Source: Candidatus Woesearchaeota archaeon (lineage in GTDB: Archaea > Nanobdellota > Nanobdellia > SCGC-AAA011-G17 > JACPIM01). From it: a stretch of 64,000 nt of DNA. Where the stretch lies: positions 48,870 to 112,869 of the forward strand of contig CAZELK010000003.1 in assembly GCA_964513145.1 (NCBI GenBank), given 5' to 3'. Made by a program: the position numbers and the translations under genes. Numbering within the stretch: the stretch's first letter is position 1; each line of letters opens with the position of its first letter. Positions 1 to 64,000 of the stretch are shown here, piece by piece. The notes beneath the pieces are model-generated. The model was not told where the DNA came from and made no database searches. It was given only the letters and a program-made list of their open reading frames with translations.

Positions 1-41
1 TTATTTCGAATTATAATTTTTCTTATAAAGAAAATTTAAAA

Positions 42-437
42 TTGGAAGATCTGATCACGATCATTATTGCAGATTGTCCGGAATCTAGATATATTGAAAG
101 CATCCCAATATTACTTTTAAAAAATAAGATAAACCCATTGTTATTATTAGAATTAGCCTTAAAATACAATATTAAAAACCAAATAGGGTATTTGTTAGAA
201 ACAAGTTTTATTATAGCTAAAAAATTTAGAATTTCTAAAAAGATAGATTATCTTAATGATTTATTGGAATATCTTGGATTATACAAACAAAATGAACTTA
301 TAATACTTGGTTATGATGCTGATAATCTATATAAAGAGTTTTTAAGAAAAACAAGTCCAATCAGAATAAAGAAATGGAATTTATTAGGGAGATATTTTGA
401 TGAAGATTTTGTTCATAATGCGGGAGTTTATTTATGA
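42..437 (+). CDS. hypothetical protein; upstream partner of the AbiEii-like nucleotidyltransferase (antitoxin-like position)
   Basis: 131 aa ORF whose stop overlaps the next start (ATGA, 434-437). No recognisable catalytic motif. Role inferred only from operon position. Confidence 0.3.
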   Translation: MEDLITIIIADCPESRYIESIPILLLKNKINPLLLLELALKYNIKNQIGYLLETSFIIAKKFRISKKIDYLNDLLEYLGLYKQNELIILGYDADNLYKEFLRKTSPIRIKKWNLLGRYFDEDFVHNAGVYL

Positions 438-949
438 TTAAAAAAAATGATTTATTAAACTGGTTAAAGGAAATAGACCCCAAATTAGAAAACAAAATAG
501 TTTTAACAGCTGTTGGCGGAACTGCAATGACACTTTTAGACTTAAAAGAATCAACTATTGATATTGATTTTGACATAAATAAAAATAATTATGATGAATT
601 TAAAAAATTAGTTTTACGATCTAAAATATTTCGTGTTGATATTTTTCAAAATGGATATATATTTTCTGAACAACTCCCTGAAGATTATGTTGATATTGCT
701 TTTGAATATAATTCTATTAAATTTAAAAATATAGTCCTTAAAATATTAAACCCAATTGATATTATTTTAACTAAATCTGCAAGATATAATTCCAGAGATG
801 AGGAAGATATAGCAACATTAGTTAAGAAAATTAAAATTGATAAATCCAAATTAAAAAAGAGATTTCACAAGGTATTAGAAAGTTATGCTGGACTTGAAAC
901 TAATTTTAAATATAATTTTGATTTTATTTTAAAGAAGCATTTTGACTAA
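434..949 (+). CDS. minimal nucleotidyltransferase, AbiEii/DUF1814-like
   Basis: Motif VGGTAMTLLDLKESTIDIDFD fits the GGTA...S/T.D.DF signature of AbiEii-type nucleotidyltransferases (Pol-beta fold GS...D.D). Translationally coupled to the upstream ORF. Confidence 0.5.
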   Translation: MIKKNDLLNWLKEIDPKLENKIVLTAVGGTAMTLLDLKESTIDIDFDINKNNYDEFKKLVLRSKIFRVDIFQNGYIFSEQLPEDYVDIAFEYNSIKFKNIVLKILNPIDIILTKSARYNSRDEEDIATLVKKIKIDKSKLKKRFHKVLESYAGLETNFKYNFDFILKKHFD

Positions 950-953
950 AAAA

Positions 954-1106
954 TTACTTTTTAAATTGCGGACCCTGAACACATAATACGCACATATCTT
1001 TTCTCTTGTTAAAGCATTTATCACAAACATAGGCCAAACAATTATTACAAACCACATTAGCCCACTCTTTACCACAAATGCTACAAAGAGCTTTAATGTC
1101 CCCCAT
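954..1106 (-). CDS. small zinc-ribbon protein (50 aa, not in ORF track)
   Basis: Reverse-strand ORF ATG(1106)..TAA(954) translating to MGDIKALCSICGKEWANVVCNNCLAYVCDKCFNKRKDMCVLCVQGPQFKK, with four CxxC pairs. Conserved Cys spacing suggests a real mini-protein. Confidence 0.4.
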   Translation of the reverse strand: MGDIKALCSICGKEWANVVCNNCLAYVCDKCFNKRKDMCVLCVQGPQFKK

Positions 1107-1157
1107 AATCTTTTTAAGATAATAATCTATTTAAATATATTTAGGTTTGATTATTTT

Positions 1158-1340
1158 ATGGTTTTAAAAGAAAGAAAACTAGAACAAGCCTTAAAATTGT
1201 ATTCTGAAGGAAAGGTAACTTTATGGAAAGCAGCGAGACTTACTAACATTTCTTTATGGGAAATTATGGAAATAATTAAAGAAAAAAATATTAAAATACA
1301 ATATGGAGAAAAAGAATTAAAAGAAGATCTTAAATTTTAA
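1158..1340 (+). CDS. UPF0175 family antitoxin-like small HTH protein
   Basis: LKLYSEGKVTLWKAARLTNISLWEIMEIIKEKNIKIQYGEKELKEDL matches the UPF0175 consensus (LYeeGklSlgkAAelAG.s..EF.elL...gI....s.EeLeeDL). No PIN or DUF3368 partner is adjacent. Confidence 0.7.
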   Translation: MVLKERKLEQALKLYSEGKVTLWKAARLTNISLWEIMEIIKEKNIKIQYGEKELKEDLKF

Positions 1341-1788
1341 ATCCCAATAAACTATTATTTAGGAACTTTTCAGCTTCTTTAATAATGTCTTTTGCACTTT
1401 TAAAACCCAATAATTTTAAAGCTTCTTTATAATCCACCCACTTGAAATCCATGTGTTCGAATGATATTTTGATTTCTTTTGAGCCTGACTTTAGTAAATA
1501 ATATGCGACTTCTTTATCAATTAATTTACCATCCTTTTTAAAAAAATATTTTATTGATTTTTTAAAACCTTTAATTAACTCTAAATTAACTAATCCAGTT
1601 TCTTCTTTTATTTCTCTTAACAAAGTTTGTTCTTCTGCTTCATTTAATTCGACATGGCCTTTTGGAAAATCCCAATATTTATGCTTACCTTCTTTATCGT
1701 TAATTCTTTCATATTCTAATAGGAGGTATTTTCTTTGATTATTTTCTTCTATAAAAATTAATCCACCAATAGATTTCTCCTTGACCAT
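1330..1788 (-). CDS. NUDIX hydrolase
   Basis: Nudix box GHVELNEAEEQTLLREIKEETGL (Gx5Ex7REUxEExGU). Confidence 0.8.
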   Translation of the reverse strand: MVKEKSIGGLIFIEENNQRKYLLLEYERINDKEGKHKYWDFPKGHVELNEAEEQTLLREIKEETGLVNLELIKGFKKSIKYFFKKDGKLIDKEVAYYLLKSGSKEIKISFEHMDFKWVDYKEALKLLGFKSAKDIIKEAEKFLNNSLLGFKI

Positions 1789-1847
1789 TATTATTTGATT
1801 TTTTCAAAATATAAAAATATTTATATTAAGCAGTTTAATCAAGATTC

Positions 1848-2453
1848 ATGTCTTTATTTATTATTTCAGGGTCTTCACAATCAGGAAAAACCACCCTAAT
1901 TAATCTCCTTTTAAAGGAGAAAAATATTGTAAGAATTATAACAGCTACCTCTAGAAAGCCCAGACTAGGAGAAAAAGACAAAGTTGATTATTATTTCTTA
2001 AAAAAAAGTGACTTTAAAAACAAATCCAAATTTATTGAAACTGCTATTGTGCACGGCAATTATTACGGAACTTTAAAAAAAGAGCTAGATGACAAATTAA
2101 AATCTGGAAAAAATGTAATCTGGATCATGGATGTACAAGGAGTAAAATATGTTTTGGATAATTATAAAGAACTTCCAAAAAATATAGTTACTATTTTTTT
2201 AACTCCAATTAAATTGTCTATTCTTCTTAGCAGGATACAGTTGAAAAATGACATAAACATGGAAAAACGAATAACCAGCATTAAGGAAGAAGTAAAGCAA
2301 CTTAATTTATTTAATTATATTATTGATACATCAAAAAATGTTGAAAATAGCTTGAATGATCTTAAAACAATTATTAATAATGATAAAAATAATATTAAAA
2401 AGATTGTTAAATTTACTAAAAACTTTGATATTAATTATTTTATAAACAATTAA
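1848..2453 (+). CDS. gmk: guanylate kinase
   Basis: P-loop GSSQSGKTT plus ATSRKPRLGEKDKVDYYF and HGNYYGT, all characteristic of guanylate kinase. Confidence 0.8.
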   Translation: MSLFIISGSSQSGKTTLINLLLKEKNIVRIITATSRKPRLGEKDKVDYYFLKKSDFKNKSKFIETAIVHGNYYGTLKKELDDKLKSGKNVIWIMDVQGVKYVLDNYKELPKNIVTIFLTPIKLSILLSRIQLKNDINMEKRITSIKEEVKQLNLFNYIIDTSKNVENSLNDLKTIINNDKNNIKKIVKFTKNFDINYFINN

Positions 2454-2529
2454 TTCTTCTGAAGATCATTTATTAATCTAGTTTATTGATATTAATAAAG
2501 TTTTTAAATTTAAAAAACAATTCGAAATT

Positions 2530-2919
2530 ATGCAGAAAACTATATACAAGATCAAAAAAATAGAGGTTGCTGATTTTAAACCAAAAGAGTCTGTTTCTAT
2601 GATTAAAATAACTTATACAAAAAACGACCAAATACAGCAGATTGTCAAAGACTTTTCAACAACAAATAACCCAGTTGAACTTGTTAATAAGATAATGCTG
2701 GAAGTTAAAAGTAAGGATAAAGTAATAGTTGAGGAAAGCGACGATATTTTACAAAATATTTACATCACCAGAATTGAAAATGAAGAAGCAACAGAAGAAA
2801 AAATGCTAATGTTTTTTCAAAATTTATGCGCTAAATTCTCCAAAATAAAATCCTTGAAAAAAGCATCAGACTACATGAAATTATATGACGAAATTAAAAT
2901 TACAAAATTAATTTTATGA
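2530..2919 (+). CDS. hypothetical protein
   Basis: 129 aa ORF with native-looking AT-rich codon usage. No recognisable motif. Confidence 0.4.
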   Translation: MQKTIYKIKKIEVADFKPKESVSMIKITYTKNDQIQQIVKDFSTTNNPVELVNKIMLEVKSKDKVIVEESDDILQNIYITRIENEEATEEKMLMFFQNLCAKFSKIKSLKKASDYMKLYDEIKITKLIL

Positions 2920-2985
2920 CAGCCGTATCCCAACAGTCCAGCTAGATAGTTTATTAAAAGGAAAAACTCTTGAAGAATGGAAGAA

Positions 2986-3000
2986 ATAAATTTATAATTA
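2986..3000 (+). promoter_or_regulatory. archaeal BRE/TATA-like promoter for kae1 (leaderless)
   Basis: Purine-rich AGAAATAAA followed by TTTATAAT at 2991-2998, about 24 nt upstream of the kae1 ATG at 3022. Confidence 0.35.
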
Positions 3001-3021
3001 CTCTTTTCTTTGTTTATACTT

Positions 3022-3987
3022 ATGATTTGTTTAGGCATTGAGGGAACTAGTCATACATTTGGTTGTGGAATTGTGACTAGCAAGAAAAAGATTCTTTCTG
3101 ATGTTAGAGATATGCATACGACTGAAGAAGGAGGAATTATACCAGTTATTGCAGCAGAACACCATAAAAAAATAGCTAAACAAGTAATTGAAAAAGCAAT
3201 TTTGGAAGCGAGATATCCAAAAATAGATTTAATTAGTTTTTCAAGAAGTCCGGGATTACCGCCGAGCCTGCATGAAACTAGAAAAATTGCATTGGAATTA
3301 GCAAAAGAAATGAATTTGCCAGTTATTGGCGTTAACCATGTTGCTTCGCATTTAAGTTCTGCTCATTTTCATACTAATGTTAAAGACCCAGTATATCTTT
3401 TTGTTTCTGGAGCAAATACACAATTATTAATTTTAGAAAATAAGAAATTTCATATTATTGGAGAGTCTTTAGATATTGCAATAGGAAATGCTTTAGACAA
3501 ATTTGCAAGAGAAATTGGCTTGGGTTTTCCAGGCGGACCAAAAATTGAGGAACTAGCAAAAAATGGTTCTTATGTTGGCTTGCCTTATTTAGTGAAAGGA
3601 ATGGATTTGAGTTTTTCCGGCATAGTAACTTATCTTACAAATTTGTATAAGAAAAATTTTAAAAAAGAAGATTTATGTTTTTCTTTTCAAGAAACTTGTT
3701 TTGCTATGCTAACAGAAGTAGCTGAAAGGGCTATGGCAAACTGCGATAAAAAAGAATTAGTTTTAATTGGGGGAGTAGCTGCAAATAAAAGATTAAAGGA
3801 AATGTTAAATATCATGTGCAATGAAAGAAAGTCGAAATTTTATTCTGTTCCATTGAAATATAGCGGGGATCATGGCGCAATGATTGCTTATCAAGGTATT
3901 TTGGAATATAATTCAACTAAGAAAGTAAATACAGAAATAAATCCTTATGAAAGAGTTGATCAAATAACTGCTAACTGGAAATATTAG
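3022..3987 (+). CDS. kae1: tRNA N6-adenosine threonylcarbamoyltransferase Kae1 (KEOPS catalytic subunit)
   Basis: N-terminus MICLGIEGTSHTFGCGIV and the HVASHL metal-binding motif. The ORF-track start at 3010 is a TTG. The first in-frame ATG is 3022, which restores the typical Kae1 N-terminus. No fused or adjacent Bud32. Confidence 0.85.
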   Translation: MICLGIEGTSHTFGCGIVTSKKKILSDVRDMHTTEEGGIIPVIAAEHHKKIAKQVIEKAILEARYPKIDLISFSRSPGLPPSLHETRKIALELAKEMNLPVIGVNHVASHLSSAHFHTNVKDPVYLFVSGANTQLLILENKKFHIIGESLDIAIGNALDKFAREIGLGFPGGPKIEELAKNGSYVGLPYLVKGMDLSFSGIVTYLTNLYKKNFKKEDLCFSFQETCFAMLTEVAERAMANCDKKELVLIGGVAANKRLKEMLNIMCNERKSKFYSVPLKYSGDHGAMIAYQGILEYNSTKKVNTEINPYERVDQITANWKY

Positions 3988-4024
3988 AACCTTTTTAATT
4001 AAAAAGCTTTACCAAAAATTTACC

Positions 4025-4663
4025 CTAGCTTGCTTCTGCGAATTTTATTCTCAAATTTTTTAATTCCTTTTTAATTTTATTATGAATGGTTGCTGCTGAG
4101 ATGTCTAATTCTTTAGCAACTTTCTTCATACTTTTTTCTTCTTCAAAATACTTTTTAAATATATCTTTAGTTTGCGGTTCCTTGATGCTGTAATTTATAC
4201 ATTTTAATAATTCTTCTTTTTCTAGAATATCTACTTGCTTTTCTCTTTCTGATTCTACTATCTCTTCCAATTGAGACCAATTATTATTTGTAACATATCT
4301 ATGTCTTTTTTCTTTTCTTAGCGAGTCAAGTATTTTACTTTTTGCACATGAATAAACGTATGTTGAAAATCGGCTTTGATAATTATAATTTTCAATATTA
4401 TTTATGGCTTTTAATAATCCCAGATTTCCTATGCTTATCAAGTCTATAAAATTAATTTTACAACCTAGAAATTTATTCGCAACAGCACTAACAACCCAAA
4501 GATTATGATTTAGCAGTTTTTCTTTTATTTTTTCATCTTTTTTAGCTTTTTCTACCAATTCTTTTTCTTCTTCGTCATTTAGCCTGTGATATTTACTTAT
4601 TTCATTAAAATAAATCTCAATTACATCAACACCATTTTTTCTTTTATATTCCAATCTTTTCAT
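4025..4663 (-). CDS. sigma-70 family RNA polymerase sigma factor-like protein (regions 2 and 4 only; ECF/SigH-like size)
   Basis: NLWVVSAVANKF..FIDLISIGNLGLLKAINNIE..SRFSTYVY aligns with sigma region 2 (NLRLVVSIAKKY..FLDLIQEGNIGLMKAVEKFD..KFSTYA). C-terminal SMKKVAKELDISAATIHNKIKKELKNLR aligns with the region 4 HTH (TLEEVG..VTRERIRQIEAKALRKLR). ATG start; AT-rich like neighbours. Confidence 0.75.
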   Translation of the reverse strand: MKRLEYKRKNGVDVIEIYFNEISKYHRLNDEEEKELVEKAKKDEKIKEKLLNHNLWVVSAVANKFLGCKINFIDLISIGNLGLLKAINNIENYNYQSRFSTYVYSCAKSKILDSLRKEKRHRYVTNNNWSQLEEIVESEREKQVDILEKEELLKCINYSIKEPQTKDIFKKYFEEEKSMKKVAKELDISAATIHNKIKKELKNLRIKFAEAS

Positions 4664-5063
4664 TATTAGAAATTTAATTTTTGTATTTTAATATATTTCT
4701 ATCTAGAAAGAATTTTTTATTAATAATTTTAGAATTAAAAAAATAAAAAAACATAGGTAATTGGCTTGTATTTTATTTTTGGGCTATTAGTAACTGCAAG
4801 CTGAATACGTCGCCGAAGCTTCGTACTTACACTTCAGTCCTATCAAACTCATGTTCTTTGAGCGCCCTATATCTCTTTTCAAGTATAGCTTCCTCCTTAG
4901 ATGCTTTCAGGAGTTATCTATTAGAGCGTAGCTGCTCGGCCTGCCTTGTCAGACAACCGATACACCAGAGGCTCCGAATCATTGTTCCTCTCGTACTAAA
5001 TGATCCTTACCTTCAGATATTAAGCACTTCCAGTAGATATAATCCAAACTGTCTCACAACGTT

Positions 5064-5150
5064 ATGTTAAACGGGAGGAATTGAACCTCGCTTCGGCAAA
5101 TACATAGAGATGTTTTAATTTGCTTATGTATTTGCTTACAACCGTTGCTT
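5064..5150 (-). other. intron-like insertion (about 87 nt) in 23S domain V between GAGCTGGGTT and AACGTTGTGAGACAG (A-loop / helix 92-93 region)
   Basis: Canonical GGGTTTAGAACGTCGTGAGACAG is interrupted. The insert contains an 11-bp hairpin GCAAATACATA/TATGTATTTGC and AACGG/CCGTT at its ends. Confidence 0.55.
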
Positions 5151-5204
5151 AACCCAGCTCACGAACCATTTTAATGGGTGAACACCCCCACCCTTGGCTG
5201 CCTA

Positions 5205-5394
5205 CAGTTCGAAGGACAATTCGTGAAAATAGTTTTCCTTAAAGTCAAAATATTAGTGATTAATTTAATATAGTTCTAAATAGTTCTCAAATTAACATAC
5301 TAATTTTTAGACTTCTAAGTAATAGATATCGGAAATAAAAGACATTTTGACTTGAAAAACTATTGTTCGTATGATTGTCCTTCGACATTCTGCA
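5205..5394 (-). other. intron-like insertion or expansion (about 190 nt, very AT-rich) in the 23S 3' domain within the GGCTG...CAGCC helix loop
   Basis: Closed by a perfect 12-bp inverted repeat TCGAAGGACAAT/ATTGTCCTTCGA, with outer CAG/CTG pairing. Flanking rRNA sequence GTGGCTG / TAGGCAGCCAAGGGT is conserved. A further 31-nt hairpin insert sits at 5401-5432. Confidence 0.5.
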
Positions 5395-7034
5395 CAGCCA
5401 CTATATTGATACAAGAATTAACTTTATATCATGGATATGGTGAGCCGACGTCGAAGTAGCAAACAGCGCCATCGATATGAGCTCTTAGGCGCTACGACTC
5501 AGTTCTAGGGATCTAAGAGAAAATTTTTGATCTCTAAGATTATCCCCGAGATAGCTTTTCTGTCATACCTAGCCCCTATTAATAAGGACATAGGGGTTCG
5601 CTAGACCAGACTTTCGTCTCTGGATTTTTTAATAGTCAAAATCCAGTCAGGCCAACTTTTGCTCTTGCACTCTTCAGAAGATTTCCAAACTTCTTGAGTT
5701 GACCTTAGGGCCCTGTTGATATCTTTTCAACAGGGTGCCGCCCCAGCCAAACTGTCCAACTGCTGCTGTCCCAACTTTCGTTGGTAAGTAACATAAATTC
5801 TACAGAGTGGTATTTCAATTTTGTCTATCCTTAACCTAGCAGCTAAGGCATAGCGACTACCACCTATACTACACAGTAGAACATATATCACAACAACAGT
5901 CTACAGTAAAGTTCTACGGGGTCTTTTCTTCCCGCTGGAAGTCTCTGGCCTGCACACCAGAAGGGTATTTTCAGTGGATACTAACTAGGGACAGTGCGGA
6001 TCTCGTTACGCCATTCATGCGCGTCGTCATTCAAACGACAAGGTACAACGATATCATTAATCTCATTTCTCAGATTCAACTTTTCAGTTCAAAATGTGAA
6101 AGATATTTTTTGTTTAACAAACCCAAGGCAATTCTCTTAGATGAATGGCTTTTTCATCAAAATCTATAGCGAGATTAATGATAATTTCGCTACCTTAAGA
6201 GAATTATAGTCTAGAATTGTTAAAGATTTTTCTTACAACAAATATTCCCGCCGTTTACAAGTCCTTAGCCTCCTTGAAAAGAGGTTTTAGATACTTGCAC
6301 TGGGCAGACGTCACGTCTCATACACATCATTGCTGACTTGCGAGACGTTACGTTTTTGTTAAACAGTCGGACCCGCCTAGTCACTGCGCCCTGTAATTGC
6401 AGTTAGAAACTACAACCGCAGGGATTCCTTCTACCAAAGGTACGGAACTAAATTGCCGATTTCCCTTAGCTAGTTTACACCATCATACCTTAGGCTTCTC
6501 ACCTAGAGTACCTGTGTTGGTTCTGGGTATAATTATTCAAGATCCTTTTTAATTTCATTTTCACGGACTCCAGGCATCAACCAAATGGACCATAAGGTCC
6601 ACTATTCTTAAAATTAATCAAGTTCTCACCATTACGGTACTTCCTTGATTTGTTTTAATTAACATCCAAGACAATAGATGTTGGCTTAGCCCAAAATGTC
6701 TGAAACTAAACTTGTGTTACCACGCGTACTTGAATAGTAAAGGAATATTAACCTTTTTCCCATTCCCTAAGACCTATTAGGCCTTTGGTTAGGATTAACT
6801 TACTCTTAGCTGATTTGCATTGCTAAGAAACCCTTACTCTTACGGTATCAGGGAGTCTTACCCTGTATTGCTCCTACTACTACCAGGATTCTCATTTTTA
6901 TTAGGTCCACTATTTCTTTCGAAAAAGCTTCTACCCTAACAAAGCGCCTACCTACCACATAAGTTCTTTACTTAGTCTATAGTATCGGTAACTGATTTAG
7001 CCCCGTCCATCTTCAGGGCATATAACCTTGACAG

Positions 7035-7077
<43 letters not shown>

Positions 7078-8348
7078 TACCTCCCTGCTGTCTCTGGTTA
7101 TACACGCCTTTTACCCTTTAACACTTAATCAGTATTTAGGGACCTTAACTATAGTCTGGGTTGTTCCCCTCTCGCGATATAAGCTTAACCCACATCGCTT
7201 TTTCCTAAGGTCTCAGATGACAAAATATTCGGAGTTGGACGAAGAGGGGAGGAATTTCTTCCCCTTACCCCTAAATCCGTAGCTCTACAATTTTATCTAT
7301 CTCACTTAAGACTAGACTGAGGCCTATTTCGGTAGGAACCAGCTATAACCAGTCTCGATTGGCTTTTCACCCCTAATCTAAGGTTATACAAACAGATTTA
7401 CACTAGAACTGCTTCAGGCCTCCACAAGGTTTTACCCCTGCTTCACCTTACCCTAGAATAGATCGACTGGATTCGGGTAGCATCCAAGTGACTATAGGCA
7501 CTTTCATACCTAACCCCTCCTTGAAAAGTGTGGGTTTTTGGTTTCCCTTCAAGTTCAAACTGAAAAGTTTTTACTTTCGCCACTTAAATGCACTCCCTGG
7601 CTCGTTATTCGAAACGCACGATACAACTCCGAAGAGCAGTATCATTCTGTATTCATTAGGTTTCAGGATCTTTTCACTCCATGTTAAAGGTTCTTTTCAA
7701 CTTTCCTTCGCAGTACTCTTTGCTATCGGTCTCAAGTTATATTTAGAGTTGGAAGTTAATAGCTCCCACATTCACACCCCATATCCGAGGAGTGCTACTC
7801 TGGATACCTCGCAAGTCTATTAATCTGCTCTACAGGACTATCACCTTCTATGATGTCTTTTTCCAAAGAACTTTGAGCAGAATTAATTAAGATCAAAAGC
7901 AAGGTCCAAACACTACATTTCTATTTTATTTCTAAAATAGATTCAGTTTGCTCTATGTCGTTTTTTCTCGCTGATACTCACGACATCTATTTGATTTCTT
8001 TTCCTCCAGGTACTAAGACGTTTCAATTCCCCAGGTTCCCAATCTTTTCAGATTTAATGAGAAGTCTCATTCAGAAATCTCCAGTTCACAAGTTGCATGC
8101 ACTTCGCTGGAGCTTATCACAGCTTGCCATGTCCTTCTTCGGAACTTGAGCCAAGTCATCCACCTAATGAAGTAGGAAAAATACAGGCCAATTACCTATG
8201 CACGGAACTATATAAAAATAATTCCCTTGACCCAAAAAAATTTCTTTTTCTGAGCTGCATTTTAAACTTTTTAAAAAAAGTTTAATCAAAAATAAGAACC
8301 GAGGTTCTTTTCAACTCCTAAAAGTTGATTATATTTTTGAATATGAAA

Positions 8349-8495
8349 TGGACCCGTCGGGATGTTCATTACTTTTAATTTCTCAAAAGTTTATTTTGAA
8401 CCCGAGGCCCCTGCCTTGCAAGGGCAGTGCTCTATTGCCCCAAACTTTGTAAAAAGTTTTGATCAAATTATTTGACCAGACTGAGCTACGGGCCC
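8349..8495 (-). tRNA. tRNA-Ala(TGC) in the 16S-23S spacer, interrupted by two introns (D-loop about 40 nt; T-loop about 32 nt)
   Basis: Reverse complement GGGCCCGTAGCTCAGTCTGGTCA[..40 nt..]GAGCACTGCCCTTGCAAGGCAGGGGCCTCGGGTTCAAA[..32 nt..]TCCCGACGGGTCCA. G3:U70 identity pair; anticodon loop CTTGCAA; T-stem TCGGG/CCCGA. No encoded CCA. Confidence 0.8.
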
Positions 8496-8545
8496 ATTTA
8501 TTTAATTGAAATATGTAGGTTATTATGCATCTAGTAAAAAAATAA

Positions 8546-10090
<1,545 letters not shown>

Positions 10091-10377
10091 AATCGCAAGA
10101 CTTTTATGAAAATAAAAGATCTTTTTACTAGATTCTGCGCGACCTACATATTTGCATCATACTTAATGAAAATTAAGTACTCATAGACCCATATGTTTAT
10201 CATTGAAATCAAAACATATGGCTTCAATTTATGAATAGAATTGTGAATATTATCTTTAAGCCGCCATGAAAATTTTTAATCAAATTACTTCTATATAAAT
10301 GTTTCTTTTTAAATGGCTTTGGTGATATAAAATTCTTATAGCTGTTTAACTTGCAGATTAACGAAGTGATTATTGGT

Positions 10378-11577
10378 TCAAAACTCAATTAATTTTCTTT
10401 GGCTTTTTTTATTTTTTAATAAAATACTTTTATTTGTTATTTTATTTATACTAAATTTTAATCTTTCCTGCATATTATTTAATGCTTCTTTTAAATTATT
10501 AAATTTTAAGGGTGGTTTTTTGAATGAGTTTCTAGTTACTTCTCTTAAAATGCCGACGCCTAACTGAGCCCAATAATCACCTATTTCTCTTATTATTAAA
10601 ATCCCAGCCTGCCTTTTTATTTGATTTAAATATTCGCAAGCAGCTAATCTATTTGCATAATATGCTCCTGTAACATCAAAGGCATATTTCTTTTTGCCTT
10701 CGTAACCTTCATAATCCTGCCAAAAATAATTATCATCTAAACCAGGCAGCTTTATTTCTATTACTTCAAAAGACCATTCATTTGGGAATAAAATAATTTC
10801 ATAATGATTTTCTAGATAAGTATCATGAAAAACTAGAATCTCACTTAACCATTGATAATCTTTGATTTTTTCTGTTAAATCTTTTGATATTAAAGTATCA
10901 ACTGCTGTGATGCTCCATTTTGTCGGAACTAATTTTCTTTGCTCCACGATTCCAAGCAAGCCAGATGATAATATTTTTACTAAGTAACTTATATTGAAAC
11001 CTTTTTTGTAAAGCTCTAAAATACTTTCTTTTGATTTTACGTCTTTACTGAAAACAGCTTTTTCGACTGGCTTTTCTATTTTAATATTTTCAGTTATTAC
11101 TGCTTTTCTTAATGGTGCGGGATTAGACATTGGGACTGATTTAGAATCAAAAATAATGTTGAAATCTGGTTTTCTGTCCAAATAAAACTCAACATCAACT
11201 GATTTTTTACTCATTGAAACTTCCTGCATAACTTCCAATAATTTATTTTTACTTTTAATATTGCTTTTAAAGCGAGAATATATCATTGAACTTCTTCTAG
11301 ACAGAATATCCTGGATTTCTAATTTTTCCCTAAACCAGTCTTCAGGGTTGCTTAAATTACCTGAATCTTCTTTATATTCTATTGGGGAAATTATTCCAGT
11401 AAATATATTTGGATAATTATATTCGCCTACAAAAATATCTGGCGGTGTGTTTCCTAAAAATTCCAGATTAAATGTTTTTGGAGAGAACTTTTTAGTTATT
11501 TCTTTAAATGGACAAAAACCATCTTTTAAATAAGGATGCTTTCCATTACAAGACTGACATAAATAACCCATTTTCAT
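10378..11577 (-). CDS. NreA-like archaeal DNA-repair protein (Nre family), tentative
   Basis: N-terminal Zn-finger-like CQSCNGKHPYLKDGFCPF as in the Nre N-domain. About 400 aa. C-terminal QRKLIEF resembles a degenerate PIP box. Assigned from memory of the family, not by search. Confidence 0.4.
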   Translation of the reverse strand: MKMGYLCQSCNGKHPYLKDGFCPFKEITKKFSPKTFNLEFLGNTPPDIFVGEYNYPNIFTGIISPIEYKEDSGNLSNPEDWFREKLEIQDILSRRSSMIYSRFKSNIKSKNKLLEVMQEVSMSKKSVDVEFYLDRKPDFNIIFDSKSVPMSNPAPLRKAVITENIKIEKPVEKAVFSKDVKSKESILELYKKGFNISYLVKILSSGLLGIVEQRKLVPTKWSITAVDTLISKDLTEKIKDYQWLSEILVFHDTYLENHYEIILFPNEWSFEVIEIKLPGLDDNYFWQDYEGYEGKKKYAFDVTGAYYANRLAACEYLNQIKRQAGILIIREIGDYWAQLGVGILREVTRNSFKKPPLKFNNLKEALNNMQERLKFSINKITNKSILLKNKKSQRKLIEF

Positions 11578-11644
11578 GTATTAGTTAAATAAATATATAA
11601 TAATTTTGCAATAAGCTTATAATTTAGTTTAATTTCATTCTTTT

Positions 11645-11866
11645 ATGTTAGACAGATTAAAAGAAACTTGTAATTCTTTGAAAACAGCTTATGATTTGGG
11701 TTGTGAAAGACAGAAATCTCTTTTAGAAATCACTATTATAAATGGAGATAATAAACTTTCTTCTGAAGAAGCTTGCCGTAGAATTAAAGAATTAGACCTT
11801 ATTTATATTAACCTTAATATTTTAGAAAAAATAGCTTTTGATTTTGGGTGCATGGAAGAATATTAA
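11645..11866 (+). CDS. hypothetical protein
   Basis: 73 aa ORF. Confidence 0.3.
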   Translation: MLDRLKETCNSLKTAYDLGCERQKSLLEITIINGDNKLSSEEACRRIKELDLIYINLNILEKIAFDFGCMEEY

Positions 11867-12020
11867 TTATTATTTTTTATCTGTAATATATTTCTTTTTT
11901 AGCAAGAGCATTTTGTCTTAAAAAAGGCTGAGCAGTTCATTGTAATTGAAATAAATTTAACTTATGAAAATTAAGATTTTTGGAGAGAGAAACTTTTGAA
12001 TTTTGATGAGGATATGAGTT

Positions 12021-12284
12021 TTAAATAGCGCCAGCCATAATTCTATAATTGTGTTTTTTTATTAAGTCTTCCAAGGCTATTCTTTTCTCTTCGCCTAATT
12101 CTCTTTTGGCTTCTTCATCAAAATTTATAGTAATAATTTTATCCTGACCATTTGTTTCCATAACTTTTAGAAATTTTCCAATTAAGCCATCGTAATCAGT
12201 TTTACATGATTTTACTTTAGCTGTACCAGAATTATAAACATTATACCTTCCATGCTCGTATTTTATTTTGAAGTCAAAATCCAT
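12021..12284 (-). CDS. hypothetical small protein, downstream partner of the HerA-like ATPase
   Basis: 87 aa; 33 nt after the ATPase stop on the same strand. Confidence 0.4.
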   Translation of the reverse strand: MDFDFKIKYEHGRYNVYNSGTAKVKSCKTDYDGLIGKFLKVMETNGQDKIITINFDEEAKRELGEEKRIALEDLIKKHNYRIMAGAI

Positions 12285-12317
12285 CTTAAATTTTCCATAG
12301 TTTTTATTTATAAATCT

Positions 12318-13634
12318 TTACTTTATAATTAGTTTTTTTTGTTCCTTAACTGCTGAGGGTGCTTCACCACCATGCCAACTTTTTTTTGGGTGAACTTGTA
12401 TCTGATAAATTCTTTCTGAATTATCATCAAGCAATATCCCAGCACCCCTATATTTTGGAAGATTATTTATTTGAGTAGCAAGATCAGATATTAAATAAGA
12501 CTGCATGATTGTGTTTAGAGCTTCAATATCTTTTTTTGCAGTTAGTCTATGGGCTAAAACTATATCTGCCTGAGTTAGCGCGTCTTTTATTATTTCACCA
12601 GGCTGCTGTGTAATTAATATTAATGAAATACCTGGCTGACGGCCTTCTCTTATGACTCTTGTCAATGTTTCTGTTGCCGGAGTCTTTTCATCTTTTGACA
12701 GAAATTCTTGAATTTCATCGATTACAATCCAGACTAAAGGTTCTTCTTGTTTTCTTTCTTCTTCAAAATATTCACTTTGGAATTCAATGTTTTCTATTTC
12801 TTCAAATTTTCTTGAAATAATTCTTTCCTCCAAAATTTTTCTGGAAATTAATGATATTACCAATGCCTTAATCCTTGTATTTCCAGTTATGTTAGTATAT
12901 GAACTTATATCAATAACTGAAACTTTTCCAGGTCCAATAATCTCTTTTATTTTAGTTCCTCTTTCACTAAACAAGCCCCATTTATCAGATGTTAGAAACC
13001 TGTTTTCCAGAGCGATTTTTACTTCAGAATTGATTTTTTTAGATTCTTTTATTTCTTTAACAATATCCTTAATCGAGAAATCATCTTGTTTTTCCTTTAA
13101 ATCTAAAATTGTTGTTTCCAATGCGACACCCATTGACTCTGTTATTTTAATTTCAAAAACTTCGCACCAATCATTTGCATTTAATTCTGAAGTTCTTATT
13201 GAAAAACTAAAATCTGCAGGAATCTTATTTTCTTTATATTTATTATAAAAACCTTCTGGAACATACAAGTCAATTGGAATTGATTCTGCCCTTAAATTCC
13301 ATTCTTCTAATAATGACTCCTGTATTTTATTTGGAAACTTCATTGTCCAGAAAATCCCCATTGTATCAAAAAATAAAACAGAAATATTTTTTTTAACATC
13401 TTCCTGTAATGTAGAAATTTCTTCTGCGATAATAGACGAACTGTAGGATTTCCCAGATCCTTTTTTGCCGACTATTAGGATTGTATGGGTTTTGGCAACA
13501 TCTAAATAAATATTATTTGACAAGGAAATATTTTGACCTATCTGGACATATTGTTTTCCTAGAAAAATAAGTCCTTTATTACCAAACTTTTTTTTGTCTT
13601 CTTCATTTCTTCCAATTATTATGTCAAAAACCAT
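12318..13634 (-). CDS. HerA/FtsK-superfamily P-loop ATPase (DUF87-like)
   Basis: Walker A LIVGKKGSGKSY; Walker B VWIVIDEIQEF. Size and layout typical of archaeal DUF87/HerA-like ATPases. Confidence 0.6.
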   Translation of the reverse strand: MVFDIIIGRNEEDKKKFGNKGLIFLGKQYVQIGQNISLSNNIYLDVAKTHTILIVGKKGSGKSYSSSIIAEEISTLQEDVKKNISVLFFDTMGIFWTMKFPNKIQESLLEEWNLRAESIPIDLYVPEGFYNKYKENKIPADFSFSIRTSELNANDWCEVFEIKITESMGVALETTILDLKEKQDDFSIKDIVKEIKESKKINSEVKIALENRFLTSDKWGLFSERGTKIKEIIGPGKVSVIDISSYTNITGNTRIKALVISLISRKILEERIISRKFEEIENIEFQSEYFEEERKQEEPLVWIVIDEIQEFLSKDEKTPATETLTRVIREGRQPGISLILITQQPGEIIKDALTQADIVLAHRLTAKKDIEALNTIMQSYLISDLATQINNLPKYRGAGILLDDNSERIYQIQVHPKKSWHGGEAPSAVKEQKKLIIK

Positions 13635-13691
13635 CTTTTTTAATTTGTTTTTATTAGACAGACTTAAATATTAATTTATCGATTTAAATTT

Positions 13692-14336
13692 ATGAAAAAA
13701 ATTGGAATAATCGGTTCTGGAAATGTTGGTCAGACTCTCGGACTTGGATTTTTAAAATTGGGCTATGAAGTTAAAATAGGAACTAGAGAAAAAAATAAGT
13801 TAGACGAGTGGTTAAGCAAAGCTGGAAAGAATGCTTCTGTTGGTGATTTGACAGAAACCGCAAAATTTGCCGAAATCATAATTTTATGCACAAAATGGGA
13901 AGGAACAGAAAATGCGATTAATCTTGCAGGAAAAAATAATTTTAAAGGAAAAATTGTCATTGATGTTACAAACCCATTATTATTTGAAAAAGAAAATGAA
14001 GCTCCAAATTTAGCTTTGGGATACCCGAATTCAGCTGGTTTAACTATACAAAAATGGCTTCCAGATTCACATGTTGTCAAGGCTTTTAATATTATCACTG
14101 CGAATTACATGACAAACCCAGATTTAAAGGACGGAAAGCCTGACATGTTTATAGCTGGAAATGATAAGAATTCAAAAAAAATAATTACTGAAATTTTATT
14201 GAAATTTGGATGGAATGTTTTTGATATTGGAGACATAAGCCAGGCTTATTTATTGGAATCCTTAGCAATGCTTTGGATAAGATTTGGGTTTTTAAATAAC
14301 CACTGGACACATGCTTTTAAGCTTTTACAAAAATAA
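13692..14336 (+). CDS. NADP-dependent oxidoreductase, F420-dependent NADP reductase (Npd)-like Rossmann protein
   Basis: N-terminal MKKIGIIGSGNVGQTLG dinucleotide-binding motif; about 214 aa, typical of the Npd/ProC-like family. Confidence 0.55.
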   Translation: MKKIGIIGSGNVGQTLGLGFLKLGYEVKIGTREKNKLDEWLSKAGKNASVGDLTETAKFAEIIILCTKWEGTENAINLAGKNNFKGKIVIDVTNPLLFEKENEAPNLALGYPNSAGLTIQKWLPDSHVVKAFNIITANYMTNPDLKDGKPDMFIAGNDKNSKKIITEILLKFGWNVFDIGDISQAYLLESLAMLWIRFGFLNNHWTHAFKLLQK

Positions 14337-14368
14337 TAGCAAACTATTTAAACAATTAATTTTAAAAT

Positions 14369-14920
14369 TTGTTCATGGCATTAACAATTTTACTTGTAAT
14401 TTTAGCAGGAATAGTTCTTTTATTTATTTTAATTTATAATAGGCTTGTCAGCTTAAAAAACCAGACAGAAAATGCTTGGTCGCAAATAGATGTACAATTA
14501 AAGAGAAGATACGATTTAATTCCTAATTTAGTTGATACTGTCAAAGGATATATGAAGCATGAAAAAGAAATTTTGACAATGGTTACTGAATTAAGATCTA
14601 GATTAATATCTGGAAATGTAGAAGAAAAAGCCAAGGCAAACAACCAGTTTAGTAATGCTTTAAAAAGTATTTTTGCTGTTGCTGAAAGCTATCCAAAACT
14701 GAAAGCAAGCAAGAATTTTTTAAATTTACAAGATGAATTAAGCGCAACCGAAAATAAAATATCTTATGCAAGGCAATTTTATAATGACAGTGTTTATGGA
14801 TTAAATACAGCCATAGAATCTTTTCCTACAAATATTGTATCTATAATATTTAATTTTTCCAAGAAAGATTATTTTGCTGTAGAGGAAGAAGCTAAAAAAC
14901 CTGTTAAAGTAAATTTTTAA
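14369..14920 (+). CDS. LemA family membrane protein
   Basis: N-terminal TM then ENAWSQIDVQLKRRYDLIPNLV, a LemA hallmark. Confidence 0.85.
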   Translation: MFMALTILLVILAGIVLLFILIYNRLVSLKNQTENAWSQIDVQLKRRYDLIPNLVDTVKGYMKHEKEILTMVTELRSRLISGNVEEKAKANNQFSNALKSIFAVAESYPKLKASKNFLNLQDELSATENKISYARQFYNDSVYGLNTAIESFPTNIVSIIFNFSKKDYFAVEEEAKKPVKVNF

Positions 14921-15106
14921 AAAACATAATATTTAAATATATAAATAAACTGATAATTTTATGCAGCATAATAACAAAATAATTAGTATTAATAGTTTTT
15001 GTTATTTAGTCTGCTAATAAACACTTACACGCGTTTTCTTCTGATTCTTGCTGTAGGTGTTTTACATAAAGTTTCTGAAGAAAATGTGCTGTAATTAGGA
15101 GGAAAA

Positions 15107-15412
15107 ATGGTAGAAGCACAAACTTTGGAAATAAAAACTCTGGATGAATATAAGTTAGGCAGTTTTGTTAAAAGAGTTACTGGACGCAGTATTTTTCCTT
15201 ATTTTAATCAAATTGCTGAAATAGCTGAATTTGATCAAGGTTTACTAGAAGCTCTTATTGGGGCTGTTTCTATTGTAAATCGCGCTGGAAAACTTGGAAA
15301 AGAAGTAAACTATGAGACTTTTGATTATTTATCAGACTCATTGCCTAATGAGAAATTAAATTCTTTTTTAAAAGCAATTTATAATAAAGCAAACGGAGAA
15401 AAATCTTCATAA
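15107..15412 (+). CDS. hypothetical protein
   Basis: 101 aa ORF with SD-like AGGAGG 8 nt upstream. Confidence 0.4.
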   Translation: MVEAQTLEIKTLDEYKLGSFVKRVTGRSIFPYFNQIAEIAEFDQGLLEALIGAVSIVNRAGKLGKEVNYETFDYLSDSLPNEKLNSFLKAIYNKANGEKSS

Positions 15413-15473
15413 TTATTTATTTTATTTTTTCAATTAAATTTATAAATTTTGTTAATATTAATAGAATTTTAAA

Positions 15474-16361
15474 ATGGTATATAATCAAATAGCTGTAAAC
15501 AAGAGAAACTCGATTTTATTATTTATAGGATTCTTTATTTTATTGGCTGTTCTTGGTTATGTGCTTGGTTATATTTTTCAAATTGGCGTTTATACTGGTG
15601 TAGTTTTAGGTTTAATTTTCTCTATAATCAGTGCCTTATTTAGCTATTATCTTGGGGACAAAATGGTGCTGAATATTTCTGGTGCAAGGGAAATAAAGAA
15701 AAGTGACAGTCCACTTTTATTTAATATTGTAGAAAGTTTGAGTTTAGGTAGCGGTCTGCCAATGCCAAGATTACATATAATAAACGATAATTCAATAAAT
15801 GCTTTTGCAACTGGGAGGGATCCAAAGCATGCAAATGTAGCTGTAACGACTGGCAGTTTGAGCAAATTAAACAAAGAAGAACTAGAAGGTGTTTTAGCAC
15901 ATGAAATCAGCCACATAAAAAATTTTGATATAAGATTTATGGTTTTAGTTTCTGTAATGGTGGGAACTATTGTAATGCTAAGCGACTTTTTCTTGAGAAG
16001 TTTTTTATTTTCAGGATCATCTGATAGAGAAAATAGAAATATAAATATAATCTTGCTTGCAGTTGGTTTTGTTTTGGCTATTTTGTCACCTTTAATTGCT
16101 GAAATAATCAAATTAGCTATTTCAAGAAAAAGAGAGTATTTGGCAGATGTTTCAGGCTCTTTACTAACAAAAAATCCCAAAGGGCTAGCAAATGCCTTAA
16201 GAAAAATTGCAGGAGATAATAATGTTTTACGAACTGCCAATCATGCAACAGCACATTTGTTTATTTCTAACCCATTTAAGAATAAAAGAAGCTGGCTTAA
16301 TAATTTATTTAGTACGCATCCACCAGTTGAGGAACGTATTAAAAAACTTGAAGAACTTTAG
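15474..16361 (+). CDS. htpX: M48 family zinc metalloprotease HtpX
   Basis: HEISHIKNFD (HExxH) with four TM segments; the LemA plus HtpX neighbourhood is common. Confidence 0.85.
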   Translation: MVYNQIAVNKRNSILLFIGFFILLAVLGYVLGYIFQIGVYTGVVLGLIFSIISALFSYYLGDKMVLNISGAREIKKSDSPLLFNIVESLSLGSGLPMPRLHIINDNSINAFATGRDPKHANVAVTTGSLSKLNKEELEGVLAHEISHIKNFDIRFMVLVSVMVGTIVMLSDFFLRSFLFSGSSDRENRNINIILLAVGFVLAILSPLIAEIIKLAISRKREYLADVSGSLLTKNPKGLANALRKIAGDNNVLRTANHATAHLFISNPFKNKRSWLNNLFSTHPPVEERIKKLEEL

Positions 16362-16693
16362 TTACTTACATAAGTGTTATTTAAAAATTCTGTAAATTCT
16401 TCTCTTTCTGTTTCGGGGATATTTAGATATTCAAATGCTGCCTGCAGGGCTTTTTTTGAATGTTCTTTTACATGGGCTTCATTTCTGCAGTTGAAATAAG
16501 TTATACATCCATCTTTGTACATTGTATTTGCTATATCTATATCTTTTTTATTTGAATTTGATAAAGCTGGCCTGATAACACTATATAAAAACAAACCAGC
16601 TCTGAGACTTTCATCATCTGATGGGCAATAATTTCTCTGAGCGAAAATACAACCAGATATTGATAATAAGATAGTTACTAATGTTTTTTTCAT
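16358..16693 (-). CDS. small secreted Cys-containing protein
   Basis: Signal peptide MKKTLVTILLSISGCIFA; several Cys. Confidence 0.4.
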   Translation of the reverse strand: MKKTLVTILLSISGCIFAQRNYCPSDDESLRAGLFLYSVIRPALSNSNKKDIDIANTMYKDGCITYFNCRNEAHVKEHSKKALQAAFEYLNIPETEREEFTEFLNNTYVSN

Positions 16694-16741
16694 TTATTAC
16701 CTTTATAAAATCAAATATAATATATTTAAGAATATTTGCTT

Positions 16742-17938
16742 TTACAATCTTTTTATATATTCTATTTCTTCTTCTGTTAACCTTAACTCTTTTGGATTAA
16801 TATTTTTTTTAATTAAAGTTTTTAGTATATTGAAATTATTTTGCAGTGTTTTTTTTATTGAACAATGCGTGTATTCTGCAAGTTTTTCTGCGATTGCTAT
16901 TTTTTTTGCATTTTTTTGATTTTGTATATAAATTTTAAGCAATCTTGTGGTTCTTTTATATGGAGTAAATCCAAGATAACTTTCTTTTTTTGAAAAAGCT
17001 ATTCCAGCAGTCATTAAGGCATTTCTGTATACTAGCAACCTGTAATATTGTTCTCTGAAAATTCTTTTTTTGTAAATATCTGCCCTGGACAATGCTTCAT
17101 ATCCCCTTTTTATATCCAAAGGCTTTTTATATTCTACAGGCAAGTTTTCATCCAACCACAAGAAACATTCGTCCAAGTCAACACTTGTATTTTCGAAACT
17201 TTCCAATATTAAATTTACATCCTTGCTTTTGAAAACAGTTCTTAAGGCATTGAAGATTGTTTCTTCTTTTTCTCTTTCTTCTATTATGTCTACTCCTGTT
17301 AATTCTTTTCTGCCCTGGGTTAATGTTTGCAAGTCATTTACTCCAGCCCTTAAGTCACCATTAGATTTTCTTGCCAGCTTTCTTAACGTACTTTCATCAT
17401 AGAGGACATTTTCTTTTTCCAATATATTTTTTAATGTTACATAAGTATCTTCCAAAGAAATTGGTTTGAACTCTACTAAACAGCATTTTTTCCTTAGTTC
17501 TGCTAATTTTTTTGAATATGGGTCATTGGCAGTTAATATTATTGAGTGTTTAGTTTCTTTTATTATCTGATTTAAAGCAGCTATCCCGCCACGATCTTCA
17601 TTTCCAGCTATTCCATCCACTTCATCAATTAATATTATCTTCCCTGAATTAAACAGACTCAATTGTTTTGAAGAAGATCCTATAATTTCAATTATTTTAT
17701 CCTTGTTTCTTTGATCAGAAGCATTTATTTCCAATATTTCATAATTTAGTTCATTTGCCAAGACATGAACTGAAGAAGTTTTTCCTGTTCCAGCCGGACC
17801 ATAAAGAATAGTTGGTTTTTTTTCAAGTATAAATTTTTTTAGGTTTATTACAGACTCTTTATTTGAAACTATATTATTAAGATTTTTTGGTCTATATTTT
17901 TCTGTCCAGTTTAAATTTATTTTATTTAGAAGAACCAT
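16742..17938 (-). CDS. rfcL: replication factor C large subunit
   Basis: WTEKYRPKNL, LYGPAGTGKTS, DEVDG and SRC-like motifs of archaeal RFC large subunit. Confidence 0.8.
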   Translation of the reverse strand: MVLLNKINLNWTEKYRPKNLNNIVSNKESVINLKKFILEKKPTILYGPAGTGKTSSVHVLANELNYEILEINASDQRNKDKIIEIIGSSSKQLSLFNSGKIILIDEVDGIAGNEDRGGIAALNQIIKETKHSIILTANDPYSKKLAELRKKCCLVEFKPISLEDTYVTLKNILEKENVLYDESTLRKLARKSNGDLRAGVNDLQTLTQGRKELTGVDIIEEREKEETIFNALRTVFKSKDVNLILESFENTSVDLDECFLWLDENLPVEYKKPLDIKRGYEALSRADIYKKRIFREQYYRLLVYRNALMTAGIAFSKKESYLGFTPYKRTTRLLKIYIQNQKNAKKIAIAEKLAEYTHCSIKKTLQNNFNILKTLIKKNINPKELRLTEEEIEYIKRL

Positions 17939-17992
17939 AACCCTTTTTGCGAAAAGTCTTAACCGAAAAAATGATTAGCTTTTATCATCTCC

Positions 17993-18958
17993 TTAATTAT
18001 TTTTATTTATCAATATTAAATTAGCTAAAAAACTTTCTATCTGAACAAACTCATCTGAACCTTCAACTATTCTGAACTCTATTTCCCCGCATTTATCAAT
18101 CAAATAAACTTTTTTTTGTTCTTCAATCTCCAAAGACCAAATTTCTTTTTGAATCTGCTTAATTGTGTCTATTCCTGACAACCCATATTTTAACATTGTA
18201 TCTAATAATTTTTCTCTGGATTTCAAGAAGTCACCTTTCAACGCTATATCCATAATTTCTTTTATTTCTTTAGGTCTTGCTGCAGAAACTAAACTAAAAA
18301 CTAATTCTTCGTTGATATTATTGTCAATTGCAGCACAAGTCTGAAGCATGTTTTCTAATTTTCTACAGTCGCCTTCTGAAACTTTAAACAAGGCTTTAAT
18401 TGCTTCTTCTGAAATTTTTAGATTTTCTTTTTGCGCAATATTTTCTATAATTTTTCTAATATCTTTTTCTTCCAAAGGCTTAAATCTAAAAACAGTACAT
18501 CTACTTAACAAAGGATCGATAATTTTACTTGAGTAGTTGCAAGAAATTAAAAACCTTGTAGTTTGTGCAAAAGTTTCCATAGTTCTTCTTAATGCTTGCT
18601 GAGCATCTTTTGTAAGATTATCCGCCTCATCCAAGAAAATTATTTTCCAAGTAAAGTCCCCAATTGGTTTTACTCTTGCAAAATCTTTTATTATTCCTCT
18701 TATTGTGTCAATCCCACGATCATCACTAGCATTGAGTTCAAGGAAATTTTGCTGCCATGTATCGCCGAACAGTTCTTTTGCTATTACTATAGAAATTGTT
18801 GATTTTCCTATTCCAGGAGGACCTGTAAAAAGAAGATGAGGGATATTTTTTAATTTTACCATTGCTTCAATTCTTTCCACTATTTTTTCCTGGCCAATTA
18901 TTTCGGAAAACTTACTAGGCCTGTATTTCTCTACCCATATACTTTCTTTTATATCCAT
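17993..18958 (-). CDS. rfcS: replication factor C small subunit
   Basis: WVEKYRP, LLFTGPPGIGKST, FLDEADNLT, SRC motif. Confidence 0.9.
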   Translation of the reverse strand: MDIKESIWVEKYRPSKFSEIIGQEKIVERIEAMVKLKNIPHLLFTGPPGIGKSTISIVIAKELFGDTWQQNFLELNASDDRGIDTIRGIIKDFARVKPIGDFTWKIIFLDEADNLTKDAQQALRRTMETFAQTTRFLISCNYSSKIIDPLLSRCTVFRFKPLEEKDIRKIIENIAQKENLKISEEAIKALFKVSEGDCRKLENMLQTCAAIDNNINEELVFSLVSAARPKEIKEIMDIALKGDFLKSREKLLDTMLKYGLSGIDTIKQIQKEIWSLEIEEQKKVYLIDKCGEIEFRIVEGSDEFVQIESFLANLILINKNN

Positions 18959-19157
18959 TTTAAACTTTTAAGGAAAAGTTTAATCAAAAACTTTTTTTGT
19001 TATAACTTTGTTGTAAATTGTCTTTTTAAAATTATTTGCTTTTGAAAATCTATTTGAAAACTAAAACAATTTTAAATATACTCAGTATAAAAAAATCGTT
19101 TTATTATCTATTAAGTTAAACAATAATCATTTAATAAAGCCCCATATTTTTTATGCT

Positions 19158-20297
19158 ATGATCAATATAATTAAGAGGAAGTTATTTGAAAAAGGATTGA
19201 CCAGCACCTCATTTTTCAGGAAAATAGTCCGCAAAGTTGCTTATTATACAGCTAATAATGACCCAGAAAATGTACATGATTTAGCCTTAAAGTCATTAAA
19301 TGATTTTTCTATGGCTATTGATAAAAAAAGCAAGCTTTTTGATTTTCCAGATTTACATCTTAATATTGCTGGCTATGATGCTATGCCATTTGGTACTGCT
19401 GCTGGCTTGGATAAAAATGGAGATGCTTTATATCCCTTATCGAAAATATTCGGCTATTTAAAACCAGGGACAATAATTGTACCTCAAAGAGCTGGGAATA
19501 ACAGGCCGAGAGTTACTGTAGACGAGAAATTGGATGAAATTTATAATGCCCAGGGTTTTCCAAGCAAAGGTTTAGAATATTTTATGAACAATCTTTTTCA
19601 CTATTATGAGAAAAATATCAAAACACCAATTATACCAAGTATTTGCGGAATACCAAATAGTGTGGATAATTTAAGCGGAGCATATAAGGAATTAGAAACT
19701 TTATTAACAATAATCACTCCCTATGCTGATGGCATAGAATGGAACCCTTTTTCTCCAAATACAGCTGCCTTGTCTGCATTAAGAACTCCAAAAGAATTTG
19801 AAAATAGTGCTAAATTAATTAAAGAAATTGCAGGCAAAAAGCTGAAAGTAGTTAAGATGGGTCCTTATGAAAAAGAAAAAAGTTCTGAGTGGCTAAAATT
19901 AGTAGGGGCTTTTTTGAATGGTGGTGGAGACGGGATAACTGCTGTCAATACTTACATTGTTCCAAAAGAAAAAGTTCCTTCTAAAAGTTGGGGATATCAA
20001 TCTGCTGGAAGAAGCGGAACTTTTTTACAAGTTTACAGGCAAAGAGCAATAAAAGACACAAGAAGAAATTTCCCAAATGCTTTTATTTTTGCAACTGGAG
20101 GCATTAATTCTGCTGAACAAGCCTGGGCGGCTTTTGAAGCAGGCGCAAATGCATTGGAAGGTTATACTCCTTATACTTTCAAAGGATTTGGTTTGATATT
20201 AGAAATGGCTGAAGGATTAAGAAGAAAAATTAAAAGAACTGGTTATAAAACCTTGAAAGAGTATTTAAATCATAAAATGCCTTCCCAAGCATCATAG
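19158..20297 (+). CDS. pyrD: dihydroorotate dehydrogenase, family 2-like
   Basis: GTAAGLDKNGDAL (AAGFDKNGE), PQRAGNNRPRV (PQPGNDKPR), ATGGINSAEQA...GANALEGYT. Confidence 0.65.
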   Translation: MINIIKRKLFEKGLTSTSFFRKIVRKVAYYTANNDPENVHDLALKSLNDFSMAIDKKSKLFDFPDLHLNIAGYDAMPFGTAAGLDKNGDALYPLSKIFGYLKPGTIIVPQRAGNNRPRVTVDEKLDEIYNAQGFPSKGLEYFMNNLFHYYEKNIKTPIIPSICGIPNSVDNLSGAYKELETLLTIITPYADGIEWNPFSPNTAALSALRTPKEFENSAKLIKEIAGKKLKVVKMGPYEKEKSSEWLKLVGAFLNGGGDGITAVNTYIVPKEKVPSKSWGYQSAGRSGTFLQVYRQRAIKDTRRNFPNAFIFATGGINSAEQAWAAFEAGANALEGYTPYTFKGFGLILEMAEGLRRKIKRTGYKTLKEYLNHKMPSQAS

Positions 20298-21328
20298 TCA
20301 TATTCTTTTCTTAATTGAGGAACTTCTTTAATTAAATCTTCTAGTTTGTCCAGAGAAACATCTGTTCTTGGTTTTACATTATCCAATTTTGGAGAAAAAA
20401 TCTTTTTAGTATTGCCAAATGTAAATTTTTTTATTTGTTCATTATTAAGATATTTTTTTAACCATCTTAAAAATAAAGGAAATATCGGCAATTGCGGAAA
20501 ACCAGAAAAATAAGGTGGATTTAATTTTTCTTTTTTTATATGTGGAGCGTGATCACTTTCGTAAAAATCTAATTCATTATTAAAAAGCTTTTTTTGCATT
20601 GAAAGCATTCTATTTTCATCTCTTAATGGCGGGTTCTTTTTTCTGTATATTCCATTAAATTCTTTCATAAGACCTTCATGCATAAGCAAATGCTGGGGAC
20701 CAACTCCAACACTTAATTTTTCTTTTAATAGATGTCTATGGCACATTTCAACAGATTCTGGACACGATGCATGAGCTATATGAAGCCTTCCTTGATATCT
20801 ATTTTCCAAAGCATCTCCAAGCATGTCAGAAACAGAGGCGATTTCAGCTATTGGAGGTCTATTGCAACAATGGCTTATCGGGTTATTTGGATTAAAATCT
20901 TTTACAATGAAATCTTCTTTTTCACAGTGTGTCATTAGAACACCTTTATAATTTTCTTTTGCCAGGATTTCGAAAACTTTTCTTTGATCCTTTCTTTTAT
21001 CTACTTTAGTTTCCCCAACAGAATGTCCTGCAAACATTTTAAAACCAATTGCTTCCTTGTATTTATACCATAATTCAATTGCTTTTTCTATCTGCTTTGT
21101 CTGTGGAGTTAACAATATCCACTGAAAGAATTCTACTGAAGAATTTACTTTTACTGCTTTGTCTTGATAATATAGAAATGCTTCTTCATCTATAGTTGCT
21201 GGATCCCCATTTCCAACACTAGCTATAGCACTCATTCCAACTCTATATGCAACAGAAAGAATATGTTCAATAGTTTCTTTATAGGCCTGCTTTCCATCTC
21301 TAGCATGGACATGAATATCAATAAACAT
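20270..21328 (-). CDS. pyrC: dihydroorotase-like amidohydrolase (type II-like)
   Basis: DIHVHARDG metal-binding start, ...PQHLLMH..., ...SDHAPH..., matching the PyrC motif order. Convergent with pyrD. Confidence 0.55.
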   Translation of the reverse strand: MFIDIHVHARDGKQAYKETIEHILSVAYRVGMSAIASVGNGDPATIDEEAFLYYQDKAVKVNSSVEFFQWILLTPQTKQIEKAIELWYKYKEAIGFKMFAGHSVGETKVDKRKDQRKVFEILAKENYKGVLMTHCEKEDFIVKDFNPNNPISHCCNRPPIAEIASVSDMLGDALENRYQGRLHIAHASCPESVEMCHRHLLKEKLSVGVGPQHLLMHEGLMKEFNGIYRKKNPPLRDENRMLSMQKKLFNNELDFYESDHAPHIKKEKLNPPYFSGFPQLPIFPLFLRWLKKYLNNEQIKKFTFGNTKKIFSPKLDNVKPRTDVSLDKLEDLIKEVPQLRKEYDYDAWEGIL

Positions 21329-21359
21329 AAATTAATTTTTTTAATTTGAAATATAAGTA

Positions 21360-23378
21360 TTATTGTATTCTTGCACCCAGATCTATATCTTTGTCAGGAG
21401 TTATTAATGTAACTTTATTGTCTTTCACTGCAGCCAAAATCATACCAGCACTTTCTTCGCCCCGAATTTTAACAGGCTCCAGGTTTCGAAAAACAACAAC
21501 TTTTTTATTTAACAATTCTTCTTTTGAATAATGCTGTTTTAAGCCGGCAACTAACTGAATATTTTGTTCTACAGAACTAATATCTACCAAGACAATATAT
21601 AATTTTTCTGCATTAGGATGATCTTTTACTGCTTTTATTTTTCCAATTCTTAAATCTAATTTTTGCCAGTCGCTAAATTTAATTTTGTCCATAGTAATTA
21701 TACCTATATTTTCTTCTTTTATAGGTTTTGGTATGTTTTTTAAAATATCAAACTCTGTGACAGTTGAAGTTATTCTTTTTAATTCTTCAATTTCTTTCTT
21801 CTCAATAACTTTAAACAAGGGATTGGGCTCATTGATTTTATGATTTTTTAAATTAAATTTATCGACTTTAATCCAATCACTTTCTTTACAGTTTAACATA
21901 CCCAAAATCTTTTTAGAAGCATTTGGTAAGAAAGGACTTATCGTTAAACCAAGAATTTTACATAAATTAGCACAATTGAATATTACATCTTTATTTTTCG
22001 TTTTCCATGGTTCTTTTTCATCAAAATATTTATTTCCCAGATCTGATAATCTTAATATTTCTTTTAAAGCATCTTTTAATTCAACTTTTTCAAATGATTT
22101 TTTTATTATTTTTATCTGCTTTTTTATTTTATTCTCGAATTTTTTATCTATTTTGCCTGAAGGTATTTTTTTATCAAAATTATTTGCAATGAATTTTAGA
22201 ACTCGGTTTATATAATTTCCAAAATTTCCATTTAACTCACTATTTATTCTATTTTCAAATTCTTTCCAAGAAAAATCAGTATCTTTTGTTTCTGGAATTA
22301 TATAGGATAAATAAAATCGCCAATAATCAGAGTCTAAACCTGTCTTAGATAAATTCTCACAAAATACGCCCCTATTTTTACTTTTAGAAAATTTTCCCCC
22401 TTCATAATTTAAATATTGCAATCCAACTACATTATAAGGCAAATTAAATTTTCCATGAGCTAAAAGTTCTGCAGGGAAAAATATAGTATGGAATGGAATG
22501 TTGTCTTTTCCAATAAAATGGTAAACTTTTCCTTGTTTTGATTTCCAATATTTTGTCCAATTTTTTGAATATTCTTTAATGAAACTAATATAACCTAATG
22601 CATTTTCTAGCCATACGTAAAAAACTTTATTTTCAAAACCTTTGAGTGGTACCTTGATTCCCCATGATAAATCTCTGGTTATGCATCTCTGTCTTAAACC
22701 TTCTTTTATCCAAGCCAAAGCCATTTGTCTTACTTGGGGGCGCCAATGTTTATTAGATTTAATCCATTTCTCTAATTTTTTTGATAATTTACTTAAATCG
22801 AAGAATAAATGTTTCTCATTTTTAAATTCTATATTTTGAAGATTACAAATTGCACATTTAGGATTATTTAATTTTTCAGGATCTAATAATTTACCACATT
22901 TTTCACACTGATCTCCTCTTGCGCCTTCGTAATTACAAAAAGGACAGTTTCCTTCTATAAATCTATCTGGTAATTGTCTTTTACAATTATTACAATATGG
23001 TAATTTTAATTTTCCTTCTATAAAATAACCTTTTTTATAAAGTTTGAGAAAAAAATCTTTTACGAACTCATGATGGCTTTTATTACTTGTTCTTGAGAAA
23101 TTATCATAGTTAAAATTAAACCAATCATAAATATCTTTATGAACTTTAAAATAAAAATCACATAATTCTTTTGGTGTAACTTTATTTTTTAATGCAGCTA
23201 CTTCGGATGTAGTTCCATGTTCGTCAGTTCCACCAATAAATAAACATTCATAATTATTTAATTTGCAATATCTATAAAATACATCTGCTGGCAAATGACT
23301 TCCTACAATATTGCCCAAATGGGGAACATTATTAACAAATGGAAGAGCGGCTGTTATTAATCTATATTCCTTTTTCAT
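21360..23378 (-). CDS. metG: methionyl-tRNA synthetase with C-terminal tRNA-binding (EMAP/Trbp111-like) domain
   Basis: HIGH-type HLGNIVGS, KFSKSK (KMSKS), Cys knuckles CNNC...CPFC...CEKC...CAIC; C-terminal OB tRNA-binding domain. Confidence 0.9.
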   Translation of the reverse strand: MKKEYRLITAALPFVNNVPHLGNIVGSHLPADVFYRYCKLNNYECLFIGGTDEHGTTSEVAALKNKVTPKELCDFYFKVHKDIYDWFNFNYDNFSRTSNKSHHEFVKDFFLKLYKKGYFIEGKLKLPYCNNCKRQLPDRFIEGNCPFCNYEGARGDQCEKCGKLLDPEKLNNPKCAICNLQNIEFKNEKHLFFDLSKLSKKLEKWIKSNKHWRPQVRQMALAWIKEGLRQRCITRDLSWGIKVPLKGFENKVFYVWLENALGYISFIKEYSKNWTKYWKSKQGKVYHFIGKDNIPFHTIFFPAELLAHGKFNLPYNVVGLQYLNYEGGKFSKSKNRGVFCENLSKTGLDSDYWRFYLSYIIPETKDTDFSWKEFENRINSELNGNFGNYINRVLKFIANNFDKKIPSGKIDKKFENKIKKQIKIIKKSFEKVELKDALKEILRLSDLGNKYFDEKEPWKTKNKDVIFNCANLCKILGLTISPFLPNASKKILGMLNCKESDWIKVDKFNLKNHKINEPNPLFKVIEKKEIEELKRITSTVTEFDILKNIPKPIKEENIGIITMDKIKFSDWQKLDLRIGKIKAVKDHPNAEKLYIVLVDISSVEQNIQLVAGLKQHYSKEELLNKKVVVFRNLEPVKIRGEESAGMILAAVKDNKVTLITPDKDIDLGARIQ

Positions 23379-23593
23379 TTACCAAATTTCCTGTTTCTTT
23401 CTAAAATATTGAGTTTTGCAAGTTTTAAATTCTTTACCCTTTTTTCATGCTTTAAATAAGATTCTATTTTTGTTAGTAGTTTGTATAAATCTTTCTTTTT
23501 TGTAATTGCTAATGTCCAGCAAACTTACGAAAAAATCGGAAAGTCTCCGAAAATAGATTTTAAATCAAATTTTTAATTATTTAAATTTTCACA

Positions 23594-24015
23594 TTAAAAT
23601 GGTTCGTTTGAAACCCATAGACTTACTGCCTTACAAATAGTCAAATATCTTGTAACTCCTTTTTTATTGCAGCACAATTCCAAAGTTTGTCCGTTTTTTA
23701 TTGGTATTTCTCTAGTAATTGTTTCTTTAATGAACAACCAGGATTTTTTTGTTTCTTCAATCATGCCTACAGTTTCATTGCTTTTGAATATCTGTGTATA
23801 AAGCCCAGAATATTCTGATATTGGGGAGATTTTTCCATGCGGACTGCCAATATATCTCGATATAACTGAATCAAAATAAGGAAGAAGTATTTTATTTCCT
23901 TCAACAATTATATCAAAACTAATGTGCTTTGACTGTCTATGAATTTCAAATTCTTTATTTAGTTCTACCTGACCAATTTTTTCATTTAATCTATAAACAG
24001 TCAAATAAAGCATTC
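23594..24015 (-). CDS. hypothetical protein (start uncertain; the longest ORF extends to 24214)
   Basis: The longest ORF overlaps the divergent + gene by about 150 nt. An internal Met (MLYLTVYR) would give about 50 nt for divergent promoters. Confidence 0.3.
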
Positions 24016-24065
24016 TCTTTATTGTTTTTACATTAGTATTTAAATAAGTTGTTTTTCTTTTATTC

Positions 24066-24869
24066 ATGTTAATTAGTTCGAATGAATTAAGAAATATTAA
24101 AAAAGCAATTGACAATGAATTGGGAGAAATAGAAATCTCTTTAGATTTGGGATTAAGCAAAACTAAAATTAAACTAAATAAAGAAGGCTTTTTTATTGAA
24201 AATAATCTTGTCAAAATTAAAAATATTAAACAGGGTGATAAAAGCTGTTATTTTATTAATGAGAATAAATTAGAAAAATTGCAGTTCATAGACCATGAAA
24301 CAGGGAAATTTTACAAATTAGTTCCAACACAATTCAGACCAATTTTAAAAATATCCGGGACTTCGATGCATAAAAAAGAGTTTTTAGACAGATTACAAAG
24401 AGACAAACTTTATGGCGATGTTTTGGATTCTGGAACTGGATTAGGATATAGCTCCATTATTATTTCCAAAACTGCTGATAAAGTTACAACTGTAGAAATT
24501 GATGAAAATGTTATTCAAGTTGCAAAATTAAACCCGTATTCTCAAGATTTATTTGACAATAAGAAAATTATCATTATTAGCGGAAATATTTGCCAGGAAA
24601 TCAAGAAATTTGCAAATGAGGAATTTGATTTTGTTGTTCTTGACGGCGGGAGTGTAAAAGGGTCTGACGAATTTTTTTCTTTAAATAATTATAAAGAAGT
24701 TTTCAGGGTTTTAAAGAGAAAAGGCAAGCTATATCACTATGTGCCAAAGCATCAAATTAAAAGGGGAAGGGATTTTGCAACTGAAGTTATCAGCAAGTTA
24801 AAAAAGGTTGGGTTTAAAAGAGTTTTTAGGGATGAAGAAGGAAGTTACTTAATTGCACAGAAAAGTTAA
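24066..24869 (+). CDS. class I SAM-dependent methyltransferase with N-terminal extension
   Basis: GDVLDSGTGLGYSSII (motif I) ... VVLDGG. Confidence 0.55.
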   Translation: MLISSNELRNIKKAIDNELGEIEISLDLGLSKTKIKLNKEGFFIENNLVKIKNIKQGDKSCYFINENKLEKLQFIDHETGKFYKLVPTQFRPILKISGTSMHKKEFLDRLQRDKLYGDVLDSGTGLGYSSIIISKTADKVTTVEIDENVIQVAKLNPYSQDLFDNKKIIIISGNICQEIKKFANEEFDFVVLDGGSVKGSDEFFSLNNYKEVFRVLKRKGKLYHYVPKHQIKRGRDFATEVISKLKKVGFKRVFRDEEGSYLIAQKS

Positions 24870-24906
24870 TGATAACTTATAAATATCGGATTTAATTCTT
24901 TAAACT

Positions 24907-25323
24907 ATGATAAAAACAAGAACTGCAAAGAAAACTGATTTAAAATATTGCGAAAAAATAAGCAAAACCCCAGAACTTCAAATAGATTTTTACGGCAATT
25001 ATCCAAATACAGCTTATTTAAAAGAATACCTGGGGAGATTATTTATAGTTGCTGAAGAATCTGGTCAAATTGTCGGATATGTTGTTGGCGAGAGAGATAA
25101 ATCAAAATCAGTTTCTTTAGTTTTATTGATTGTGAGCAGCAAGCATAGGGACAGAGGAACAGGAAAACTTTTGATTAATGAATTTATTAAACGTGCTAAA
25201 AAAATGAAATTAAAAGAAATAATAACTCTTGTTCCCAACTGGAATAACAATACAATGCAATTTTATAAGAAAAATGGGTTTATTGAGATGAAATATTACA
25301 CTTATTTTACAAAGGAAATTTAG
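24907..25323 (+). CDS. GNAT family N-acetyltransferase
   Basis: RGTGKLLINEFIKRAK acetyl-CoA binding motif (R/Q-x-x-G-x-G/A). Confidence 0.7.
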   Translation: MIKTRTAKKTDLKYCEKISKTPELQIDFYGNYPNTAYLKEYLGRLFIVAEESGQIVGYVVGERDKSKSVSLVLLIVSSKHRDRGTGKLLINEFIKRAKKMKLKEIITLVPNWNNNTMQFYKKNGFIEMKYYTYFTKEI

Positions 25324-25934
25324 CAAGAATTTAAAATCTTAGGAATTGTTATCGATTTATCTGCACATTCCTCTTCATTTGAAATAGGAACAAATTTTAT
25401 ATAATTTATTTCTGGGAATTTGCTTTTTATTTCTCGCTCTTCGAAAATAGATAATTTAATTGATAAATAAACTATTTTTTCATTATAAAAAATAAAATCT
25501 TTTTCATTTGCCAATTTATCATTTATATAATATTTAAATTTACTAAATGTTATGCCTTCATTTTTTACACTTATGATTATTTTATCATCTAATTTACAAG
25601 CTCTTTGCAACGAGATAGATATCGGACTGCAAAAAACTGAATTATCTTCAGAATTTTTACCAAAAACAAATAATGCTGATATTATTAATGCTGCTAAAAC
25701 AATCAATGCAGGGATTAATACATAATAATTCAGGATTCTTTCTTTTATGTTTTCTATAGAAGTTTTTGTTTTTAATTCAACTACTGGTTTTTTTATTTCC
25801 TTTAAGTCTTTTGTTAATAGATCGACTTCTTCTTTTATATAACCGAAGTTAATAAGATTTTGTTTTATTTTTTCTATAGAATAGCCTTGATTTATTGAAT
25901 CGTCCACCCATTTTTTTATTTTATCATCTAACAT
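25320..25934 (-). CDS. hypothetical membrane protein
   Basis: Single central TM segment; 204 aa. Confidence 0.4.
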   Translation of the reverse strand: MLDDKIKKWVDDSINQGYSIEKIKQNLINFGYIKEEVDLLTKDLKEIKKPVVELKTKTSIENIKERILNYYVLIPALIVLAALIISALFVFGKNSEDNSVFCSPISISLQRACKLDDKIIISVKNEGITFSKFKYYINDKLANEKDFIFYNEKIVYLSIKLSIFEEREIKSKFPEINYIKFVPISNEEECADKSITIPKILNSC

Positions 25935-26027
25935 TATAACCTATTTATAGAAAAAGATTGTACATTTTAAAGGTTTTTATCAATAATTTTCCTTCTTGTT
26001 AGAAATGCAAATATTCTGAAAAATAAA

Positions 26028-28118
26028 TCATAAAAATAAAGGAGCAAGTACTAACATTAAAGTTCCTAATAATTTAATTAAAACATGTAAAGATGGACCA
26101 TTTACATCCTTTGTAATGTCTCCTACAACATCACCAGTTACTGCCGCTTTGTGAGCTTCAGAACCTTTTCCACCATGAAATCCGGATTCAATATATTTTT
26201 TTGCGTTGTCCCAAGCACCACCAGAATTATTCATTAAAATGGCTAATAAAATCCCTGAAATAGTTCCGATTACTAAAAAAGCTGCAGCAGCTTCAGCTTT
26301 TAATAAAAATCCTACAACTGCTGTTGCAACAACAATTAATAAACCAGGAATCATCATCTCTCTTAAAGCGTTTTTAGTGCAAATGTCTACACAAGCTGCG
26401 TAATCAGGTTTGTCTTTTCCCTGCATAATCTTTTTTTCTTTAAATTGTCTTCTAACTTCTTCTACAACAGTCATTGCTGTATCACTTACTGCTTTGAATG
26501 TGAAGGAACTAAATAAAAAAATTAACATTGCTCCTAATAATCCGCCAACAAAAACTTCTATTTTAGAGATATCAATTGTTATTATTTCTCCAGTTAATGA
26601 TTTTACTTCGTCTAAATAAGCTGTGAATAATAAAAAAGCAGCCAATGCAGCTGAACCAACAGCATAACCTTTTGTTAATGCTTTTGTTGTATTGCCTGTT
26701 GAATCTAATTTTCCAATTATTTTTAAAACATTTTTGTCTTTTACTCCGGACATTTCTGCTATACCCCCAGCATTATCTGCAATAGGACCGAAAATATCCA
26801 TAGCCAAAATATAAGCAACAGTAGACAATAAACCAATTGTTGCAACTGCTGTCCCATATAAACCACCAATTAAATTTCCAGAGTCATCAATTATATCCGT
26901 ATATTGTCCAAATTTATATGATAAAATTAAAGCTATAGATAGAATTATTACTGGTGCTGCTGTACTTTCCAAAGCATAAGCGAAACCAGTAATTACATTT
27001 GTTGCATGACCTTTTTCAGATGCTTTTGCAATTTCTTTTACAGGCTTGAAATAATGATGAGTATAATAAGTAGTGTTTATGAACAATAAAATTCCAGTAA
27101 CTAAACCAACCAAAGATGCATAAAAAAACCAGATATTATTGAATAAACCTAATCCTATATTAACACCAAAAATACTTGATTTCATAATTATAAAATATAA
27201 AAATATTGCTGATAAAATTGTTGTAATTAAATAACCTCTTGACATTGATTTCATCGGATCTTCTTCATTTTTGGATTTTGTCAGCATTACCCCGATAATA
27301 GAAGCAATTAGACCAAAAGCCATTGCTGTCAAAGGAAACAAAATTCCGTTTAACCCGAATACATTAAACAAGGCTACACCTATAATCATAGCACCAATAT
27401 TTTCAGCTGCAGTACTTTCAAATATATCAGCACCTCTTCCTGCACAGTCTCCAACATTGTCACCAACTAAGTCAGCAATTACTGCTGGATTTCTTGGGTC
27501 GTCTTCTGGTATATCTTGTTCGACTTTACCCACTAAGTCTGCACCAATATCTGCTGCTTTTGTGTAAATTCCACCACCTAATTGCGCAAATAAAGCAACA
27601 AAAGAAGCTCCAAACCCAAAACCAACTAGCAAGAAAGGAATTTCTTTCGGAGTATAGTAAAATGAATCAATATAATATAGTAAAGTTACTCCCAATAATG
27701 ACAAAGTTATAATTGTTAAACCAGCAACTGCCCCTGCTCTTAAAGAAATTTTTAGTGCTTTGTCTAAAGATGAAGAAGCTGCTGCAGTTCTTATGTTCGC
27801 TCTTATTGAAATCCACATACTCACTAAACCAGCCAATGATGAGGAAGCTGCGCCAAATAAAAATGATAATGAAGTTAATAACCCCAAACTTTGTTTTCCT
27901 ATGAAATAATATATTAAATATATTATAATTGCCAATAATAAAGCTAAAATTCCAATTGTGGAATATTGTCTTTTCATAAAAGCATTTGAACCTTCTTTTA
28001 TCGCGTTTGCAACATTCTGCATTTCTTTTGTTCCAGTATTTTCATTGAGAACATAATGGGCTAGATAAATAGCAACAAATATTGAAATCAATGACAACAC
28101 TATTATGTATTCTAGCAT
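26028..28118 (-). CDS. hppA: membrane-bound proton/sodium-translocating pyrophosphatase
   Basis: GDNVGDCAGRGADIFES and the GGIAEMS...D-rich motifs of V-type H+-PPase; about 16 TM segments. Confidence 0.9.
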   Translation of the reverse strand: MLEYIIVLSLISIFVAIYLAHYVLNENTGTKEMQNVANAIKEGSNAFMKRQYSTIGILALLLAIIIYLIYYFIGKQSLGLLTSLSFLFGAASSSLAGLVSMWISIRANIRTAAASSSLDKALKISLRAGAVAGLTIITLSLLGVTLLYYIDSFYYTPKEIPFLLVGFGFGASFVALFAQLGGGIYTKAADIGADLVGKVEQDIPEDDPRNPAVIADLVGDNVGDCAGRGADIFESTAAENIGAMIIGVALFNVFGLNGILFPLTAMAFGLIASIIGVMLTKSKNEEDPMKSMSRGYLITTILSAIFLYFIIMKSSIFGVNIGLGLFNNIWFFYASLVGLVTGILLFINTTYYTHHYFKPVKEIAKASEKGHATNVITGFAYALESTAAPVIILSIALILSYKFGQYTDIIDDSGNLIGGLYGTAVATIGLLSTVAYILAMDIFGPIADNAGGIAEMSGVKDKNVLKIIGKLDSTGNTTKALTKGYAVGSAALAAFLLFTAYLDEVKSLTGEIITIDISKIEVFVGGLLGAMLIFLFSSFTFKAVSDTAMTVVEEVRRQFKEKKIMQGKDKPDYAACVDICTKNALREMMIPGLLIVVATAVVGFLLKAEAAAAFLVIGTISGILLAILMNNSGGAWDNAKKYIESGFHGGKGSEAHKAAVTGDVVGDITKDVNGPSLHVLIKLLGTLMLVLAPLFL

Positions 28119-28154
28119 ATTAAAAAACTCTAAATTAAGAATTTATAAATCTAA

Positions 28155-28496
28155 TTATTTTTTATAACCTACAAAACTAGGGCCCCAAGCTGTATAAATT
28201 AAATCAAACTCTGATTCATTAATTTTAAATCTCCATCTCCCCTGGACCCAAGTAGCCAAGAAGTTATTTGAAAAACTTATTTGTGTTGCTTTTACGTTTT
28301 TTAATGTTTCATCTATTAATTTTGGATTATCCCTATAATCTTTCCTTGAATCCCAAACATTTAAGTCTATATCATGATATTCAGAATATCTTGAAGCACT
28401 GCCCCTTATACCTGCTTTTAATTCTTTTGACTCCAGAGCTTTAATCAATATACCTAAATTATTTTTGTCTTTTTCTTTTATATGTTCAAATGTCAT
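28155..28496 (-). CDS. hypothetical protein
   Basis: 113 aa ORF. Confidence 0.4.
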   Translation of the reverse strand: MTFEHIKEKDKNNLGILIKALESKELKAGIRGSASRYSEYHDIDLNVWDSRKDYRDNPKLIDETLKNVKATQISFSNNFLATWVQGRWRFKINESEFDLIYTAWGPSFVGYKK

Positions 28497-28536
28497 ATTT
28501 TTATTTTAAATTATTTGTTTTTAAATTTACTGTAAC

Positions 28537-28624
28537 TGCAGTAGCAGGGATTTGAACCCTGGTCAGAGCCTTGGGAAGGCCCAATATTAGTTCTTTTATT
28601 GTCTAACCACTATACTACTACTGC
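28537..28624 (-). tRNA. tRNA-Gly(CCC) with a 13-15 nt non-canonical intron at the D-loop/D-stem junction
   Basis: Reverse complement GCAGTAG-TA-GTAT-AGTGGTTAG[ACAATAAAAGAACTA]ATAT-T-GGGCC-TTCCCAA-GGCTC-TGAC-CAGGG-TTCAAAT-CCCTG-CTACTGC-A. All stems pair. 88 nt total versus about 74 expected. Confidence 0.6.
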
Positions 28625-28684
28625 TTTATCATCATTCTGAAATAGTTATAAATATTTATATATAATGCTTTTTTAATTTTAATA

Positions 28685-29092
28685 ATGCCAAAGAGAGGTA
28701 AGAAAGTAATTAATAAAAAAATAAATGTTACTAAAGAAACTAAACATAGATCATTAAATTTTGGACATTTCTTTTTCAGCTTAAGTATATTATTGGTAAT
28801 TCTTTTTACAATAGCTGACCCTAATCATTTAAGCGGGAATAAGGGTGCATTTTTATTGATTTTGGGTGCAATTGTTGGTTTTTTGGATGTCAATAAAAGA
28901 GAAGCGCCTTATTTTTTATTAGCTTCAGTAAGTTTAATGATTGCAAGCGCAGCACCAGTCCAGGTTATAGAATATTTTGGAATTGGAACTTATATTAAAG
29001 CTGCTTTACTAAATATGGCTATATTCTTGAGCTTAGCTGTTGTTATGGTTTCTTTGAAAATAATTTACAGAATTTATTTAGAATCAAAATAA
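28685..29092 (+). CDS. hypothetical membrane protein
   Basis: Four predicted TM helices. Confidence 0.4.
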   Translation: MPKRGKKVINKKINVTKETKHRSLNFGHFFFSLSILLVILFTIADPNHLSGNKGAFLLILGAIVGFLDVNKREAPYFLLASVSLMIASAAPVQVIEYFGIGTYIKAALLNMAIFLSLAVVMVSLKIIYRIYLESK

Positions 29093-29127
29093 GTTTTTCT
29101 TAAAAAAACCTTGAAAAAGAATGAAAT

Positions 29128-29457
29128 TTAGAAATCCTTGACTTCCTTTATTATTTTAAGATCTACTTGCTTGATTGCATCTTTATTGCAATATGGGCAA
29201 GATTTGTTAAGGATGCTTTTATTTCTTGTAAATTTGAAACCGCAGGCTTCACAATAATATTTCATTTTTTCTTCTTTTGAAGAACTTATTTCTTTTTTAA
29301 TTTCCTCTAAAGAATTGCTTACATCTTTTGCCTTGTTGAAACATGAAACACATATCATTACGTCGCTATTTTGGTTTTCTTTTTTTAATTCAGAAGGGTG
29401 TACTTTTTTATTACATTTTCTGCAGACTACAATTATATCATCAAACATAGAAGGCAT
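29128..29457 (-). CDS. zinc-ribbon protein
   Basis: CRKC...CVSC and CEAC...CPYC ribbon pairs. Confidence 0.45.
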   Translation of the reverse strand: MPSMFDDIIVVCRKCNKKVHPSELKKENQNSDVMICVSCFNKAKDVSNSLEEIKKEISSSKEEKMKYYCEACGFKFTRNKSILNKSCPYCNKDAIKQVDLKIIKEVKDF

Positions 29458-29528
29458 AAAGTTTTTCCTATATTTAAAATTTATTGTCTTTGTTTGTAAA
29501 CTTTCGAAAAATCTATAAATAGCTGGGA

Positions 29529-30527
29529 TTGCATAAAAGGATGAACAGGCTGAATGTTTATGTTGTCTGGATGCTTATTTTTATGACTGTTTTTCTTTAT
29601 GGATGCTCAGATGGAGAAACTACTGAAAGCGGTGGAGCTCTTAAAGAATGGAAGGAAAAGATATTGGAAAATACTGGACCAGACAGCGAAGCGTCAAAGA
29701 CAATAGTCAGATGTGAGACAGCAATAAACAAACAAAAAGAAACTTGTTCACAACGCGAGGGCTGGAGCATTGTTAATGCTATGGAAATTACAGATTTTAA
29801 ATCAAGCAAAAGTTATAGTTTTCAGGATGTTCAGCAAGGTGGCTGTCCTGGCAAATCACCTGATGGCAAGGAATATGATCGAAATGTGGAGACTGGAACT
29901 ATTGTTACACAAACTGAAAGTGATTCTTCATATCAAGTTGCATGCAATGTTGTTTGTAATTGGTGGGAATGCAAAGAAAAAACAGACAGATTAAAACCAG
30001 AAACTTGGACTGGAGAAATAACTGCAAAATTAGATGATCTTGGTGCATCATGCAGTGATGGGGAAGTTTCTTTAAGCTATATTTTTACATTAAATTCGCC
30101 AGTAAGTTTGGTTTCTGCGATTAAAGGTGAACAAGAAATTACACTTTGGTCAGAACCAAGCTATAAAGAGGCAAGCGGAATTATTAAGGGAACTGCTGTT
30201 GTCAATAATCAACCTTCTAAATCAGGAGTTATTTACTGTGAACTAGAAGAAGGTCAAAGCGAGGAAGTTCCAATTAATTTCTTTGCTACTGGAGATGAAT
30301 CTGCTATCCAAATTTCAGAACCACCAGGATCTCAACAAAATATAAGAACACCAAGATTTGGGCAGGAATATTATTTTCACGAAGAAGCTGGATTAACTGA
30401 CCAATCTTTCCTAGCTGGTTTTCCACCAATATTATTAGCTACCTCAATTTCCGAAACTAAAATTTCAGGTTCTTTAAAACCAGGATTTGGATATTTGGGA
30501 ACATTTACATTAACAAAAACCAATTAA
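29529..30527 (+). CDS. secreted lipoprotein-like protein
   Basis: Signal peptide with lipobox-like LYGCS; Cys-rich mature region. Confidence 0.45.
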   Translation: MHKRMNRLNVYVVWMLIFMTVFLYGCSDGETTESGGALKEWKEKILENTGPDSEASKTIVRCETAINKQKETCSQREGWSIVNAMEITDFKSSKSYSFQDVQQGGCPGKSPDGKEYDRNVETGTIVTQTESDSSYQVACNVVCNWWECKEKTDRLKPETWTGEITAKLDDLGASCSDGEVSLSYIFTLNSPVSLVSAIKGEQEITLWSEPSYKEASGIIKGTAVVNNQPSKSGVIYCELEEGQSEEVPINFFATGDESAIQISEPPGSQQNIRTPRFGQEYYFHEEAGLTDQSFLAGFPPILLATSISETKISGSLKPGFGYLGTFTLTKTN

Positions 30528-30531
30528 AAAA

Positions 30532-31152
30532 TTATTTTTTTGCTTCTTTATAATATTCATTTACTTTATCCCAATTAATAACTTTGTAAAATGATTCAAT
30601 AAACTCATTTTTTCTGTTTTGATATTTAAGATAGTAGGCATGTTCCCAGACATCTAAACCAATAATTGGTATTTTTCCTTGAGAAATTGGACAATCTTGA
30701 TTTGGTGTAGAAATTATTTCTAAATTTCCATTACTCAACACTAACCAAGCCCAACCACTTCCGAAAACTGTCAGAGCTGCTTTTGTAAATTCTTCTTTAA
30801 ATTTGTCAAAAGATCCAAATTTAGATTCTATTGCTTTTAGAATTTCTCCGGACGGCTTAATGTCTTTTTTTAACATTGGCCACCAAAATGAATGATTAAA
30901 ATGGCCACCACCATGATTTTTTACTTGGTTTCTAATTGCTTCTGGAATTTTATTTAAATCTTTTAATAATTCTTCTATTGTTTTATTTTGCAAATCTTTA
31001 TGAGATTCTAATGCTGCATTTAATTTATCTACATAAGTCTGATGGTGCTTATCATGATGAAGTTTCGTTGTTTGCTCATCAAAATAAGGTTCTAAAGCAT
31101 TATATGCATATGGTAATGTATCTAATTTGTGCACCATTTTAATAACCCCCAA
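30532..31152 (-). CDS. sod: Fe/Mn superoxide dismutase
   Basis: HHDKHHQTY..., ...DVWEHAYYL metal ligand motifs. Confidence 0.9.
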   Translation of the reverse strand: MGVIKMVHKLDTLPYAYNALEPYFDEQTTKLHHDKHHQTYVDKLNAALESHKDLQNKTIEELLKDLNKIPEAIRNQVKNHGGGHFNHSFWWPMLKKDIKPSGEILKAIESKFGSFDKFKEEFTKAALTVFGSGWAWLVLSNGNLEIISTPNQDCPISQGKIPIIGLDVWEHAYYLKYQNRKNEFIESFYKVINWDKVNEYYKEAKK

Positions 31153-31201
31153 TAATCTAACTTAGCAATTATTATAAATAAACCTTTGCTTTATCAAATT
31201 A

Positions 31202-31993
31202 ATGAAACATAATATAAAAATAATTGGGATTATAACAATTTTATTCTTGCTTGCACAATTTACTGGGTTGTATATAAGCCATATTTATTTTACAAAAGAA
31301 TTGCCCTATGACATACAAAAACCACAATTTGAAACAAAATCTTCTTTTGTGAATATTTTTTCAGCTGTTATAATTGCTACATTATTTGCCATAGTTTTGA
31401 TTAAATTTAAGGCAGAAAGATTATGGAGATTTTGGTTTTTTATTTCTGTTTGCTTTTCTTTATTAATTTCTTTATCTGCTTTTATGAGGCAAGAATTTGC
31501 TTTAGTCATTGCTTTAATAATTACATTTTTTAAAACTATTAAACATAATATAATTGTTCATAATTTATCAGAAATTTTTATTTATGGGGGGCTTGCTGCA
31601 ATTTTTTCACAATCCTTAAGCATATTTTCAGTTTCAATTTTGCTTATTTTAATTTCTATTTATGATATGATAGCTGTATGGCAAACAAAACACATGGTGA
31701 AATTAGCTAAATTTCAAACAAAGTTGAATTTATTTGCCGGTATTTTAATACCTTATAAATACAAAAAAGAGGAAAAAACAGCTTTATTGGGGGGTGGAGA
31801 TATTGGATTTCCTTTGTTATTTGCTTCTGCTGTTTTAAAAAGTTATGGACTTAAATCTTTAATAATACCAATAATAACTAGTGTTTTTTTAGTTATGTTA
31901 TTTATTTTTGGTAAAAATAATAAATTCTATCCAGCAATGCCATTTCTTTCTATAGGCTGTTTTTTTGGCTATATGCTGGTTCTACTATTTTAA
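31202..31993 (+). CDS. presenilin / signal-peptide-peptidase-like intramembrane aspartyl protease (A22 family)
   Basis: YD motif (LILISIYDMIAVW), GxGD motif (LLGGGDIGFPLLF), PAL-like PAMPF; multi-TM. Confidence 0.6.
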   Translation: MKHNIKIIGIITILFLLAQFTGLYISHIYFTKELPYDIQKPQFETKSSFVNIFSAVIIATLFAIVLIKFKAERLWRFWFFISVCFSLLISLSAFMRQEFALVIALIITFFKTIKHNIIVHNLSEIFIYGGLAAIFSQSLSIFSVSILLILISIYDMIAVWQTKHMVKLAKFQTKLNLFAGILIPYKYKKEEKTALLGGGDIGFPLLFASAVLKSYGLKSLIIPIITSVFLVMLFIFGKNNKFYPAMPFLSIGCFFGYMLVLLF

Positions 31994-32069
31994 TTACTTA
32001 TAAGTAACTATAATAATAAAATTTATAAAGTGTTAATATAGTGAAATATACAAATATTTTTAGAATAAA

Positions 32070-32354
32070 ATGAAAAACGAAGTAACAGAAGAAAGATTAA
32101 GCACTTACTTTAGACTGACTGAAGAAGCTTACAAGAAAGCTGCTGAATCTAAAGATAAAATTAATTTAGACAATGCAAGGGACAAAATCCTGGATATGGT
32201 CAAAAGATATATTGATGATGCTTATCATTTTAAGAAAAAAGGAGATATAGTTACGGCTTTTTCAGCTTTAAGCTATGCCCACGGATTATTGGATGCCGGG
32301 GCTTTACTGGGGGTTTTTGATGTTCACGACTCGAACTTATTCATAGTCGATTAA
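32070..32354 (+). CDS. hypothetical protein
   Basis: 94 aa ORF. Confidence 0.35.
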   Translation: MKNEVTEERLSTYFRLTEEAYKKAAESKDKINLDNARDKILDMVKRYIDDAYHFKKKGDIVTAFSALSYAHGLLDAGALLGVFDVHDSNLFIVD

Positions 32355-32370
32355 CATTATAAGAAATAAA

Positions 32371-33018
32371 ATGTCAACATTTTCGTCAAATGAAATGCCT
32401 ATAGAAATCACTGGGGATGATATAAATAATTACAGGGATCTAGAAAGCAGGGCAGCAGTTCATGGTGGTGGAAAGAAACTTAATGATTTAATAATTGAAA
32501 CTGCTTCTGATGTCTTGACTATTGTAAAACAAGGTCATTATATAAAAGTTCAAAAAATAGGAAGTGATGGAAAAATTATTTTAAAATATGCACCATTGCC
32601 TTTTGACAAAAGAGTTTCTTACTGGAATCCAGAAGACAAATTAAGCAAACATAAGGAACATGATAAGATTAGACATTTAAACCCTTGCTATGTAAATTTA
32701 TCTTGTGAAGAAGCAGTATCATTGGAATCTCTGACTTATTTACATGAAGAAGTGAAAAGCGCTTATGAAGGGGGCAGCCAATATTCATTCGATGGAGAAA
32801 TATTTTTAACAGGCTTAAATGCACTTAAGATTTTAGTTGATTTAGCATCTTTTGACTACAGGGATAATGAAATAATCGGCATTAATAAAAATGGTGAGCC
32901 TTTTAAAGTTGACAACATAAAATTAAGGGCTGCTGACTTTTTGGAAAGAATAAGATTAAGCGAGGCTAAGCTCTCTGAGGATATTATGGCTGCTTTTTGG
33001 TCTCTAGAAAAATTATAA
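32371..33018 (+). CDS. hypothetical protein
   Basis: 215 aa ORF; no motif recognised. Confidence 0.4.
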   Translation: MSTFSSNEMPIEITGDDINNYRDLESRAAVHGGGKKLNDLIIETASDVLTIVKQGHYIKVQKIGSDGKIILKYAPLPFDKRVSYWNPEDKLSKHKEHDKIRHLNPCYVNLSCEEAVSLESLTYLHEEVKSAYEGGSQYSFDGEIFLTGLNALKILVDLASFDYRDNEIIGINKNGEPFKVDNIKLRAADFLERIRLSEAKLSEDIMAAFWSLEKL

Positions 33019-33086
33019 GCAAGTTATTTAAATTTGAATTCTTTAGTTTTTATCATGATTTTTAATAAAACTCTTTTTGTGATTTT

Positions 33087-33581
33087 ATGAATAAAATAAA
33101 AGTAATTATTATATCAGGCATACCTGGGACTGGCAAGACTAGTCTGGCGAAAATTATTGAAAAAAAATCTAATTTTAAAATTCTCAATATAAAAAAAATA
33201 ATTAAAGAAAATAATTTAAATGAATTTTATGATAAGTCAAGGAAGTGCTATGTTGTTGACCTTAAAAAATTGAATAAGATTTTAATAAAATATATTCTTA
33301 ATTCAAAATTTAATTTAATTATAGATTCTCATTTAGCTCATTTTTTACCTAAAAAATATGCCAGTCTTTGTATTATAACGAAATGTGATCTGAAGATATT
33401 AAAGAAAAGATTAATTAAAAGAAAATACAACTTATTGAAAATTAAAGAAAACATTGAATCTGAAATATTTAATGTCTGCCTTAATGAAGCGCACAAATTA
33501 AAGCACAATATCATAGTAATTGATACAACAAAAGGAGTTAAAGATTTAAATATAAGAAAAATAATTTCTTTTTGTAAATAA
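33087..33581 (+). CDS. P-loop nucleotide/nucleoside kinase (AK6/Fap7-like)
   Basis: IISGIPGTGKTSLAK Walker A at the N-terminus; 164 aa. Confidence 0.5.
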   Translation: MNKIKVIIISGIPGTGKTSLAKIIEKKSNFKILNIKKIIKENNLNEFYDKSRKCYVVDLKKLNKILIKYILNSKFNLIIDSHLAHFLPKKYASLCIITKCDLKILKKRLIKRKYNLLKIKENIESEIFNVCLNEAHKLKHNIIVIDTTKGVKDLNIRKIISFCK

Positions 33582-33582
33582 C

Positions 33583-34383
33583 ATGGATGTATTATTTGAA
33601 CACCCAAGATTTAGAAAATTAAAGAAGCAGGGACTTACTTATGTGGACATGCATTATCATACTAATTTTTCCATGGATACTTCTACAAGGGTTAGCTTTA
33701 TTGCAAAAAGGGCGAAGATGCTGGGATGCGGGGTTGCGATTACAGATCATAATGCAATAGGGGGAGCATTGAATTTAGCTAAAAAGAATGTGATGGTTGT
33801 ACCTTCCCTGGAAATAACAACTTCTGAATTAATAGACATAATTCCTTATTTTTATAGTTTTAGTGAGCTTAGAGAATTTTACAATAAATATATTAAAAAT
33901 TACATAAGACCAAATATTGGTTTTAATTTTAATCGTGTTACCTGGAAATTTGCTGAAATATTAGACATATTACAGAAATATAATTGTCTAACAATTATAC
34001 CGCATCCATTTGCACCATATCCGCAAAGCACAGAACAATTTTTGCTTAAAGACAATAAAAGTCTGCTGAAAAAGATCCATGGTTTTGAGGTTTTAAACGG
34101 CTTAATGAAAAAAGAACGAAACCAAAAGGCATTGTCAATAACAAAAGAATTGGGAAAATGCTATATTGGCGGAAGTGATGGACATACATTATTACAATTA
34201 GGTGGTGTTGTTACAATAACTGAAAATACAGATTTAGAAGGATTTCTGGATTACATAAGGAAAAAACAAAATATTGTCATGGGAGAAGAATTAACATGGT
34301 CTGCCAGAAAAATAGTTCATTTTATTATTATAAAAAATTGCTTTAAATTAAAAATAAAAGAGAAAACACATGGCAATAATTGA
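33583..34383 (+). CDS. PHP-domain metal-dependent phosphoesterase
   Basis: MHYHTNFSMD..., ITDHNAIGG, ...GGSDGH, characteristic PHP His/Asp motifs. Confidence 0.7.
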   Translation: MDVLFEHPRFRKLKKQGLTYVDMHYHTNFSMDTSTRVSFIAKRAKMLGCGVAITDHNAIGGALNLAKKNVMVVPSLEITTSELIDIIPYFYSFSELREFYNKYIKNYIRPNIGFNFNRVTWKFAEILDILQKYNCLTIIPHPFAPYPQSTEQFLLKDNKSLLKKIHGFEVLNGLMKKERNQKALSITKELGKCYIGGSDGHTLLQLGGVVTITENTDLEGFLDYIRKKQNIVMGEELTWSARKIVHFIIIKNCFKLKIKEKTHGNN

Positions 34384-34885
34384 AGAATTATATTTTGCAT
34401 TACCTATTTATGTCGGCAATATGATGCCTGTTTTTGCAAGAAAAATTAATTTTCTTAATTATCCGATTAATCAAAAAATGTTTGGTGAGAATAAGACTTT
34501 TAGGGGTTTTTTAAGCGCAATAATTGCAGCTATAATAATCTTTTATTTACAATCTTATTTGTATAAATTTGATTTTATTAAAAATATTAGCTTAATAGAC
34601 TATCAGCAGGAAAATTTATTATTTTTAGGATTTCTTGGCGGATTTGGGGCTATTAGCGGTGACCTGATAAAAAGTTTCTTTAAACGAAGAAAAAGAATAA
34701 AACCTGGACAACCATGGTTTCCTTTTGATCAGCTAGATTTTATACTGGGTGCTTTAATATTTCTTTACCCATTTGTCAAATTAAATTTTGTAAATATTTT
34801 GACTTTGTTATTAGTTACGCCTTTTCTTCATATTGCTGCAAATCATGCTGGATATTATTTAGGAGTAAGAGAGGTTAAATGGTAA
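34370..34885 (+). CDS. carS: CDP-archaeol synthase (CTP:2,3-bis-O-geranylgeranyl-sn-glycerol-1-phosphate cytidylyltransferase)
   Basis: KTFRGFLSA..., ...GDLIKSFFKRRKRIKPGQPWFPFDQLDF matches the CarS/DUF46 signature. Confidence 0.7.
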   Translation: MAIIEELYFALPIYVGNMMPVFARKINFLNYPINQKMFGENKTFRGFLSAIIAAIIIFYLQSYLYKFDFIKNISLIDYQQENLLFLGFLGGFGAISGDLIKSFFKRRKRIKPGQPWFPFDQLDFILGALIFLYPFVKLNFVNILTLLLVTPFLHIAANHAGYYLGVREVKW

Positions 34886-35493
34886 GATATAGATTAGCTG
34901 AAAGATTTATAATGAATAATCAGAAATTTAGGGATATTTTATTCAAGCCTATTTTAACTGTTTTAACTTATTTTAATATAACTGGAAATTATTTAAGCAA
35001 TCTGAAGTTAATTTTATCTTTACCATTTATTTACTTTGCTTTTATAAATTTAAAAATTGCTTTTGTATTCATTTTAGCTTCTATTTTTGTCGACTTATTT
35101 GACGGACCATTGGCAAGGATGCAGAAAATTAATTCTGACAGGGGAAAGTTTGTTGATATTTTTGGGGATTTTATAATATATTTGTCTGTTATATTTACTT
35201 TATATTATCTTAATTTATTTAATAATAATTTGCTAGTTTATAATTTATTCATATTTCCCATGATAGCAATTTTATCCACTATTAGAAAACAAGAGTTTAC
35301 AAAAACAGACTGGATAATAAAACCAGCACCTGAAATTGGGCATTTTAATGCTTTATTTTATTTACTTTTATTTTTATTTATTTATTTTAATATAAATTAT
35401 ATTGACTTAGTTTTATTTTTTATTAATCTTATTTATACTTTTTTAACAATTTATTATTTTATATTTATACAATTTAGATGGTTAAAGAATTAA
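34879..35493 (+). CDS. CDP-alcohol phosphatidyltransferase (archaetidyl-serine/inositol-phosphate synthase-like)
   Basis: D-G-x2-A-R-x8-G-x3-D-x3-D: DLFDGPLARMQKINSDRGKFVDIFGDFII. Confidence 0.65.
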   Translation: MVRYRLAERFIMNNQKFRDILFKPILTVLTYFNITGNYLSNLKLILSLPFIYFAFINLKIAFVFILASIFVDLFDGPLARMQKINSDRGKFVDIFGDFIIYLSVIFTLYYLNLFNNNLLVYNLFIFPMIAILSTIRKQEFTKTDWIIKPAPEIGHFNALFYLLLFLFIYFNINYIDLVLFFINLIYTFLTIYYFIFIQFRWLKN

Positions 35494-35649
35494 GGTGATC
35501 TAAAATAGGCGCTTGATTTTTCGAGATTAAGAGATAATTACCTAAATAAAGCAGACCTTGACTTATATGATATTTGTATAGCTGTAGATAGTGGTCTAAA
35601 TAAAATTGAAGACATTTCCAGTTTACTTAATACTTCTGAAAGATCAATT

Positions 35650-36324
35650 TTGAGAAGAATTAAACTATTAAATAATTATGGATTAAATTTTAGGATTTCT
35701 TGGACAAGGTCTCTTTCTAAAAATATTGGAGAAGTATATTTCGAGCTTCATGATCATATTGACGTTGCCTTAAGAAAACTGGATTATGCGCTTGGGATGT
35801 GGCCTTTTAACAAAGCAACAAAGTTATCTAAAGAAGAACAGGATAAAATCTTATCGACTTATAAAAGAGTTTTGAACAAAGAAATTAATTGGCCAAGTTG
35901 TTATTTTAAAAACTATAATTTAGATGAAATTACAAGAGTAGTGCTGCCTTTTGCTCTTGAAAATGTTCTTAAATTAAACCCAGAGGATTGTTCAAAAAAA
36001 GATATCAAAAAAGCAAGACTTGGAACTCTTTTATCCAAGTATTATGGGCAGTCTATAAATAAATTTCTCAGGGTTTGTTATCCATGGCTAAAATTAAAAG
36101 TTGGCAGAAAAGAAAAATGGAATAAAGACAGGGCTTCTGAAGCAATTAGGTTATTAGTAAATAGTTATTCATGGTCTCCAGATGAAGCTTATGAAAAAAT
36201 CAGACATTCACATTTCAGAGAGAAGGGATTGCTTCGCATACTTTATAATCCCCAACTCGGTTTGAAAGGTTCGCTGGATGCTGCCTTGAATTTAGCTTAT
36301 CAGGAAAATATATTGTGGGAGTAA
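35650..36324 (+). CDS. hypothetical protein
   Basis: 224 aa; 3' end overlaps the tRNA on the opposite strand by about 10 nt. Confidence 0.4.
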   Translation: MRRIKLLNNYGLNFRISWTRSLSKNIGEVYFELHDHIDVALRKLDYALGMWPFNKATKLSKEEQDKILSTYKRVLNKEINWPSCYFKNYNLDEITRVVLPFALENVLKLNPEDCSKKDIKKARLGTLLSKYYGQSINKFLRVCYPWLKLKVGRKEKWNKDRASEAIRLLVNSYSWSPDEAYEKIRHSHFREKGLLRILYNPQLGLKGSLDAALNLAYQENILWE

Positions 36325-36438
36325 GGATTTGAACCTTAGTAGGCACTGAGCCAACAGCTTTCTTTTAAGTCAAACTTAACTTGAGGTTGGACAATTTCTT
36401 TAAATTTCTGTCCCGTTTGACCGCTCCGGCACTCCCAC
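36314..36438 (-). tRNA. tRNA-Leu(CAA)-type, 125 nt, apparently with two small introns (about 21 nt after position 26, about 23 nt in the anticodon loop)
   Basis: Reverse complement GTGGGAG-TG-CCGGAGCGGTCAAACGGG-[ACAGAAATTTAAAGAAATTGT]-CCAAC-CTCAAG[TTAAGTTTGACTTAAAAGAAAGC]T-GTTGG-CTCAGTGCCTAC-TAAGG-TTCAAAT-CCTTA-CTCCCAC-A. The 7-bp acceptor, T-arm and 5-bp anticodon stem are perfect. Exact intron boundaries and isotype are uncertain. Confidence 0.5.
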
Positions 36439-36482
36439 TTAGAAGAATTTAGATTATTAATTGGTTAAAAACTTTTTGTTAA

Positions 36483-37100
36483 TTAAAAGTATTCCAGAAC
36501 ACTTTTTATTTTTACAGTTATTTTATATTTTTTAAATAATTGATGAAAAATATTTGTATGCTCGGAATCTATTATAATGCAACCTTTTCCTAATTTTTCT
36601 GCTTTGTACTTTTGAATTAATCCCAGATAAAATTTTTCATTTTGTTTATATCCAAATAATTGTTTATTAAACAACACTCTTTTCGAATTTGGCTTAATAT
36701 TCTCCCATATAAAAAATACCTTATGTTTTCCATCTTTTATTTCTGGTTTATATTTTCCGTATAAAATAATTCCATTTGCAACAATACTCGGTTTTAAATC
36801 AGTCCATTTATCTAATTCTCCAATCATCAATTTTATTTCGTTTTTAATATTTAATAATTTCCAATAATTTTTATATTTTGCAGAATTTTCAAAACCATTT
36901 AAAATTTTCTGAATTTCATTTTCAATTTTCTTATCTTCTCTTATTAAATCTATAAATATGTCTATATCACTATCTTTTCCAACTTCCTCTCTTGCTACAG
37001 ACCCAAATAAAATAATATTTTTAATTTTATTTTTATCATTGATATTCTGAATCAAGAAAGATGTAAAATCCAATACATATGACATTAATTTATAATTCAT
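36483..37100 (-). CDS. nucleotidyltransferase-domain protein (Pol-beta superfamily, MNT-like N-terminus)
   Basis: ILFGSVAREEVGKDSDIDIFIDL (GS-x9-13-DxD). Confidence 0.6.
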   Translation of the reverse strand: MNYKLMSYVLDFTSFLIQNINDKNKIKNIILFGSVAREEVGKDSDIDIFIDLIREDKKIENEIQKILNGFENSAKYKNYWKLLNIKNEIKLMIGELDKWTDLKPSIVANGIILYGKYKPEIKDGKHKVFFIWENIKPNSKRVLFNKQLFGYKQNEKFYLGLIQKYKAEKLGKGCIIIDSEHTNIFHQLFKKYKITVKIKSVLEYF

Positions 37101-37216
37101 TTAAGCCAGCCTCTCTAAATTTTTCTTTTAATTTATTGAAGTTATTATTTTTTAATATATAAATTTTATGGTTCATTTGAAACTATACTTAGGTTTCACT
37201 TGAAACTATTAAAAAA

Positions 37217-38092
37217 TCAAAACTTTTTGTTAATTTTTCTTAGACATAAATAAGAACATGTTTTCTTTAATTTTTTAGAGCACTCTTTACATGATATAAA
37301 TAATTTATCGCATTTTTGGTTGGAGCAATTAATATAACTGCTGCAAGGCATGTGACATAGTTCGCAGATGCTTATTTCTTTTGATTTTTTACTTACTGGA
37401 ATAGACATCCTGCTGTCAAATACAAAACAACGACCTTCAAAATATTTATCTGGGAATTTATTTATATAATCTAAAATCCCACCTTCTAATTGGAACACAT
37501 TTTTGAAACCAATTTCTTTTAGAAAAGCTGATGCTTTTTCACATCTTACGCCGCCTGTACAATATGTAATTATTTTTTTATCTTTATATTTTAACAATGA
37601 TTTTTTTAACTTTTTAAATTCACGAAAAGTTTCTATATTTGGTGTTATTGCATTCTTGAATTTTCCAATTTTGCTTTCATAATTGTTTCTTGCGTCCAGA
37701 ATTATTACATCTTCTTTATTATCTATTATGTTATTCAATTCTATTGGAGAAATATATTTACCTTTTTTCTTTAAATTTACTTTTAAGTCTGATGTGACTA
37801 TTTCTTTTTTTACTCTTATGATCATTTTTTTAAATGGATGTTCATCAGAAATTGAATGCTTGAATTTTACGTCATTAAATAAGTCATTTTTTAGGAGATA
37901 TTTTTCATATCTTGATATTTGTTCTTTTGTCCCAGAAATAGATCCGTTTATGCCTTCTTTTGCAATTAATACTTTTCCTTTTAACTTACTAATCTTGCAA
38001 AATTCCTGATTCTTTTCTTTAAATCTTACAGGTGCTTTTATTTTTACGTATTTATAAAAAGATGAAACTATTACTTTCATTTTTTGAAACAA
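37217..38092 (-). CDS. trhO: rhodanese-domain tRNA uridine(34) hydroxylase TrhO (YceA/UPF0176)
   Basis: N-terminal LIAKEGINGSISG, rhodanese active-site CTGGVRCEKA, C-terminal Cys-rich tail. Confidence 0.7.
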   Translation of the reverse strand: MFQKMKVIVSSFYKYVKIKAPVRFKEKNQEFCKISKLKGKVLIAKEGINGSISGTKEQISRYEKYLLKNDLFNDVKFKHSISDEHPFKKMIIRVKKEIVTSDLKVNLKKKGKYISPIELNNIIDNKEDVIILDARNNYESKIGKFKNAITPNIETFREFKKLKKSLLKYKDKKIITYCTGGVRCEKASAFLKEIGFKNVFQLEGGILDYINKFPDKYFEGRCFVFDSRMSIPVSKKSKEISICELCHMPCSSYINCSNQKCDKLFISCKECSKKLKKTCSYLCLRKINKKF

Positions 38093-38193
38093 AACCTTTT
38101 TATATTTAAATTGTTTACTTTTCTAAGTAAAAAAGGTGATATAAAATCAAAATTGAGATTTCAAATAAAATATTTTTTAGTTCTTTAGTATTA

Positions 38194-38772
38194 TTGCTAA
38201 TTTTAATAGCTGGTTTAGGGGTTTATGGTTTTGGCACTAGTAATCCAGCTGTTTTCGGGCATAGTGCAGAAGAAATTGCAGCAGGGACAATTGGTGGGGT
38301 TTTAACAATAACCAATAACCGAGTCGGAATAGGCACAACAAGCCCCTTGTCTCCTTTAACTGTTGTAGGAGAGATATCAGCAACTCAATTTTCTAAAAGT
38401 GGTTGTGTTTCAGGGTTTACAGATTATGGTGTATGCGTAAGCAATGGTTTTTATCTTCGTGATGATCAGATAGGGGATTTTTTTTTAGCAAGTGCTATTA
38501 GTGGTAATACTTTTTTAGGAAGGCAAGTAGATGAACATGTTTGCACAAGAAGTGAAATTGCTGCTGCTTGTCGTTATGGTAATAGTAAAGGTTGGGCTAC
38601 ACCACCAAGCGGATATACTTTCTTATTAGGTGATTCTTGTGGAGATGATTGCCAGTTATATGTTAATAATCCAGATCAGTGTGCTGGTTCCCCGGCTGGT
38701 TATGTCTTTAATTTTGATGGACCAATTAATCCACATCAGGTAGCTAAATGGGCTGCAAGAATTTGTTATTAA
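38194..38772 (+). CDS. secreted Gly/Cys-rich protein (TTG start in ORF track; start uncertain)
   Basis: Hydrophobic N-terminus and 10 Cys; the ORF begins with TTG at 38194. Confidence 0.35.
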   Translation: MLILIAGLGVYGFGTSNPAVFGHSAEEIAAGTIGGVLTITNNRVGIGTTSPLSPLTVVGEISATQFSKSGCVSGFTDYGVCVSNGFYLRDDQIGDFFLASAISGNTFLGRQVDEHVCTRSEIAAACRYGNSKGWATPPSGYTFLLGDSCGDDCQLYVNNPDQCAGSPAGYVFNFDGPINPHQVAKWAARICY

Positions 38773-38791
38773 ATCATTTTTTATTTTTTAA

Positions 38792-39322
38792 ATGAAAAGA
38801 ATTTTACAAGTCATTAATCTGCTTGGAAAAAAAAGAAATGAAATTAATATTTCTCAAGACTCTATTGAGTTCATTACTGCTATTTCCAAAAGTTTGAGAC
38901 CGGAAAATGTTTTAGAAATAGGGTGTTTTAATGGCTATTCTGCTTTATGGTTTTCTTTATTTGCCAAGAATGTTATTACATTAGAAATTGATAATAATAA
39001 TATAAAATCAGCTAAAGAAAACTTTTTTAAAGCTGGTTCTAAAAATATCAAGATAATTGAAGGCGATGCCAAGATAATTTTAAATAATTTAAAGAAAAAG
39101 TTTGAGATTATTTTTATAGACGGAAAAAAATCAGAATATAAAGAATATTTAGAATTATCTTTAAATCTTCTTAGTAAAAATGGGTTGATTTTTGCTGACA
39201 ATACTATTTCTCATAAAGATTTATTAAAGGAGTTTTTTGCTTATCTAGAAAAAAGCAGCTTGTATTATAAAGAACTTAATCTCGGGAAGGGATTAATAAT
39301 AATTTCTAATAAACTTTTATAA
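38792..39322 (+). CDS. class I SAM-dependent O-methyltransferase-like protein
   Basis: VLEIGCFNGYSALWFS motif I, ...IFIDGKK...; 176 aa. Confidence 0.6.
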   Translation: MKRILQVINLLGKKRNEINISQDSIEFITAISKSLRPENVLEIGCFNGYSALWFSLFAKNVITLEIDNNNIKSAKENFFKAGSKNIKIIEGDAKIILNNLKKKFEIIFIDGKKSEYKEYLELSLNLLSKNGLIFADNTISHKDLLKEFFAYLEKSSLYYKELNLGKGLIIISNKLL

Positions 39323-39474
39323 AAAGTTTAATCAAAGAACCTTTTAACGAAAAAAGCTTCACCAAAAATTGGAAAAGCTTAAGCAAAAATAAAATATTCT
39401 AAAAATTCACTTATTTTTTGAGTGAAAAATTACCAGATATTTATTTAAACAGATAAATGTAAAACGCGGATGAA

Positions 39475-40152
39475 ATGAAAGACTTAATCAGACTGGAAAA
39501 TGTGGAGAAAACCTATAATCTGGGCGAGACTAAAGTCAAGGCTTTAAATAATATTAATTTAGAGATTTATCAAAATGATTTTATTGCTGTTCAAGGACCT
39601 TCTGGTTCTGGAAAAAGCACTATTGTTAATATGATTGGATGTTTAGATACGCCAACAAATGGAAATATTTACTTGGAAAAACATAACATTGCACATTTAT
39701 CAGAAAGTAATTTGGCACAAATAAGAGGAAAAAAAATCGGATTTATCTTTCAAACATTTAATTTAATTCCCAGTTTAACTGCTTTGGAAAATGTTGCCTT
39801 GCCAATGACTTTTCAGAATACATTTAGGGCAATAAGATTAAAAAGAGCAGCAGAACTTTTAGAAAAAGTCGGGCTGGGAAACAGATTAAAACATTTGCCC
39901 AACCAATTATCCGGGGGACAAAGGCAAAGAGTAGCTATTGCACGAGCTTTAATAAATAATCCTGAAATAATTTTGGCAGATGAACCTACTGGAAATTTAG
40001 ATACAAAAACTGGGGGAGAAATCATGAATATACTCTTGGACTTTAACCAAAAAGGAAAAACAATAATCTTAGTTACTCATAATTCTGACTTGGCTAAACT
40101 TGCAAAGAGGAATGTAATAATAAAAGATGGAGAGATAATAAAAGAAAGATGA
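39475..40152 (+). CDS. ABC transporter ATP-binding protein (MacB/LolD/FtsE-like)
   Basis: [36 protein letters not shown]-loop VTHN. Confidence 0.9.
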
Positions 40153-40973
40153 GAATCTTAATGACGTTATTACTAATATTTTTGATATTGCCAATAGCTA
40201 ATGCACAAATAGCTATACAAACTTTTAATTCTTTGCCTAGCAAGGTGTTACCTGGCGAGAAATTAAAATTAGTAATTACTTTAGGAAATGTGGGTGATGA
40301 AGATATTGAGAATATTTTAGTAAAGTTAGATTTGTCACAAGTTCCTTTTGCTCCCTTAGGGTCTTCGAGTGAACAAGCTATTAATGAAATTAAAAATGAC
40401 AGAGAGAAGACAGTTAATTTTGATTTAATTGCATTGCCGAATGCTGAATCACAGATATATAAAATACCTGTGGAAATTTCTTATAATGAAACTAAAAAAA
40501 ATTCTTTAATTAGTTTAGAAGTCAGCGCCAAAACGAATATTGACTTAATTTTAGACAATACTGAGCTTGTAAAAGTGAATGACAAAGGCAAAGTAAACTT
40601 GAAATTTATAAATAATGGGTTATCACAAATAAAATTTCTTAAAGTTATCCTAGAAGAAAGTCCAGAATATGAAATAATTTCCACAAAATCTATTTATATT
40701 GGGGAAGTAGATGTAGATGATTTTGAATCTGAGGAGTTTACAATTATTCCAAAACAAAAAAACCCACAATTATCATTTACTTTAGAATATAGGGATGTAA
40801 ATAATAATCAATTTAGGGAAACCAGGGTTGTTAATTTAAATATTTACACTGAAGAAGAGGCAAAACAACTTGGTTTGGTAAGCCAGAGCTTTAACTGGCT
40901 ATTCATAGTTTTAGTTGTTCTAGTCTTATTTTTAATTTACTTATATAGAAGAAAGAAAAAAAATGCTGGCTGA
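40149..40973 (+). CDS. secreted COG1361-like cell-surface protein with C-terminal TM anchor
   Basis: Signal peptide; C-terminal TM followed by YRRKKKNAG. Sits in the typical position between the ABC ATPase and FtsX permease in archaeal cassettes. Confidence 0.5.
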   Translation: MRILMTLLLIFLILPIANAQIAIQTFNSLPSKVLPGEKLKLVITLGNVGDEDIENILVKLDLSQVPFAPLGSSSEQAINEIKNDREKTVNFDLIALPNAESQIYKIPVEISYNETKKNSLISLEVSAKTNIDLILDNTELVKVNDKGKVNLKFINNGLSQIKFLKVILEESPEYEIISTKSIYIGEVDVDDFESEEFTIIPKQKNPQLSFTLEYRDVNNNQFRETRVVNLNIYTEEEAKQLGLVSQSFNWLFIVLVVLVLFLIYLYRRKKKNAG

Positions 40974-42147
40974 TTATTTTTTAATAGCTGTAAACAGCAT
41001 CCGCCATAGAAAACTCAGATCATGGTTAACTGTTGTAGGAATAATTATTGGTGTTGCAGCAATTATATCTTTGATTACTGCTTCCAGGAGTTTAGAGAGC
41101 ACAATTGAACAACAATTTGAACAATTTGGAGCTAATAGAATTTTGATTTCTGCAAAAGGTTTTCAAGGGCCTGGAACTTTATCCCAGGGGCTGACTATGG
41201 ATGATGCAGGAACAATAGAAAAAATGTCTGGTTTTAAGTATGTCAGCCCAGGATTATTCAGAACTGCAGAAATAAAGAAAAACAAGGAGACTGGATTTAC
41301 TTTGGTTGTTAGTTTGCCTGCGAAGGATTTTGAGCATTTTTTTAAGGATGCTGGCATGAAAATTAGTGAAGGCAGATTTATACAAGATAATGAAAAGTTT
41401 GTTGCTATAATCGGGGCAAGGGCTGCTGAGGAGATGTTTTCAAAAGAACTGGTTATTGGAAACAAGATAGAAATAAATAAAAAAGAATTCAAAATTGTTG
41501 GCATTTTAAAGGAAATTGGAAATGCACAGGATGATAACCAGATTAACATACCTTTAGAAGCTGCAAGGGAAATTTTTAATGAACCTGATAAAATAGATAC
41601 TATTGTTGCACAAGTTAAATCAGTTACAGATATACCTGATTTACAAAAAAAAATTGAGAAAGAGCTAGAAAGAAAAAGGGATGATACAAATTTCCAGGTT
41701 TTAACTGCAAATCAAATTTTGGAACAAATAAATCAGGTTTTAGGAATAATTCAGATATTTTTAGTAGGAATTGCAGCAATTTCATTGATAGTTGGAGCAA
41801 TCGGCATAATGAATTCCATGTATACTTCTGTTCTGGAGAGAACAAAAGATATTGGGATTATGAAAGCAATAGGAGCAAGAAATTCAGATATATTAAAAAT
41901 TTTTGTAATTGAATCTGGATTAATTGGATTAGTTGGAGGAATGTTTGGCGTAATTTTAGGAACTGCAATGGCTTTGATTATTGGAAGTATTTCCAAAAAT
42001 TCCGGTTTCTTATTAATAATCAAAATAGAACCTTTAATCTTAATTTTTGGTTTAGCATTTGCTTTTTTTGTTGGCGTAATTTCTGGAATATTACCAGCTT
42101 ATCAAGCTTCTAAATTAAAACCAGTAGATGCTTTGAGATATGAGTGA
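40963..42147 (+). CDS. ABC transporter permease, FtsX/MacB family
   Basis: N-terminal TM plus large periplasmic domain plus three C-terminal TM segments (FtsX topology). Confidence 0.8.
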   Translation: MLADYFLIAVNSIRHRKLRSWLTVVGIIIGVAAIISLITASRSLESTIEQQFEQFGANRILISAKGFQGPGTLSQGLTMDDAGTIEKMSGFKYVSPGLFRTAEIKKNKETGFTLVVSLPAKDFEHFFKDAGMKISEGRFIQDNEKFVAIIGARAAEEMFSKELVIGNKIEINKKEFKIVGILKEIGNAQDDNQINIPLEAAREIFNEPDKIDTIVAQVKSVTDIPDLQKKIEKELERKRDDTNFQVLTANQILEQINQVLGIIQIFLVGIAAISLIVGAIGIMNSMYTSVLERTKDIGIMKAIGARNSDILKIFVIESGLIGLVGGMFGVILGTAMALIIGSISKNSGFLLIIKIEPLILIFGLAFAFFVGVISGILPAYQASKLKPVDALRYE

Positions 42148-42168
42148 AGCTTTTTTTGAAAAAGCTTT
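42147..42168 (+). terminator. hairpin plus T7 run immediately after the permease stop
   Basis: AAGCTTTTT-TTG-AAAAAGCTT perfect 9-bp stem overlapping the TGA at 42145-42147; T7 run inside. Confidence 0.35.
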
Positions 42169-42248
42169 ATCAAAAATAAAGTATTCAAGCAAGAAAAAAT
42201 GAGAAAACTTTTTACCCAATACATATATTTCTAATTTTTATTTTAGAA

Positions 42249-42593
42249 TTAATCTTCTTTTATACTTTTTTTGAAACTGACTCTGTTTGTCTTTCCCTCT
42301 GTTTTAAATTTATGAGTTATTTCTGTTTCTATTTTCTCGAATGTTTTATTTAATGTTTTTACCAAGTCCCAATCACTATATTCAACAGAAGCCAACAAAC
42401 TAGGGGCTTCTATTCTGCCGTGAACAGAATATTTACATCTTTTCCCAGAAGCTTTCATTTTTTTGACATGAAATATTACTAACGGGTCTTGTAAATTTCG
42501 ACTTGTTTTATTATAAAATCTTTCGCTATAAGTTGTTAATTTACTTAACTCATCCTCATCTAAAGAATTAACACCTATAAAATTTAGGCTCAT
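42249..42593 (-). CDS. ribosome hibernation factor-like protein (HPF/RaiA/YfiA, S30AE family), tentative
   Basis: MSLNFIGVN N-terminus and the C-terminal pattern SVEYSDWDLVKTLNKTFEKIETEITHKFKTEGK resemble the HPF consensus (M.i.itG.n ... tdeDmYaAIDlaidKLerQlrKhKdK). Confidence 0.4.
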   Translation of the reverse strand: MSLNFIGVNSLDEDELSKLTTYSERFYNKTSRNLQDPLVIFHVKKMKASGKRCKYSVHGRIEAPSLLASVEYSDWDLVKTLNKTFEKIETEITHKFKTEGKTNRVSFKKSIKED

Positions 42594-42640
42594 GAATTCT
42601 TTTATAGTTTTTGTTATTAATAAACCTTATTAAAGTTTAA

Positions 42641-43480
42641 TTATTTAGTATGTATTTCAATACTATCATCATCTTTTAATTCGTAATTTAATCCTACTGT
42701 CTGGCCTGCAAATTTAACTGATTTACCCCATACCCTTGCAAACTTAAATTTTTTTACAAAATCTTTATGCAATATATTTGCCAAATCCTTAACTATAGCT
42801 CCTTTTTTAAAAGCAATTGGCGGAAAATCTTTTTCTCTTCCTGGCTGCTTTGTATATATTTTTACCATCCCAATATTTTTCCAGATTATTTCGATCATAT
42901 CAAGATCATCAAAATAAATTATATAAGGAGTATTAACTTCATTTTCCCTTAATTCTTTTAAGACCAAGCTAATTTCTTCCTTATTTTTTCCAAATATGAC
43001 TACTAAATCAGCTTGTTTTAAAATTGCCAGAAACATTGGTCCTTTTTCCTGCACAACATAATCTTTTGTTATTGCCGGAATCTCAACTATTTGAATTTTA
43101 ATTCCCTTATAATCTAAAGTTCCTATTTCTGGTTTTGTTGTTGTAAATGGATGGGTTCCTATTTTAGCATTAAGTTTTGTTATTTTATTTAGGAAGGTAG
43201 TTTTTCCAGAACTTGTTGTACCAATCAAGCAAACTTGGGCTGCACCATCTTTTTTTATTGAGAAAGATGAACTTCCGCCTTTTTTCTTTGATCTGGTTTC
43301 TATTTGCTCCCTTAATTTTGCTATTTTTTGTTTTATTCCTGATCTTAATTTTTCAGATGATTTATGATTGGGAGAAGCAGCAAGAACTTTTTGCAATGCT
43401 TTTAATTTTTCTTGAGGGGTTTTTGCTTTATCGTATTCTCCCAAGGCTACACTATATTCATATCCAGCATTAATAGGCAT
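42641..43480 (-). CDS. DRG/Obg-like GTPase with C-terminal TGS domain
   Basis: G1 LIGTTSSGKTT, G2 HPFTTT; C-terminal FARVWGKSVKFAGQTVGLNYELKDDDSIEI is a TGS-like fold. Confidence 0.6.
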   Translation of the reverse strand: MPINAGYEYSVALGEYDKAKTPQEKLKALQKVLAASPNHKSSEKLRSGIKQKIAKLREQIETRSKKKGGSSSFSIKKDGAAQVCLIGTTSSGKTTFLNKITKLNAKIGTHPFTTTKPEIGTLDYKGIKIQIVEIPAITKDYVVQEKGPMFLAILKQADLVVIFGKNKEEISLVLKELRENEVNTPYIIYFDDLDMIEIIWKNIGMVKIYTKQPGREKDFPPIAFKKGAIVKDLANILHKDFVKKFKFARVWGKSVKFAGQTVGLNYELKDDDSIEIHTK

Positions 43481-43510
43481 ATTTTTATTAAAATTAAATA
43501 TTATAAAAAC

Positions 43511-44272
43511 TTATTCTATAAATAGAAGAAGAACCATTACTGTTACACCAATTACAATCCCAAAAATCTGCATTAAAGATTTCCCTATTTTTACTTCTTT
43601 ATGAAGTTCTGGTATTAAATCCGCAGCAGCAATATAAATAAAGCCGCCAATTGTTAATGGCAACAGTATCAAATTATAATTTTCGAAGTAACTTCCAAAT
43701 AAAATCGAAATTAAAGTGCCCAAAATTGCGGTAGTTGCGGTTAAAAAATTAAAAAACAAGGCTTTTGCTCTTGAAAAGCCACCATGTATTAAAACTCCAA
43801 AGTCGCCTATTTCTTGGGGTATTTCATGCAATATAACTGCTATTGTTGTAGCTATTCCAGTATTTATATCGACTAAATAACTTGCACCAATAACCAAACC
43901 ATCTATAAAATTATGCAAACCATCTCCGAAAAGATTTACTATTGCAAACGGGTGCGGATGATCTTTAGATGTTGGTTCGTGGCAATGTCTCCAATGTATT
44001 ATTTTTTCTATTATAAAGAATAACAAAATACCCAGAATAATGTAAATTGAAACACTTAAGCTTAAACCATATTCTTCTGCTAATTCCGGCAAAATATGGA
44101 TAAACGCGTCTCCCAATAATGCGCCTGCTGCGAAACTTACTAAAAATAAAAGCATTTTTTTCAAAAGTTTATGATTTAAAACCAAGGTTAAAACACCGAC
44201 AAAAGAAATAGCAGAAACTATTATCACGCTTATTAATGAATAGAGCAGGATTGTTGAGTTTCCAAATACCAT
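43511..44272 (-). CDS. zupT: ZIP family metal (Zn/Fe) transporter
   Basis: HEIPQEIGDFGVL...HGG motif and 8 TM segments. Confidence 0.85.
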   Translation of the reverse strand: MVFGNSTILLYSLISVIIVSAISFVGVLTLVLNHKLLKKMLLFLVSFAAGALLGDAFIHILPELAEEYGLSLSVSIYIILGILLFFIIEKIIHWRHCHEPTSKDHPHPFAIVNLFGDGLHNFIDGLVIGASYLVDINTGIATTIAVILHEIPQEIGDFGVLIHGGFSRAKALFFNFLTATTAILGTLISILFGSYFENYNLILLPLTIGGFIYIAAADLIPELHKEVKIGKSLMQIFGIVIGVTVMVLLLFIE

Positions 44273-44549
44273 ATATTCTTGTTTTATTTATACTATTTAA
44301 ATATTTTCTACTAATTTGATATAATTATCTTGAGAAATTTTTTTAATTCCCGAGAAATCTCCATAATTTTGCTATGACTGGGTAAAATACAAAATAATAT
44401 TTACAGTTCTTTTGTAAACTTTTTATCTCTTTATAAATTAGTACGAGACAAAATCCACTGGACAGGACAAAGACCTGCCTAGGGCTTATATATAAATAGC
44501 AACTTTTTTAAAATATTGCATATTTTTTTAATTTGTATGCTTTTTTAAG

Positions 44550-47156
44550 ATGAAAGAACTAATAACATTTAAGGACAAGCCAAACACAAGGGTAGAAGTA
44601 GAGGAGTTATTAAATCCAACTATCAAGAAGTGGTTTTTTTCAAAATTTAAGGATTTTTCTTTGCCACAACTTTATGGAGTTTATGAGGTTCATTCTAGAA
44701 ATAATGTTTTGATTTCAGCACCAACTGGTTCTGGTAAAACTTTGACTTCATTTTTAAGCATTTTAAATGAACTAGTTGATTTAGCTGAAAAAAATTTATT
44801 AGAAAATCGAATTTATTGTGTATATATAAGTCCGCTTAAAGCTTTAAATAGGGATATTTATAATAATCTCATAGAGCCTCTGGAAGAAATTGAAAAAATT
44901 GCCGGAAAAAAATTAGGTATAAGAGTCGCTGTTCGAACTGGAGATACTACGCAAGCTGAAAGAGCTTTAATGTTGAAAAATATCCCGCATATTTTAATTA
45001 CAACTCCTGAAAGTGTAGCTTTATTATTATCTTCAATTAAGTTTAGGGAGAATTTGAAAAATGTTGACTTTTTAATTTTAGATGAAGTGCACTCTTTGGC
45101 TGAAAATAAAAGAGGGGTTCATTTAAGTTTAAGTTTAGAAAGATTACAGAGATTAAATCCAAATATGTGCAGAGTGGGTTTGTCAGCTACAATTGCCCCA
45201 ATCCAAGAAATTGCAAAATTTTTAGTAGGCAATTCCAGGGAATGCAAGATAATAGATGTACAATTTATTAAACAGTTAGATCTTAAAGTTTTAAGTCCCC
45301 TGCCAGATTTGATTGATATGTCTTTTTCTAATTTAAACAAGGAGACTTATAATTTGCTGGATAAATTAATACAAGAACATAAAACAACATTAATTTTTAC
45401 GAATACAAGATCAGGGACTGAAAGAGTTGTGCATCATTTGAAAATTAAATTCCCACATAAATATACTAAAATTGATGAAAAAGATTCTGGAAAAGTTGAA
45501 AGCTTGATCGGAGCACATCATGGAAGCTTAAGCAAAGATCATAGATTTCAAATTGAAGATGCTTTAAGAAAAGGAAAATTAAAAGCAGTTGTATGTTCAA
45601 CTTCGCTTGAGTTGGGAGTAGACATAGGTTATATTGATTTAGTAATTTGCTTGGGAAGCCCAAAAAGTGTTGCACGTACAACGCAGAGAACTGGTAGAAG
45701 TGGGCACAAATTACATGCAACAACAAAAGGGAGAATTATAGTTTTAGACAGGGATGATTTAGTTGAATGCAGTGTAATGGGAAAAAATGCTTTAGAGCAT
45801 AAGATTGACAGGGTACATATTCCTACAAATTGTTTAGATGTTTTGGCACAGCAGATATTTGGAATTGCTTTGGAAGAGGTTATTGATATTGATGAACTAT
45901 TTGATATGATTAAAAAAAGCTATTGCTACAGTAATTTAAGCAGAGGAGATTTTATGAATGTTATAAAATATCTATCTGGAGATTTTAGCACTCTTGAGGA
46001 CAGGCATGTTTATGCAAAAATCTGGTTTAATGAAAATAAGATAGGCAAAAGGGGAAGATTAGCCAGGGTAATTTATATGACTAATTCAGGGACTATTCCA
46101 GATGAAAGCAGCGTCAAAGTAAAGATTAATGATTATAGTGTCGGGACTATTGAGGAAGAATTTCTTGAAAAATTGAAGAAAGGCGATGTTTTTGTTTTGG
46201 GGGGAAATACTTATGAGTTTAAATTTTCCAGGGGGACTGTAGCGCAAGTTGTCAGTGCAGAAGGGAAAAGACCCACAGTGCCATCATGGTTTTCTGAGAT
46301 GCTTCCTTTAAGTTTTGACTTAGCCATGGATATCGGGAGATTTAGAAATCTTATGGATGAGAAAATGAAAAAAGAACCAAAAAAAGAGATTATAGAATTC
46401 ATCAATAAATTTCTTTATGTTGACAATAATGCTGCTGAAGCTATTTATAATTATTTTAAGGAACAATTTGATTTTTTAGGAATTCCAAACAATAAGAAAA
46501 TAATAATAGAAAATTACAAAGATGAAAAAGGAAAAAGATATGTCATATTTCATACGCTTTATGGAAGAAGGGTTAATGATGTTTTGAGCAGGGCTTTAGC
46601 TTATGTAATTGGCTTGACACAACATAGGGATGTTGAAATTAGTTTTAATGACAATGGATTTTATTTGAGTTTTGAAAAAAATGTAAATGTAATAAAGGCA
46701 TTTAATTCCTTGAAGAGCACAGACTTAAAAAGAATTTTAGAGTTTGCAATTGACAAGAGCGAGATCCTTAAAAGAAGATTTCGACATTGTGCCATGAGAT
46801 CTTTAATGATACTTAGAGAATACAAGGGAAGAAGAAAGATGGTTGGAAGACAGCAAGTAAGCTCGATGATACTGATGAGCGCTGTTAAAAGAATAAGCAA
46901 TGATTTTATAATTCTTAAAGAAGCAAGAAGAGAAATAATGGAAGACCTTATGGATATTGAGAATGCGCTTTATATTTTGGGCGAGAAAGAGAAAGGGAAT
47001 ATTGAAATAAAAGAAATTACTACAAATATTCCAAGCCCATTTGCCTTTAATTTAATTATACAAGGTTATTCAGATATTCTGAAAATGGAAGACAGAATTG
47101 AATTTTTAAAAAGAATGCACAAACTAGTTTTAGCAAAAATCAGCATTAAAAAATAA
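44550..47156 (+). CDS. lhr: Lhr-type ATP-dependent DNA helicase (superfamily 2, DEVH)
   Basis: SAPTGSGKT, DEVH (LILDEVHSL), SAT, ...QRTGRSGH; 868 aa with Lhr-core C-terminal region. Confidence 0.8.
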   Translation: MKELITFKDKPNTRVEVEELLNPTIKKWFFSKFKDFSLPQLYGVYEVHSRNNVLISAPTGSGKTLTSFLSILNELVDLAEKNLLENRIYCVYISPLKALNRDIYNNLIEPLEEIEKIAGKKLGIRVAVRTGDTTQAERALMLKNIPHILITTPESVALLLSSIKFRENLKNVDFLILDEVHSLAENKRGVHLSLSLERLQRLNPNMCRVGLSATIAPIQEIAKFLVGNSRECKIIDVQFIKQLDLKVLSPLPDLIDMSFSNLNKETYNLLDKLIQEHKTTLIFTNTRSGTERVVHHLKIKFPHKYTKIDEKDSGKVESLIGAHHGSLSKDHRFQIEDALRKGKLKAVVCSTSLELGVDIGYIDLVICLGSPKSVARTTQRTGRSGHKLHATTKGRIIVLDRDDLVECSVMGKNALEHKIDRVHIPTNCLDVLAQQIFGIALEEVIDIDELFDMIKKSYCYSNLSRGDFMNVIKYLSGDFSTLEDRHVYAKIWFNENKIGKRGRLARVIYMTNSGTIPDESSVKVKINDYSVGTIEEEFLEKLKKGDVFVLGGNTYEFKFSRGTVAQVVSAEGKRPTVPSWFSEMLPLSFDLAMDIGRFRNLMDEKMKKEPKKEIIEFINKFLYVDNNAAEAIYNYFKEQFDFLGIPNNKKIIIENYKDEKGKRYVIFHTLYGRRVNDVLSRALAYVIGLTQHRDVEISFNDNGFYLSFEKNVNVIKAFNSLKSTDLKRILEFAIDKSEILKRRFRHCAMRSLMILREYKGRRKMVGRQQVSSMILMSAVKRISNDFIILKEARREIMEDLMDIENALYILGEKEKGNIEIKEITTNIPSPFAFNLIIQGYSDILKMEDRIEFLKRMHKLVLAKISIKK

Positions 47157-47209
47157 ACTATATATTTTACCATAGATAATGTTTTTAAAATCTGAATATT
47201 TATCATATT

Positions 47210-47752
47210 ATGCTGGAAAATATTGCCAAAAATCTTTTTGCAGGAATTATGTCTTTATACATAGGCTGTGCTTTTGAAAGTCCGAAAAACCTTGATAATT
47301 TAGTGGAGAACAGTTTTTATAAACAAAGAGTAATTATTGACGAAAATACCAATGACTGGGAAAATTCAAAAAAATTTGATTATGTATACACCAACGGAAT
47401 AGAAGCAAAGGTTATTTATAAGAAAACTAAAAAAACAAAGGAACTGCTAATAGCTGTTGTTAAAGATACAAATAACCTCCTTATTTCTGGTACACCCAAA
47501 AAAGAACCAATTAATAATGATTTTAGTTATTTATTCTTTTATGGAGACACTAGTTTTAGAGAGCTGAATTTTAAATATAATGGCAATAATATCAAGGTAA
47601 TATTTAATCAAGATTCCAGCATAAATTATCAATATAACAATGGAGAAATTAAAAAATTAACTGAGATTTTTCACCCACTTGTTTATCGAAAATTAAATAA
47701 TATAGACGAGGATTTATCTATTCCAGAGCATATAATTATTTTATGGAAATGA
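47210..47752 (+). CDS. hypothetical protein
   Basis: 180 aa. Confidence 0.4.
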   Translation: MLENIAKNLFAGIMSLYIGCAFESPKNLDNLVENSFYKQRVIIDENTNDWENSKKFDYVYTNGIEAKVIYKKTKKTKELLIAVVKDTNNLLISGTPKKEPINNDFSYLFFYGDTSFRELNFKYNGNNIKVIFNQDSSINYQYNNGEIKKLTEIFHPLVYRKLNNIDEDLSIPEHIIILWK

Positions 47753-47799
47753 ATCCTTAAATCATAATATTTTTAATTGGTTTTCTATTTAGTTGTAAC

Positions 47800-48519
47800 A
47801 TGAATAAAAATTTACTTATAAAAGATCTTGGATTATATCTGAAAAATGAGAAGACTTTATTAATTGGAGACCTGCATTTAGGTTTTGAAGAGTCATTAAC
47901 AAAACAAGGCATTTTATTGCCCAAGTTTCAATTACAAGAGACAATAAGAAGACTGGATAAAATTTTAACAAATCTTGATGTTGAAGAAATAGTTATTACG
48001 GGAGACCTGAAACATGAGTTTGGCAAAATACTAACTACTGAAATGAATGACACACTGGATTTTCTTGATCATCTATTAAAAAAATACAAAGTTGCAATCA
48101 TTAAAGGGAATCATGACACTATTTTGAGCTATATAGCCCAGAAAAGAAATATCGAATTAAAGCAATATTACAGGATCAATGATATTTTTATATGTCATGG
48201 AGACAAGTTATTCAATAATCTTGATTTTTTTAACTCTAAAACATTGGTAATAGGACATGAACATCCAGCAGTATCTTTGATTAATAATAACAGAAGTGAA
48301 ACTTTTAAATGTTTTTTATGCGGCAAATATAAAGACAAAGAGATTATTGTTTTACCAAGCTTTAATGTACTTGTAGACGGATCTGATATTTTGAGAGAGC
48401 AAATTTTAAGCCCATACTTAAGACAAGACATAAGCAACTTTGATGTTTATATTATAGCTGATACTGTTTATAAATTTGGCAAATTAAAAAATCTCAGGAG
48501 ATTATCTTCTTTTCACTAA
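47800..48519 (+). CDS. metallophosphoesterase (calcineurin-like)
   Basis: GDLHLG, GDLKHEF, GNHD, ...HGD, ...GHEH motifs. Confidence 0.65.
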   Translation: MNKNLLIKDLGLYLKNEKTLLIGDLHLGFEESLTKQGILLPKFQLQETIRRLDKILTNLDVEEIVITGDLKHEFGKILTTEMNDTLDFLDHLLKKYKVAIIKGNHDTILSYIAQKRNIELKQYYRINDIFICHGDKLFNNLDFFNSKTLVIGHEHPAVSLINNNRSETFKCFLCGKYKDKEIIVLPSFNVLVDGSDILREQILSPYLRQDISNFDVYIIADTVYKFGKLKNLRRLSSFH

Positions 48520-48987
48520 GAAGTACAAGATTGTTAATAATAAAAATAAAATTGTCAATGAAATAATTATACTATTATTCATATTGTTTTTGCTTTCTAT
48601 TATTTCTGTTTCTTGTGTGACATCTTCTAATTTTAATTCATTATTTTTTATTTCTCCCTGAACTTCACTACCATATGCAAAACAATCAATATTGCTGCAA
48701 GAATAATCACATTTACAACTTTTGCAATAAACTTTTATATCTGCCCTTATTTTATTTATGTAGATATTTGTCAATTCTATATTAACATCTTTTACTGTTT
48801 TTGGTTTTTCTTTGGATACAATCACTTCTTCATTGTTTACGCAGAATAGGACTGAATTTTTACCTACGTCTATCAATGTAATATTTCTTCCATCTCTTGA
48901 ATAACTTCCGTTTATATCAAGATTAATCTTTGCAGCACTGACTAGCAATGAACAGCATACCAAGAGAATTAAAAAAATATATTTCAT
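48502..48987 (-). CDS. secreted Cys-rich protein with C-terminal TM anchor
   Basis: Signal peptide; C-terminal TM then KRR. Confidence 0.4.
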   Translation of the reverse strand: MKYIFLILLVCCSLLVSAAKINLDINGSYSRDGRNITLIDVGKNSVLFCVNNEEVIVSKEKPKTVKDVNIELTNIYINKIRADIKVYCKSCKCDYSCSNIDCFAYGSEVQGEIKNNELKLEDVTQETEIIESKNNMNNSIIISLTILFLLLTILYFLVKRR

Positions 48988-49077
48988 TTCATAATATGTT
49001 TAGGCTTAATTCTTTAAATTATTTATTCTTCTGCAGATATAGTTAGTTTTATATAAAATAGAAGTTATTTTTTTGTC

Positions 49078-49419
49078 ATGAAGGAAGTTATTTTAGTGAG
49101 AAATGACCTTAAGATGCCCAAAGGAAAGATGGCAGTCCAGTGCATGCATGCTGCAGTTGAGGCTACTTTAAAGTCTGAAAAAGATAAAATTAAAGCCTGG
49201 CGAGCTGACGGCATGAAAAAAATAGTTTTAAGGGTTGATAGTGAAAAAGAGCTTATACAGTTTAATCAAATAGCCAAGGATAATGGGTTTGTGACTTCTT
49301 TGATAACTGATGCTGGAAAGACTTTTTTTAAGGAACCAACAAAAACATGTTTAGCAATAGGTCCAGACAGCGAGGAAAAAATAGATAAGATAACTGGCAA
49401 ATTAAAGCTTATTAATTAG
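49078..49419 (+). CDS. pth2: peptidyl-tRNA hydrolase, archaeal PTH2 type
   Basis: MKEVILVRNDLKMPKGKMAVQCMHAAVEA matches the PTH2 N-terminus; 113 aa. Confidence 0.85.
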   Translation: MKEVILVRNDLKMPKGKMAVQCMHAAVEATLKSEKDKIKAWRADGMKKIVLRVDSEKELIQFNQIAKDNGFVTSLITDAGKTFFKEPTKTCLAIGPDSEEKIDKITGKLKLIN

Positions 49420-49480
49420 GCTTTTAGATAGATATAAATATCAAAAATATTATTATTTATTTTAAAAATGGGGTGGTATT

Positions 49481-51523
49481 ATGGAAAAAGATCTTAAAAT
49501 ATTACTTATTGCTTTTTTTATTCTCCTTTTCTCAATGGTCTCATTTAATTTATTTGATGATGTAACTGGCAAAGCTATTGTTTCCAGATCAGTGAAAATG
49601 TCAACTGGAGTATATGCATCTGCTGTTTCTAACCCATCTGGAAATGCTCCTCAATTTTCATCTTTTCAAGAATTAACACAAGTTTTAGGAATAAGCGATT
49701 CTCAACTCAAATATAATTCTTGCACATTTAGCTCTACACGTACTTCTGGCAAATGCAATTTAAATTTAGAAATAAAAACAGGAAAAACAGGAAATACTTT
49801 TCAGACTGGCAGAGATTTTACTGTTGGCGGTGCAATAATTAATCAACAATCTGGGTGGATTACAGAAAAAATAACTTTTAAAGGTCCAACAAATGGACCG
49901 CGTGATTTTAGAAATTCAATAAATTTAGAACAAGTTTGTACAGAAGCAAGGGGCTGTCAATTAAATACTGGCATAATAAATAAAGCTGGAAAATATAAAG
50001 TTGAAATGGAAATCTCTGAATCTGTCTCTAATCTGGATGGTTCATATATTGAAGGCATTCAAATTGAAAAATCATTATCAAAAACAACTGTAATTGCAGA
50101 TGATACTATTACTGTTACTTTAAAAGTAATTAATAATAACAATAAAGAAATGAGTTTTACTTTAATAGATAATATCCCTGATTTTATAGAAATTGTTCGT
50201 AATAATAACGAACTACAAGATGTTACATTTAATAATTTTAAAGAATTTGAAATAATTGTGCCTGCAAACAACTTTGTTGAGAAAACTTATCAACTTAGAT
50301 TTTCTGGGATTCCAGCACAATTATGGAATAAAGAACTTTCAACTGGAATAGCTGAAATTATTGATAAAGAAGGAAATAAAATTCAATCAAATGATCCCAA
50401 GGTTTTATTTTCAAAAATAATTTCTAGTTTTGTTGCAGCACAATGTGATTATGATTATGTATGTGATTCTGGCGAGAATTATAACACTTGTTTCCAGGAC
50501 TGTACTTCAGGTTCTTCTGATGGGTATTGCGATGGATTACAAGACAGAAGATGCGATGCTGACTGCAATGCAAACACTGATGCTGACTGCAGAACTGCTC
50601 AGCCAGGAGGTTTTGTAAGTCTTACTGGACACACTGTAGCTTTACCTCCAGCACAAGGCAAAAGAGTTCCAGGCACATCAGAGGTACCTTTTGGATCTAG
50701 TAGCTCTTCTGGAGGATTATCTGCTACAGGCGGTTCAAAACCAGCAGGAACTCCGCCAGTGGGAACTCCAATTCCAGTTTTAAATGCGCCAGCACCATCT
50801 GATCCTACTGGAACTTTATGTGGAAATGGCGCTTGTGGCAGCTATGAAACTTGTGCTAATTGTCCTATTGATTGTGGTGAATGTTCATATTATGGCACTT
50901 CTTTAGGTAATAGACATGTTCCTTGTGGCTCTTATTTTATATGGGATAACAAGAAATCAGTTTGGGCTCCGTTCCTTAAAGTTAAATTTAATAATTTAAA
51001 TGTTGGTAATCCCACTATTAAATTAAAAATTAGGGAGTGGATTTTTAGCAACAATAATTTATATGACCAAATAAAAAATGAGATTTATGATAGTTCAGTT
51101 CGAGAAATTTCGCGACGAATCTACAATAAATATTACTCTGGAGAAAATTGGGCTACCCGTTATAAAATGACTTCTTGTGGAAATATGCAAGATCCTACTC
51201 CAGACTGGGCACTTCTAAATGGGTATGGGAATTGCGTTGATTGGTCAAATCTTGTTGTCTCACTTCTTCGCACGATGGGTGTCCCGCAGGAAAGAATTTT
51301 TATGGTTTGTTTTAAAACTAAAGGGGCTGGATGGTATCCAGGTCATTGTACTGCAGCTTACAAATCCGATTCAAATGATTGGTGGATTATAGATTATGGC
51401 ATGATTTTTAAGGATACTAGCTTAGGTGGGTCAGAATGGGGATGTGCTGCAAGTGACGAATGGGCTCATTGGGGTAATGATTGGGGTTATGGTTATGGTA
51501 TGAGGGGGGTTTCTTGCTATTAA
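49481..51523 (+). CDS. large secreted protein with Cys-rich, Pro/Gly/Ser-rich linker and C-terminal transglutaminase-like (Cys-His-Asp) domain
   Basis: Signal peptide; ...GYGNCVDWSNLVVSLLRTMGVPQERIF...GHCTAAY...DWWIIDYG resembles a transglutaminase-like cysteine protease core. Confidence 0.5.
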   Translation: MEKDLKILLIAFFILLFSMVSFNLFDDVTGKAIVSRSVKMSTGVYASAVSNPSGNAPQFSSFQELTQVLGISDSQLKYNSCTFSSTRTSGKCNLNLEIKTGKTGNTFQTGRDFTVGGAIINQQSGWITEKITFKGPTNGPRDFRNSINLEQVCTEARGCQLNTGIINKAGKYKVEMEISESVSNLDGSYIEGIQIEKSLSKTTVIADDTITVTLKVINNNNKEMSFTLIDNIPDFIEIVRNNNELQDVTFNNFKEFEIIVPANNFVEKTYQLRFSGIPAQLWNKELSTGIAEIIDKEGNKIQSNDPKVLFSKIISSFVAAQCDYDYVCDSGENYNTCFQDCTSGSSDGYCDGLQDRRCDADCNANTDADCRTAQPGGFVSLTGHTVALPPAQGKRVPGTSEVPFGSSSSSGGLSATGGSKPAGTPPVGTPIPVLNAPAPSDPTGTLCGNGACGSYETCANCPIDCGECSYYGTSLGNRHVPCGSYFIWDNKKSVWAPFLKVKFNNLNVGNPTIKLKIREWIFSNNNLYDQIKNEIYDSSVREISRRIYNKYYSGENWATRYKMTSCGNMQDPTPDWALLNGYGNCVDWSNLVVSLLRTMGVPQERIFMVCFKTKGAGWYPGHCTAAYKSDSNDWWIIDYGMIFKDTSLGGSEWGCAASDEWAHWGNDWGYGYGMRGVSCY

Positions 51524-51574
51524 GTCTTTTTTTTAATAAATTGCAAATTGCAACCTTTGTAATTAAGAATAAGA

Positions 51575-52093
51575 ATGGATGAAATAAATATTGACAAGAA
51601 CATATTCAAAGCATTATCAGTTGAAACAAGAGTGAGAATTCTAAAATTATTATTAAAAAATAAATTAACTCAAACAAATATTGCTGAAAATTTAAAATTG
51701 ACAATTCCTTCTATAAAGGAGCATTTAGATTTTTTAGTGAAGTCTAACTTAATAAGTAGATTAGAAGAGGGAAGAAAATGGAAATATTATCAAGTAACAG
51801 ATAAAACCAAGAGTTTGTTTAATTCTGAATATTATAAATTTGTTATAACATTGGGTGTATTTGTAATAAGTGCTGGTTTAAGTTTTATAATTTCATTACA
51901 GAAATCAGCATCGTTTATTATGGAAAAAACAGAAATAGGAATTATTAGCGAAAAAATAGTCTTAGCAAAAGAACCTTCAATACTTTTTTCTTTAATTTTA
52001 ATTATAGCGATAATCTCTTTAATACTCGTTATTTTATGCTGGTTTAATTACAGAAGAACCCCTTATAAAATTGTAAGGTTTTTACCTAAATAA
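51575..52093 (+). CDS. ArsR-like winged-helix transcriptional regulator fused to two C-terminal TM helices
   Basis: LSVETRVRILKLLLKNKLTQTNIAENLKLTIPSIKEHLDFLVKSNLI (HTH) plus hydrophobic C-terminus. Confidence 0.55.
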   Translation: MDEINIDKNIFKALSVETRVRILKLLLKNKLTQTNIAENLKLTIPSIKEHLDFLVKSNLISRLEEGRKWKYYQVTDKTKSLFNSEYYKFVITLGVFVISAGLSFIISLQKSASFIMEKTEIGIISEKIVLAKEPSILFSLILIIAIISLILVILCWFNYRRTPYKIVRFLPK

Positions 52094-52140
52094 AAAGATA
52101 TAATTATAAATAAAATACTTATTATAAAAAAAGAGCAAAT

Positions 52141-52794
52141 ATGAAGAAATACTTAATTTTTGTAATATTATTTTTATTCTTAATCCAAAATGTAAATGCA
52201 GATATTATTTCGCCTGGAGATAAACCGATTAATTATTGTATAGATATTTCTAATTTAGAACAATATGATAAAGATTTTCAATTTTTACTTCCTTTTGAAT
52301 TTAGTAACAGTTATAGAACAGTAAAGAGACAAACAGAAAAAAATTGTTTTATAAAGGGTGGGCGACTTAATACTATTTATGCAATTACAACAGATGATTT
52401 TACTAAAAATGTTGATATAGTTGAAGGTGATTCTTCTGACGATACTTTTAAATTACCAGATGATAAAACTCTTTCTAATTTTATTATCAAATCTGGAATT
52501 AAATTAAATCCTATAAGTATAGTTGCTAAGAATGACCCTTTAGAAAAAGCTATAGATGTGTTTGAAATTACTAAATTAGATAATAAAAACTTTGAATTAA
52601 AAAAATCAAAAGTAATTTATGTTTATACTGATGGAACATCTGAAGAGAAACCCTATGTTTCTCAAGAAGTCAGACCAGAACCTTCAAAAAAAGCAATATT
52701 GCCTTGGTGGTTTGCTGAATTTTGGTTTGTTATTCTCCCCTTTTTAGCATTGATAATTATAATTGGAATTATCATCTATAAAAGAAGAAAATGA
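52141..52794 (+). CDS. secreted protein with C-terminal TM plus basic tail
   Basis: Signal peptide; C-terminal TM then YKRRK. Confidence 0.4.
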   Translation: MKKYLIFVILFLFLIQNVNADIISPGDKPINYCIDISNLEQYDKDFQFLLPFEFSNSYRTVKRQTEKNCFIKGGRLNTIYAITTDDFTKNVDIVEGDSSDDTFKLPDDKTLSNFIIKSGIKLNPISIVAKNDPLEKAIDVFEITKLDNKNFELKKSKVIYVYTDGTSEEKPYVSQEVRPEPSKKAILPWWFAEFWFVILPFLALIIIIGIIIYKRRK

Positions 52795-53117
52795 ATATTA
52801 TATTTGAATATTTATTTTTATTAATTGCAACGATATTTATTGAGTTTTTAGTTTTATTTTTATTTCTTAAAAAGAAACCATTACAAATATTATTTTATTC
52901 TATTTTAATAAATTCATTTAGTTTACCTCTTGCTACTTATTTTTATCAAAATTTATTAAGTAATTTTATTCTGACAGAAATAATTGTTTTTTTAATTGAA
53001 AGTGTTTTGTTAATGAAATTATTGAATTTAAAATATTCTAAAGCATTTTTAATGTCGTTAACAGCTAATCTTATTACTTCATTAATTAGTTTGATATTAA
53101 GGTCTCTACCTAAATAA
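52791..53117 (+). CDS. small polytopic membrane protein
   Basis: Overlaps the previous stop by 4 nt; three TM. Confidence 0.4.
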   Translation: MNIIFEYLFLLIATIFIEFLVLFLFLKKKPLQILFYSILINSFSLPLATYFYQNLLSNFILTEIIVFLIESVLLMKLLNLKYSKAFLMSLTANLITSLISLILRSLPK

Positions 53118-53159
53118 AGAGGCAAGTTTATATATTTACATAGTTGATTCTAAAATAAA

Positions 53160-53816
53160 GTGTCTAAAATGAGAAAGATATTTTTATGTTTTATTCTTTT
53201 ATCTATTTTTATTAATCTTATTTTAGTTGAAGGCTTTGAAATGGCACCCCCTGAGAATTTCTGTTGTGGTAAAATTGGCTTTGACAAAGAAAAATTAGCT
53301 CCTAATCAGACAATAAATTCAATAAATTGTTGCAGTAATACTATTAATCCAGAAGCTTGTTATCAATGCGTTTTAGAATCCAAGCAGGGAATAGAAAAAG
53401 CAAGATATGAACGTAACAAAATTGTTTATATCTCTTCTGCCTTAGCTATTTTATTTGGAATAGCTATAATCTCTTTTTTTATTGTAAAAAGAAATACTTT
53501 AGATTGGAAAGATTTTTATAAATTTAAAATAAGCAAAGCTATTTTGTTTTTTGTTATGATTATAATAGCGGGTTTATTCATCTTATTACAAGCTATGACT
53601 TATGATGCCCCGATGAATCCTATATCTTTTGCCATAGTTGCATTTTTCTTTTGGCCATTTTTATTAGCTTTATTCTTTGAAAAACTAATCTTTAGAGGAG
53701 TTAATTGGCTTCAATTAAGAGATACTCCATTTATTATTATAGCTTTTATTACTAATGTAATTTGGATTTACTCTACTGTTTGTATTTTATATTATTTATT
53801 TAGAGGGAGAAAATGA
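53160..53816 (+). CDS. membrane protein with extracytoplasmic Cys-rich N-domain
   Basis: CCGKIGFD..INCCSN..CYQC then four TM. Confidence 0.4.
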   Translation: MSKMRKIFLCFILLSIFINLILVEGFEMAPPENFCCGKIGFDKEKLAPNQTINSINCCSNTINPEACYQCVLESKQGIEKARYERNKIVYISSALAILFGIAIISFFIVKRNTLDWKDFYKFKISKAILFFVMIIIAGLFILLQAMTYDAPMNPISFAIVAFFFWPFLLALFFEKLIFRGVNWLQLRDTPFIIIAFITNVIWIYSTVCILYYLFRGRK

Positions 53817-54403
53817 TAGACTGTAAAAGAATAATTCTAGTAGTAATACTAATTTTCTCAATTTTATTATTTGGATGTTCAAAACAAATAAAAGATACTA
53901 CCCAATATGATTTACCACTTGAAGAATATTGGCGTATTGGTATACCTGTAGGTGCTCCTGAAATATCAGAAGTTCAACTTGAAACTGATAAAGTAGTTTA
54001 CACACAAGCAGAATTGATTAAATTAACAATAACTAATAATTTTGATAAAAATATTTCTTTTAGGGAAAATCAAGGAGCAAATTTATTGGGAGCTGGACTT
54101 CGGAAATTTTCAAATGGAGATTGGATTGCCTCAACAATTTACGGAGATTGGTGTCCTTGTGGTATGGAATGTGAACCGATAATCAATGGTATAGATTTAG
54201 CTCCAAAACAGGAAATAGAGAAAACTTGGAATCAGGAAATAAAGATTGCGAAATGCAATTTATTTAAAGCTGGTTTTGTAGACTCATATGAAAATAGATT
54301 AAAAGAACCAGGAAAATATAAATTTTTATTAATATTTGGGTTTTATGAGGATGAAGTTTTGAAAGATGGATTTTCATATTCAAATGAATTTGAAATAAGA
54401 TGA
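53813..54403 (+). CDS. lipoprotein-like secreted protein
   Basis: Signal peptide with LLFGCS lipobox-like motif. Confidence 0.4.
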   Translation: MIDCKRIILVVILIFSILLFGCSKQIKDTTQYDLPLEEYWRIGIPVGAPEISEVQLETDKVVYTQAELIKLTITNNFDKNISFRENQGANLLGAGLRKFSNGDWIASTIYGDWCPCGMECEPIINGIDLAPKQEIEKTWNQEIKIAKCNLFKAGFVDSYENRLKEPGKYKFLLIFGFYEDEVLKDGFSYSNEFEIR

Positions 54404-54837
54404 AAACAATTTTAAAAATAATCATAGGAATTGGAATTGCTTTAATATTATTTACAATAGTGATAAATATTCCGTTTACAGAGAAAATAAATAATAGATT
54501 AGATAATAATATTTTAGTTGCTTATTCTAAAGGCATAGGCATTGGTGGGGTAGTTAGTGCTATCTTTTTAAATAACGGCACTATAAAAATAAGTCATAAT
54601 GATTTAGAAACCAAAAGTCTAAGTTCTGAAGAATTAAATCAAATTAAAAATGCAATAAATAACAACCAATTTACGATTAGTAAAATAAGTATACTAGATA
54701 AATGGAAAAGAAAATATCCTGGTTGTATTGATTGTTACACAGGAATTGGTATTTTAGTTAATAAAAATGGAGAAACAATAAAAATAGAACCAAATGGAGT
54801 TATCTGGAATATTATTTCAAAGAAGAAATTATTTTAA
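54400..54837 (+). CDS. small secreted/membrane-anchored protein
   Basis: N-terminal TM/signal; 4-nt overlap with the upstream gene. Confidence 0.4.
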   Translation: MKTILKIIIGIGIALILFTIVINIPFTEKINNRLDNNILVAYSKGIGIGGVVSAIFLNNGTIKISHNDLETKSLSSEELNQIKNAINNNQFTISKISILDKWKRKYPGCIDCYTGIGILVNKNGETIKIEPNGVIWNIISKKKLF

Positions 54838-55017
54838 TTAAATTCTTTATATTTTAATTTTCCTTCTAAAATATAAAAATGCTTTTAGTTCTTTACATTC
54901 TATGTTTTAGATAGTATTTTATTTGTCTGATTTTAGGGGCGCATTCCAGTCTTTTGCAAAGAATCTTGGATTTCTTCTCCAAAATATTTGGCAGAGAAGA
55001 ATAATAATTTTTATTTT

Positions 55018-56124
55018 TTATATTTTTAATTCTTTTAAAAAATCTTTTACATTGAGAGCTCTTTCCATCATAGCTTCAACTAATCTTCTTTCTTGTTTTT
55101 CTGGGCTATATAATCTAAATTCCAAATTATTAATCTTGCCATCTTTTGGTATAGCTCCCAACTCGTCTAAAAGTTTTTGAGGTGGTAATCTTGAGATTTT
55201 TCTAATTTGATTAATTAAGTCGTAAACATAAGTTTGTTCTTCTGGATTTTTGAAAGAATCTATAAATAATTTGTAAGCTACAACTCTTGAAACTAATTGT
55301 GTATGAGAGCCATAAATTGGATTTTTTACTTCATCCATTTTTGTTTTGCCAGACAAGTCAAAACCATTATTTGACCTGTAAGGACTTCTTTGTAAGTTTA
55401 CATTATATCTTGACATTTCTTTAGAAACGATTTTTCTAATTTTAGAGTCTTCTTTTTTTGTTCTATAATGCACTACAAGATTGTCTTGATCATACAAAGT
55501 AAAAAATGGCCAGGAGGGAGTTTTCATATCTATTGCATTTCCGGTTTCTTTAGATAATTTTTGTAATCTTTTTGCTGAACTAGCAATAGCATCCAAAAAA
55601 TTAGACATTTCTTTTGTTATTTCTTTCGGATCCTGAGAAACAGGAACAAATGTAAAATAAGATTTGTAAGTAACAGGAATTGTTTTTCCTTTTCTTTTTA
55701 ATTCTCTTTTTTTATCATCACCTTTAGTAGAAATATGATACCAGTTATTATTTAATTCTTCATTAAAGTTTTCTCCTAACTTTAAGCTCAAAATTTTATC
55801 TTCAAATCTTTTTGAAAAAGGAGAAAATGGTTTGAAATTTATAGCAGTTTGATGATAAGTTTGTTTATCAAAATTAGCTCTTAAAAAATAATTAACTGCT
55901 TCCTCAATATCAGAAAGGAATACTGGTTTTTGTCCTTTTTGTGCTTCATCTTTAATTTCTATTAAATCCATTACTAATTCGTCTTCTAATTTAGCATCAA
56001 ATTCTCTTTTTAATTCAGTATAAGGTTTAGTTATTGGTTTTCTTTCTTCCTTTAAGTATTCATCTACTTTTCTTTCTAATCTTAATTTTTCTTCTTCTCT
56101 TTTGAGCCAATTTACCTTTAACAT
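55018..56124 (-). CDS. hypothetical protein (368 aa)
   Basis: Long ORF with native codon usage; no motif recognised. Confidence 0.45.
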   Translation of the reverse strand: MLKVNWLKREEEKLRLERKVDEYLKEERKPITKPYTELKREFDAKLEDELVMDLIEIKDEAQKGQKPVFLSDIEEAVNYFLRANFDKQTYHQTAINFKPFSPFSKRFEDKILSLKLGENFNEELNNNWYHISTKGDDKKRELKRKGKTIPVTYKSYFTFVPVSQDPKEITKEMSNFLDAIASSAKRLQKLSKETGNAIDMKTPSWPFFTLYDQDNLVVHYRTKKEDSKIRKIVSKEMSRYNVNLQRSPYRSNNGFDLSGKTKMDEVKNPIYGSHTQLVSRVVAYKLFIDSFKNPEEQTYVYDLINQIRKISRLPPQKLLDELGAIPKDGKINNLEFRLYSPEKQERRLVEAMMERALNVKDFLKELKI

Positions 56125-56388
56125 AATTATTTTCCAGAATTAAGGTTATTTAAAGTTTTCTATTTTAACTATTATTAAGTAATAACATCTATAATTTGAA
56201 GCCAAGCATATTCACACAGACAGATTAATTTTTATGAATGTAGAATTATTATAATTTAAGTAATTATTTTAAAGACAGAAATTTTAAATAGATTTTCAAG
56301 GAAAAAAAGAATTTAATATTTAGGTTTATCAACAAAAAAAACTTATAACTTTATCTGGATAGCACACACTGGAAAATAAACCAACATC

Positions 56389-56396
56389 TTTATAAA
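56389..56396 (+). promoter_or_regulatory. TATA-box-like element upstream of rpl15e
   Basis: TTTATAAA about 31 nt upstream of the ATG at 56427, implying a very short leader. Confidence 0.35.
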
Positions 56397-56426
56397 TTAA
56401 GTATTTTATAAAAAATCTATTCTAAA

Positions 56427-57029
56427 ATGGCAAGCGTTTATACTTATGTAAAAGAAGCCTGGAAAAAACCAGATATTCAAGTTCTAAGGCAGCGAATGAC
56501 AGATTGGCGTAAAGAGCCATCTGTAATTAAATTAGAAAAGCCTACAAGAATAGACAGGGCCAGAAATTTAGGCTATAAAGCTAAACAAGGTTTTTTGGTC
56601 GCAAGAGTTAAGCTCTTGCGTGGTGGAAGAATGAGAGAAGCTTTTGCTGCAGGCAGAAAACCTAGAAAAATGAGAAGAATGGAAATTATAAGCAAGAATT
56701 ACAGACAGATAGCTGAAGAGAGGGCAAATAAAAAATTTCACAATTTCGAGGTTTTGAATTCATATTGGGTTGGCAAAGATGGTTTATATTACTGGTTTGA
56801 AGTTATTTTAGTAGATCCGCATCATCCAGTTATAAAAGCAGATGAAAAATTAAGCTGGATTATAAATAAAAGAGGCAGGGTTTACAGGGGTCTGACAAGT
56901 GCTGCTAAAAAATCCCGTGGATTAAGGGGCAAAGGCAAAGGCTATGAAAAAATGAGGCCAAGCAAATATGCCAATCTAAAGAGAAAGTGGGATAAGGAAA
57001 ATAAAAAAGGATACCATAGAGTTTATTAG
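56427..57029 (+). CDS. rpl15e: 50S ribosomal protein L15e
   Basis: [15 protein letters not shown]... and an Arg/Lys-rich body typical of L15e. Confidence 0.9.
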
Positions 57030-57305
57030 TTATTTTTTTCTAAAAATCAGTTTTATTTTTTTCTTCTTAAAAAATTTAAAATATAAAAAAACACAGAAGG
57101 CAATAATCAAAATTAAAGCTATAAAAAAGGAGCTTAACACTAATCCAACAACAATTATTAGGGGGAAAAACAAAGACAATAAAATCCTATATTTTAATTT
57201 CAGGACTTTCCTGCCATTAATCTCTATTTTAGATATTTTCACGAATATATAAATTGCAATTAAGATTAGAATATAAAGGATAATCCTCTCAATTATTGTA
57301 AGCAT
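57030..57305 (-). CDS. small membrane protein
   Basis: Three TM; 91 aa. Confidence 0.3.
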   Translation of the reverse strand: MLTIIERIILYILILIAIYIFVKISKIEINGRKVLKLKYRILLSLFFPLIIVVGLVLSSFFIALILIIAFCVFLYFKFFKKKKIKLIFRKK

Positions 57306-57363
57306 AATATAAAAATATACATAAGATTTATAAAAGTTATCAAAAAATAGATAAAAAAGTAAA

Positions 57364-59247
57364 ATGAAAAGAGGTTTAATATTAGAAATGCTTTTATTTG
57401 TAATTCTATTTGTTTTAGATATTTATGCTTTAAATGTTGATCTTACTTCTCCTGTTGATAATGCAATATATGTAGACAGCAACACAGTTGTCTTTAAATG
57501 TAGAGCATCTGGACAAGATTTAAGATTTATAGAGCTATATAATAATATTGGCGGCTGGGGAAAAAAAGCAGAGGTATCAAACCCGCAAAATAATACTGAT
57601 GCAATTTTTTCTGTGAAAAATATAAGCAATGGTAACTATGCATGGAATTGTAAAGTAATAGACGGGGTTGAAGGGGTAAGATTTAGCAGTTTAAACAGGA
57701 GTTTTTCAATAAGTATTGCAGAAAATAATCCCCCAATTTATAGTGGCGGTTTAACACATCAGTCTTGGAATATGAATGCACAAAAAAATAATGCTTTTGA
57801 CCTGGATAATTTCTTTTCAGACCCTGACGGCAATACATTAACATATTCTGTAAATGGAAATGCAAATATAAATGTAAATATTGACTCAAATAATATAGTT
57901 AGTTTTTCCCAAGCACCAAACTGGTTTGGAACAGAACGCGTTTATTTTACAGCAAGTGATGGTAAGGAATCAATAAACTCAAATTATATTAATTTAACAG
58001 TTATAAAACTAGATAACCCGAATACAAACCAGCCGCCAGCATCATCTGGAAATACTCAGCCAAAAATAGAGCCAAAAATACCAGATCAAAACAAAAGCAA
58101 GGATAGTAGTTTTTGGTTCCTGGATTTAATAAATTATGCAAAAGATAATGAAGAAGACGCAAATAAATTAAACTGGTCAGTTGAAAGCGTTGATACGAAC
58201 CTTATTAAAGTAGACATAGATAACACAAACAAAAGGGCAAAATTTACAATAAAAAAGCCAGGTTCTGATGCTGTATCATTTATTTTAACAGATAGTTCTG
58301 GTCTAAGTGCCAGTCAAAACGTAAAAATTACAATTTACGAAAGTAAGGAAAACACTGATTCTGATTTTGGTGAACTTGTTCAAGAAACTAAAGATTCATC
58401 ATCAAGTTTGGAAATAAAATCACATTCCCCATTAGATAAAGAAATAACATTGTCTCAAAATCAGGTAATGGCTTTTACAGTTGATTTGACAATACAGGGT
58501 GATATAGAGTGGTATCTGGATAATACAATAATCCCTGGTGAAACTAAAAACTATTTCAGCTTTAATTCTGTTGAAGAAGGTGCACATAATCTGACAGTGT
58601 ATGTAAGTGACTTGGACAAGACAGTTTCAAATAGCTGGGATATAATAGTAAAAAAATATGAACAAAAAGAAGTTACTGAAATTAAAGCACAGATTTGCGG
58701 AAATAATGTAGCTGAAGAAAATGAAAATTGTTCTAATTGTGAAGCAGATATAAAATGTCAAAGTAATCAAATTTGTGAAAGCGGAATATGCAAAGAAAAG
58801 AGTTTCTGGTCAATAACAGGGAATGTCGTAAGTGACCTGGGAAATAAAATAACCAGCAATGTAAAAAAAACAATACTTTATCCTATTGCTGGTTTATTTG
58901 CAGTTGCTCTTATAGGTGTTTTAATGATCAGAAGAAGAAATAAAAAAAAATACTCCCAGCATTTAAAAGAATTTGAAGAGAAAAAAGGCTTTTTTAAAAA
59001 ACTGCAAAAAAAATTAAGAGATTTTGATACTAAAAGAAAGCAAAAAAAAGCAGATAAAATAAATCTGACAAATCTGGAAAGCAAAAAAATAGAAGAAGTA
59101 AAAACATTTGCTCCGAGCGTAAATTCAATTTCTGGATTTATTAAAGAAAGCATGAATAATGGGCATTCTAAAAAAGCAATAAAAAAAGCCTTAAGAGAAA
59201 AAGGCTGGTCTAGAATACAAATCTGGAAAGCTTTTAAAAAAACATAA
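57364..59247 (+). CDS. large cell-surface protein with Ig-like/Cys-knot regions and C-terminal TM plus Lys-rich tail
   Basis: Signal peptide; EGF-like CGNNVAEENENCSNCEADIKCQSNQICESGICKE; TM ILYPIAGLFAVALIGVLMI then RRRNKKK. Confidence 0.5.
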   Translation: MKRGLILEMLLFVILFVLDIYALNVDLTSPVDNAIYVDSNTVVFKCRASGQDLRFIELYNNIGGWGKKAEVSNPQNNTDAIFSVKNISNGNYAWNCKVIDGVEGVRFSSLNRSFSISIAENNPPIYSGGLTHQSWNMNAQKNNAFDLDNFFSDPDGNTLTYSVNGNANINVNIDSNNIVSFSQAPNWFGTERVYFTASDGKESINSNYINLTVIKLDNPNTNQPPASSGNTQPKIEPKIPDQNKSKDSSFWFLDLINYAKDNEEDANKLNWSVESVDTNLIKVDIDNTNKRAKFTIKKPGSDAVSFILTDSSGLSASQNVKITIYESKENTDSDFGELVQETKDSSSSLEIKSHSPLDKEITLSQNQVMAFTVDLTIQGDIEWYLDNTIIPGETKNYFSFNSVEEGAHNLTVYVSDLDKTVSNSWDIIVKKYEQKEVTEIKAQICGNNVAEENENCSNCEADIKCQSNQICESGICKEKSFWSITGNVVSDLGNKITSNVKKTILYPIAGLFAVALIGVLMIRRRNKKKYSQHLKEFEEKKGFFKKLQKKLRDFDTKRKQKKADKINLTNLESKKIEEVKTFAPSVNSISGFIKESMNNGHSKKAIKKALREKGWSRIQIWKAFKKT

Positions 59248-59326
59248 TCCCCAAGAGCTCAAGATAAGAGTCTAAATCTTCGTTTTTGAAGAAAAAAAAT
59301 TATCCAAATGTCAAATTATGCTATGG

Positions 59327-59367
59327 CTTCACTTAGAGAAAACTCTAAGTGGCGAAGTCAGGTTTTT
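59327..59367 (+). terminator. long hairpin followed by a T5 run downstream of the surface-protein gene
   Basis: CTTCACTTAGAG-AAAA-CTCTAAGTGGCGAAG, then TCAGGTTTTT. Confidence 0.35.
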
Positions 59368-59487
59368 ACCTATACCAACGACATAAAGTGGAATCTCATT
59401 TTCTGTCAAGTCAAGAATCTCAGCAATAGAATCATTCACAAAACCACTAACTGAACATGAACCTAAACCTAGCTCTGCACAAACAAG

Positions 59488-59510
59488 ATGCATGTTTTGA
59501 GCCATGCATC
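59488..59510 (-). terminator. hairpin downstream of the minus-strand peptidase gene
   Basis: GATGCATG-TTTTGAGC-CATGCATC, perfect 8-bp inverted repeat about 30 nt past the stop at 59542. Confidence 0.3.
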
Positions 59511-59541
59511 TAATTTATAAGTTACTAAAATTTAATTAGGG

Positions 59542-60168
59542 TTAATTCGATTCAAAAATAGAGATTTCTCCAAAATATATTTGTTTTTTTCCGTTAATAA
59601 AAATACCTGATCCTTCTGGGATAGCTATAATTTTTATATCTTCATTCAAGTTTGAAAAAATTAATTTGTCTTGATTTGTATTATAATGTGGCCAAATATT
59701 TCTATTGTTTAATAAATCTAAGGATTTAAGATCTGTTAAATTTACAATATTTTCATCTCCTGCATCTTTTGCTATAGATATGTCTTTACCAAAAATTATT
59801 GCTCCTGCACTTGCTCCGTAAACAACACCCATTTCATTTTTTATATATTTGTTTAATAAACCCAAAAAACTGCTATCCTTTAAATCCTTCAATAAACTAA
59901 ATGTATTTCCACCCCCGATAAAAATACCTCCAAATTCATTGATCTCTTTTAGAGATTTATTGTTCAAATCTGTCCACATTATTATTTCTCGCTTAAATCC
60001 CGCATCAGAGAATACTTTTTGTATCCATAAATAACATTCTCTAAATAGTCTGGTTTTTTTGGCAATGGGAATATAAAGTATTTTTTTATTTCCAATTAGG
60101 TTTATGAACAGTTTATCTGTTTTCTTAGTTTTTTTTGGATCTCCTCCACCAGATAATATTAATTTCAT
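59542..60168 (-). CDS. peptidase S51 (peptidase E / cyanophycinase-like)
   Basis: MKLILSGGG... N-terminus and the GASAGA nucleophile-elbow motif. Confidence 0.5.
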   Translation of the reverse strand: MKLILSGGGDPKKTKKTDKLFINLIGNKKILYIPIAKKTRLFRECYLWIQKVFSDAGFKREIIMWTDLNNKSLKEINEFGGIFIGGGNTFSLLKDLKDSSFLGLLNKYIKNEMGVVYGASAGAIIFGKDISIAKDAGDENIVNLTDLKSLDLLNNRNIWPHYNTNQDKLIFSNLNEDIKIIAIPEGSGIFINGKKQIYFGEISIFESN

Positions 60169-60266
60169 AAAAAAATAAAAGAATTGTGCTTTAAGATAAT
60201 TTCTGTTGATATTTATTGTAACTATAAAATAGTAAAATTTAAAATGTATTAGATTTTATAAATTAT

Positions 60267-61631
60267 ATGGAATATTTTATAAAGTGGCCATTTGGATCTA
60301 AAGGACACTACCATTTTCCTAATGGAATTTCTCCAGTTTTGATGGATTTTTTAGTTAGAGAAAGATTGCAGAGAGGAGAGGACTTGATTTTTGTTCATGA
60401 TTCGTGGAATGTTCAGGGAAAATATACGGATTACAAAGCTATTTCACAATTAACTGGGTTAAGGGAAGAAGAAATCAATATCAACTATAGAAAGATATTA
60501 AATTCTCATCTGCCAGAAATTGTAGCTTTAGGGAGAGAAATAGCTAACTCTAATATTAAAAAATCAAAAAACTTGAAAGATAAGCTCGGTCTGCTTCCTA
60601 GCGGAATTTATCTTGAAGGAGAACTAAGAAGTCCTCTTGAATTTAGAGATGACTCATTAGATTCATGGAAGATCGCTCAACAGAGGTTTCTTCAATTGTA
60701 TGAAAATGATTTTATATATTGGAACAATGATTCACAAAATCCAGAATTTTTTTTGAATATAAAGAAACTTATGAGAAGAGTTCCTTTTGAAAAATTAACA
60801 GAAAATATGCATTTACCAGATTTTGCTCTAAAACAATTTAGAAATGCTTATTATGTTTATGATAGAGACATGCCCATGTCAACAATTAGGGCATATGGGA
60901 CTCCAATTCCTTTGATTATATCAGATAAAAATTTAAGCGTTCCAAATCTAGAAGAGTTACCTATTGAAACAAGACATGAAGAAGGAAAAATTATTGGACC
61001 CCCTGTGGTAATAAAACCGCTGTTTAATTGTTATTTCATTCAAGATGTTATCAGAGAACAAGCCCAAGTTCCTCCTAGAGATATTATTACATGTAATGAT
61101 CAAAGCCTTATAACTCGCTTCAATTTTCCGCAAGCAATGTTGACTACTTATTTTGGGAGAGATTATCACCAGAACGTTTTTTTTAATGACTTACTAGTTG
61201 ATGATAAGGGAGAAAGATATAGTTTTAAGAGTAATGTCATCCTGTCTTTAGAAGAATTAACAGAAAACGGGCCAGCACTAGCCAGATTTTTAATAGCGAG
61301 AAATACTCGTTTAGAAGGATCTAAATTAAGGTTTGAAGATAATAGAACGACATTTAGGAAACTAAAGAAAGCCGTCTCTCAAATTAAAACAAAAAAAGTA
61401 TTTTCACAAGATGATAAAAGACAAATTTTTTCAAAAATGTTCAAAGAAAACATTACAGATTTAGATAGGGTATATCAAACGATAGCAGAAACGGGGGAAG
61501 TTTGTAGGACCCTAAATTTTTTAACAGATTACATTATGCAGGCATCCAAACTAAAAGGAGATACTATACCATGCTCGGTTAAGAAGGCCATAAACCACTT
61601 AGAGTCAATTATTTTGTCTATTCAAAGTTAA
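60267..61631 (+). CDS. hypothetical protein (454 aa)
   Basis: Long ORF; no motif recognised. Confidence 0.45.
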   Translation: MEYFIKWPFGSKGHYHFPNGISPVLMDFLVRERLQRGEDLIFVHDSWNVQGKYTDYKAISQLTGLREEEININYRKILNSHLPEIVALGREIANSNIKKSKNLKDKLGLLPSGIYLEGELRSPLEFRDDSLDSWKIAQQRFLQLYENDFIYWNNDSQNPEFFLNIKKLMRRVPFEKLTENMHLPDFALKQFRNAYYVYDRDMPMSTIRAYGTPIPLIISDKNLSVPNLEELPIETRHEEGKIIGPPVVIKPLFNCYFIQDVIREQAQVPPRDIITCNDQSLITRFNFPQAMLTTYFGRDYHQNVFFNDLLVDDKGERYSFKSNVILSLEELTENGPALARFLIARNTRLEGSKLRFEDNRTTFRKLKKAVSQIKTKKVFSQDDKRQIFSKMFKENITDLDRVYQTIAETGEVCRTLNFLTDYIMQASKLKGDTIPCSVKKAINHLESIILSIQS

Positions 61632-62253
61632 TCTTGTTAACTTCGTCAATAAATTTATTTTTGCTCAAATTTCCATCTAGCATATATGCCTTTCTTGGAA
61701 CTTGGAGGACATTTTTAAATTTAATAAGTTTTTTGTATATTTTCATAGATTTTTTAATTTTTTTTCTTTTTATAATCCTCTGATATGCTTTTTCTAAATC
61801 AACTTTAATATAGATTACTATTGGAATATAACTATGCTCTTTTGCCATTTCTTTTAATCTATTCCTATACTTAACTAAATCGCTATTACTATCAGAAATA
61901 AGGTTGATATTTCTCATCATTAATAATTTAAACATTTCTTTTTGTATAACAAACAAATCTTTTAATGAAAAATCACACTTTATTTTAATTAAGTAATTTT
62001 TAATACTATCTGTAGAAATTTTAATAAAATTAAACTTTTTTTCCAATTCTTGTGAGAGAGTAGTTTTCCCGCTTCCCGGGATACTTGCTAGAATAATAAG
62101 ATAGTTATTTTTGAGCCTGCCTTCTTTAATTCTAATATTCTGGATTAAATTTCTTGCTATTAAATGCATCTCATTTCTTTTCATTTTTACTTTTGATATA
62201 ATCATCCAATAATTCTTCAGAAAGTCTTTCAATAAAATTAATTGCCCACTCAA
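61618..62253 (-). CDS. P-loop kinase (polynucleotide/gluconate kinase-like AAA_33-type); start probably at an internal Met
   Basis: ILASIPGSGKTTLSQEL Walker A. The annotated start overlaps the upstream gene by 83 nt. MKRNEMH or MHLIARN are more likely starts. Confidence 0.55.
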   Translation of the reverse strand: MSGQLILLKDFLKNYWMIISKVKMKRNEMHLIARNLIQNIRIKEGRLKNNYLIILASIPGSGKTTLSQELEKKFNFIKISTDSIKNYLIKIKCDFSLKDLFVIQKEMFKLLMMRNINLISDSNSDLVKYRNRLKEMAKEHSYIPIVIYIKVDLEKAYQRIIKRKKIKKSMKIYKKLIKFKNVLQVPRKAYMLDGNLSKNKFIDEVNKINFE

Positions 62254-62929
62254 AGGTTTTTTCTGTTATGTTATATTCTTTCCTTTTTAATTCAAAGCAT
62301 TTCTTAACAACATCTAAGTTATTTAAATTCGAAAATTCATATAAGAATTTTTTTTCTACTTCAGCATCTCTATAGATGAATATTCTTTTATAAATCAAAG
62401 CAAACTTACAGGCGTAAGTTACGAATTTAACGGCTTGTTTTTTAGCTTCCTTCAAAGAGTTAGAAGTGAGATATATTTTTCTAATCCTATATCCTAGAGT
62501 CAATAATAACTTTAGTGCTTCTTCAGGTAATTCGCCATAATCGATTTGTATATTTTTTAGGATATCTTTTCCATAAAGAAGACAGTCGTAGTATTTAATT
62601 TCAAATAAAAGTAATGCGTGTCGATATTTATGGGGAAATAATAAACTACTGATAACTTCTTCTTTAATTTCTTTTTTTGATATGATATTTGTATCAATCT
62701 TTCTACCGAATTTTTTCTCAGTATCTTTTATAGCACCTTTCAAATCTAATAAGTCGTTGTAATCTGATTTATTTACAAATATATTAAGGTCTATATCACT
62801 CTTTTTATTTATTGCATTTTCGGCAAACGAACCCATTGTATAAATTGCTAATACATTATCTTTTAGTTTGTGCTTCTCAACAAGATACCTAGCAATTTTC
62901 ACTCCTTCTTTAATAGTCTTATTTAACAT
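62171..62929 (-). CDS. Pol-beta superfamily nucleotidyltransferase (KNTase/ANT-like with C-terminal helical domain)
   Basis: IYTMGSFAENAINKKSDIDLNIFV (GS...DxD). Confidence 0.6.
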   Translation of the reverse strand: MLNKTIKEGVKIARYLVEKHKLKDNVLAIYTMGSFAENAINKKSDIDLNIFVNKSDYNDLLDLKGAIKDTEKKFGRKIDTNIISKKEIKEEVISSLLFPHKYRHALLLFEIKYYDCLLYGKDILKNIQIDYGELPEEALKLLLTLGYRIRKIYLTSNSLKEAKKQAVKFVTYACKFALIYKRIFIYRDAEVEKKFLYEFSNLNNLDVVKKCFELKRKEYNITEKTFEWAINFIERLSEELLDDYIKSKNEKK

Positions 62930-63468
62930 TTTAACTTATATATCTCTGCATTTTTTATTTTCATTCTTTCAATTGATGATCGGATATCTTTATTCTCTAA
63001 ATAGCCTTTCATTAATTTTAATATAGTTCCGTTGGATATAATTAGTGCCCTTTCTTTTTCATACCTTTTTTTAAAAAGATTCACAAATTTTTTAGCTCTA
63101 ATTAGAACTTCGTATAAACTCTCTCCATTTGGAGCTTTTCTCTCTTCATAAGATCCTTTAATCTTTTTCCAGTTTATTAATTTAGAATGTTCTCCAGTAA
63201 AGAAGCCATTATCTTTTTCACGAAGTAGTTTAAAGTACTTAACTTTTAATCCAAGTTTTTCTGAAATAATTTTAGACATTTCTTTAGCCCTAATTAAATC
63301 ACTTGAGAGTATTATTGAAAAATTATATTTTTTTAATCTGCTTATTCTTCTTCTTATTTGCAACACCCCTTTATAATTTAAAGACTCATTTGTTTGTCCC
63401 TGTATTAATTTTTTCTTGTTACTATCTGTTTCTCCATGCCTCATTATATAAAACTCCATTTTAATCAA
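62923..63468 (-). CDS. histidine phosphatase family protein (PGAM/SixA-like)
   Basis: N-terminal MRHGETDSN (RHGE catalytic motif). Confidence 0.7.
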   Translation of the reverse strand: MIKMEFYIMRHGETDSNKKKLIQGQTNESLNYKGVLQIRRRISRLKKYNFSIILSSDLIRAKEMSKIISEKLGLKVKYFKLLREKDNGFFTGEHSKLINWKKIKGSYEERKAPNGESLYEVLIRAKKFVNLFKKRYEKERALIISNGTILKLMKGYLENKDIRSSIERMKIKNAEIYKLKC

Positions 63469-64000
63469 AATATCCTATAGCATTACATTTAATATCAAGA
63501 TGATATTTTATTTTTCTCTTAATTTCTTTATTGATATTCACATTCTTTTCCTTTAGTTTTAGCATTATTCTTTTATAAAGAAATTTAAACTCTGGTTTGG
63601 AAAATACATAATGCCCTGAAATAATTGTCTTTTTAATATCGCTAATTTCTCTATCCTTGTGAATCAACCATTTTTTCCATTTGTTTGAGTTGACAGCCAT
63701 TCGAATAAAAGAATCCCTCTCCTTGTGCAATCTCTTCTTAGCTAAAATATTTAATATTTCTTTGGTATGTAATGTGCCAAATTCTGGACCAATATTCATA
63801 GAATGAACGCCAGCTTCTTTTATTTTTGATAAAGAGAGATTATCTAAATAGTCACAGTTATGAGCTTTCATTCTAACATTGTATCTCTCACATAATTCTA
63901 CTGCCATTCTAAGATTTTCGATTGGATAATTTGCTTTCTTTATTTCGCCTAAATTTTCTAATTCTTTTACTAATGTCCCTATTTGCGCCACAACAAAAAA
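63461..64000 (-). CDS. hypothetical protein, first gene of the cluster; N-terminus may lie beyond the window edge
   Basis: ORF reaches 63991 and could continue past 64000. 8-nt overlap with the phosphatase gene. Confidence 0.35.
   Translation of the reverse strand, partial: FFVVAQIGTLVKELENLGEIKKANYPIENLRMAVELCERYNVRMKAHNCDYLDNLSLSKIKEAGVHSMNIGPEFGTLHTKEILNILAKKRLHKERDSFIRMAVNSNKWKKWLIHKDREISDIKKTIISGHYVFSKPEFKFLYKRIMLKLKEKNVNINKEIKRKIKYHLDIKCNAIGYFD

Follow-up and report, generated by a model that had tools for sequence, protein, structure and literature searches.

In transcription initiation, the textbook distinction between bacteria and archaea is that between sigma factors on the one side and TBP, TFB and TFE on the other. 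Homologs of sigma-70 in DPANN archaea were described by Castelle et al. 2021 (PMC8204110) as fam00359, a family prevalent in Woesearchaeota and of unknown function; TBP, TFB and TFE were found in the sigma-bearing DPANN, and anti-sigma factors were not found. Since such genes had already been published (PMC8204110), the value of the present analysis lies in evolutionary and anatomical characterization and not in discovery.

The window, i.e. the whole stretch of DNA analysed, was 64 kb long (64,000 nucleotides). Its contig was archaeal as judged by the genes for 16S and 23S rRNA, Nre, the large and small RFC subunits, CarS, L15e, PTH2 and Kae1. The small RFC subunit was 77-82% identical to proteins of 'Candidatus Woesearchaeota archaeon', and the nearest named RFC relatives were Woesearchaeota. 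Sequence profiles, the predicted fold and the genes of the contig thus confirmed the original prediction of a bacterial-type sigma-70 gene in an archaeal genome of the Woesearchaeota type. The archaeal flanking genes that it had listed were recovered in the case of RFC, Kae1, L15e, PTH2 and CarS. The listed tRNAs with BHB introns were not, as only one tRNA-Ser was found, and an HPF-like gene claimed for the same window had no match among the scanned ORFs of at least 110 aa.

The window therefore encoded a sigma-70 protein on a contig that was otherwise DPANN/Woesearchaeota, as is described for fam00359. The likeness, drawn by description, extends to the position of the genes on verified archaeal Woesearchaeota-type contigs and to the lack of an anti-sigma partner. 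However, the single paragraph devoted to the family in PMC8204110 contains neither the fixed rRNA-Kae1 locus nor the loss of region 3 and of the melting and recognition residues, the basic pI, the roughly ten-fold elevated dN/dS or the restriction at the genus or family level. A profile scan of the ORFs of at least 110 aa within the 64-kb window detected no genes for anti-sigma factors or bacterial RNAP. No anti-sigma gene lay beside the sigma gene either, its neighbors being 23S rRNA and Kae1 in all loci. The features of the locus are collected in Table 1.

Table 1. Features of the sigma gene, its product and the adjoining rRNA operon in the window.
Feature	Residues	Position (strand)	Basis or remark
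Sigma-70 family gene	212 aa + TAG stop	4025..4663 (-)	Order sigma1.2 - sigma2 - short linker - sigma4
Region 1.2	13-43	4535..4627 (-)	PF00140; alignment with PDB chains of SigA (region 1.2)
Region 2	52-120	4304..4510 (-)	PF04542; residue mapping by SigA alignment, clade alignment
Linker replacing region 3	121-162	4178..4303 (-)	Short, partly disordered; no PF04539, pLDDT
Region 4 HTH	163-205	4049..4177 (-)	PF04545; aligned to C. difficile SigA region 4.2
C-terminal tail ...KFAEAS		4028..4048 (-)	Ending hydrophobic-E-A-A/S recurs across the clade
Kae1/TsaD-family gene		3022..3987 (+)	PF00814, 241.8 bits; convergent with sigma, 37-nt gap
BRE/TATA-like element TAGAAATATATTAAAAT		4685..4701 (-)	Candidate promoter, predicted from sequence
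Oligo-T run TTTTTTTATTTTTTT		4737..4751 (-)	Kept in orthologous loci
23S processing stem, 3' half, AAAATACAAGCCAATTACCTATG		4752..4774 (-)	Pairs with the 5' flank of 23S
Archaeal 23S rRNA		4767..8187 (-)	Rfam RF02540, 2246.6 bits; directly upstream of sigma
Archaeal 16S rRNA		8546..10089 (-)	Rfam RF01959, 1354.2 bits; 3' end ...GGATCACCTCCT

In DNA of 28% GC, an open frame of 212 codons is expected by chance with a probability of about 2e-8. All motifs quoted earlier (HNLWVVSAVANKF, DLISIGNLGLLKAI, FSTYV and SMKKVAKELDISAATIHNKIKKELKNLR) were found in the ORF. The Sigma70_r2 profile (PF04542) matched it with 43.2 bits against a gathering threshold (GA) of 24 (E 3.5e-11, profile positions 3-70 of 71), and the Sigma70_r1_2 profile (PF00140) with 25.3 bits against 22. 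The predicted region-4 HTH was confirmed by Sigma70_r4 (PF04545), which passed marginally at 25.7 bits against 24.1. The third profile proposed for the check, Sigma70_r4_2 (PF08281), stayed below its cut-off (20.3 against 25.7 bits), as did Sigma70_ECF (PF07638; 17.8 against 21.1). The superfamily model TIGR02937 spanned residues 48-206 with 91.5 bits, its cut-off being 42.9. Region 3 (PF04539) gave no match in the ORF even at E <= 1.

The protein was also aligned to the SigA, RpoS and RpoD chains of the PDB, with E values down to 2e-12. The AlphaFold2 model had a pLDDT of 88.5, exceeding 90 in the helical HTH domain and falling below 50 at residues 130-139; a single-sequence prediction was uninformative (pLDDT 39.7). 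When the model was searched against the PDB by Foldseek, the best 50 matches were all bacterial sigma factors (probability 1.00, E 4e-6 to 5e-4). Families of TFB and TFE were absent from the Pfam, NCBIfam and Foldseek results; the archaeal factors share neither sequence nor fold similarity with the window protein, and the sigma-70 assignment stood without resolving into TFB/TFE or another HTH family. It was concluded from the profiles and the fold that the ORF product is a true member of the sigma-70 family. This identity, taken together with the evolutionary history given below, is held with very high confidence.

Region 2 had been described as matching bacterial sigma nearly motif for motif. 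This description was overstated, since the protein lacked region 3 and the counterparts of W433/W434, Q437/T440 and R584/E585/R588. Of the residues for promoter melting and -12 recognition, Y430 was kept, while W433, W434, Q437 and T440 were replaced by S, C, S and L, respectively. None of the clade members had a tryptophan at either position of the dyad. The loss of the dyad alone is no proof of a lost sigma function, because the bacterial alternative sigmas FliA, SigE/K and SigF/G also lack it. The -35 contacts R584, E585 and R588 were gone as well, the bacterial TRERIRQ being aligned with SAATIHN, and the recognition helix of region 4.2 was different in every member of the clade. At the beta' coiled-coil positions D403, Q406, E407 and N409 the window protein had D, S, I and N. 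Across the clade the equivalents of D403 and N409 were mostly kept, Q406 was replaced by S, C, R, G, E or D, and E407 was retained in about half of the proteins. The core-binding helix was degenerate in two members, which read EASIKL (P0097) and VSNLKL (P0013). Within the clade, conservation was strongest in region 2, whose helix DLIxxGNxGL was retained (DLIxEGNxGL in the clade); the identity was highest from region 1.2 to region 2.2 (0.39-0.41) and lowest in region 4 and the linker (0.23-0.28). The clade proteins were basic, with a pI of 8.2-9.7.

The protein was compared with the known sigma groups. The group 3 sigmas (SigE/SigK, SigF/G, FliA and sigma32) share with it a region 1.2-like segment, region 2 and region 4. 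Among them, SigK and SigE are of similar length and gave the best full-length alignments to NCBIfam subfamilies (60 and 58.8 bits). However, these scores were far under every equivalog cut-off (60 against 252-339 bits), region 3 was missing from the window protein, and its host presumably lacks a bacterial RNAP, none being encoded in the 64-kb window. The ECF (group 4) sigmas likewise consist of little more than sigma2, a linker and sigma4 in about 200 aa and share the match to the superfamily model TIGR02937, but they lack the region 1.2 found here; the ECF-type profiles stayed below cut-off, and the window gene has no adjacent anti-sigma gene. The best matches outside the clade were primary-like sigmas of streamlined bacteria (P0002 and P0157), which were alignable throughout regions 1.2-2.2 and 35-46% identical in region 2. 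In contrast to the window protein, these are 282-346 aa long, possess region 3 as well as the WW dyad, have a recognition helix of the TRERIRQ type, are acidic (pI 6.0-6.5) and lie among bacterial ribosomal or NusA-IF2 genes; an alignment gap showed the archaeal linker to be shorter by about 60-80 aa. Judging from the lost determinants, the window protein would no longer be a canonical promoter-specificity subunit.

The sigma clade was tiny, with about ten representatives at 50% identity among 1.84 billion proteins, and was confined to genomes whose Kae1 was at least 77% identical. Kae1, a conserved neighbor, served as the anchor for the synteny and rate comparisons. It adjoined the sigma gene in L002-L011, L014-L016 and L029, and the 3' end of an archaeal 23S rRNA lay directly upstream in L004, L005, L007, L008, L010, L011, L015, L016 and L029. 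The order 23S rRNA > sigma < Kae1 recurred in assemblies that were independent of one another and came from different samples and sites, a 291-kb NCBI contig among them; two Logan assemblies had an identical layout of the locus. The source sites were groundwater of the Hainich or Rifle type, and the organism was present in SRR12113424 and SRR12113420. At the sister locus L017 the slot was occupied by a PyrB-like gene. A scan of GTDB genomes started from the single protein, in which the patterns were of low complexity, returned only an Omnitrophota sigma. The surroundings of the sigma gene were of a housekeeping kind (rRNA, Kae1 and Gmk).

Misassembled or newly acquired bacterial DNA might have been suspected, as the nearest longer homologs P0002 and P0157 sit on bacterial contigs. 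The probability of such an artefact or very recent transfer is practically negligible, given the repeated 23S-sigma-Kae1 junctions, the native composition, codon usage and tetranucleotide signature, and the low identities, which reached at most about 46% to any bacterial sigma over part of the protein and 29-61% among the orthologs of the archaeal lineage. The GC content of the gene was 0.258 and its GC3 0.183, and its codon and tetranucleotide correlations were 0.853 and 0.939; all these values were inside the range of the window. The AT-rich composition called native in the original prediction was accordingly verified. A chimera was excluded by the tetranucleotide signature and by the linkage reproduced in independent assemblies. 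The recent bacterial acquisition that had been offered as one candidate was refuted by the conserved synteny and vertical descent of the gene in lineages with saturated synonymous sites.

The sigma orthologs were 29-61% identical, against 77-90% for the neighboring genes. For the same genome pairs, dS was 0.84-1.36 for sigma and 0.61-1.22 for Kae1, while dN/dS was about 0.27-0.78 and about 0.07-0.2, respectively. The dS values of the two genes were about equal and near saturation, therefore the time depth is equal and only dN differs. The identity fell sharply at the edges of the sigma ORF, and the sigma distances did not follow those of Kae1. Swapping of cassettes or alleles was considered as the cause of the divergence and rejected as unnecessary, the sigma dS being close to that of Kae1. 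Within populations sigma had no nucleotide differences, when up to 12 were counted in Kae1; a hypermutation or DGR-like mechanism was rejected on this ground. It was concluded that the gene is a long-term, vertically inherited resident of a fixed slot in a narrow lineage of Woesearchaeota (DPANN), that bacteria were its ancient source, and that it is under selection, but weakly constrained.

The weak constraint also bears on whether the gene is a functionless relic, i.e. an old, horizontally acquired sigma gene drifting to loss in a cell unable to use sigma. The divergence far above that of all neighbors, with omega up to about 0.8, the disappearance of canonical functional residues and of region 3, and the PyrB-like gene in the slot at L017 are consistent with this explanation. 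Nevertheless, it is distinctly unlikely: all of the approximately ten lineages sampled carried an intact ORF of 200-232 aa despite saturated dS, although stops are expected at about 0.08 per codon in this DNA. The omega of the least saturated pair was 0.27, the hydrophobic core and the fold were maintained, and the promoter-like element upstream was conserved. Moreover, dead genes would be expected to disappear from genomes as streamlined as those of DPANN.

Regulators in archaea are for the most part HTH proteins of the bacterial type. The loss of region 3, of the tryptophan dyad and of the -12 and -35 contacts, together with the basic character and the drifting recognition helix and core contacts, makes a regulatory role the likeliest. 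We tentatively propose, with somewhat less than even confidence, that the protein is a domesticated, non-essential and lineage-specific nucleic-acid-binding regulator derived from sigma. Its sigma2 and sigma4 folds would serve as modules for DNA binding or protein docking, and it would work beside the ordinary TBP/TFB/TFE machinery. A recognition helix that varies among close relatives is not what one would expect of a regulator that is sequence-specific and has a conserved regulon. It is sigma2 with its core-binding helix and not the HTH that is best conserved, and a role directed at RNAP or single-stranded DNA fits this pattern at least as well as a classical HTH regulator.

Sigma2 binds the clamp helices of beta', a coiled-coil whose structure is conserved in archaeal RNAP. 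A factor that places sigma2 on this universally conserved coiled-coil of the archaeal clamp (Rpo1N), the site that TFE and Spt5 use, is rather unlikely but would amount to a cross-domain hybrid transcription system; it would take an additional part in initiation or melting, or compete with TFE/Spt5. The conservation of regions 1.2-2.2 including DLIxEGNxGL, the mostly kept equivalents of N409 and D403, and the sigma2 and sigma4 folds, which appear intact in the model, argue for it, and DPANN are devoid of TFE-beta (PMC7289017). The archaeal initiation factors TFB and TFE occupy the clamp and dock surfaces of RNAP (PMC7289017), which would be the only plausible site for a sigma2/sigma4 fold on this polymerase. 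On the other hand, the contact positions Q406 and E407 vary among close relatives, the helices of P0097 and P0013 are degenerate, such a high omega is unusual for a protein fixed at the RNAP interface, and the arrangement is without precedent. In a more specific version, unlikely as it stands, sigma2 docked at the TFE/Spt5 site of the Rpo1N clamp coiled-coil would aid or gate promoter opening, and the location of the gene behind the rRNA operon might tie its expression to rRNA synthesis. Bacterial and archaeal initiation machineries would then be joined in a functional hybrid for the first time.

The fast, lineage-specific divergence recalls arms-race genes, and DPANN are predicted symbionts (PMC8204110). 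A bacterial partner might receive the sigma-like protein from its episymbiont, and the partner's RNAP would then be redirected or blocked in the manner of phage sigmas or anti-sigma decoys. The likeness to phage and defence families was of a generic kind, with 81.8 bits for phrog_351 and 30.6 bits over residues 45-112 for MzaA; unlike phage sigmas or the defence-associated MzaA, the window protein had no specific family match and no viral or defence gene context. Such an inter-organism effector is very improbable: the protein has no signal peptide and its gene no secretion-associated neighbor, the context is that of housekeeping genes, the beta'-contact and promoter-recognition residues needed for hijacking a bacterial RNAP are not conserved, and the diversity within populations is zero. 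The hosts proposed for Woesearchaeota are, furthermore, mostly archaea. The viral contigs scanned in IMG/VR held no close relatives, a single remote match of 29% identity being found on a 241-kb jumbo-phage contig; a viral origin of the gene was rejected on the same result.

A sigma homolog kept for so long by selection in an archaeon that presumably has no bacterial RNAP means either that a part of the core machinery was repurposed or that the sigma2/sigma4 scaffold is workable with a Pol II-like polymerase. The locus provides a test system, as it combines a compact protein of 212 aa with a defined candidate promoter, the gene is absent from a sister lineage, and the natural sigma variants, 29-61% identical, occur in genomic backgrounds that are otherwise nearly the same.

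Both rRNA genes lie on the strand of the sigma gene, so that its start is 103 nt past the 23S end, in agreement with the predicted position immediately downstream of 23S rRNA. The sigma-derived regulator proposed above is probably expressed from its own leaderless promoter. The TATA-like part of the candidate element, TATATTAA (4688-4695), was centered about 29 nt ahead of the ATG, which agrees with the roughly 30 nt predicted. The whole 17-mer TAGAAATATATTAAAAT was identical in L004, the closest ortholog, and its spacing to the ATG was unchanged there, despite a dS of about 0.9 between the two genomes. The promoter-like 17-mer and SD-like motifs were conserved in the orthologs, and the lack of an SD at the sigma gene of the window implies a leaderless mRNA. 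Bacterial-type promoters were not in excess near the gene (7 sites against 5.9 +/- 2.5 in shuffled sequences). The small inverted repeat noted beside the element was present (TTCTA-GA-TAGAA, 4697-4708) but was not conserved in the orthologous loci; it is therefore probably a chance occurrence in AT-rich DNA, and was rejected as an operator. Archaeal RNAP terminates at oligo-T, and the run TTTTTTTATTTTTTT would probably act as the terminator for the rRNA operon; read-through from this operon may add to sigma expression. Cofolding and duplex prediction gave a helix of about 23 bp for the 23S processing stem, which was kept across the orthologous loci.

The 212-aa protein was found to be a statistically solid member of the sigma-70 family. 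All sigma motifs quoted in the original prediction were present in its ORF. The Pfam profiles Sigma70_r2 (43.2 bits, gathering threshold 24), Sigma70_r4 (25.7 against 24.1) and Sigma70_r1_2 (25.3 against 22) were matched above their cut-offs, as was NCBIfam TIGR02937 (91.5 bits over aa 48-206, cut-off 42.9). A phmmer search against PDB sequences returned sigma factors alone. A confident AlphaFold2 model (pLDDT 88.5, 52-sequence alignment) consisted of two helical domains with a disordered joint at aa 130-139. Assignment to another HTH family was dismissed, because the best 50 Foldseek matches in the PDB were bacterial sigma factors throughout, with no TFB, TFE or other HTH family among them.

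Features of the window with their coordinates
Feature	Position	Strand	Basis or remark
Sigma-70 family ORF, 212 aa	4025..4663	-	ORF, profiles and model
C-terminal tail, aa 206-212	4028-4048		Alignment A1
Promoter-like element TAGAAATATATTAAAAT	4685-4701	-	Next after TTTTTTTATTTTTTT run
Motif AATTCTAA	4731-4736		Right behind oligo-T run
Conserved TTTTTTTATTTTTTT run	4737-4751	-	Directly after processing stem
23S 3' flank AAAATACAAGCCAATTACCTATG	4752-4774	-	Predicted to pair with 23S 5' flank, ~23-bp helix
Archaeal 23S rRNA	4767..8187	-	Rfam; same strand as sigma
Archaeal 16S rRNA	8546..10089	-	Rfam; same strand as sigma
Nucleotidyltransferase/DUF6036 pairs	434-949, 36483-37100, 62171-62929
Membrane H+-pyrophosphatase	26028-28118	-	801 bits
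tRNA-Ser	28537-28624		ARAGORN and Rfam
Fe/Mn superoxide dismutase	30532-31152	-
ArsR-family winged-helix regulator	51575-52093	+	HTH_5, E 1.9e-9

The predicted location in an archaeal genome beside the 23S rRNA was confirmed. The gene starts 103 nt past the 23S end, and archaeal Nre, RFC large and small subunits, CDP-archaeol synthase, PTH2 and L15e are also encoded in the window, the small RFC subunit sharing 77-82% identity with proteins labelled 'Candidatus Woesearchaeota archaeon'. An identical layout of sigma and its Kae1/TsaD-family neighbour (Kae1) was present in two independent Logan assemblies from different runs. Further samples, in ENA, JGI, Logan and NCBI assemblies, also yielded orthologs, one of them on a 291-kb NCBI contig, and an archaeal 23S 3' end stood directly upstream of sigma in nine ortholog loci. 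The composition was native, as had been claimed: in GC (0.258), GC3 (0.183), codon usage (r = 0.853) and tetranucleotide signature (r = 0.939) the gene stayed inside the range spanned by the other genes of the window. Chimerism was excluded by this composition and by the 23S-sigma-Kae1 linkage repeated across independent assemblies. A recent bacterial acquisition, which had been entertained, was excluded by the orthologs at the same locus across samples and the native signature. An artefact or recent transfer is thus given a negligible probability.

When 1.84 billion representatives were searched exhaustively with phmmer, 14,272 sigma matches came back, just four with E <= 1e-30, and about ten full-length relatives (200-232 aa, alignment A1) were found among them. 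The protein thus belongs to a small clade tied to one locus. P0002 and P0157, the closest of the longer homologs, occurred in unmistakably bacterial gene contexts (S6-SSB-S18-sigma-S10-L3; MerR-sigma-ProRS-RimP-NusA-IF2). A metagenome scan anchored on the conserved neighbour Kae1 yielded 80 loci (Kae1 identity 34-86%), among which a local HMM search detected sigma solely where Kae1 was at least 80% identical; with sigma-retrieved loci included, Kae1 identity between any two sigma-bearing genomes went no lower than 76.6%. Among the Kae1-anchored loci, 23S-Kae1 adjacency was restricted to the sigma-bearing group. A sister locus, L017 (Kae1 77%), held a 303-aa PyrB-like aspartate carbamoyltransferase (3472-4383, minus strand) in place of sigma, so the content of the 23S/Kae1 slot is variable. 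No close relative was present on IMG/VR contigs, and PHROGs and PADLOC gave generic sigma matches alone. On L013, a 999-nt contig with no 23S end upstream, the clade member P0014 (75-746) was followed by a tandem partial sigma-like ORF (783-998, HMM E 2e-14), which suggests paralogs in another context.

Compared with bacterial relatives, the clade retained regions 1.2, 2.1-2.4 and 4, and about 60-80 aa matching region 3 were missing from the alignment; in the window protein PF04539 (region 3) was not found by Pfam. Residues were mapped via HMMER alignments to SigA and numbered as in E. coli sigma70, following established genetics. The Y430 equivalent was retained in the window protein, while W433/W434 were replaced by S/C, Q437 by S, T440 by L, and the -35 contacts R584/E585/R588 by A/A/H. 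Neither the tryptophan dyad nor the RER motif occurred in any aligned clade member. The region 2.2 helix DLIxxGNxGL was the best-conserved element of the clade, with degenerate versions in two members (EASIKL, VSNLKL), and the beta'-contacting Q406 position was variable. The clade was basic (pI 8.2-9.7) versus 6.0-6.5 for bacterial relatives. Unlike group 3 sigmas, the window protein has no region 3, and equivalog scores were far below cut-off; unlike ECF sigmas, it has region 1.2, and ECF profiles scored under cut-off. It fits neither group. Many clade members end in a hydrophobic-E-A-A/S tail (AEAS, AEAN, VEAA, MEAA, ILAA or IYAA), which is reminiscent of an ssrA-like ...AA degron and is missing from the L010/L015 lineage.

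Between the window and the orthologous locus L004, neighbours were 67-87% identical (Kae1 86.9%) and 23S ~94-96%, versus 31% for sigma; over all genome pairs the values were 77-90% for Kae1 and 29-61% for sigma. The DNA identity profile was ~72-82% upstream, 30-64% in the sigma ORF and 70-92% in Kae1, falling at the ORF boundaries. The dS values were similar and near saturation (sigma 0.84-1.36, Kae1 0.61-1.22); sigma and its flanks therefore have a common history, and allele swapping is not required as an explanation. The dN values (0.28-0.69 versus 0.05-0.16) showed a five- to ten-fold gap, and the sigma omega of ~0.27-0.78 is probably overestimated because dS was saturated. Sigma is under much weaker constraint than Kae1. 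It is still under selection, judged by intact ORFs in every lineage (P ~2e-8 for a chance 212-codon ORF at this composition); a drifting relic was considered improbable, ranking behind both a regulator and a factor acting on the RNAP clamp. Regions 1.2-2.2 were the best conserved (mean pairwise identity 0.39-0.41), the linker and region 4 the least (0.23-0.28). Within populations, sigma showed 0 differences and Kae1 up to 12. Between loci L006 and L005, ten SNPs clustered in ~150 nt at the Kae1 3' end adjoining sigma (locus ~879-1026), the rest of 5 kb being almost identical; recombination where Kae1 and sigma meet may have left this tract.

The 23S flanks are predicted to pair as a classic archaeal rRNA processing stem, and the TTTTTTTATTTTTTT run is probably an archaeal-type terminator. 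The AATTCTAA motif was kept in the window, L004, L008, L009 and L015, a conservation exceeding what a terminator alone explains. The predicted TATA-like element was present, the core of TAGAAATATATTAAAAT being centred ~29 nt ahead of the sigma ATG, with no SD in the sequence before this ATG; therefore, a leaderless mRNA is predicted. The identical 17-mer lay at the same distance in L004, though synonymous sites were near saturation. More distant orthologs carried an AGA-plus-TATA-like box further upstream, and GGTG, GTGAT or AGGT 6-10 nt ahead of the ATG, complementary to the 16S 3' end GGATCACCTCC. Bacterial sigma70-type promoter matches were not enriched around the gene. The upstream signals would fit archaeal expression. 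At 3421 nt, the window 23S exceeds its 2987-nt model and so contains inserts; in relatives, one to four LAGLIDADG homing-endonuclease ORFs within 23S (L005 255-734; L007 841-1320; L010 406-7183) indicate rRNA introns in the lineage.

Sigma-70 genes (fam00359) were reported in DPANN as 'particularly prevalent in Woesearchaeota' by Castelle et al. 2021 (PMC8204110), who excluded mis-binning, detected no anti-sigma factors and did not settle on a mechanism; archaeal sigma homologs were therefore already known. Full-text literature searches found no later functional study of them. The feature is a real divergent sigma-70 family variant in an archaeal setting and not a new discovery; added here are where the gene sits, how its architecture has been reduced, which determinants it has lost, its probable archaeal promoter and how exceptionally fast the clade evolves.

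There is good support for the sigma identity of the protein, its residence in an archaeon, its age and its maintenance by selection. Several features speak against canonical sigma activity: region 3 and the melting and recognition residues are lost, the protein is basic, its recognition helix and core-contact positions drift, there is no anti-sigma factor, and the host is an archaeon. We tentatively proposed that a domesticated sigma would act as an accessory nucleic-acid-binding regulator beside TBP/TFB/TFE. The main rival, direct action of sigma2 on the archaeal RNAP clamp coiled-coil, draws on sigma2 being the most constrained part of the clade and was judged unlikely. An effector against bacterial RNAP was ranked behind these two readings, as very improbable. 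The question of its function is experimentally tractable.

Two further predictions were not confirmed: a Pfam scan of the window's ORFs of 110 aa or more gave no HPF-like gene, and, instead of BHB-intron tRNAs, ARAGORN and Rfam gave one tRNA alone. Bacterial-type HTH regulators are ordinary in archaea, and the ArsR-family gene is an example. Several nucleotidyltransferase/DUF6036 pairs are possibly toxin-antitoxin-like. Additionally, this small-genome archaeon encodes a membrane H+-pyrophosphatase and an Fe/Mn superoxide dismutase. In DPANN, these metabolic and oxidative-stress functions often enter discussions of bacterial-like acquisitions.

Follow-up and report, generated by a model that had tools for sequence, protein, structure and literature searches.

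Bulge-helix-bulge (BHB) introns occur in crenarchaeal rRNA genes, such as the 23S gene of Desulfurococcus mobilis (I-DmoI) and the 16S and 23S genes of Staphylothermus, Pyrobaculum, Thermoproteus and Aeropyrum. The large-subunit position LSU 2449 is that of the yeast mitochondrial omega group I intron with its I-SceI, and LSU 2593 is also a group I site. In the Thermoproteales, the 16S introns comprise endonuclease-encoding forms, remnants and hairpins under about 50 nt, and pairs of introns lying a few nucleotides apart have been attributed to co-conversion (PMC4496867). The LSU and SSU genes of DPANN archaea contain BHB introns beside group I introns (Nawrocki, Jones and Eddy 2018, PMC6125680); the group I introns have been characterised at LSU 1923, 1931, 2500 and 2593, and the BHB introns appear there only in a figure (PMC6125680). 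Splicing endonucleases include the types alpha4 with L3 loop, (alpha-beta)2 and epsilon2. Relaxed BHB motifs require an enzyme of broad specificity (PMC5829648).

The present analysis deals with a 16S-tRNA-Ala-23S operon located in the window, i.e., the whole stretch of 64,000 nucleotides that was analysed. The host, which has a low G+C content of about 40%, belongs to a DPANN or Woesearchaeota lineage and is presumably of mesophilic habit. Nine short insertions interrupt the rRNA operon, six in the 23S gene, one in the 16S gene and two in the tRNA-Ala gene of the spacer, and we are confident in reading them as archaeal BHB introns in the operon of a Woesearchaeota-type (DPANN) archaeon.

Layout of the operon and its insertions

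The exons score as full-length archaeal LSU and SSU with their conserved cores intact (Table 1). The 23S gene measures 3421 nt for the 2987 positions of the RF02540 model and 2911 nt once its six introns are removed, and the 16S gene goes from 1544 nt unspliced to 1469 nt spliced. The E. coli numbering of the sites was taken from the spliced 23S sequence; a MAFFT alignment of the unspliced gene with E. coli fails at the large inserts.

The three domain-V insertions reported in the preliminary description are present on the minus strand at the places given, and the coordinates 5064-5432 assigned to the group are exactly the outer intron boundaries. Their lengths, put at 87, 190 and 31 nt, were close without being exact (84, 186 and 32 nt), and the count of three for the 23S gene has to be doubled, quite apart from the insertions of the 16S and tRNA-Ala genes. 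In the alignment to RF02540, the H93 region has 91 nt where the model has 8, and H91 has 223 nt where the model has 5. The 84-nt insert, flanked by GGGUUAAG and AACGUUGUGAGACAG, contains the 11-bp hairpin described for it (GCAAAUACAUA/UAUGUAUUUGC), and the 186-nt insert is closed by the 12-bp repeat TCGAAGGACAAT (5209-5220) / ATTGTCCTTCGA (5364-5375), as had been seen. The suspicion that the gene held another insert proved well founded, since three more were found, one in domain V and two in domain IV; the latter account for the AT-rich stretch at 6000-6200, which had been left without an explanation. No ORF of more than 50 aa overlaps any intron of the window, in line with the earlier observation on the first three. 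Compared with 64 full-length 23S and 26 full-length 16S relatives, no further window-specific insertion of at least 8 nt was detected, barring one variable region around spliced position 620.

Table 1. Genes of the rRNA operon and their predicted introns, in window coordinates (rRNA introns are named by E. coli positions; H, central helix; arrows, predicted cuts within the two bulges)
Feature	Coordinates	Strand	Description	Junction
23S rRNA gene	4767..8187	(-)	Rfam RF02540, 2246.6 bits, full length	
23S intron 2588/2589	5064..5147	(-)	84 nt, base of H93, adjoining U2585	H GUUA/UAAC; bulges AG↓C, AU↓A; inner helix AACGG/CCGUU
23S intron 2534/2535	5202..5387	(-)	186 nt, H91 loop, 26% G+C	H GCAG/CUGU; bulges AA↓U, AG↓G; inner helix 12 bp beyond one G.A mismatch; outer helix GGCUG/CAGCC beyond one unpaired U
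23S intron 2521/2522	5401..5432	(-)	32-nt hairpin, 5' base of H91, after CACCAUAUCC	H AUAU/AUAU; bulges CC↓A, AG↓U; inner helix 8 bp; outer helix 2 bp
23S intron 2449/2450	5505..5541	(-)	37 nt, domain V, peptidyl-transferase centre, adjoining A2451	H GGGG/CCCU; bulges AU↓A, AG↓A; inner helix 10 bp with one U.U mismatch
23S intron 1938/1939	6046..6184	(-)	139 nt, domain IV	H GCGA/UCGU; bulges AA↓U, UG↓U; inner helix 13-14 bp, UAUCAUUAAUCUC/GAGAUUAAUGAUA; outer helix AAGGU/ACCUU beyond one unpaired A
23S intron 1912/1913	6211..6242	(-)	32-nt hairpin, domain IV, H69 loop	H GGAA/UUCU; bulges UA↓U, AG↓A; inner helix 6+4 bp
tRNA-Ala(UGC) gene	8349..8495	(-)	147 nt, 16S-23S spacer, two non-canonical introns	
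tRNA-Ala T-loop intron (59/60)	8363..8394	(-)	32 nt	H UUCA/UGAA; bulges AA↓A, CA↓U; outer helix is the 5-bp T stem
tRNA-Ala D-loop intron, about position 19/20	8435..8475	(-)	41 nt	H GUCU/GGGC; bulges GG↓U, AA↓U; outer helix is the D stem
16S rRNA gene	8546..10089	(-)	Rfam RF01959, 1354.2 bits	
16S intron 793/794	9287..9361	(-)	75 nt, 790 loop	H UUAG/CUAA; bulges AU↓A, AU↓A; inner helix 7 bp

Genes of this kind are not handled correctly by standard annotation and primers. The lengths of the 23S and 16S genes are inflated, the intron of the 16S 790 loop interrupts a widely used primer region, and the spacer tRNA-Ala escapes ARAGORN as well as the tRNA model of Rfam, neither of which gives a match on the unspliced gene; without its two predicted introns it becomes a tRNA of 74 nt with G3:U70 that ARAGORN recognises. 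A candidate C/D-box guide RNA in the 139-nt intron, suggested by UGAUGA and CUGA motifs in the window copy, was rejected by eye, the boxes being absent from the related locus L079. An Nre gene neighbours the rRNA genes; the exact match to its protein is a 5.3-kb Logan contig that stops short of the rRNA genes, and a scan of the genome collection with the Nre protein found no relative.

Junction structure of the predicted introns

A permissive BHB scan of the whole operon yields 1251 matches and is uninformative alone, so that a test constrained to the junctions, with a null, was used. A 4-bp central helix between two 3-nt bulges on opposite strands occurs at all seven rRNA inserts, namely the three of the preliminary description, for which BHB motifs had been suggested, and the four additional ones, as well as at both tRNA inserts. 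Random pairs of sites in the operon pass at a rate of 6.3e-4 and shuffled introns at 3e-4 to 1.9e-3. When each bulge is cut between its second and third nucleotides, the exons join into the exact consensus rRNA, which no other register achieves, and the predicted spliced rRNA junctions are identical to the consensus of Rfam and E. coli.

The strength of the flanking helices differs between the two sides of the motif. The inner helix (h') is strong at every junction (4-14 bp). Five of the seven rRNA junctions have a weak outer helix (h) or none, with 0-2 directly adjacent pairs, rising to 3-5 bp past one unpaired nucleotide at LSU 1938, LSU 2534 and SSU 793. Owing to this weak outer helix, most of the rRNA introns are better classed as relaxed BHB (HBh'-like) than as strict hBHBh'. 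The 2521/2522 intron comes nearest to a strict BHB among the rRNA introns, and the full hBHBh' is found at one junction only, that of the tRNA T-loop intron. The relaxed motifs would imply a splicing endonuclease of broad specificity (PMC5829648, PMC3239211). Neither the tRNA splicing endonuclease EndA nor the ligase RtcB is encoded among the window ORFs of at least 150 aa. The surroundings of the 16S and 23S genes gave no convincing candidate for a BHB processing stem; the best one for 16S, in which the leader pairs with the T-loop intron of tRNA-Ala, was discarded as probably a chance match of two A/U hairpins.

Occurrence at related loci

The variable-region expansions shared by relatives, by which the preliminary description would have recognised something other than introns, were not encountered: most of the 116 related loci compared, from Woesearchaeota genomes and metagenomes, have no insert at these sites. 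In L124, which is 96% identical, all six 23S introns are absent, and in L079 (91.5% identical) only the 2521 intron is absent. Intron-less relatives carry the predicted exon junctions letter for letter. The same intron set recurs in the independent assemblies L079, L119, L120 and L123. Between lineages with exons 90-91.5% identical, the introns share 64-87% identity, the length-variant H69 pair being excluded.

At 2588/2589, homologous introns of 83-85 nt occur in L079, L024, L119 and L120, and the inner helix is maintained by compensatory changes in L046 (AGUGG/CCACU), L040 (UGUGG/CCACA) and L107 (AGGACG/CGUCCU); the site is empty in L121, L122 and L125, where the junction reads GGGUUAAG↓AACGU. 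At 2534/2535, thirteen other loci have introns of 29-214 nt, and L124, L121 and L122 have the empty junction GUGCAGAA↓GCAGCC. Covariation at this site, computed over 14 sequences, leaves 81.6% of the cells paired versus 27-48% in slid controls, with a score of 0.46 versus 0.10-0.24 in these controls and a value reached by 0/500 shuffles. The 2521/2522 site is empty (AUAUCC↓UGGCUG) in L079, L120, L123, L124, L121 and L122, and is occupied in L019 by a 34-nt intron with the compensatory central helix GUAU/AUAC, versus AUAU/AUAU in the window.

Other sites show introns of more variable length. A 39-nt version of the 2449/2450 intron occurs in L119, and L124, L121, L122 and L125 are empty there (GGGGAU↓AAC); in L079, L120 and L123 the same site harbours a 606-nt intron with the same termini, which encodes a LAGLIDADG protein (PF14528, 1.5e-9). 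Homologues of 120-121 nt at 1938/1939 are found in L079, L119 and L120, with empty junctions (GCGAAA↓UACCUUG) in L124, L121 and L125. The 1912/1913 intron has a 33-nt version of 97% identity in L119 and a 132-nt version with unchanged termini in L079 and L120; L124, L121 and L125 are empty (GGGAAUA↓ACUAUAAUUC). In the 16S gene, the 793/794 site contains an 84-nt homologue in L120 and introns of 107-109 nt in L070, L117 and L076, and none in about 25 other loci. As to the spacer tRNA-Ala, the D-loop position is also interrupted in L120, L123, L119, L113, L116, L064, L077 and L061, and the T-loop position (59/60) in many related loci.

Interpretation, origin and comparison with known systems

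Between the two readings offered by the preliminary description, spliced BHB introns and retained expansion segments, the former is supported by the motif in its correct register, by intron-less alleles with exact junctions and by covarying helices. In the precursor RNA, the 4-bp helix would arise between the 3' end of the intron and the final six nucleotides of the 5' exon, and the two intron ends would pair as an adjacent inner helix, thus exposing two 3-nt bulges on opposite strands. EndA would cleave each bulge after its second nucleotide, RtcB would join the exons, and the intron would probably be circularised; the freed exon nucleotides could then refold into the mature H69, H91, H93, peptidyl-transferase ring and 16S 790 loop. 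Cleavage, ligation and circularisation presumably proceed as established for the crenarchaeal rRNA introns.

The insertion sites lie within the universally conserved core, in the H69 loop, beside A2451, beside U2585 and in the 16S 790 loop, so that an rRNA keeping inserts there should be unable to function. That the inserts are nevertheless expansion segments kept in the mature ribosome would agree with their nature of stable hairpins with strong closing stems, and the short H91-loop inserts of some relatives (29-50 nt) could superficially resemble helix extensions. This is very improbable, however: the sites are invariant (the H69 loop tip, 2449/2450 by A2451, 2588/2589 by U2585) instead of belonging to variable surface helices, the inserts are missing in close relatives, their interiors evolve faster than the exons, and their conserved 3' ends pair with the 5' exon in the BHB register without extending the host helix. 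A somewhat less remote, still improbable reading is that the RNA is cut at the BHB sites and the exons are not rejoined, the mature 23S consisting of several pieces that base pairing and proteins keep together, in the manner of bacterial intervening sequences. All the evidence on the cut sites fits this reading equally well, sequence alone being blind to ligation. Exons are ligated, however, in every studied archaeal rRNA intron of which the sources speak (Kjems and Garrett, cited in PMC3608112; RtcB, cited in PMC4496867). Furthermore, six breaks would release exon pieces of 13 nt (5400-5388) and 26 nt (6210-6185), unlikely to be stably held, and a functional tRNA-Ala needs ligation after removal of both introns.

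To read the inserts as degenerate self-splicing introns of group I or group II has next to no probability, even though 2449 and the stretch 2585-2593 are well-known hotspots of group I insertion and group I introns are documented in DPANN LSU genes (PMC6125680). Relatives do have group I introns in the same gene, one matched by RF00028 in L040 and a probable one after U2593 in L124. The latter, a 709-nt insert scoring below the Rfam gathering threshold for group I, had been considered as a 2588 BHB intron and was rejected as such, its exon ending in AACGU, its intron-final G and its LAGLIDADG ORF fitting a group I intron after U2593. In the window, no match to RF00028 or to group II was obtained at the Rfam gathering threshold, by a search able to find such an intron since RF00028 detects that of L040. 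With 32-186 nt, the inserts are too small for a catalytic core, and their boundaries fit the BHB and not a U.G pair at the 5' splice site with an intron-terminal G. A decaying pseudogene or a chimeric assembly, with a clean operon elsewhere in the genome, is equally hard to credit, and nothing speaks directly for it: LSU and SSU scores are full-length with intact conserved cores, the inserts are precise and not random, and the intron set is repeated in the independent assemblies mentioned above.

Taking the inserts as BHB introns, we propose from their sequences that those of the window may be remnants of endonuclease-bearing mobile introns, since they contain no ORF of more than 50 aa and the 606-nt homologue in L079 encodes an endonuclease. 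Their ancestors would have been mobile introns whose homing endonucleases targeted conserved rRNA sites, the ORFs having since been lost. The 2449/2450 site would accordingly document a decay series, from the 606-nt endonuclease-bearing intron to a 37-nt remnant keeping just the splice motif. Neighbouring introns lie close together, 2521 and 2534 being 13 nt apart and 1912 and 1938 26 nt apart. At least 14 Nanoarchaeota and Woesearchaeota lineages have ORF-less introns of 29-214 nt at LSU 2534/2535. A speculative idea, to which we give little weight, is that this and other sites of the peptidyl-transferase centre form a hotspot of mini-introns uncatalogued in the literature consulted, either persisting or spreading with no homing endonuclease of their own (for instance by co-conversion with a neighbouring intron or by reverse splicing) or serving through their splicing as an assembly checkpoint. 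In the checkpoint version, splicing at H69, A2451, U2585 and the 16S 790 loop would hold ribosomes inactive until EndA and RtcB act.

Compared with the crenarchaeal rRNA introns, those of the window resemble them by their BHB junctions, their location at conserved functional sites, their optional presence among relatives, their closely spaced pairs and, when relatives are considered, the same mixture of LAGLIDADG-encoding introns, ORF-less remnants and short hairpins. They differ in that the crenarchaeal hosts are hyperthermophilic whereas the present one is a low-G+C, presumably mesophilic DPANN archaeon, and in that the window introns are all ORF-less, number six per 23S gene and have mostly relaxed junctions. 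With the DPANN introns of PMC6125680 they share the host group (Woesearchaeota, Pacearchaeota, Micrarchaeota), the genes and the occurrence of several introns per gene, but the window lacks group I introns and its BHB sites differ from the tabulated group I sites. The D-loop and T-loop (59/60) introns of tRNA-Ala, with their BHB junctions, are similar to the non-canonical tRNA introns of the Thermoproteales and DPANN, on which splicing endonucleases of broad specificity act. The group I introns at LSU 2449 and 2593 occupy the same or neighbouring peptidyl-transferase targets and are likewise comparable by the LAGLIDADG endonuclease of the long homologue; in contrast, they rely on ribozyme chemistry, whereas a protein endonuclease would act here on predicted BHB junctions devoid of a catalytic core. 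A small-genome DPANN archaeon would tolerate nine predicted protein-dependent splicing events per rRNA set. The understanding of how archaeal introns work is left unchanged, and the operon adds a heavily loaded case to a phenomenon already known, and represents no new kind of element.

Inserts of the rRNA genes and geometry of their junctions

Alignment with the archaeal Rfam model and direct reading of the sequence confirmed the three 23S inserts of the preliminary description, whose range of 5064-5432 corresponds to their exact outer boundaries, but the set was incomplete: three more inserts occur in the 23S and one in the 16S rRNA gene. Towards the 3' end of the 23S rRNA, the alignment displays 223 nt in place of 5 in the H91 loop and 91 nt in place of 8 in the H93 loop. 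The AT-rich stretch at 6000-6200, left unexplained in that description, is accounted for by the 139-nt insert. The E. coli numbering of all seven sites was established on the spliced sequence. In a comparison with full-length relatives (64 for the 23S and 26 for the 16S), no other window-specific insert of at least 8 nt was found, except for one ordinary variable region. None of the inserts contains an ORF of more than 50 aa.

Features of the rRNA operon and its surroundings (window coordinates)
Feature	Position	Strand	Size	Site (E. coli) and remarks
16S rRNA gene	8546-10089	-		Rfam
16S insert	9361-9287	-	75 nt	SSU 793/94, 790 loop; between GGAUUAGAU and ACCC
tRNA-Ala(UGC) gene	8495-8349	-		16S-23S spacer; two non-canonical BHB introns
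tRNA-Ala D-loop intron	8475-8435	-	41 nt	BHB junction, outer helix = D stem
tRNA-Ala T-loop intron	8394-8363	-	32 nt	59/60; BHB junction, outer helix = T stem
23S rRNA gene	4767-8187	-	3421 nt	Rfam archaeal model, full-length; 2987 model positions
23S insert	6242-6211	-	32 nt	LSU 1912/13, H69 loop tip
23S insert	6184-6046	-	139 nt	LSU 1938/39, H70/71 region; directly after GGUAGCGAAA
23S insert	5541-5505	-	37 nt	LSU 2449/50, peptidyl-transferase ring next to A2451; between GGGGAU and AAC
23S hairpin insert (described earlier)	5432-5401	-	32 nt	LSU 2521/22, H91 base
23S insert (described earlier)	5387-5202	-	186 nt	LSU 2534/35, H91 loop; AT-rich, 12-bp closing repeat
23S insert (described earlier)	5147-5064	-	84 nt	LSU 2588/89, H93 base next to U2585
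Sigma-70-like ORF	4025-4663	-	212 aa	bacterial sigma-70 regions 1.2, 2 and 4; ~100 nt downstream of 23S 3' end

All seven rRNA inserts exhibit the register of the bulge-helix-bulge (BHB) motif. In each case, a 4-bp helix forms between the final six nucleotides of the exon and the 3' end of the insert, followed by a 3-nt bulge on each strand and by an inner helix of 4-14 bp built from the two ends of the insert. The archaeal splicing endonuclease canonically cuts each bulge between its second and third nucleotides, and cutting there yields the exact consensus rRNA at all seven sites. In the same junction test, random position pairs of the same spacings in the same operon pass at a rate of 6.3e-4 and shuffled inserts at 3e-4 to 1.9e-3, so that seven passes out of seven are far more than chance would give. 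At most rRNA sites, the outer helix is weak (0-2 bp directly adjacent), which makes the majority of the motifs relaxed (HBh'-like) and not strict (hBHBh'); at LSU 1938, LSU 2534 and SSU 793, an outer helix of 3-5 bp occurs past one unpaired nucleotide.

The spacer tRNA-Ala gene, in its unspliced form, was detected neither by ARAGORN nor by the tRNA model of Rfam. Removal of its two introns gives a normal 74-nt tRNA-Ala with a G3:U70 pair, which ARAGORN recognizes. Depending on the relative, the spacer tRNA-Ala contains zero to three introns, located in the D loop, at 37/38 and at 59/60; all three occur in locus L119 (151-455, minus strand), resulting in a gene of 305 nt. Since the tRNA needs ligation to function, a working cut-and-ligate system accepting non-canonical positions is very likely. 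No clear processing-stem BHB was found around the 16S or 23S gene; the best BHB-like pairing of the 16S leader (window 10107 and 8379, minus strand), involving the T-loop intron of tRNA-Ala (6+4+6 bp), is probably a chance match of two A/U-rich hairpins.

Distribution and sequence change of the introns among relatives

A search pattern derived from the exon that separates two of the inserts retrieved 116 loci, mostly annotated as Woesearchaeota, Nanoarchaeota or Nanoarchaeia, from a species-representative genome collection, and a metagenome scan provided seven further loci. At any given site, no insert is present in most of the 116 genome loci. The closest full-length match, L079 (Ca. Woesearchaeota archaeon RIFCSPHIGHO2_02_FULL_29_19, with a spliced 23S 91.5% identical to that of the window), places the window in the Woesearchaeota. 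The sigma-70-like ORF beside the 23S gene fits this placement, because such genes are reported to be prevalent in this group (PMC8204110).

L079 possesses introns with the same boundaries as those of the window at all six 23S sites but one (132, 120, 606, 178 and 84 nt); the exception is 2521/22, where AUAUCC directly precedes UGGCUG, as predicted for the junction. The 606-nt intron at 2449/50, which harbors a LAGLIDADG endonuclease (PF14528, 1.5e-9), has the same termini as the 37-nt intron of the window, so that the window copy is the remnant of a mobile intron. Mini-introns of 33, 121, 39, 174 and 85 nt occur in L119 (89.7% identity), L120 and L123 display a pattern like that of L079, and L121, L122 and L125 are mostly devoid of introns. 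The closest relative, L124 (Ga0209542_10201786, a 1851-nt contig with 96% identity over spliced 23S positions 1848-2905, the 3' ~1060 nt), lacks all six BHB introns and exhibits the literal predicted junctions at the five sites from 1912/13 to 2534/35; past 2588/89, its exon continues unbroken as far as U2593, where a different insert follows. This 709-nt insert contains a LAGLIDADG ORF (LAYIAGFLDGDGSI) and has boundaries typical of group I (exon ending in U, intron in G) with a score below the Rfam gathering score; it is probably a LAGLIDADG-bearing group I intron. In the 16S rRNA, introns at SSU 793/94 are present in L120, L070, L117 and L076, and in none of about 25 other loci. An extra 42-nt BHB intron (H = GCUC/GAGU) occurs in H89 near E. 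coli 2472 of L019 (JACPIM010000006.1, minus strand, ~4620-4665 of the reverse complement; 80% identical), a position without intron in the window. Besides the introns, a C replaces the normally invariant peptidyl-transferase-centre U2504 at window ~5452 (minus strand), in UUCGACGUCGG; the C also occurs in L079, L120 and L124, and the U is kept in L019 and L121.

LSU 2534/35, in the H91 loop, looks like a recurrent hotspot of ORF-less introns in many Nanoarchaeota and Woesearchaeota genomes. Introns of 29-214 nt occur there in fourteen sequences, carriers besides the window including L099, L118, L070, L096, L117, L061, L077, L094, L008, L107, L019 and L125. Most of them terminate in CUGUAG, the CUGU of which pairs with an exonic GCAG. 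The sequence of the inner helix varies among these introns, but its pairing is kept, with 81.6% of cells paired versus 27-48% in slid controls and a covariation score of 0.46 versus 0.10-0.24; none of 500 shuffles reached the observed value. Similarly, the central helix of the 34-nt L019 intron at 2521/22 reads GUAU/AUAC instead of AUAU/AUAU in the window, which is a compensatory change across exon and intron, and the inner helix at 2588/89 consists, depending on the lineage, of AACGG/CCGUU, AGUGG/CCACU, UGUGG/CCACA or AGGACG/CGUCCU. Between lineages, intron interiors are 64-87% identical and exons 90-91.5%, which suggests a weaker constraint on the interiors. At the 2588 site, the 5' ends of introns in L046, L040 and L107 resemble the flanking exon (GUGGUCGUGAGCUGGGUA versus exonic GGUUCGUGAGCUGGGUUAAG), and that of the window intron (5147-5130, minus strand), CAACGGUUGUAAGCA, resembles the 3' exon AACGUUGUGAGACA; this resemblance could be exon mimicry or the trace of an insertion event.

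Proposed splicing model and comparison with known systems

The inserts are, with high confidence, introns of the type processed by the tRNA splicing endonuclease EndA. The standard archaeal splicing model is best supported, by motif, junctions, homology, covariation and patchy distribution. In the transcript of the operon, EndA would recognize every BHB and cut both of its bulges, the ligase RtcB would join the exons, and the introns would probably circularize. Exon strands once paired to the intron would then refold into the mature helices; in H69, for example, GGAA would pair with an intronic UUCU before splicing and with the exonic UUCU of the stem thereafter. Cleavage, ligation and circles are inferred here from crenarchaeal rRNA intron work (cited in PMC3608112 and PMC4496867). 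Motifs relaxed in this way imply an endonuclease of broad specificity, such as those described for several DPANN lineages (PMC5829648, PMC3239211); no EndA or RtcB gene was found among the ORFs of at least 150 aa in the 64-kb window.

BHB cuts devoid of ligation, an unlikely alternative but one compatible with the sequence, would result in a fragmented 23S rRNA; they would leave exon pieces of 13 nt and 26 nt and are at odds with the ligation needed by the tRNA. Retention of the inserts as expansion segments, the alternative considered in the preliminary description to the BHB introns now supported, is contradicted by the core positions of the sites, by the missing inserts in close relatives and by the BHB register of the junctions. 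Self-splicing introns are contradicted by the insert size and by the group I and group II covariance models, which found no match anywhere in the window. Similarly, a pseudogene or an assembly artefact is contradicted by the intact exons and by four independent assemblies with the same intron set.

This type of intron is already known, since BHB introns were described in the 16S rRNA of Thermoproteales by Jay and Inskeep (PMC4496867) and in the LSU genes of DPANN archaea, together with group I introns, by Nawrocki et al. (PMC6125680). In a non-exhaustive literature search, no catalogue of the particular BHB sites of the window was found. This operon is notable for its host group, for its load of nine introns, for intron sites located at the catalytic centre and for an intron whose decay from 606 nt to 37 nt is documented. 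The three classes distinguished in Thermoproteales, endonuclease-encoding introns, remnants and BHB-keeping hairpins under about 50 nt, all recur in the window operon and its relatives. In addition, the close pairs 2521/2534 and 1912/1938 look similar to the neighbouring Thermoproteales introns, 7-8 nt apart, which have been explained by co-conversion (PMC4496867).

Follow-up and report, generated by a model that had tools for sequence, protein, structure and literature searches.

Does the 16S-23S rRNA spacer of this archaeal DNA encode a working tRNA-Ala that is pieced together from three exons, or a tRNA gene that two insertions have put out of use? On the minus strand of the window (by which we mean the whole 64-kb stretch of DNA that was analysed), the exons of a tRNA-Ala can be recognised by eye starting at position 8495. 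An earlier, sequence-only reading of the region had proposed that a perfect tRNA-Ala(TGC) with a G3:U70 pair emerges only once inserts of about 40 nt and about 32 nt have been taken out of the D-loop and the T-loop, respectively. Analysis of the spliced product, of the exon-intron junctions, of related loci and of the surrounding operon leads us to think that the locus is very probably a functional tRNA-Ala(UGC) gene in an rRNA operon of the DPANN Woesearchaeota/Pacearchaeota type, carrying two bulge-helix-bulge (BHB) introns that would be spliced by proteins.

A spacer tRNA-Ala gene in three exons

Splicing in silico, followed by analysis with ARAGORN, revealed that the gene occupies window positions 8349-8495 of the minus strand exactly, a length of 147 nt, and that it consists of three exons encoding a tRNA-Ala(UGC) (Table 1). 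The inserts measure 41 and 32 nt, close to the sizes first proposed, and the T-loop junction reads TTCAAA|...|TCCCGA, just as the sequence-only reading had it. When both inserts were removed (8475..8435 and 8394..8363), ARAGORN recognised the resulting 74-nt product, GGGCCCGTAGCTCAGTCTGGTAGAGCACTGCCCTTGCAAGGCAGGGGCCTCGGGTTCAAATCCCGACGGGTCCA, as a perfect tRNA-Ala(tgc) cloverleaf bearing the alanine identity set: G3 opposite U70, the UGC anticodon and the A73 discriminator. Both excisions are needed for this call: with the D-loop insert alone removed, ARAGORN made no call, and with the T-loop insert alone removed, it reported a spurious tRNA-Pro. In the raw spacer no tRNA was detected by ARAGORN or by Rfam, the latter at the gathering threshold and at E<=10. 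The spliced product differs by a single D-loop base from an uninterrupted natural gene (locus L041), and its predicted junctions read ...CAGUCUGG^UAGAGC... (GG^UA) and ...GGUUCAAA^UCCCGA... (AA^UC).

The exons have a G+C content of 65%, versus 27% for the D-loop insert and 19% for the T-loop insert, in a genome of roughly 28% G+C. CCA is not encoded at the 3' end of the gene, where TTTC comes next. There is no intron at the canonical 37/38 position, and both introns are non-canonical. Group I and group II self-splicing introns possess a catalytic core of hundreds of nucleotides; the size of the two inserts, together with the lack of any Rfam intron-family match at gathering or permissive thresholds, rules out a self-splicing intron of either group. 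A split or permuted tRNA gene is ruled out too, the three exons being colinear within the 147 nt.

Table 1. Coordinates of the tRNA-Ala gene, its splice motifs and other features of the window and of related loci
Feature	Sequence	Position	Strand	Description
Exon 1	window	8476..8495	-	20 nt: acceptor 5' strand, D-stem 5' strand, D-loop to G19
Intron 1	window	8435..8475	-	41 nt, D-loop, between G19 and U20
Exon 2	window	8395..8434	-	40 nt: U20-A59 with UGC anticodon arm; invariant in relatives
Intron 2	window	8363..8394	-	32 nt, T-loop, 59/60
Exon 3	window	8349..8362	-	14 nt: U60, T-stem 3' strand, acceptor 3' strand, A73
D-loop central helix, exon strand GUCU	window	8478..8481	-	then bulge GG|U (8477-8475)
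D-loop central helix, intron strand GGGC	window	8437..8440	-	then bulge AA|U (8436-8434)
D-loop inner helix CAAAU/GUUUG	window	8474-8470 with 8445-8441	-	5 bp
T-loop central helix, exon strand UUCA	window	8397..8400	-	nt 54-57; then bulge AA|A (8396-8394)
T-loop central helix, intron strand UGAA	window	8365..8368	-	then bulge CA|U (8364-8362)
16S rRNA (SSU_rRNA_archaea)	window	8546..10089	-	Rfam
23S rRNA (LSU_rRNA_archaea)	window	4767..8187	-	Rfam
16S BHB intron	window	9361..9287	-	75 nt, after E. coli nt 793
23S BHB intron	window	6242..6211	-	32 nt, after E. coli nt 1912 (helix 69 loop)
23S BHB intron	window	6184..6046	-	139 nt, after E. coli nt 1938
23S BHB intron	window	5541..5505	-	37 nt, after E. 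coli nt 2449 (peptidyl-transferase ring)
23S BHB intron	window	5432..5401	-	32 nt, after E. coli nt 2521
23S BHB intron	window	5387..5202	-	186 nt, after E. coli nt 2534
23S BHB intron	window	5147..5064	-	84 nt, after E. coli nt 2588
16S processing stem, 5' strand	window	10118..10160	-	BHB-like; predicted cut after 10135
16S processing stem, 3' strand	window	8502..8544	-	BHB-like; predicted cut before 8522, leaving the tRNA outside
Hairpin element UUUGAUUAAACUUUU-loop-AAAAGUUUAAA	window	8261..8300	-	spacer copy; possibly related to D-loop intron
14-mer UUGAUUAAACUUUU	window	8276-8289	-	tRNA-23S spacer
14-mer UUGAUUAAACUUUU	window	18974-18987	-	just upstream of RFC gene
14-mer UUGAUUAAACUUUU	window	39322-39335	-	just past a gene end
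14-mer UUGAUUAAACUUUU	L013	26-39		inside D-loop intron
14-mer UUGAUUAAACUUUU	L021	11160-11173		inside D-loop intron
14-mer UUGAUUAAACUUUU	L026	1098-1111		inside D-loop intron
14-mer UUGAUUAAACUUUU	L036	736-749		inside D-loop intron
Intron at E. coli 2449/2450 site	L026	4240-4845		606 nt; contains ORF 4289-4834
Insert corresponding to 84-nt 23S intron	L026	LSU nt 3651-3734		
Archaeal RNase P RNA gene	L021	8696-9003		upstream of 16S
Archaeal RNase P RNA gene	L046	4018-4382		upstream of 16S
Second tRNA	window	28537-28624	-	ARAGORN call Ser(ACU)
Sigma-70-like ORF	window	4028-4663	-	212 aa, directly downstream of 23S

In the canonical geometry of archaeal introns, each strand of the motif runs, from 5' to 3', through a 4-nt helix strand and a 3-nt bulge, with the cut falling after the second base of the bulge. 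Folding showed that both tRNA-Ala junctions can form such a BHB, with all four pairs of the central helix present between two 3-nt bulges lying right at the intron boundaries, and a blind BHB scan found both of them. At random fixed positions of the operon, a 4/4 helix arises with a chance of 0.025, or 0.002 if at least five flanking pairs are demanded as well. This fixed-boundary test took the place of a first BHB scan that had demanded an exon-exon outer helix and had missed most of the rRNA inserts described below (12 observed versus 4.6 expected). That excision should give so perfect a tRNA is far beyond chance.

The T-loop motif uses the 5-bp T-stem as its outer helix. Its inner helix opens with one U-A pair and then a 2x1 internal loop before a run of 6 bp, a feature that counts against our preferred explanation. 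The D-loop motif is a relaxed one: G15-U16-C17-U17a pairs with the GGGC of the intron to give a central helix that includes two G.U pairs, and the outer helix, formed by the D-stem, is reached across a 1x1 mismatch of A14 and A21. The D-loop BHB places the cut after G19 (19/20), and cutting at 20/21 would give an identical product. Other registers were tried and rejected. At the T-loop, a GUUC/GAAC helix with a 34-nt excision leaves a T-loop of 5 nt and is impossible in relatives that have G57; at the D-loop, parses that leave 10-11-nt loops score lower and do not match the intron-less relatives.

A conformer containing the cloverleaf and both BHBs has a calculated energy of -38.8 kcal/mol, versus -53.4 kcal/mol for the unconstrained fold. 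The BHB conformer is thus less stable than the optimal fold, and folding energy is no argument in its favour. In the D-arm, the intron can form two competing hairpins, one of which buries the 5' splice site. Might it be, then, that only the T-loop intron is a standard substrate of the splicing endonuclease EndA, and that the D-loop insert leaves in a different register, with the help of an unfolding factor, or by a different route, such as the HBh' type in which the 3' bulge alone is recognised and the 5' cut is set in some other way? The two-hairpin D-arm, in which the 5' splice site is paired, is better than the BHB by about 6 kcal/mol; the central helix has its two G.U pairs in the window and just three pairs in loci L046 and L043; and the D-loop HBh' intron of M. 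kandleri is poorly cut by narrow-specificity enzymes (PMC5829648). Against these points, a full parse with a central helix, two bulges and an inner helix is found in all four types of D-loop intron, yielding the expected D-loop each time, and the same layout with a 1x1 mismatch recurs in the 16S processing stem of the operon. On balance, we regard a separate route for the D-loop insert as unlikely.

If both are EndA substrates, the established archaeal RNA-processing pathway of EndA, RtcB, RNase P, RNase Z and CCA addition suggests how the tRNA would be made, and from it we infer the splicing itself, the enzymes and the order of events. In the primary transcript, each junction would adopt a 4-bp helix with a 3-nt bulge on either side. 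At the T-loop intron, U54-A57 would supply a strand of the central helix, the outer helix being the T-stem; at the D-loop intron, G15-U17a and the D-stem, separated by the A14/A21 mismatch, would be employed. EndA would then cut both strands, each time after the second base of the bulge; a ligase of the RtcB type would join the three exons, the introns probably being circularised; and the ends would be trimmed by RNase P and RNase Z before addition of CCA. Among 69 ORFs of the 64-kb window, Pfam searches gave no match to PF01974, PF02778 or RtcB, and an EndA query sequence had no match in the window. Enzymes able to cut at non-canonical positions are of the (alpha-beta)2 or epsilon2 type, or of the alpha4 type with an L3 loop. 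That relaxed, non-canonical introns need an endonuclease of broad specificity agrees with published work (PMC5829648).

Introns in related spacer genes

The middle exon was used as a search pattern against species-representative genomes and JGI metagenome contigs; because it sits between the two inserts, loci were retrieved whatever their introns. Once the intron-less genes of Methanobrevibacter and Methanosphaera had been set aside, 41 DPANN-type spacer tRNA-Ala loci remained, a sample skewed towards conserved genes by the need for a near-identical middle exon. The relatives are metagenome sequences of the Woesearchaeota/Nanoarchaeota type, and in all loci checked the tRNA-Ala lies between 16S and 23S. 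Seven of the 41 loci have no intron, 28 have a T-loop (59/60) intron of 11-42 nt alone, six have both a D-loop and a T-loop intron, and none has a D-loop intron alone. In a MAFFT alignment, the introns appear as clean, exact gaps against the intron-less genes, which Rfam scores at 70-77 bits, while genes with a T-loop intron receive partial Rfam calls. Together with the excision test and the covariation described below, this establishes the proposed positions of the two introns, in the D-loop and at 59/60 of the T-loop. The view that such an arrangement is rare, however, was overstated for this lineage: 34 of the 41 loci have the 59/60 intron, and both 20/21 and 59/60 were already on the published list of intron positions (PMC4090602).

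The window and its relatives L046 and L021, whose 16S identities to the window are 97.3% and 92.5%, have the same base at 74 of 74 exon positions. The introns of these three loci, by contrast, are only 59-69% (D-loop) and 73-88% (T-loop) identical. Among the 18 distinct T-loop introns, that of the window included, 15 combine a perfect 4-bp helix right at 59/60 with an outer helix formed by the T-stem. In the remaining three (the L010, L011 and L037 types), the helix is off by one base, implying a 4-nt bulge. When the sequences were aligned by their splice sites, 97.8% of cells could pair in register, as against at most 67.8% when the strands were slid. The pair formed by exon base 57 with the intron is A-U in five junction types and G-C in four.

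The T-loop introns vary in form as well. In six loci (L010, L011, L014, L030, L037 and L050), a CGAA strand is shifted by one base, so that a 4-nt 3' bulge, GAG|U, is implied if the canonical 7-nt T-loop is restored. At the short end of the range, the 11-12-nt introns of L001, L023, L024, L025, L031, L032, L035, L038 and L040 amount to approximately a UGAA strand, the bulges and a loop of 4-5 nt, an arrangement of the bulge-helix-loop type.

D-loop introns share one position in the window, L046 and L021 types; that of L043, 22 nt long and unrelated, lies one base further on. For each of these four types, the best-scoring BHB parse restores the D-loop of the intron-less genes (AGUCUGGUA or AGCGGUA). 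Compensatory changes are seen in the central helix, where U.G becomes U-A, and at the first inner pair, where C-G becomes U-A, although with three to four D-intron types in all this covariation is thin evidence. The nearest relative that lacks a D-loop intron, L051 (87% 16S identity), carries the T-loop intron only, and this indicates that the D-loop intron was gained recently in a narrow clade, whereas the 59/60 intron is widespread. The comparison with relatives is our strongest line of evidence, and it lends strong support to the reading of both inserts as non-canonical BHB introns.

These data also bear on two further explanations. In the first, the spacer holds a pseudogene, a tRNA-Ala wrecked by two AT-rich insertions from which no tRNA is made, as might be suspected from the silence of the standard tRNA finders and from a BHB conformer that is not the minimum-energy fold. 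Decay of this sort is at odds with diverging inserts between exons that stay unchanged in relatives of as little as 92.5% 16S identity, with BHB pairs maintained through compensatory changes, with a two-insert design that persists over a clade and a 59/60 insert shared by most loci, and with the lack of any second tRNA-Ala elsewhere in the 64-kb window. We judge it very improbable that the gene is dead. In the second, splicing does not occur and the mature tRNA keeps both inserts as expansions of its D- and T-loops, each insert forming a stable hairpin that could protrude from its loop. The elbow made by the D- and T-loops is a requirement of tRNA structure, and it is here that the inserts lie, parting G18-G19 from A21 and A59 from U60; moreover, orthologues with no insert coexist with others whose inserts span 11-42 nt, and the specific 3-nt-bulge geometry would be purposeless in a segment that is kept. 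Retention in the mature tRNA thus strikes us as barely credible, and removal of both introns by splicing remains our preferred reading.

Introns and processing stems of the rRNA operon

Rfam places archaeal SSU and LSU rRNA genes on either side of the tRNA and on the same strand, in keeping with the original description of an archaeal 16S-23S spacer, and the 16S-tRNA(Ala)-23S layout is the same in relatives. Defined against insert-less relatives and numbered according to E. coli rrnB, one insert in 16S and six in 23S bring the total for the operon to nine introns. In all seven rRNA inserts, a 4/4 helix with 3-nt bulges lies at the boundaries, and inner helices have 4-14 bp. All seven sit in universally conserved functional cores, and with them removed, the 23S and 16S measure 2,911 and 1,469 nt. 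BHB splicing would thus be routine in this organism, as a homing-endonuclease intron in relatives and a second interrupted tRNA in the window (both described below) also suggest, and this speaks against a pseudogene in the spacer. Rfam found no group I intron in the operon. Group I and BHB introns have been described as co-occurring in the rRNA genes of Woesearchaeota and Pacearchaeota (PMC6125680).

The loci L026 and L036 carry inserts at the window's rRNA sites. At the E. coli 2449/2450 site, the window has a mini-intron of 37 nt, versus 606 nt in both of these loci, where the intron codes for a LAGLIDADG homing endonuclease (PF14528, E = 1e-9 in L026). The 16S nt-793 site is filled in the window, in L021 and in the distant L048; as it is empty in L046, despite 97.3% 16S identity, this intron appears to have been recently gained or lost. 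The 84-nt 23S intron includes a T-arm-like sequence, GAGGUUCAAUUCCUC, kept as GAGGUUUAAGUCCUC in its L026 counterpart.

Because the tRNA sits in the spacer, the sequence-only reading had held that rRNA maturation depends on tRNA splicing. The 16S rRNA has a processing stem of its own, however, and that stem excludes the tRNA. It comprises helices of 12 bp and 15 bp with a BHB-like motif between them, whose central helix, GCGC/GCAU, contains one C.A mismatch and whose bulges are AG|A and AA|U; the 1x1-mismatch layout is common to this motif and to the D-loop intron. The 3' cut of the stem falls 27 nt upstream of the tRNA-Ala, so that tRNA splicing would not be needed for 16S excision. The 23S flanks can pair over 14 bp at the gene ends, and in these AT-rich flanks a search for a BHB in the 23S processing stem gave only ambiguous candidates. 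As far as the sequence goes, the maturation of rRNA and tRNA presumably shares an enzyme, and neither process is made to depend on the other. Given nine BHB introns per transcript, production of ribosomes and of tRNA-Ala would presumably both hinge on that one enzyme.

A gene for archaeal RNase P RNA adjoins the operon upstream of 16S in L021 and L046. The window instead has an Nre-family gene at this place, and no RNase P RNA was called by Rfam.

A possible origin of the D-loop intron, and its setting

No convincing likeness between introns was found within the operon, besides that of the D-loop intron to an element of the neighbouring spacer. This spacer element, a hairpin, lies between the tRNA and the 23S gene, about 75-100 nt downstream. 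The intron holds two hairpins, one of which, AAACUUUUU-loop-AAAGUUU, resembles the spacer element (z = 5.8 versus shuffles) and looks like a degenerate copy of a dispersed element. A 14-mer of the spacer element, UUGAUUAAACUUUU, has three exact copies in the window, all of them intergenic and on the minus strand (Table 1). Each L021-type locus has a single copy of the same 14-mer, located within its D-loop intron. The best match in the window to the L021-type D-loop intron is the spacer element (score 45, versus a 99.9th percentile of 38); the window's own D-loop intron is degenerate and does not rise above the 99.9th percentile of the genome background. The three genomes with the D-loop intron also have the spacer hairpin, and L051, which has no such intron, lacks it. 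The dispersed element has the form UUUGAUUAAACUUUU-loop-AAAAGUUUA(A); could it be a terminator, a promoter or a binding site?

Taken together, these similarities are suggestive, but not proof, of a relationship between the D-loop intron and the dispersed element, and convergence of AT-rich palindromes is an alternative source of the likeness. It is possible, if somewhat doubtful, that the intron arose by insertion or duplication of the element. Were this the case, a donor sequence could be named for a newly gained, non-canonical tRNA intron of an archaeon, and the operon, with its nine BHB introns and BHB processing stems, would be a hot spot in which elements become fixed wherever a BHB can form with the flanking exon. 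The resemblance gives a testable approach to the gain of introns by archaeal tRNA genes.

There are several known systems with which this gene can be compared. In plastids and cyanobacteria, the tRNA-Ile and tRNA-Ala genes of the rRNA spacer bear introns, and the present gene is likewise an intron-bearing tRNA-Ala(UGC) between 16S and 23S. The plastid and cyanobacterial introns, however, are long, lie in the anticodon loop and belong to self-splicing group II (or group I), while here the introns are of 32-41 nt, are predicted to be spliced by proteins and lie in the D- and T-loops. A closer likeness is to the non-canonical and multiple BHB tRNA introns of Thermoproteales, other Crenarchaeota, Nanoarchaeota and ARMAN/Micrarchaeota, which are also short, lie outside 37/38, are bounded by strict or relaxed BHB motifs and may occur several to a gene. 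Unlike these, the present introns belong to a very AT-rich host of the Woesearchaeota/Pacearchaeota type and to an rRNA-spacer tRNA-Ala, have no accompanying 37/38 intron and involve a predicted D-loop cut at 19/20. They share their motif, and presumably the endonuclease and ligase, with archaeal rRNA BHB introns and with the processing stems of pre-16S and pre-23S rRNA, but unlike rRNA introns they sit in a tRNA between the rRNA genes. The transposition of tRNA introns in Thermoproteales (Fujishima et al. 2010), in the summary given in PMC4090602, offers a parallel in that an intron resembles a sequence elsewhere in the genome, suggesting gain by a mobile or duplicated element; compared with that summary, the look-alike here is a dispersed intergenic hairpin and not another tRNA intron.

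Introns of this kind were thus already known: their positions are catalogued, and disrupted tRNAs, together with broad-specificity EndA variants, have been reported for DPANN (PMC5829648). The 59/60 intron of ARMAN-2 pre-tRNA-Cys and the D-loop intron of M. kandleri tRNA-Glu have served as experimental substrates (PMC5829648). Kaneta et al. (PMC5829648), who had one genome each of Woesearchaeota and Pacearchaeota in their gene-prediction set, linked an alpha4-type EndA with an extra L3 loop, found in several DPANN lineages, to more frequent tRNA gene disruption, and took the incomplete tRNA sets of some DPANN and Asgard genomes as a sign of undetected disrupted genes. The spacer tRNA-Ala is a case of just such a gene. 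What is distinctive about it is its host lineage, its location in the rRNA spacer, the lack of an intron at the canonical position and an operon that holds nine introns in all.

Taken alone, a further archaeal tRNA whose non-canonical BHB introns lie at catalogued positions is of modest importance, and the operon context and the lead on intron origin are of somewhat greater interest than the tRNA introns themselves. The 41 loci, with zero, one or two introns in one orthologous gene, constitute a natural experiment, and T-loop introns of 11-42 nt define the range tolerated by the DPANN endonuclease.

The gene content of the window is archaeal (Nre, RFC, CDP-archaeol synthase, L15e and PTH2), and the MAGs that come closest to it in public data carry the label Candidatus Woesearchaeota or, in GTDB style, Nanoarchaeota. 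The only other tRNA in the window, called Ser(ACU) by ARAGORN, is more likely to be a tRNA-Gly(CCC) with an AT-rich insert of 16-17 nt beside position 26. Excision of 15-18 nt produces a clean Gly(CCC) call, and the sole strict BHB parse takes out 16 nt, leaving one extra base. Since ARAGORN and Rfam miss the tRNA-Ala gene and ARAGORN mis-assigns Gly as Ser, the tRNA complements of such genomes will be under-called, a problem against which Kaneta et al. cautioned for DPANN and Asgard genomes. Finally, the ORF directly downstream of the 23S gene matches regions 1.2, 2 and 4 of bacterial sigma-70 (Pfam E = 3.5e-11 for region 2), a match that is unexpected in an archaeal genome.

Follow-up and report, generated by a model that had tools for sequence, protein, structure and literature searches.

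At the right-hand end of a 64,000-nt window from a Candidatus Woesearchaeota archaeon (the whole stretch of DNA analysed here), four minus-strand open reading frames follow one another closely. Their maximal extents in the ORF listing of the window (63461-63991, 62923-63468, 62171-62929 and 61618-62253) share 8, 7 and 83 nt at successive junctions, in agreement with a preliminary description of this DNA, and its domain calls of a histidine phosphatase, a Pol-beta nucleotidyltransferase (NTase) and a P-loop kinase are all borne out by Pfam (E=3.5e-32, ~1e-10 and ~1e-8, respectively). It had also supposed that the 83-nt overlap reflects a real start further downstream; indeed, the kinase gene starts at ATG 62184 and encodes 188 aa (61618..62184, minus strand), overlapping the NTase gene (62171..62929, minus strand, 252 aa) by 14 nt. 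For the phosphatase gene (62923..63459, minus strand, 178 aa) the most likely start is ATG 63459 (MEFYIMRHGET), where its orthologues begin and which gene callers also choose, leaving a 1-nt gap to the stop of the first gene at 63461. With these likely starts, 1 nt separates the first two genes, and the two junctions that follow are overlaps of 7 and 14 nt. Such overlap is by itself weak evidence because closely packed genes are frequent in these genomes: in locus L003, distances of no more than 6 nt also separate 3 of the 10 pairs of same-strand neighbours that lie outside the module.

The first gene is truncated by the window edge, as had been suspected, with its C-terminal 179 codons at 63461..64000 (minus strand) and no upstream stop before the edge. 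Logan contig L001, identical to the window over 4577 nt, supplies the full-length gene (L001:864-2000), whose 378-aa product matches PF08013 (GatZ_KbaZ-like; E=5e-8, 32.4 bits against a 26.7-bit cut-off) and, far under the equivalog cut-offs, KbaZ/AgaZ (5e-6 to 1e-5). These matches point weakly to a GatZ/KbaZ-like TIM barrel of the sugar-phosphate aldolase/epimerase family.

Two further genes belong to the neighbourhood and fall outside 61618-64000, the extent first given for the module. One, on the plus strand (60267..61631), converges on the kinase gene, overlaps its 3' end by 14 nt and encodes a truncated class-Ia aminoacyl-tRNA synthetase (aaRS)-like protein of 454 aa; the other, on the minus strand (59542..60168), encodes a 208-aa Peptidase_S51-type serine hydrolase (PF03575, 2.8e-28; PepE, 7.7e-19, under cut-off) with the nucleophile elbow GASAG.

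Conservation and gene neighbourhoods

We surveyed 11 related loci, all from uncultivated organisms. The phosphatase, NTase, kinase and S51 hydrolase genes occur together in all seven distinct lineages, with NTase identities of 40-82% and differing flanks; the neighbourhood conservation that the preliminary description had asked to be checked is present. The aaRS-like gene adjoins the module in 5 of the 7. In the L020 variant (GC 47% vs 28%) the gene order is rearranged and the set is kept, the S51 gene lying between those for the kinase and the phosphatase with overlaps of 4 and 8 nt. Thus the proposed four-gene module holds for phosphatase, NTase and kinase, a co-inherited unit in 7/7 lineages, but not for the first gene, which is found in one lineage and missing from the other six; the GatZ/KbaZ-like gene is a lineage-specific accessory outside the conserved unit, and the S51 serine hydrolase is the conserved fourth member.

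The NTase family is rare (of 1.84 billion cluster representatives, 22 match at E<=1e-30) and includes Rosetta-stone fusions: HisPhos-NTase (P0037), NTase-HAD (P0060), Nudix-NTase-HAD (P0080), NTase-Nudix (P0097) and NTase-alpha/beta-hydrolase (P0068, P0075), the hydrolase partners resembling carboxylesterases. Furthermore, in L031 the NTase is paired with a fusion of an IMPase domain (FBPase/CysQ-like) and an APH domain (homoserine-kinase-like). Among distant relatives, the fused or neighbouring proteins are non-homologous phosphatases (HisPhos, HAD, IMPase), an APH-fold kinase, Nudix proteins, esterases of the alpha/beta-hydrolase type and further class-I aaRS-like proteins, and in relatives the kinase and phosphatase have been replaced by non-homologous small-molecule enzyme families (APH-fold, IMPase-type). 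Across all loci, a class-I aaRS-like protein adjoins the NTase in 8 of 11 (five window-type loci plus L031, L033 and L035), and an unassigned "famX" protein does so in the remaining three. Accessory neighbours include GatZ-like, Rpe, Cupin_2, SDR, radical SAM and CDPS proteins, most of them from families with members that modify sugars or metabolites; CDPS adjoins the module in one variant and LeuRS lies in some flanks.

It might be argued that these are unrelated housekeeping enzymes with no common function, adjacent through genome compaction and the shared ancestry of close relatives. Tight gene spacing would agree with this, as would the origin of most loci in one archaeal clade, the aaRS-like gene that can stand alone (in L028, with the trio not nearby) and an Rpe that probably does no more than serve the pentose-phosphate pathway of the cell. 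However, the block persists while its flanks differ, L020 keeps the set despite reordering, and neither the HisPhos-NTase, NTase-HAD and NTase-hydrolase fusions nor the non-homologous replacement would be expected of unrelated neighbours. Synteny in 7/7 lineages and domain fusions are stronger evidence than overlap, and we regard mere adjacency as already disfavoured and quite unlikely.

Enzyme families and candidate functions

The phosphatase retains R7-H8-G, N14, R57 and E81 of the His_Phos_1 family (PF00300, E=3.5e-32), and its family profile is nearest to small-molecule phosphatases, with the phosphoserine phosphatase PspA (1.4e-18), CobC, PhoE and TIGAR as best PDB matches. The window copy has Asn in place of the second core His (ISNGT; SNGT against SHGT in five aligned orthologues), and it may be impaired. 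Both this missing His and the solitary aaRS-like gene in one genome sit uneasily with a metabolite pathway.

The NTase (Polbeta/NTP_transf_2, ~1e-10) joins an NTase domain at the N-terminus to a helical domain at the C-terminus, with catalytic residues G33-S34, D45, D47 and D79 in conserved columns and a family signature F98-x-H100-x-x-R103 (FxH[KR]xR). Several basic residues are conserved as well, H100, R103 and K151 among them family-wide. Its AF2 model (pLDDT 88) most resembles the small-molecule O-nucleotidyltransferases ANT(9), ANT(4'), LinB and AadA/ANT(3'')(9) in Foldseek (TM ~0.6, E 4e-6 to 1e-4), which share its ~250-aa two-domain architecture and GS...DxD...D catalytic set. Identity to these enzymes is only 12-17%, and the module NTase differs from them in its own signature and basic residues, in being chromosomal in reduced archaeal genomes rather than plasmid-borne, and in standing beside kinase, phosphatase, hydrolase and aaRS-like genes. 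The known ANT-type enzymes inactivate drugs and build no metabolites, a point against a biosynthetic role.

This likeness to aminoglycoside and lincosamide resistance enzymes raises the prospect of a conflict or resistance cassette: the ANT-like NTase and the CPT/zeta-like kinase would neutralise a small-molecule toxin such as an antibiotic, or serve as toxin and immunity components, while phosphatase and hydrolase would undo or finish the modification. Weak matches do lean this way (NCBIfam ANT(9)/ANT(3'') and MntA; PADLOC PDC-S09 and PDC-M05A for an MNT-like domain and VakA for the kinase), as does the Pfam Zeta_toxin match of the kinase, but all score far under family cut-offs (20 vs 340 bits for ANT(9)), and no relatives turned up on plasmids, phages or viral contigs. 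Furthermore, the module is stable amid housekeeping genes of reduced genomes (Rpe, ribosomal proteins, RNA polymerase subunits), the conserved basic residues speak against a polycationic aminoglycoside substrate, and the aaRS-like partner is left unexplained; we consider such a cassette improbable. Even less probable is a protein-modification switch, in which kinase, phosphatase and a GlnE/DrrA-like AMPylating NTase would control an adjacent enzyme, for instance the aaRS-like protein or the hydrolase. A kinase paired with a phosphatase is reminiscent of bifunctional regulators, and GlnE domains appear among the weaker structural matches (ranks 35 and 48), but at E>0.01; neither a target nor a sensor domain is apparent, and the Nudix, HAD and esterase fusions suit metabolism better.

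The kinase, of the AAA_33/PSTK/zeta type, carries a Walker A motif (GIPGSGKTT), D59-x-x-K62, DSNSD and an RxxxR-like lid (RIIKR), matches AAA_18, AAA_33 and Zeta_toxin (~1e-8) as well as KTI12, and has an AF2 model with pLDDT 92. PSTK, the O-phosphoseryl-tRNA(Sec) kinase, and KTI12 are the best sequence matches of its kinase domain, the alignment spanning Walker A, the catalytic Asp and the lid, and its family profile best matches the PSTK kinase domain in the PDB (1.8e-9); PSTK is the best NCBIfam match too (1.3e-6), at 28 bits against a 290.5-bit cut-off. Structural neighbours are otherwise generic: Foldseek returns adenylate kinase, PSTK (24% identity), gluconokinase and APS kinase, and CthPnk ranks 43rd.

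Kinase, phosphatase and NTase had been taken to recall the healing and sealing of RNA ends by Pnkp/Hen1-like systems: the kinase would act on 5'-OH ends, the phosphatase on 2',3'-cyclic or 3'-phosphate ends, and the NTase would serve as a ligase-like activator. The three chemistries are nominally there, the kinase shares the broad PNK-containing P-loop clade with Pnkp1-Rnl-Hen1 (PMC4411300), which also has a phosphatase, and it weakly matches TIGR04075 (bacterial Pnkp, 5e-4), Pnkp1 (7.9e-5) and CthPnk (1.9e-4). Yet it is closer to PSTK, adenylate kinase and gluconokinase than to PNK; the phosphatase is of the histidine type, not the metallophosphoesterase or HAD superfamilies of Pnkp and T4 Pnk; and the NTase, a Pol-beta GS...DxD enzyme with an ANT-like model, is neither an RNA ligase nor a covalent lysyl-NMP ligase. 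RNA ligase (Rnl), RtcB and Hen1 were found in none of the 11 loci, and relatives carry APH-fold and IMPase-type replacements. The domain identities already largely refute this proposal, which we now find barely credible.

A tRNA acceptor-end system deserves more weight, although it too is unlikely. The aaRS-like protein would bind tRNA, the NTase would extend a damaged or immature 3' end in the manner of RlaP or MenT-type enzymes, kinase and phosphatase would process termini or the aminoacyl moiety (cf. PSTK), and the serine hydrolase would deacylate. The kinase's best match is a tRNA-dependent kinase, which together with the aaRS-like, CDPS and LeuRS neighbours would agree with a tRNA-linked role as well; class-I aaRS-like proteins recur beside the NTase family, whose basic residues would suit an anionic substrate. 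HAD phosphatases and Nudix hydrolases act on RNA ends too, as do Pol-beta NTases, tRNA repair having been demonstrated for RlaP (PMC12776372). Against this, the kinase lacks the C-terminal tRNA-binding domain of PSTK and matches the kinase domain only, the NTase has no PF10127 (RlaP) match in the Pfam search and is nearest in fold to small-molecule ANTs, and RNA ligase is absent. The aaRS-like protein matches IleRS (family profile against PDB, 1.1e-11) in two stretches, the HIGH region and the KMSKS half, with both motifs degenerate (H-[LF]-P-[NS] and Y-S-F-K-[SG]), no CP1 editing domain and no anticodon-binding domain recognisable by sequence. Finally, we know of no system with RNA substrates in which APH-fold and IMPase-fold enzymes have taken the place of kinase and phosphatase.

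Discussion

Here we describe phosphatase, NTase and kinase as the core of a larger, rare, uncharacterised module of Woesearchaeota-type DPANN archaea, which are tiny symbionts. Besides the histidine phosphatase, the ANT-like O-nucleotidyltransferase of Pol-beta type and the P-loop kinase, the module contains an S51 hydrolase and, in most cases, a truncated class-Ia aaRS paralogue. The enzyme families, their intact catalytic motifs, co-inheritance, fusions and the non-homologous replacement of kinase and phosphatase are observed; from superfamily membership and context we infer all functional steps. A small-molecule or nucleotide modification pathway, which the preliminary description had offered as an alternative, best fits this evidence, and tentatively we favour the phosphorylation, dephosphorylation and O-nucleotidylylation of a putative metabolite, possibly coupled to aminoacyl-ester chemistry. 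Specifically, the kinase would phosphorylate a hydroxyl-bearing metabolite (sugar-, sugar-phosphate- or nucleoside-like), the phosphatase would dephosphorylate it at another position, and the NTase would then move NMP onto a hydroxyl of the same compound. More speculatively, the aaRS paralogue might attach an aminoacyl ester that the serine hydrolase takes off.

There are known cases in which class-I aaRS paralogues were recruited to make small-molecule amides or esters (PMC2922099). Like MshC, MetRS paralogues and CDPS (PMC2922099), the aaRS-like protein is a class-I catalytic-domain paralogue in a metabolic neighbourhood and lacks the normal tRNA-recognition modules; it differs from them in its class Ia (IleRS/LeuRS/MetRS-like) character, in the degeneration of its HIGH and KMSKS motifs, and in its partners, here a Pol-beta NTase, kinase, phosphatase and hydrolase.

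Kinase, phosphatase and nucleotidyltransferase also act together in three small-molecule activation pathways, NDP-heptose synthesis (HldE/GmhB/HldC), MurNAc salvage (MupP/AmgK/MurU) and the cobamide nucleotide loop (CobU/CobC), and the module encodes the same three chemistries together. The enzymes of these pathways are non-homologous to their module counterparts, the sole exception being the distant similarity of the phosphatase to CobC (76.7 bits against a 162.9-bit cut-off), and they include no equivalent of the S51 or alpha/beta hydrolase or the aaRS paralogue. Nor does the Pol-beta fold of the NTase resemble known sugar-1-phosphate and cofactor nucleotidyltransferases; the NDP-sugar synthases known to us have other folds. 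By analogy, the proposed steps would follow the logic of NDP-heptose synthesis or MurNAc salvage from unrelated folds. Sugar-phosphate enzymes also lie near the module in the window: a GatZ/KbaZ-like enzyme has been added and a divergent Rpe is a neighbour, which suggests that in this lineage the pathway may draw on a ketose-phosphate feedstock.

Conservation and layout of the module

The histidine phosphatase (62923-63459), Pol-beta nucleotidyltransferase (NTase; 62171-62929) and P-loop kinase (61618-62184), all on the minus strand, are kept together in every one of the seven distinct lineages that we compared, in which NTase identity ranges from 82% down to 40% and GC reaches 47% in one case. 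This neighborhood comparison, which the preliminary description had proposed as a check, also places a Peptidase_S51 serine hydrolase (59542-60168, minus strand) near the trio in all seven. A convergent 454-aa protein resembling class-Ia aminoacyl-tRNA synthetases (aaRSs; 60267-61631, plus strand) is nearby in five lineages, with a 369-aa protein of an unassigned family, here famX, nearby in the remaining two. The module flanks differ between lineages on both sides, and gene order can change within it; in the variant on contig L020, it runs Cupin_2, NTase, kinase, S51, phosphatase, with overlapping junctions. Scans with the NTase alignment returned four loci in genomes and five in metagenomes, every one of an already known type. 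The broad NTase-family alignment proved too divergent for use in a locus scan.

The window itself is archaeal, with LSU and SSU rRNA at 4767-10089 and a GC content of ~28%, and its relatives carry the label Candidatus Woesearchaeota. ORF listing recovered the four minus-strand genes originally reported, and Pfam bears out the three domain calls made for them (His_Phos_1, 3.5e-32; Polbeta/NTP_transf_2, ~1e-10; AAA_18, AAA_33 and Zeta_toxin, ~1e-8). The described overlaps of 8, 7 and 83 nt hold for the maximal ORFs but not for the starts that gene callers and alignment of orthologues favor: the phosphatase begins at ATG 63459, 1 nt past the stop of the upstream gene, and overlaps the NTase by 7 nt, while the kinase begins at ATG 62184, leaving a kinase/NTase overlap of 14 nt and agreeing with the earlier suspicion that the 83-nt overlap reflected a downstream true start. 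As close gene packing is common in these genomes, tight spacing alone is not strong evidence.

The first gene of the original set (63461-64000, minus strand) runs off the window end, as had been suspected. Going past 64 kb, a Logan contig identical to the window across 4577 nt extends it to 378 aa. Its match to PF08013 (GatZ_KbaZ) is weak but above threshold (32.4 bits; gathering cut-off 26.7), and NCBIfam scores are far lower than their cut-offs (KbaZ, 26 bits against 707; AgaZ, 24 against 569), so its sequence marks the product as a putative relative, at family level only, of the GatZ/KbaZ TIM barrels (tagatose-bisphosphate aldolase subunit / tagatose-6-P epimerase family). A single-sequence PDB search with this protein gave zero matches. 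Since a GatZ-like gene is nearby in just one of the seven lineages, we regard it as an accessory gene outside the core. A ribulose-phosphate 3-epimerase (Rpe) gene lies upstream of it in divergent orientation; Rpe is nearby in five of the seven lineages, truncated in one.

Several neighbors of individual variants are worth recording. In two variants of different arrangement (L014:6157-8781 and L020:2174-4804), the module has a full-length LeuRS beside it, on one flank in the first and on the other flank in the second; this may be a trace of the origin of the aaRS-like gene, or coincidence. One Woesearchaeota variant has a cyclodipeptide synthase (CDPS; L006:967-1716; PF16715, 1.4e-17) two genes upstream of the module, adjoined by an alpha/beta hydrolase with Cys in the nucleophile position (GICFSG). 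Just downstream of the S51 gene in the window, a 58-aa ORF (59329-59505, minus strand) resembles a nitroreductase C-terminal fragment and may be a gene remnant; a nitroreductase gene also lies near the module in L014. Finally, a 2-kb contig in an Ignavibacterium bin (JAIMAZ010000430.1) encodes a Woesearchaeota-type NTase at 61% identity and is probably a binning contaminant.

Module proteins

All module proteins score below the curated equivalog and subfamily cut-offs. The convergent gene encodes a truncated class-Ia aaRS paralogue of 454 aa, the family profile of which matches IleRS at 1.1e-11 but aligns to residues 56-111 and 432-671 only, corresponding to the region around HIGH and the half that bears KMSKS. 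Both motifs are degenerate (HIGH to H[LF]P[NS], KMSKS to YSFK[SG]), and ~320 residues of CP1 editing domain present in canonical class Ia enzymes are missing; the protein does not combine the intact HIGH/KMSKS, CP1 and anticodon-binding domain of such enzymes. An orthologue with 54% identity (L028:10001-11365) occurs on a 773-kb contig with no phosphatase, NTase, kinase or S51 gene nearby, which argues that the aaRS-like gene is not strictly dependent on the trio.

FamX proteins (369-375 aa) replace the aaRS-like gene at L003:10333-11442, L020:8661-9329 and L030:175-1302, those of L003 and L030 matching each other at 4e-41. They carry a Zn knuckle along with SRHxRD, LDxDFxW and GSNHVAW motifs that resemble those of class-Ia aaRSs. 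No famX-aaRS link was recovered by hhalign or PDB profiles, a test rendered powerless by the failure of its positive control (aaRS-like protein against LeuRS); judged by sequence, the likeness would be one of motifs only, and we do not claim homology.

The NTase matches Pol-beta families only in Pfam (PF18765, PF01909). G33-S34, D45, D47 and D79 are invariant among its close family, giving the Pol-beta pattern of G-S, D-x-D and a third carboxylate, and G33, D45, D47, N81, F98, H100, R103, E110, G120 and K151 are shared family-wide. A single-sequence PDB search reached a best E-value of 0.09, and family profiles were needed for informative matches. The AF2 model (pLDDT 88) has ANT(9), ANT(4'), LinB and AadA as nearest structures, with Hailong HalB and GlnE as weaker matches; it shares with ANT(9)/AadA the two-domain NTase and helical fold (Foldseek E=3.6e-6, TM 0.61-0.64), but does not reach ANT sequence cut-offs (ANT_9, 20.1 bits against 340; ANT(3'')-Ic, 14 against 545). 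The preliminary description had raised an antibiotic-modification cassette as one option. We consider a mobile resistance or defense cassette unlikely, since searches of plasmids, phages and viral contigs for relatives gave zero matches and none of the PADLOC anti-phage models was significant, the weak hits being at domain level (the candidate models PDC-S09 and PDC-M05A, and for the kinase VakA at 5.9e-6).

The kinase similarly required a family profile, its single-sequence PDB search being uninformative. Structural neighbors of its AF2 model (pLDDT 92) are generic (adenylate kinase, PSTK, gluconokinase, APS kinase), CthPnk ranking 43rd, and the profile matches the PSTK kinase domain best (1.8e-9), followed by Pnkp1 (7.9e-5) and CthPnk (1.9e-4). 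The Pnkp model TIGR04075 gives 18 bits (cut-off 750). This PSTK-like character, together with the aaRS-like partners, the neighboring CDPS and LeuRS genes and the precedent of RlaP (PMC12776372), would be consistent with a role directed at tRNA. However, the 188-aa kinase aligns with the kinase domain of PSTK only (residues 5-143 of 259), is missing the C-terminal tRNA-binding domain and scores 28 bits against an NCBIfam cut-off of 290.5; furthermore, PF10127 (RlaP) is absent from the NTase Pfam matches at E<=0.1, and the RNA ligase neighbor expected of RlaP is not found beside the NTase. We judge a tRNA-directed role to be rather improbable.

The analogy first drawn, to Pnkp/Hen1-like RNA healing and sealing, does not survive the comparison. 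No ATP-dependent RNA ligase or covalent lysyl-NMP nucleotidyltransferase family occurs in the 11 loci, no methyltransferase, and hence no Hen1 2'-O-methyltransferase partner, lies within or beside the module at any of them, and the NTase is a Pol-beta, non-ligase type. The phosphatase, too, belongs to a different superfamily, His_Phos_1 rather than the metallophosphoesterase (or HAD) of Pnkp/Hen1.

The phosphatase profile is nearest to PspA, CobC, PhoE and TIGAR. Membership in Pfam is clear, and the window protein has R7, H8, R57 and E81 of histidine phosphatase branch 1, but its second core His is replaced by Asn (N143; ISNGT against SHGT in five orthologues), a substitution by which this copy may be catalytically weakened or repurposed. 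The Asn-bearing phosphatase and the gain of the GatZ-like gene fall in the same lineage.

The wider NTase family and proposed function

The family defined by the NTase is very rare: among 1.84 billion, exhaustive searching by profile recovered 22 cluster representatives at E<=1e-30, 57 at 1e-10 and 122 at 1e-3. Its partners repeat the same theme with different folds. Fusions include HisPhos-NTase, NTase-HAD, Nudix-NTase-HAD, NTase-Nudix and NTase-alpha/beta-hydrolase. Among the related loci, L030 carries famX, Cupin_2, a HisPhos-NTase fusion and an AAA_33 kinase; L031 an IMPase-APH phosphatase-kinase fusion, an NTase-esterase fusion, a radical SAM enzyme and a MetRS-like 418-aa protein; L033 a Nudix-NTase-HAD fusion, an alpha/beta hydrolase and an aaRS-like 385-aa protein; and L035 an aaRS-like 418-aa protein, an NTase and an alpha/beta hydrolase. 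The alpha/beta hydrolases at these loci form one carboxylesterase-like family with a Ser/Cys-Asp-His triad.

These fusions, along with the exchange of kinase and phosphatase for non-homologous enzymes, in which APH takes the place of the P-loop fold and HAD or IMPase that of HisPhos, argue for a genuine functional system. Because APH-, IMPase- and Nudix-type enzymes, carboxylesterases and ANT-like NTases typically act on small molecules, and accessory genes mostly belong to families with sugar- or metabolite-modifying members, we tentatively favor a small-molecule activation or salvage pathway, an option that the preliminary description had listed as small-molecule or nucleotide-signal modification. 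One substrate would undergo phosphorylation, dephosphorylation, nucleotidyl transfer and ester or amide hydrolysis, in a step logic resembling that of NDP-heptose synthesis or MurNAc salvage. The pathway would probably be coupled to aminoacyl chemistry via the aaRS paralogue; class-I aaRS paralogues have been recruited to small-molecule synthesis before (PMC2922099). All functional steps past family assignment are ones that we infer.

A more specific possibility, which we hold to be unlikely, is a tRNA-independent pathway confined to ultra-small symbionts (DPANN, possibly also CPR). The kinase, phosphatase and NTase would build a nucleotide-linked acceptor, to which the degenerate class-Ia aaRS paralogue would attach an amino acid, with the serine hydrolase as editor or releaser. 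Such a pathway would yield an aminoacyl-nucleotide or an aminoacyl-sugar-nucleotide, which might, for instance, mimic the 3' end of aminoacyl-tRNA.

Three other candidates were set aside: cobamide nucleotide-loop assembly (CobS/CobT missing, CobC score under cut-off), a PFK-2/FBPase-2 analogy (a 6PF2K match in a single relative, reaching only 0.029), and salvage of CoA, FAD or NAD, for which the kinase/NTase/Nudix/phosphatase logic is attractive but no family-level match to any was seen.

Other features of the window

The LSU rRNA match (4767-8187, minus strand) is 3421 nt long, ~430 nt more than the archaeal model of 2987 nt. It has low-GC patches near 5100-5300 and 6100-6300 and no plausible intron-encoded ORF, and the additional sequence probably consists of expansion or insertion segments. 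Separately, the gene at 57364-59247 (plus strand) probably encodes a surface protein: its 627-aa product has a signal-like segment at the N terminus, repeated beta-rich regions, a stretch rich in Cys, and a single transmembrane helix at the C terminus together with a Lys-rich tail.

Significance

Literature searches for the gene combination of the module found no description of it; its parts come from known superfamilies and its step logic has known analogues. The partners of the NTase family are unusually informative, among them three phosphatase folds, Nudix enzymes and esterases joined to it by fusion, and recurring class-I aaRS paralogues. As DPANN genomes are minimal, the retention of five genes as a block in different lineages probably means that they matter for a scavenging or host-dependent lifestyle. 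If the module makes a novel nucleotide-linked metabolite, perhaps an aminoacylated one, then aaRS paralogues and ANT-type NTases would have a new role in primary or symbiosis-related metabolism, and "resistance-type" NTases would have endogenous relatives that work in metabolism.
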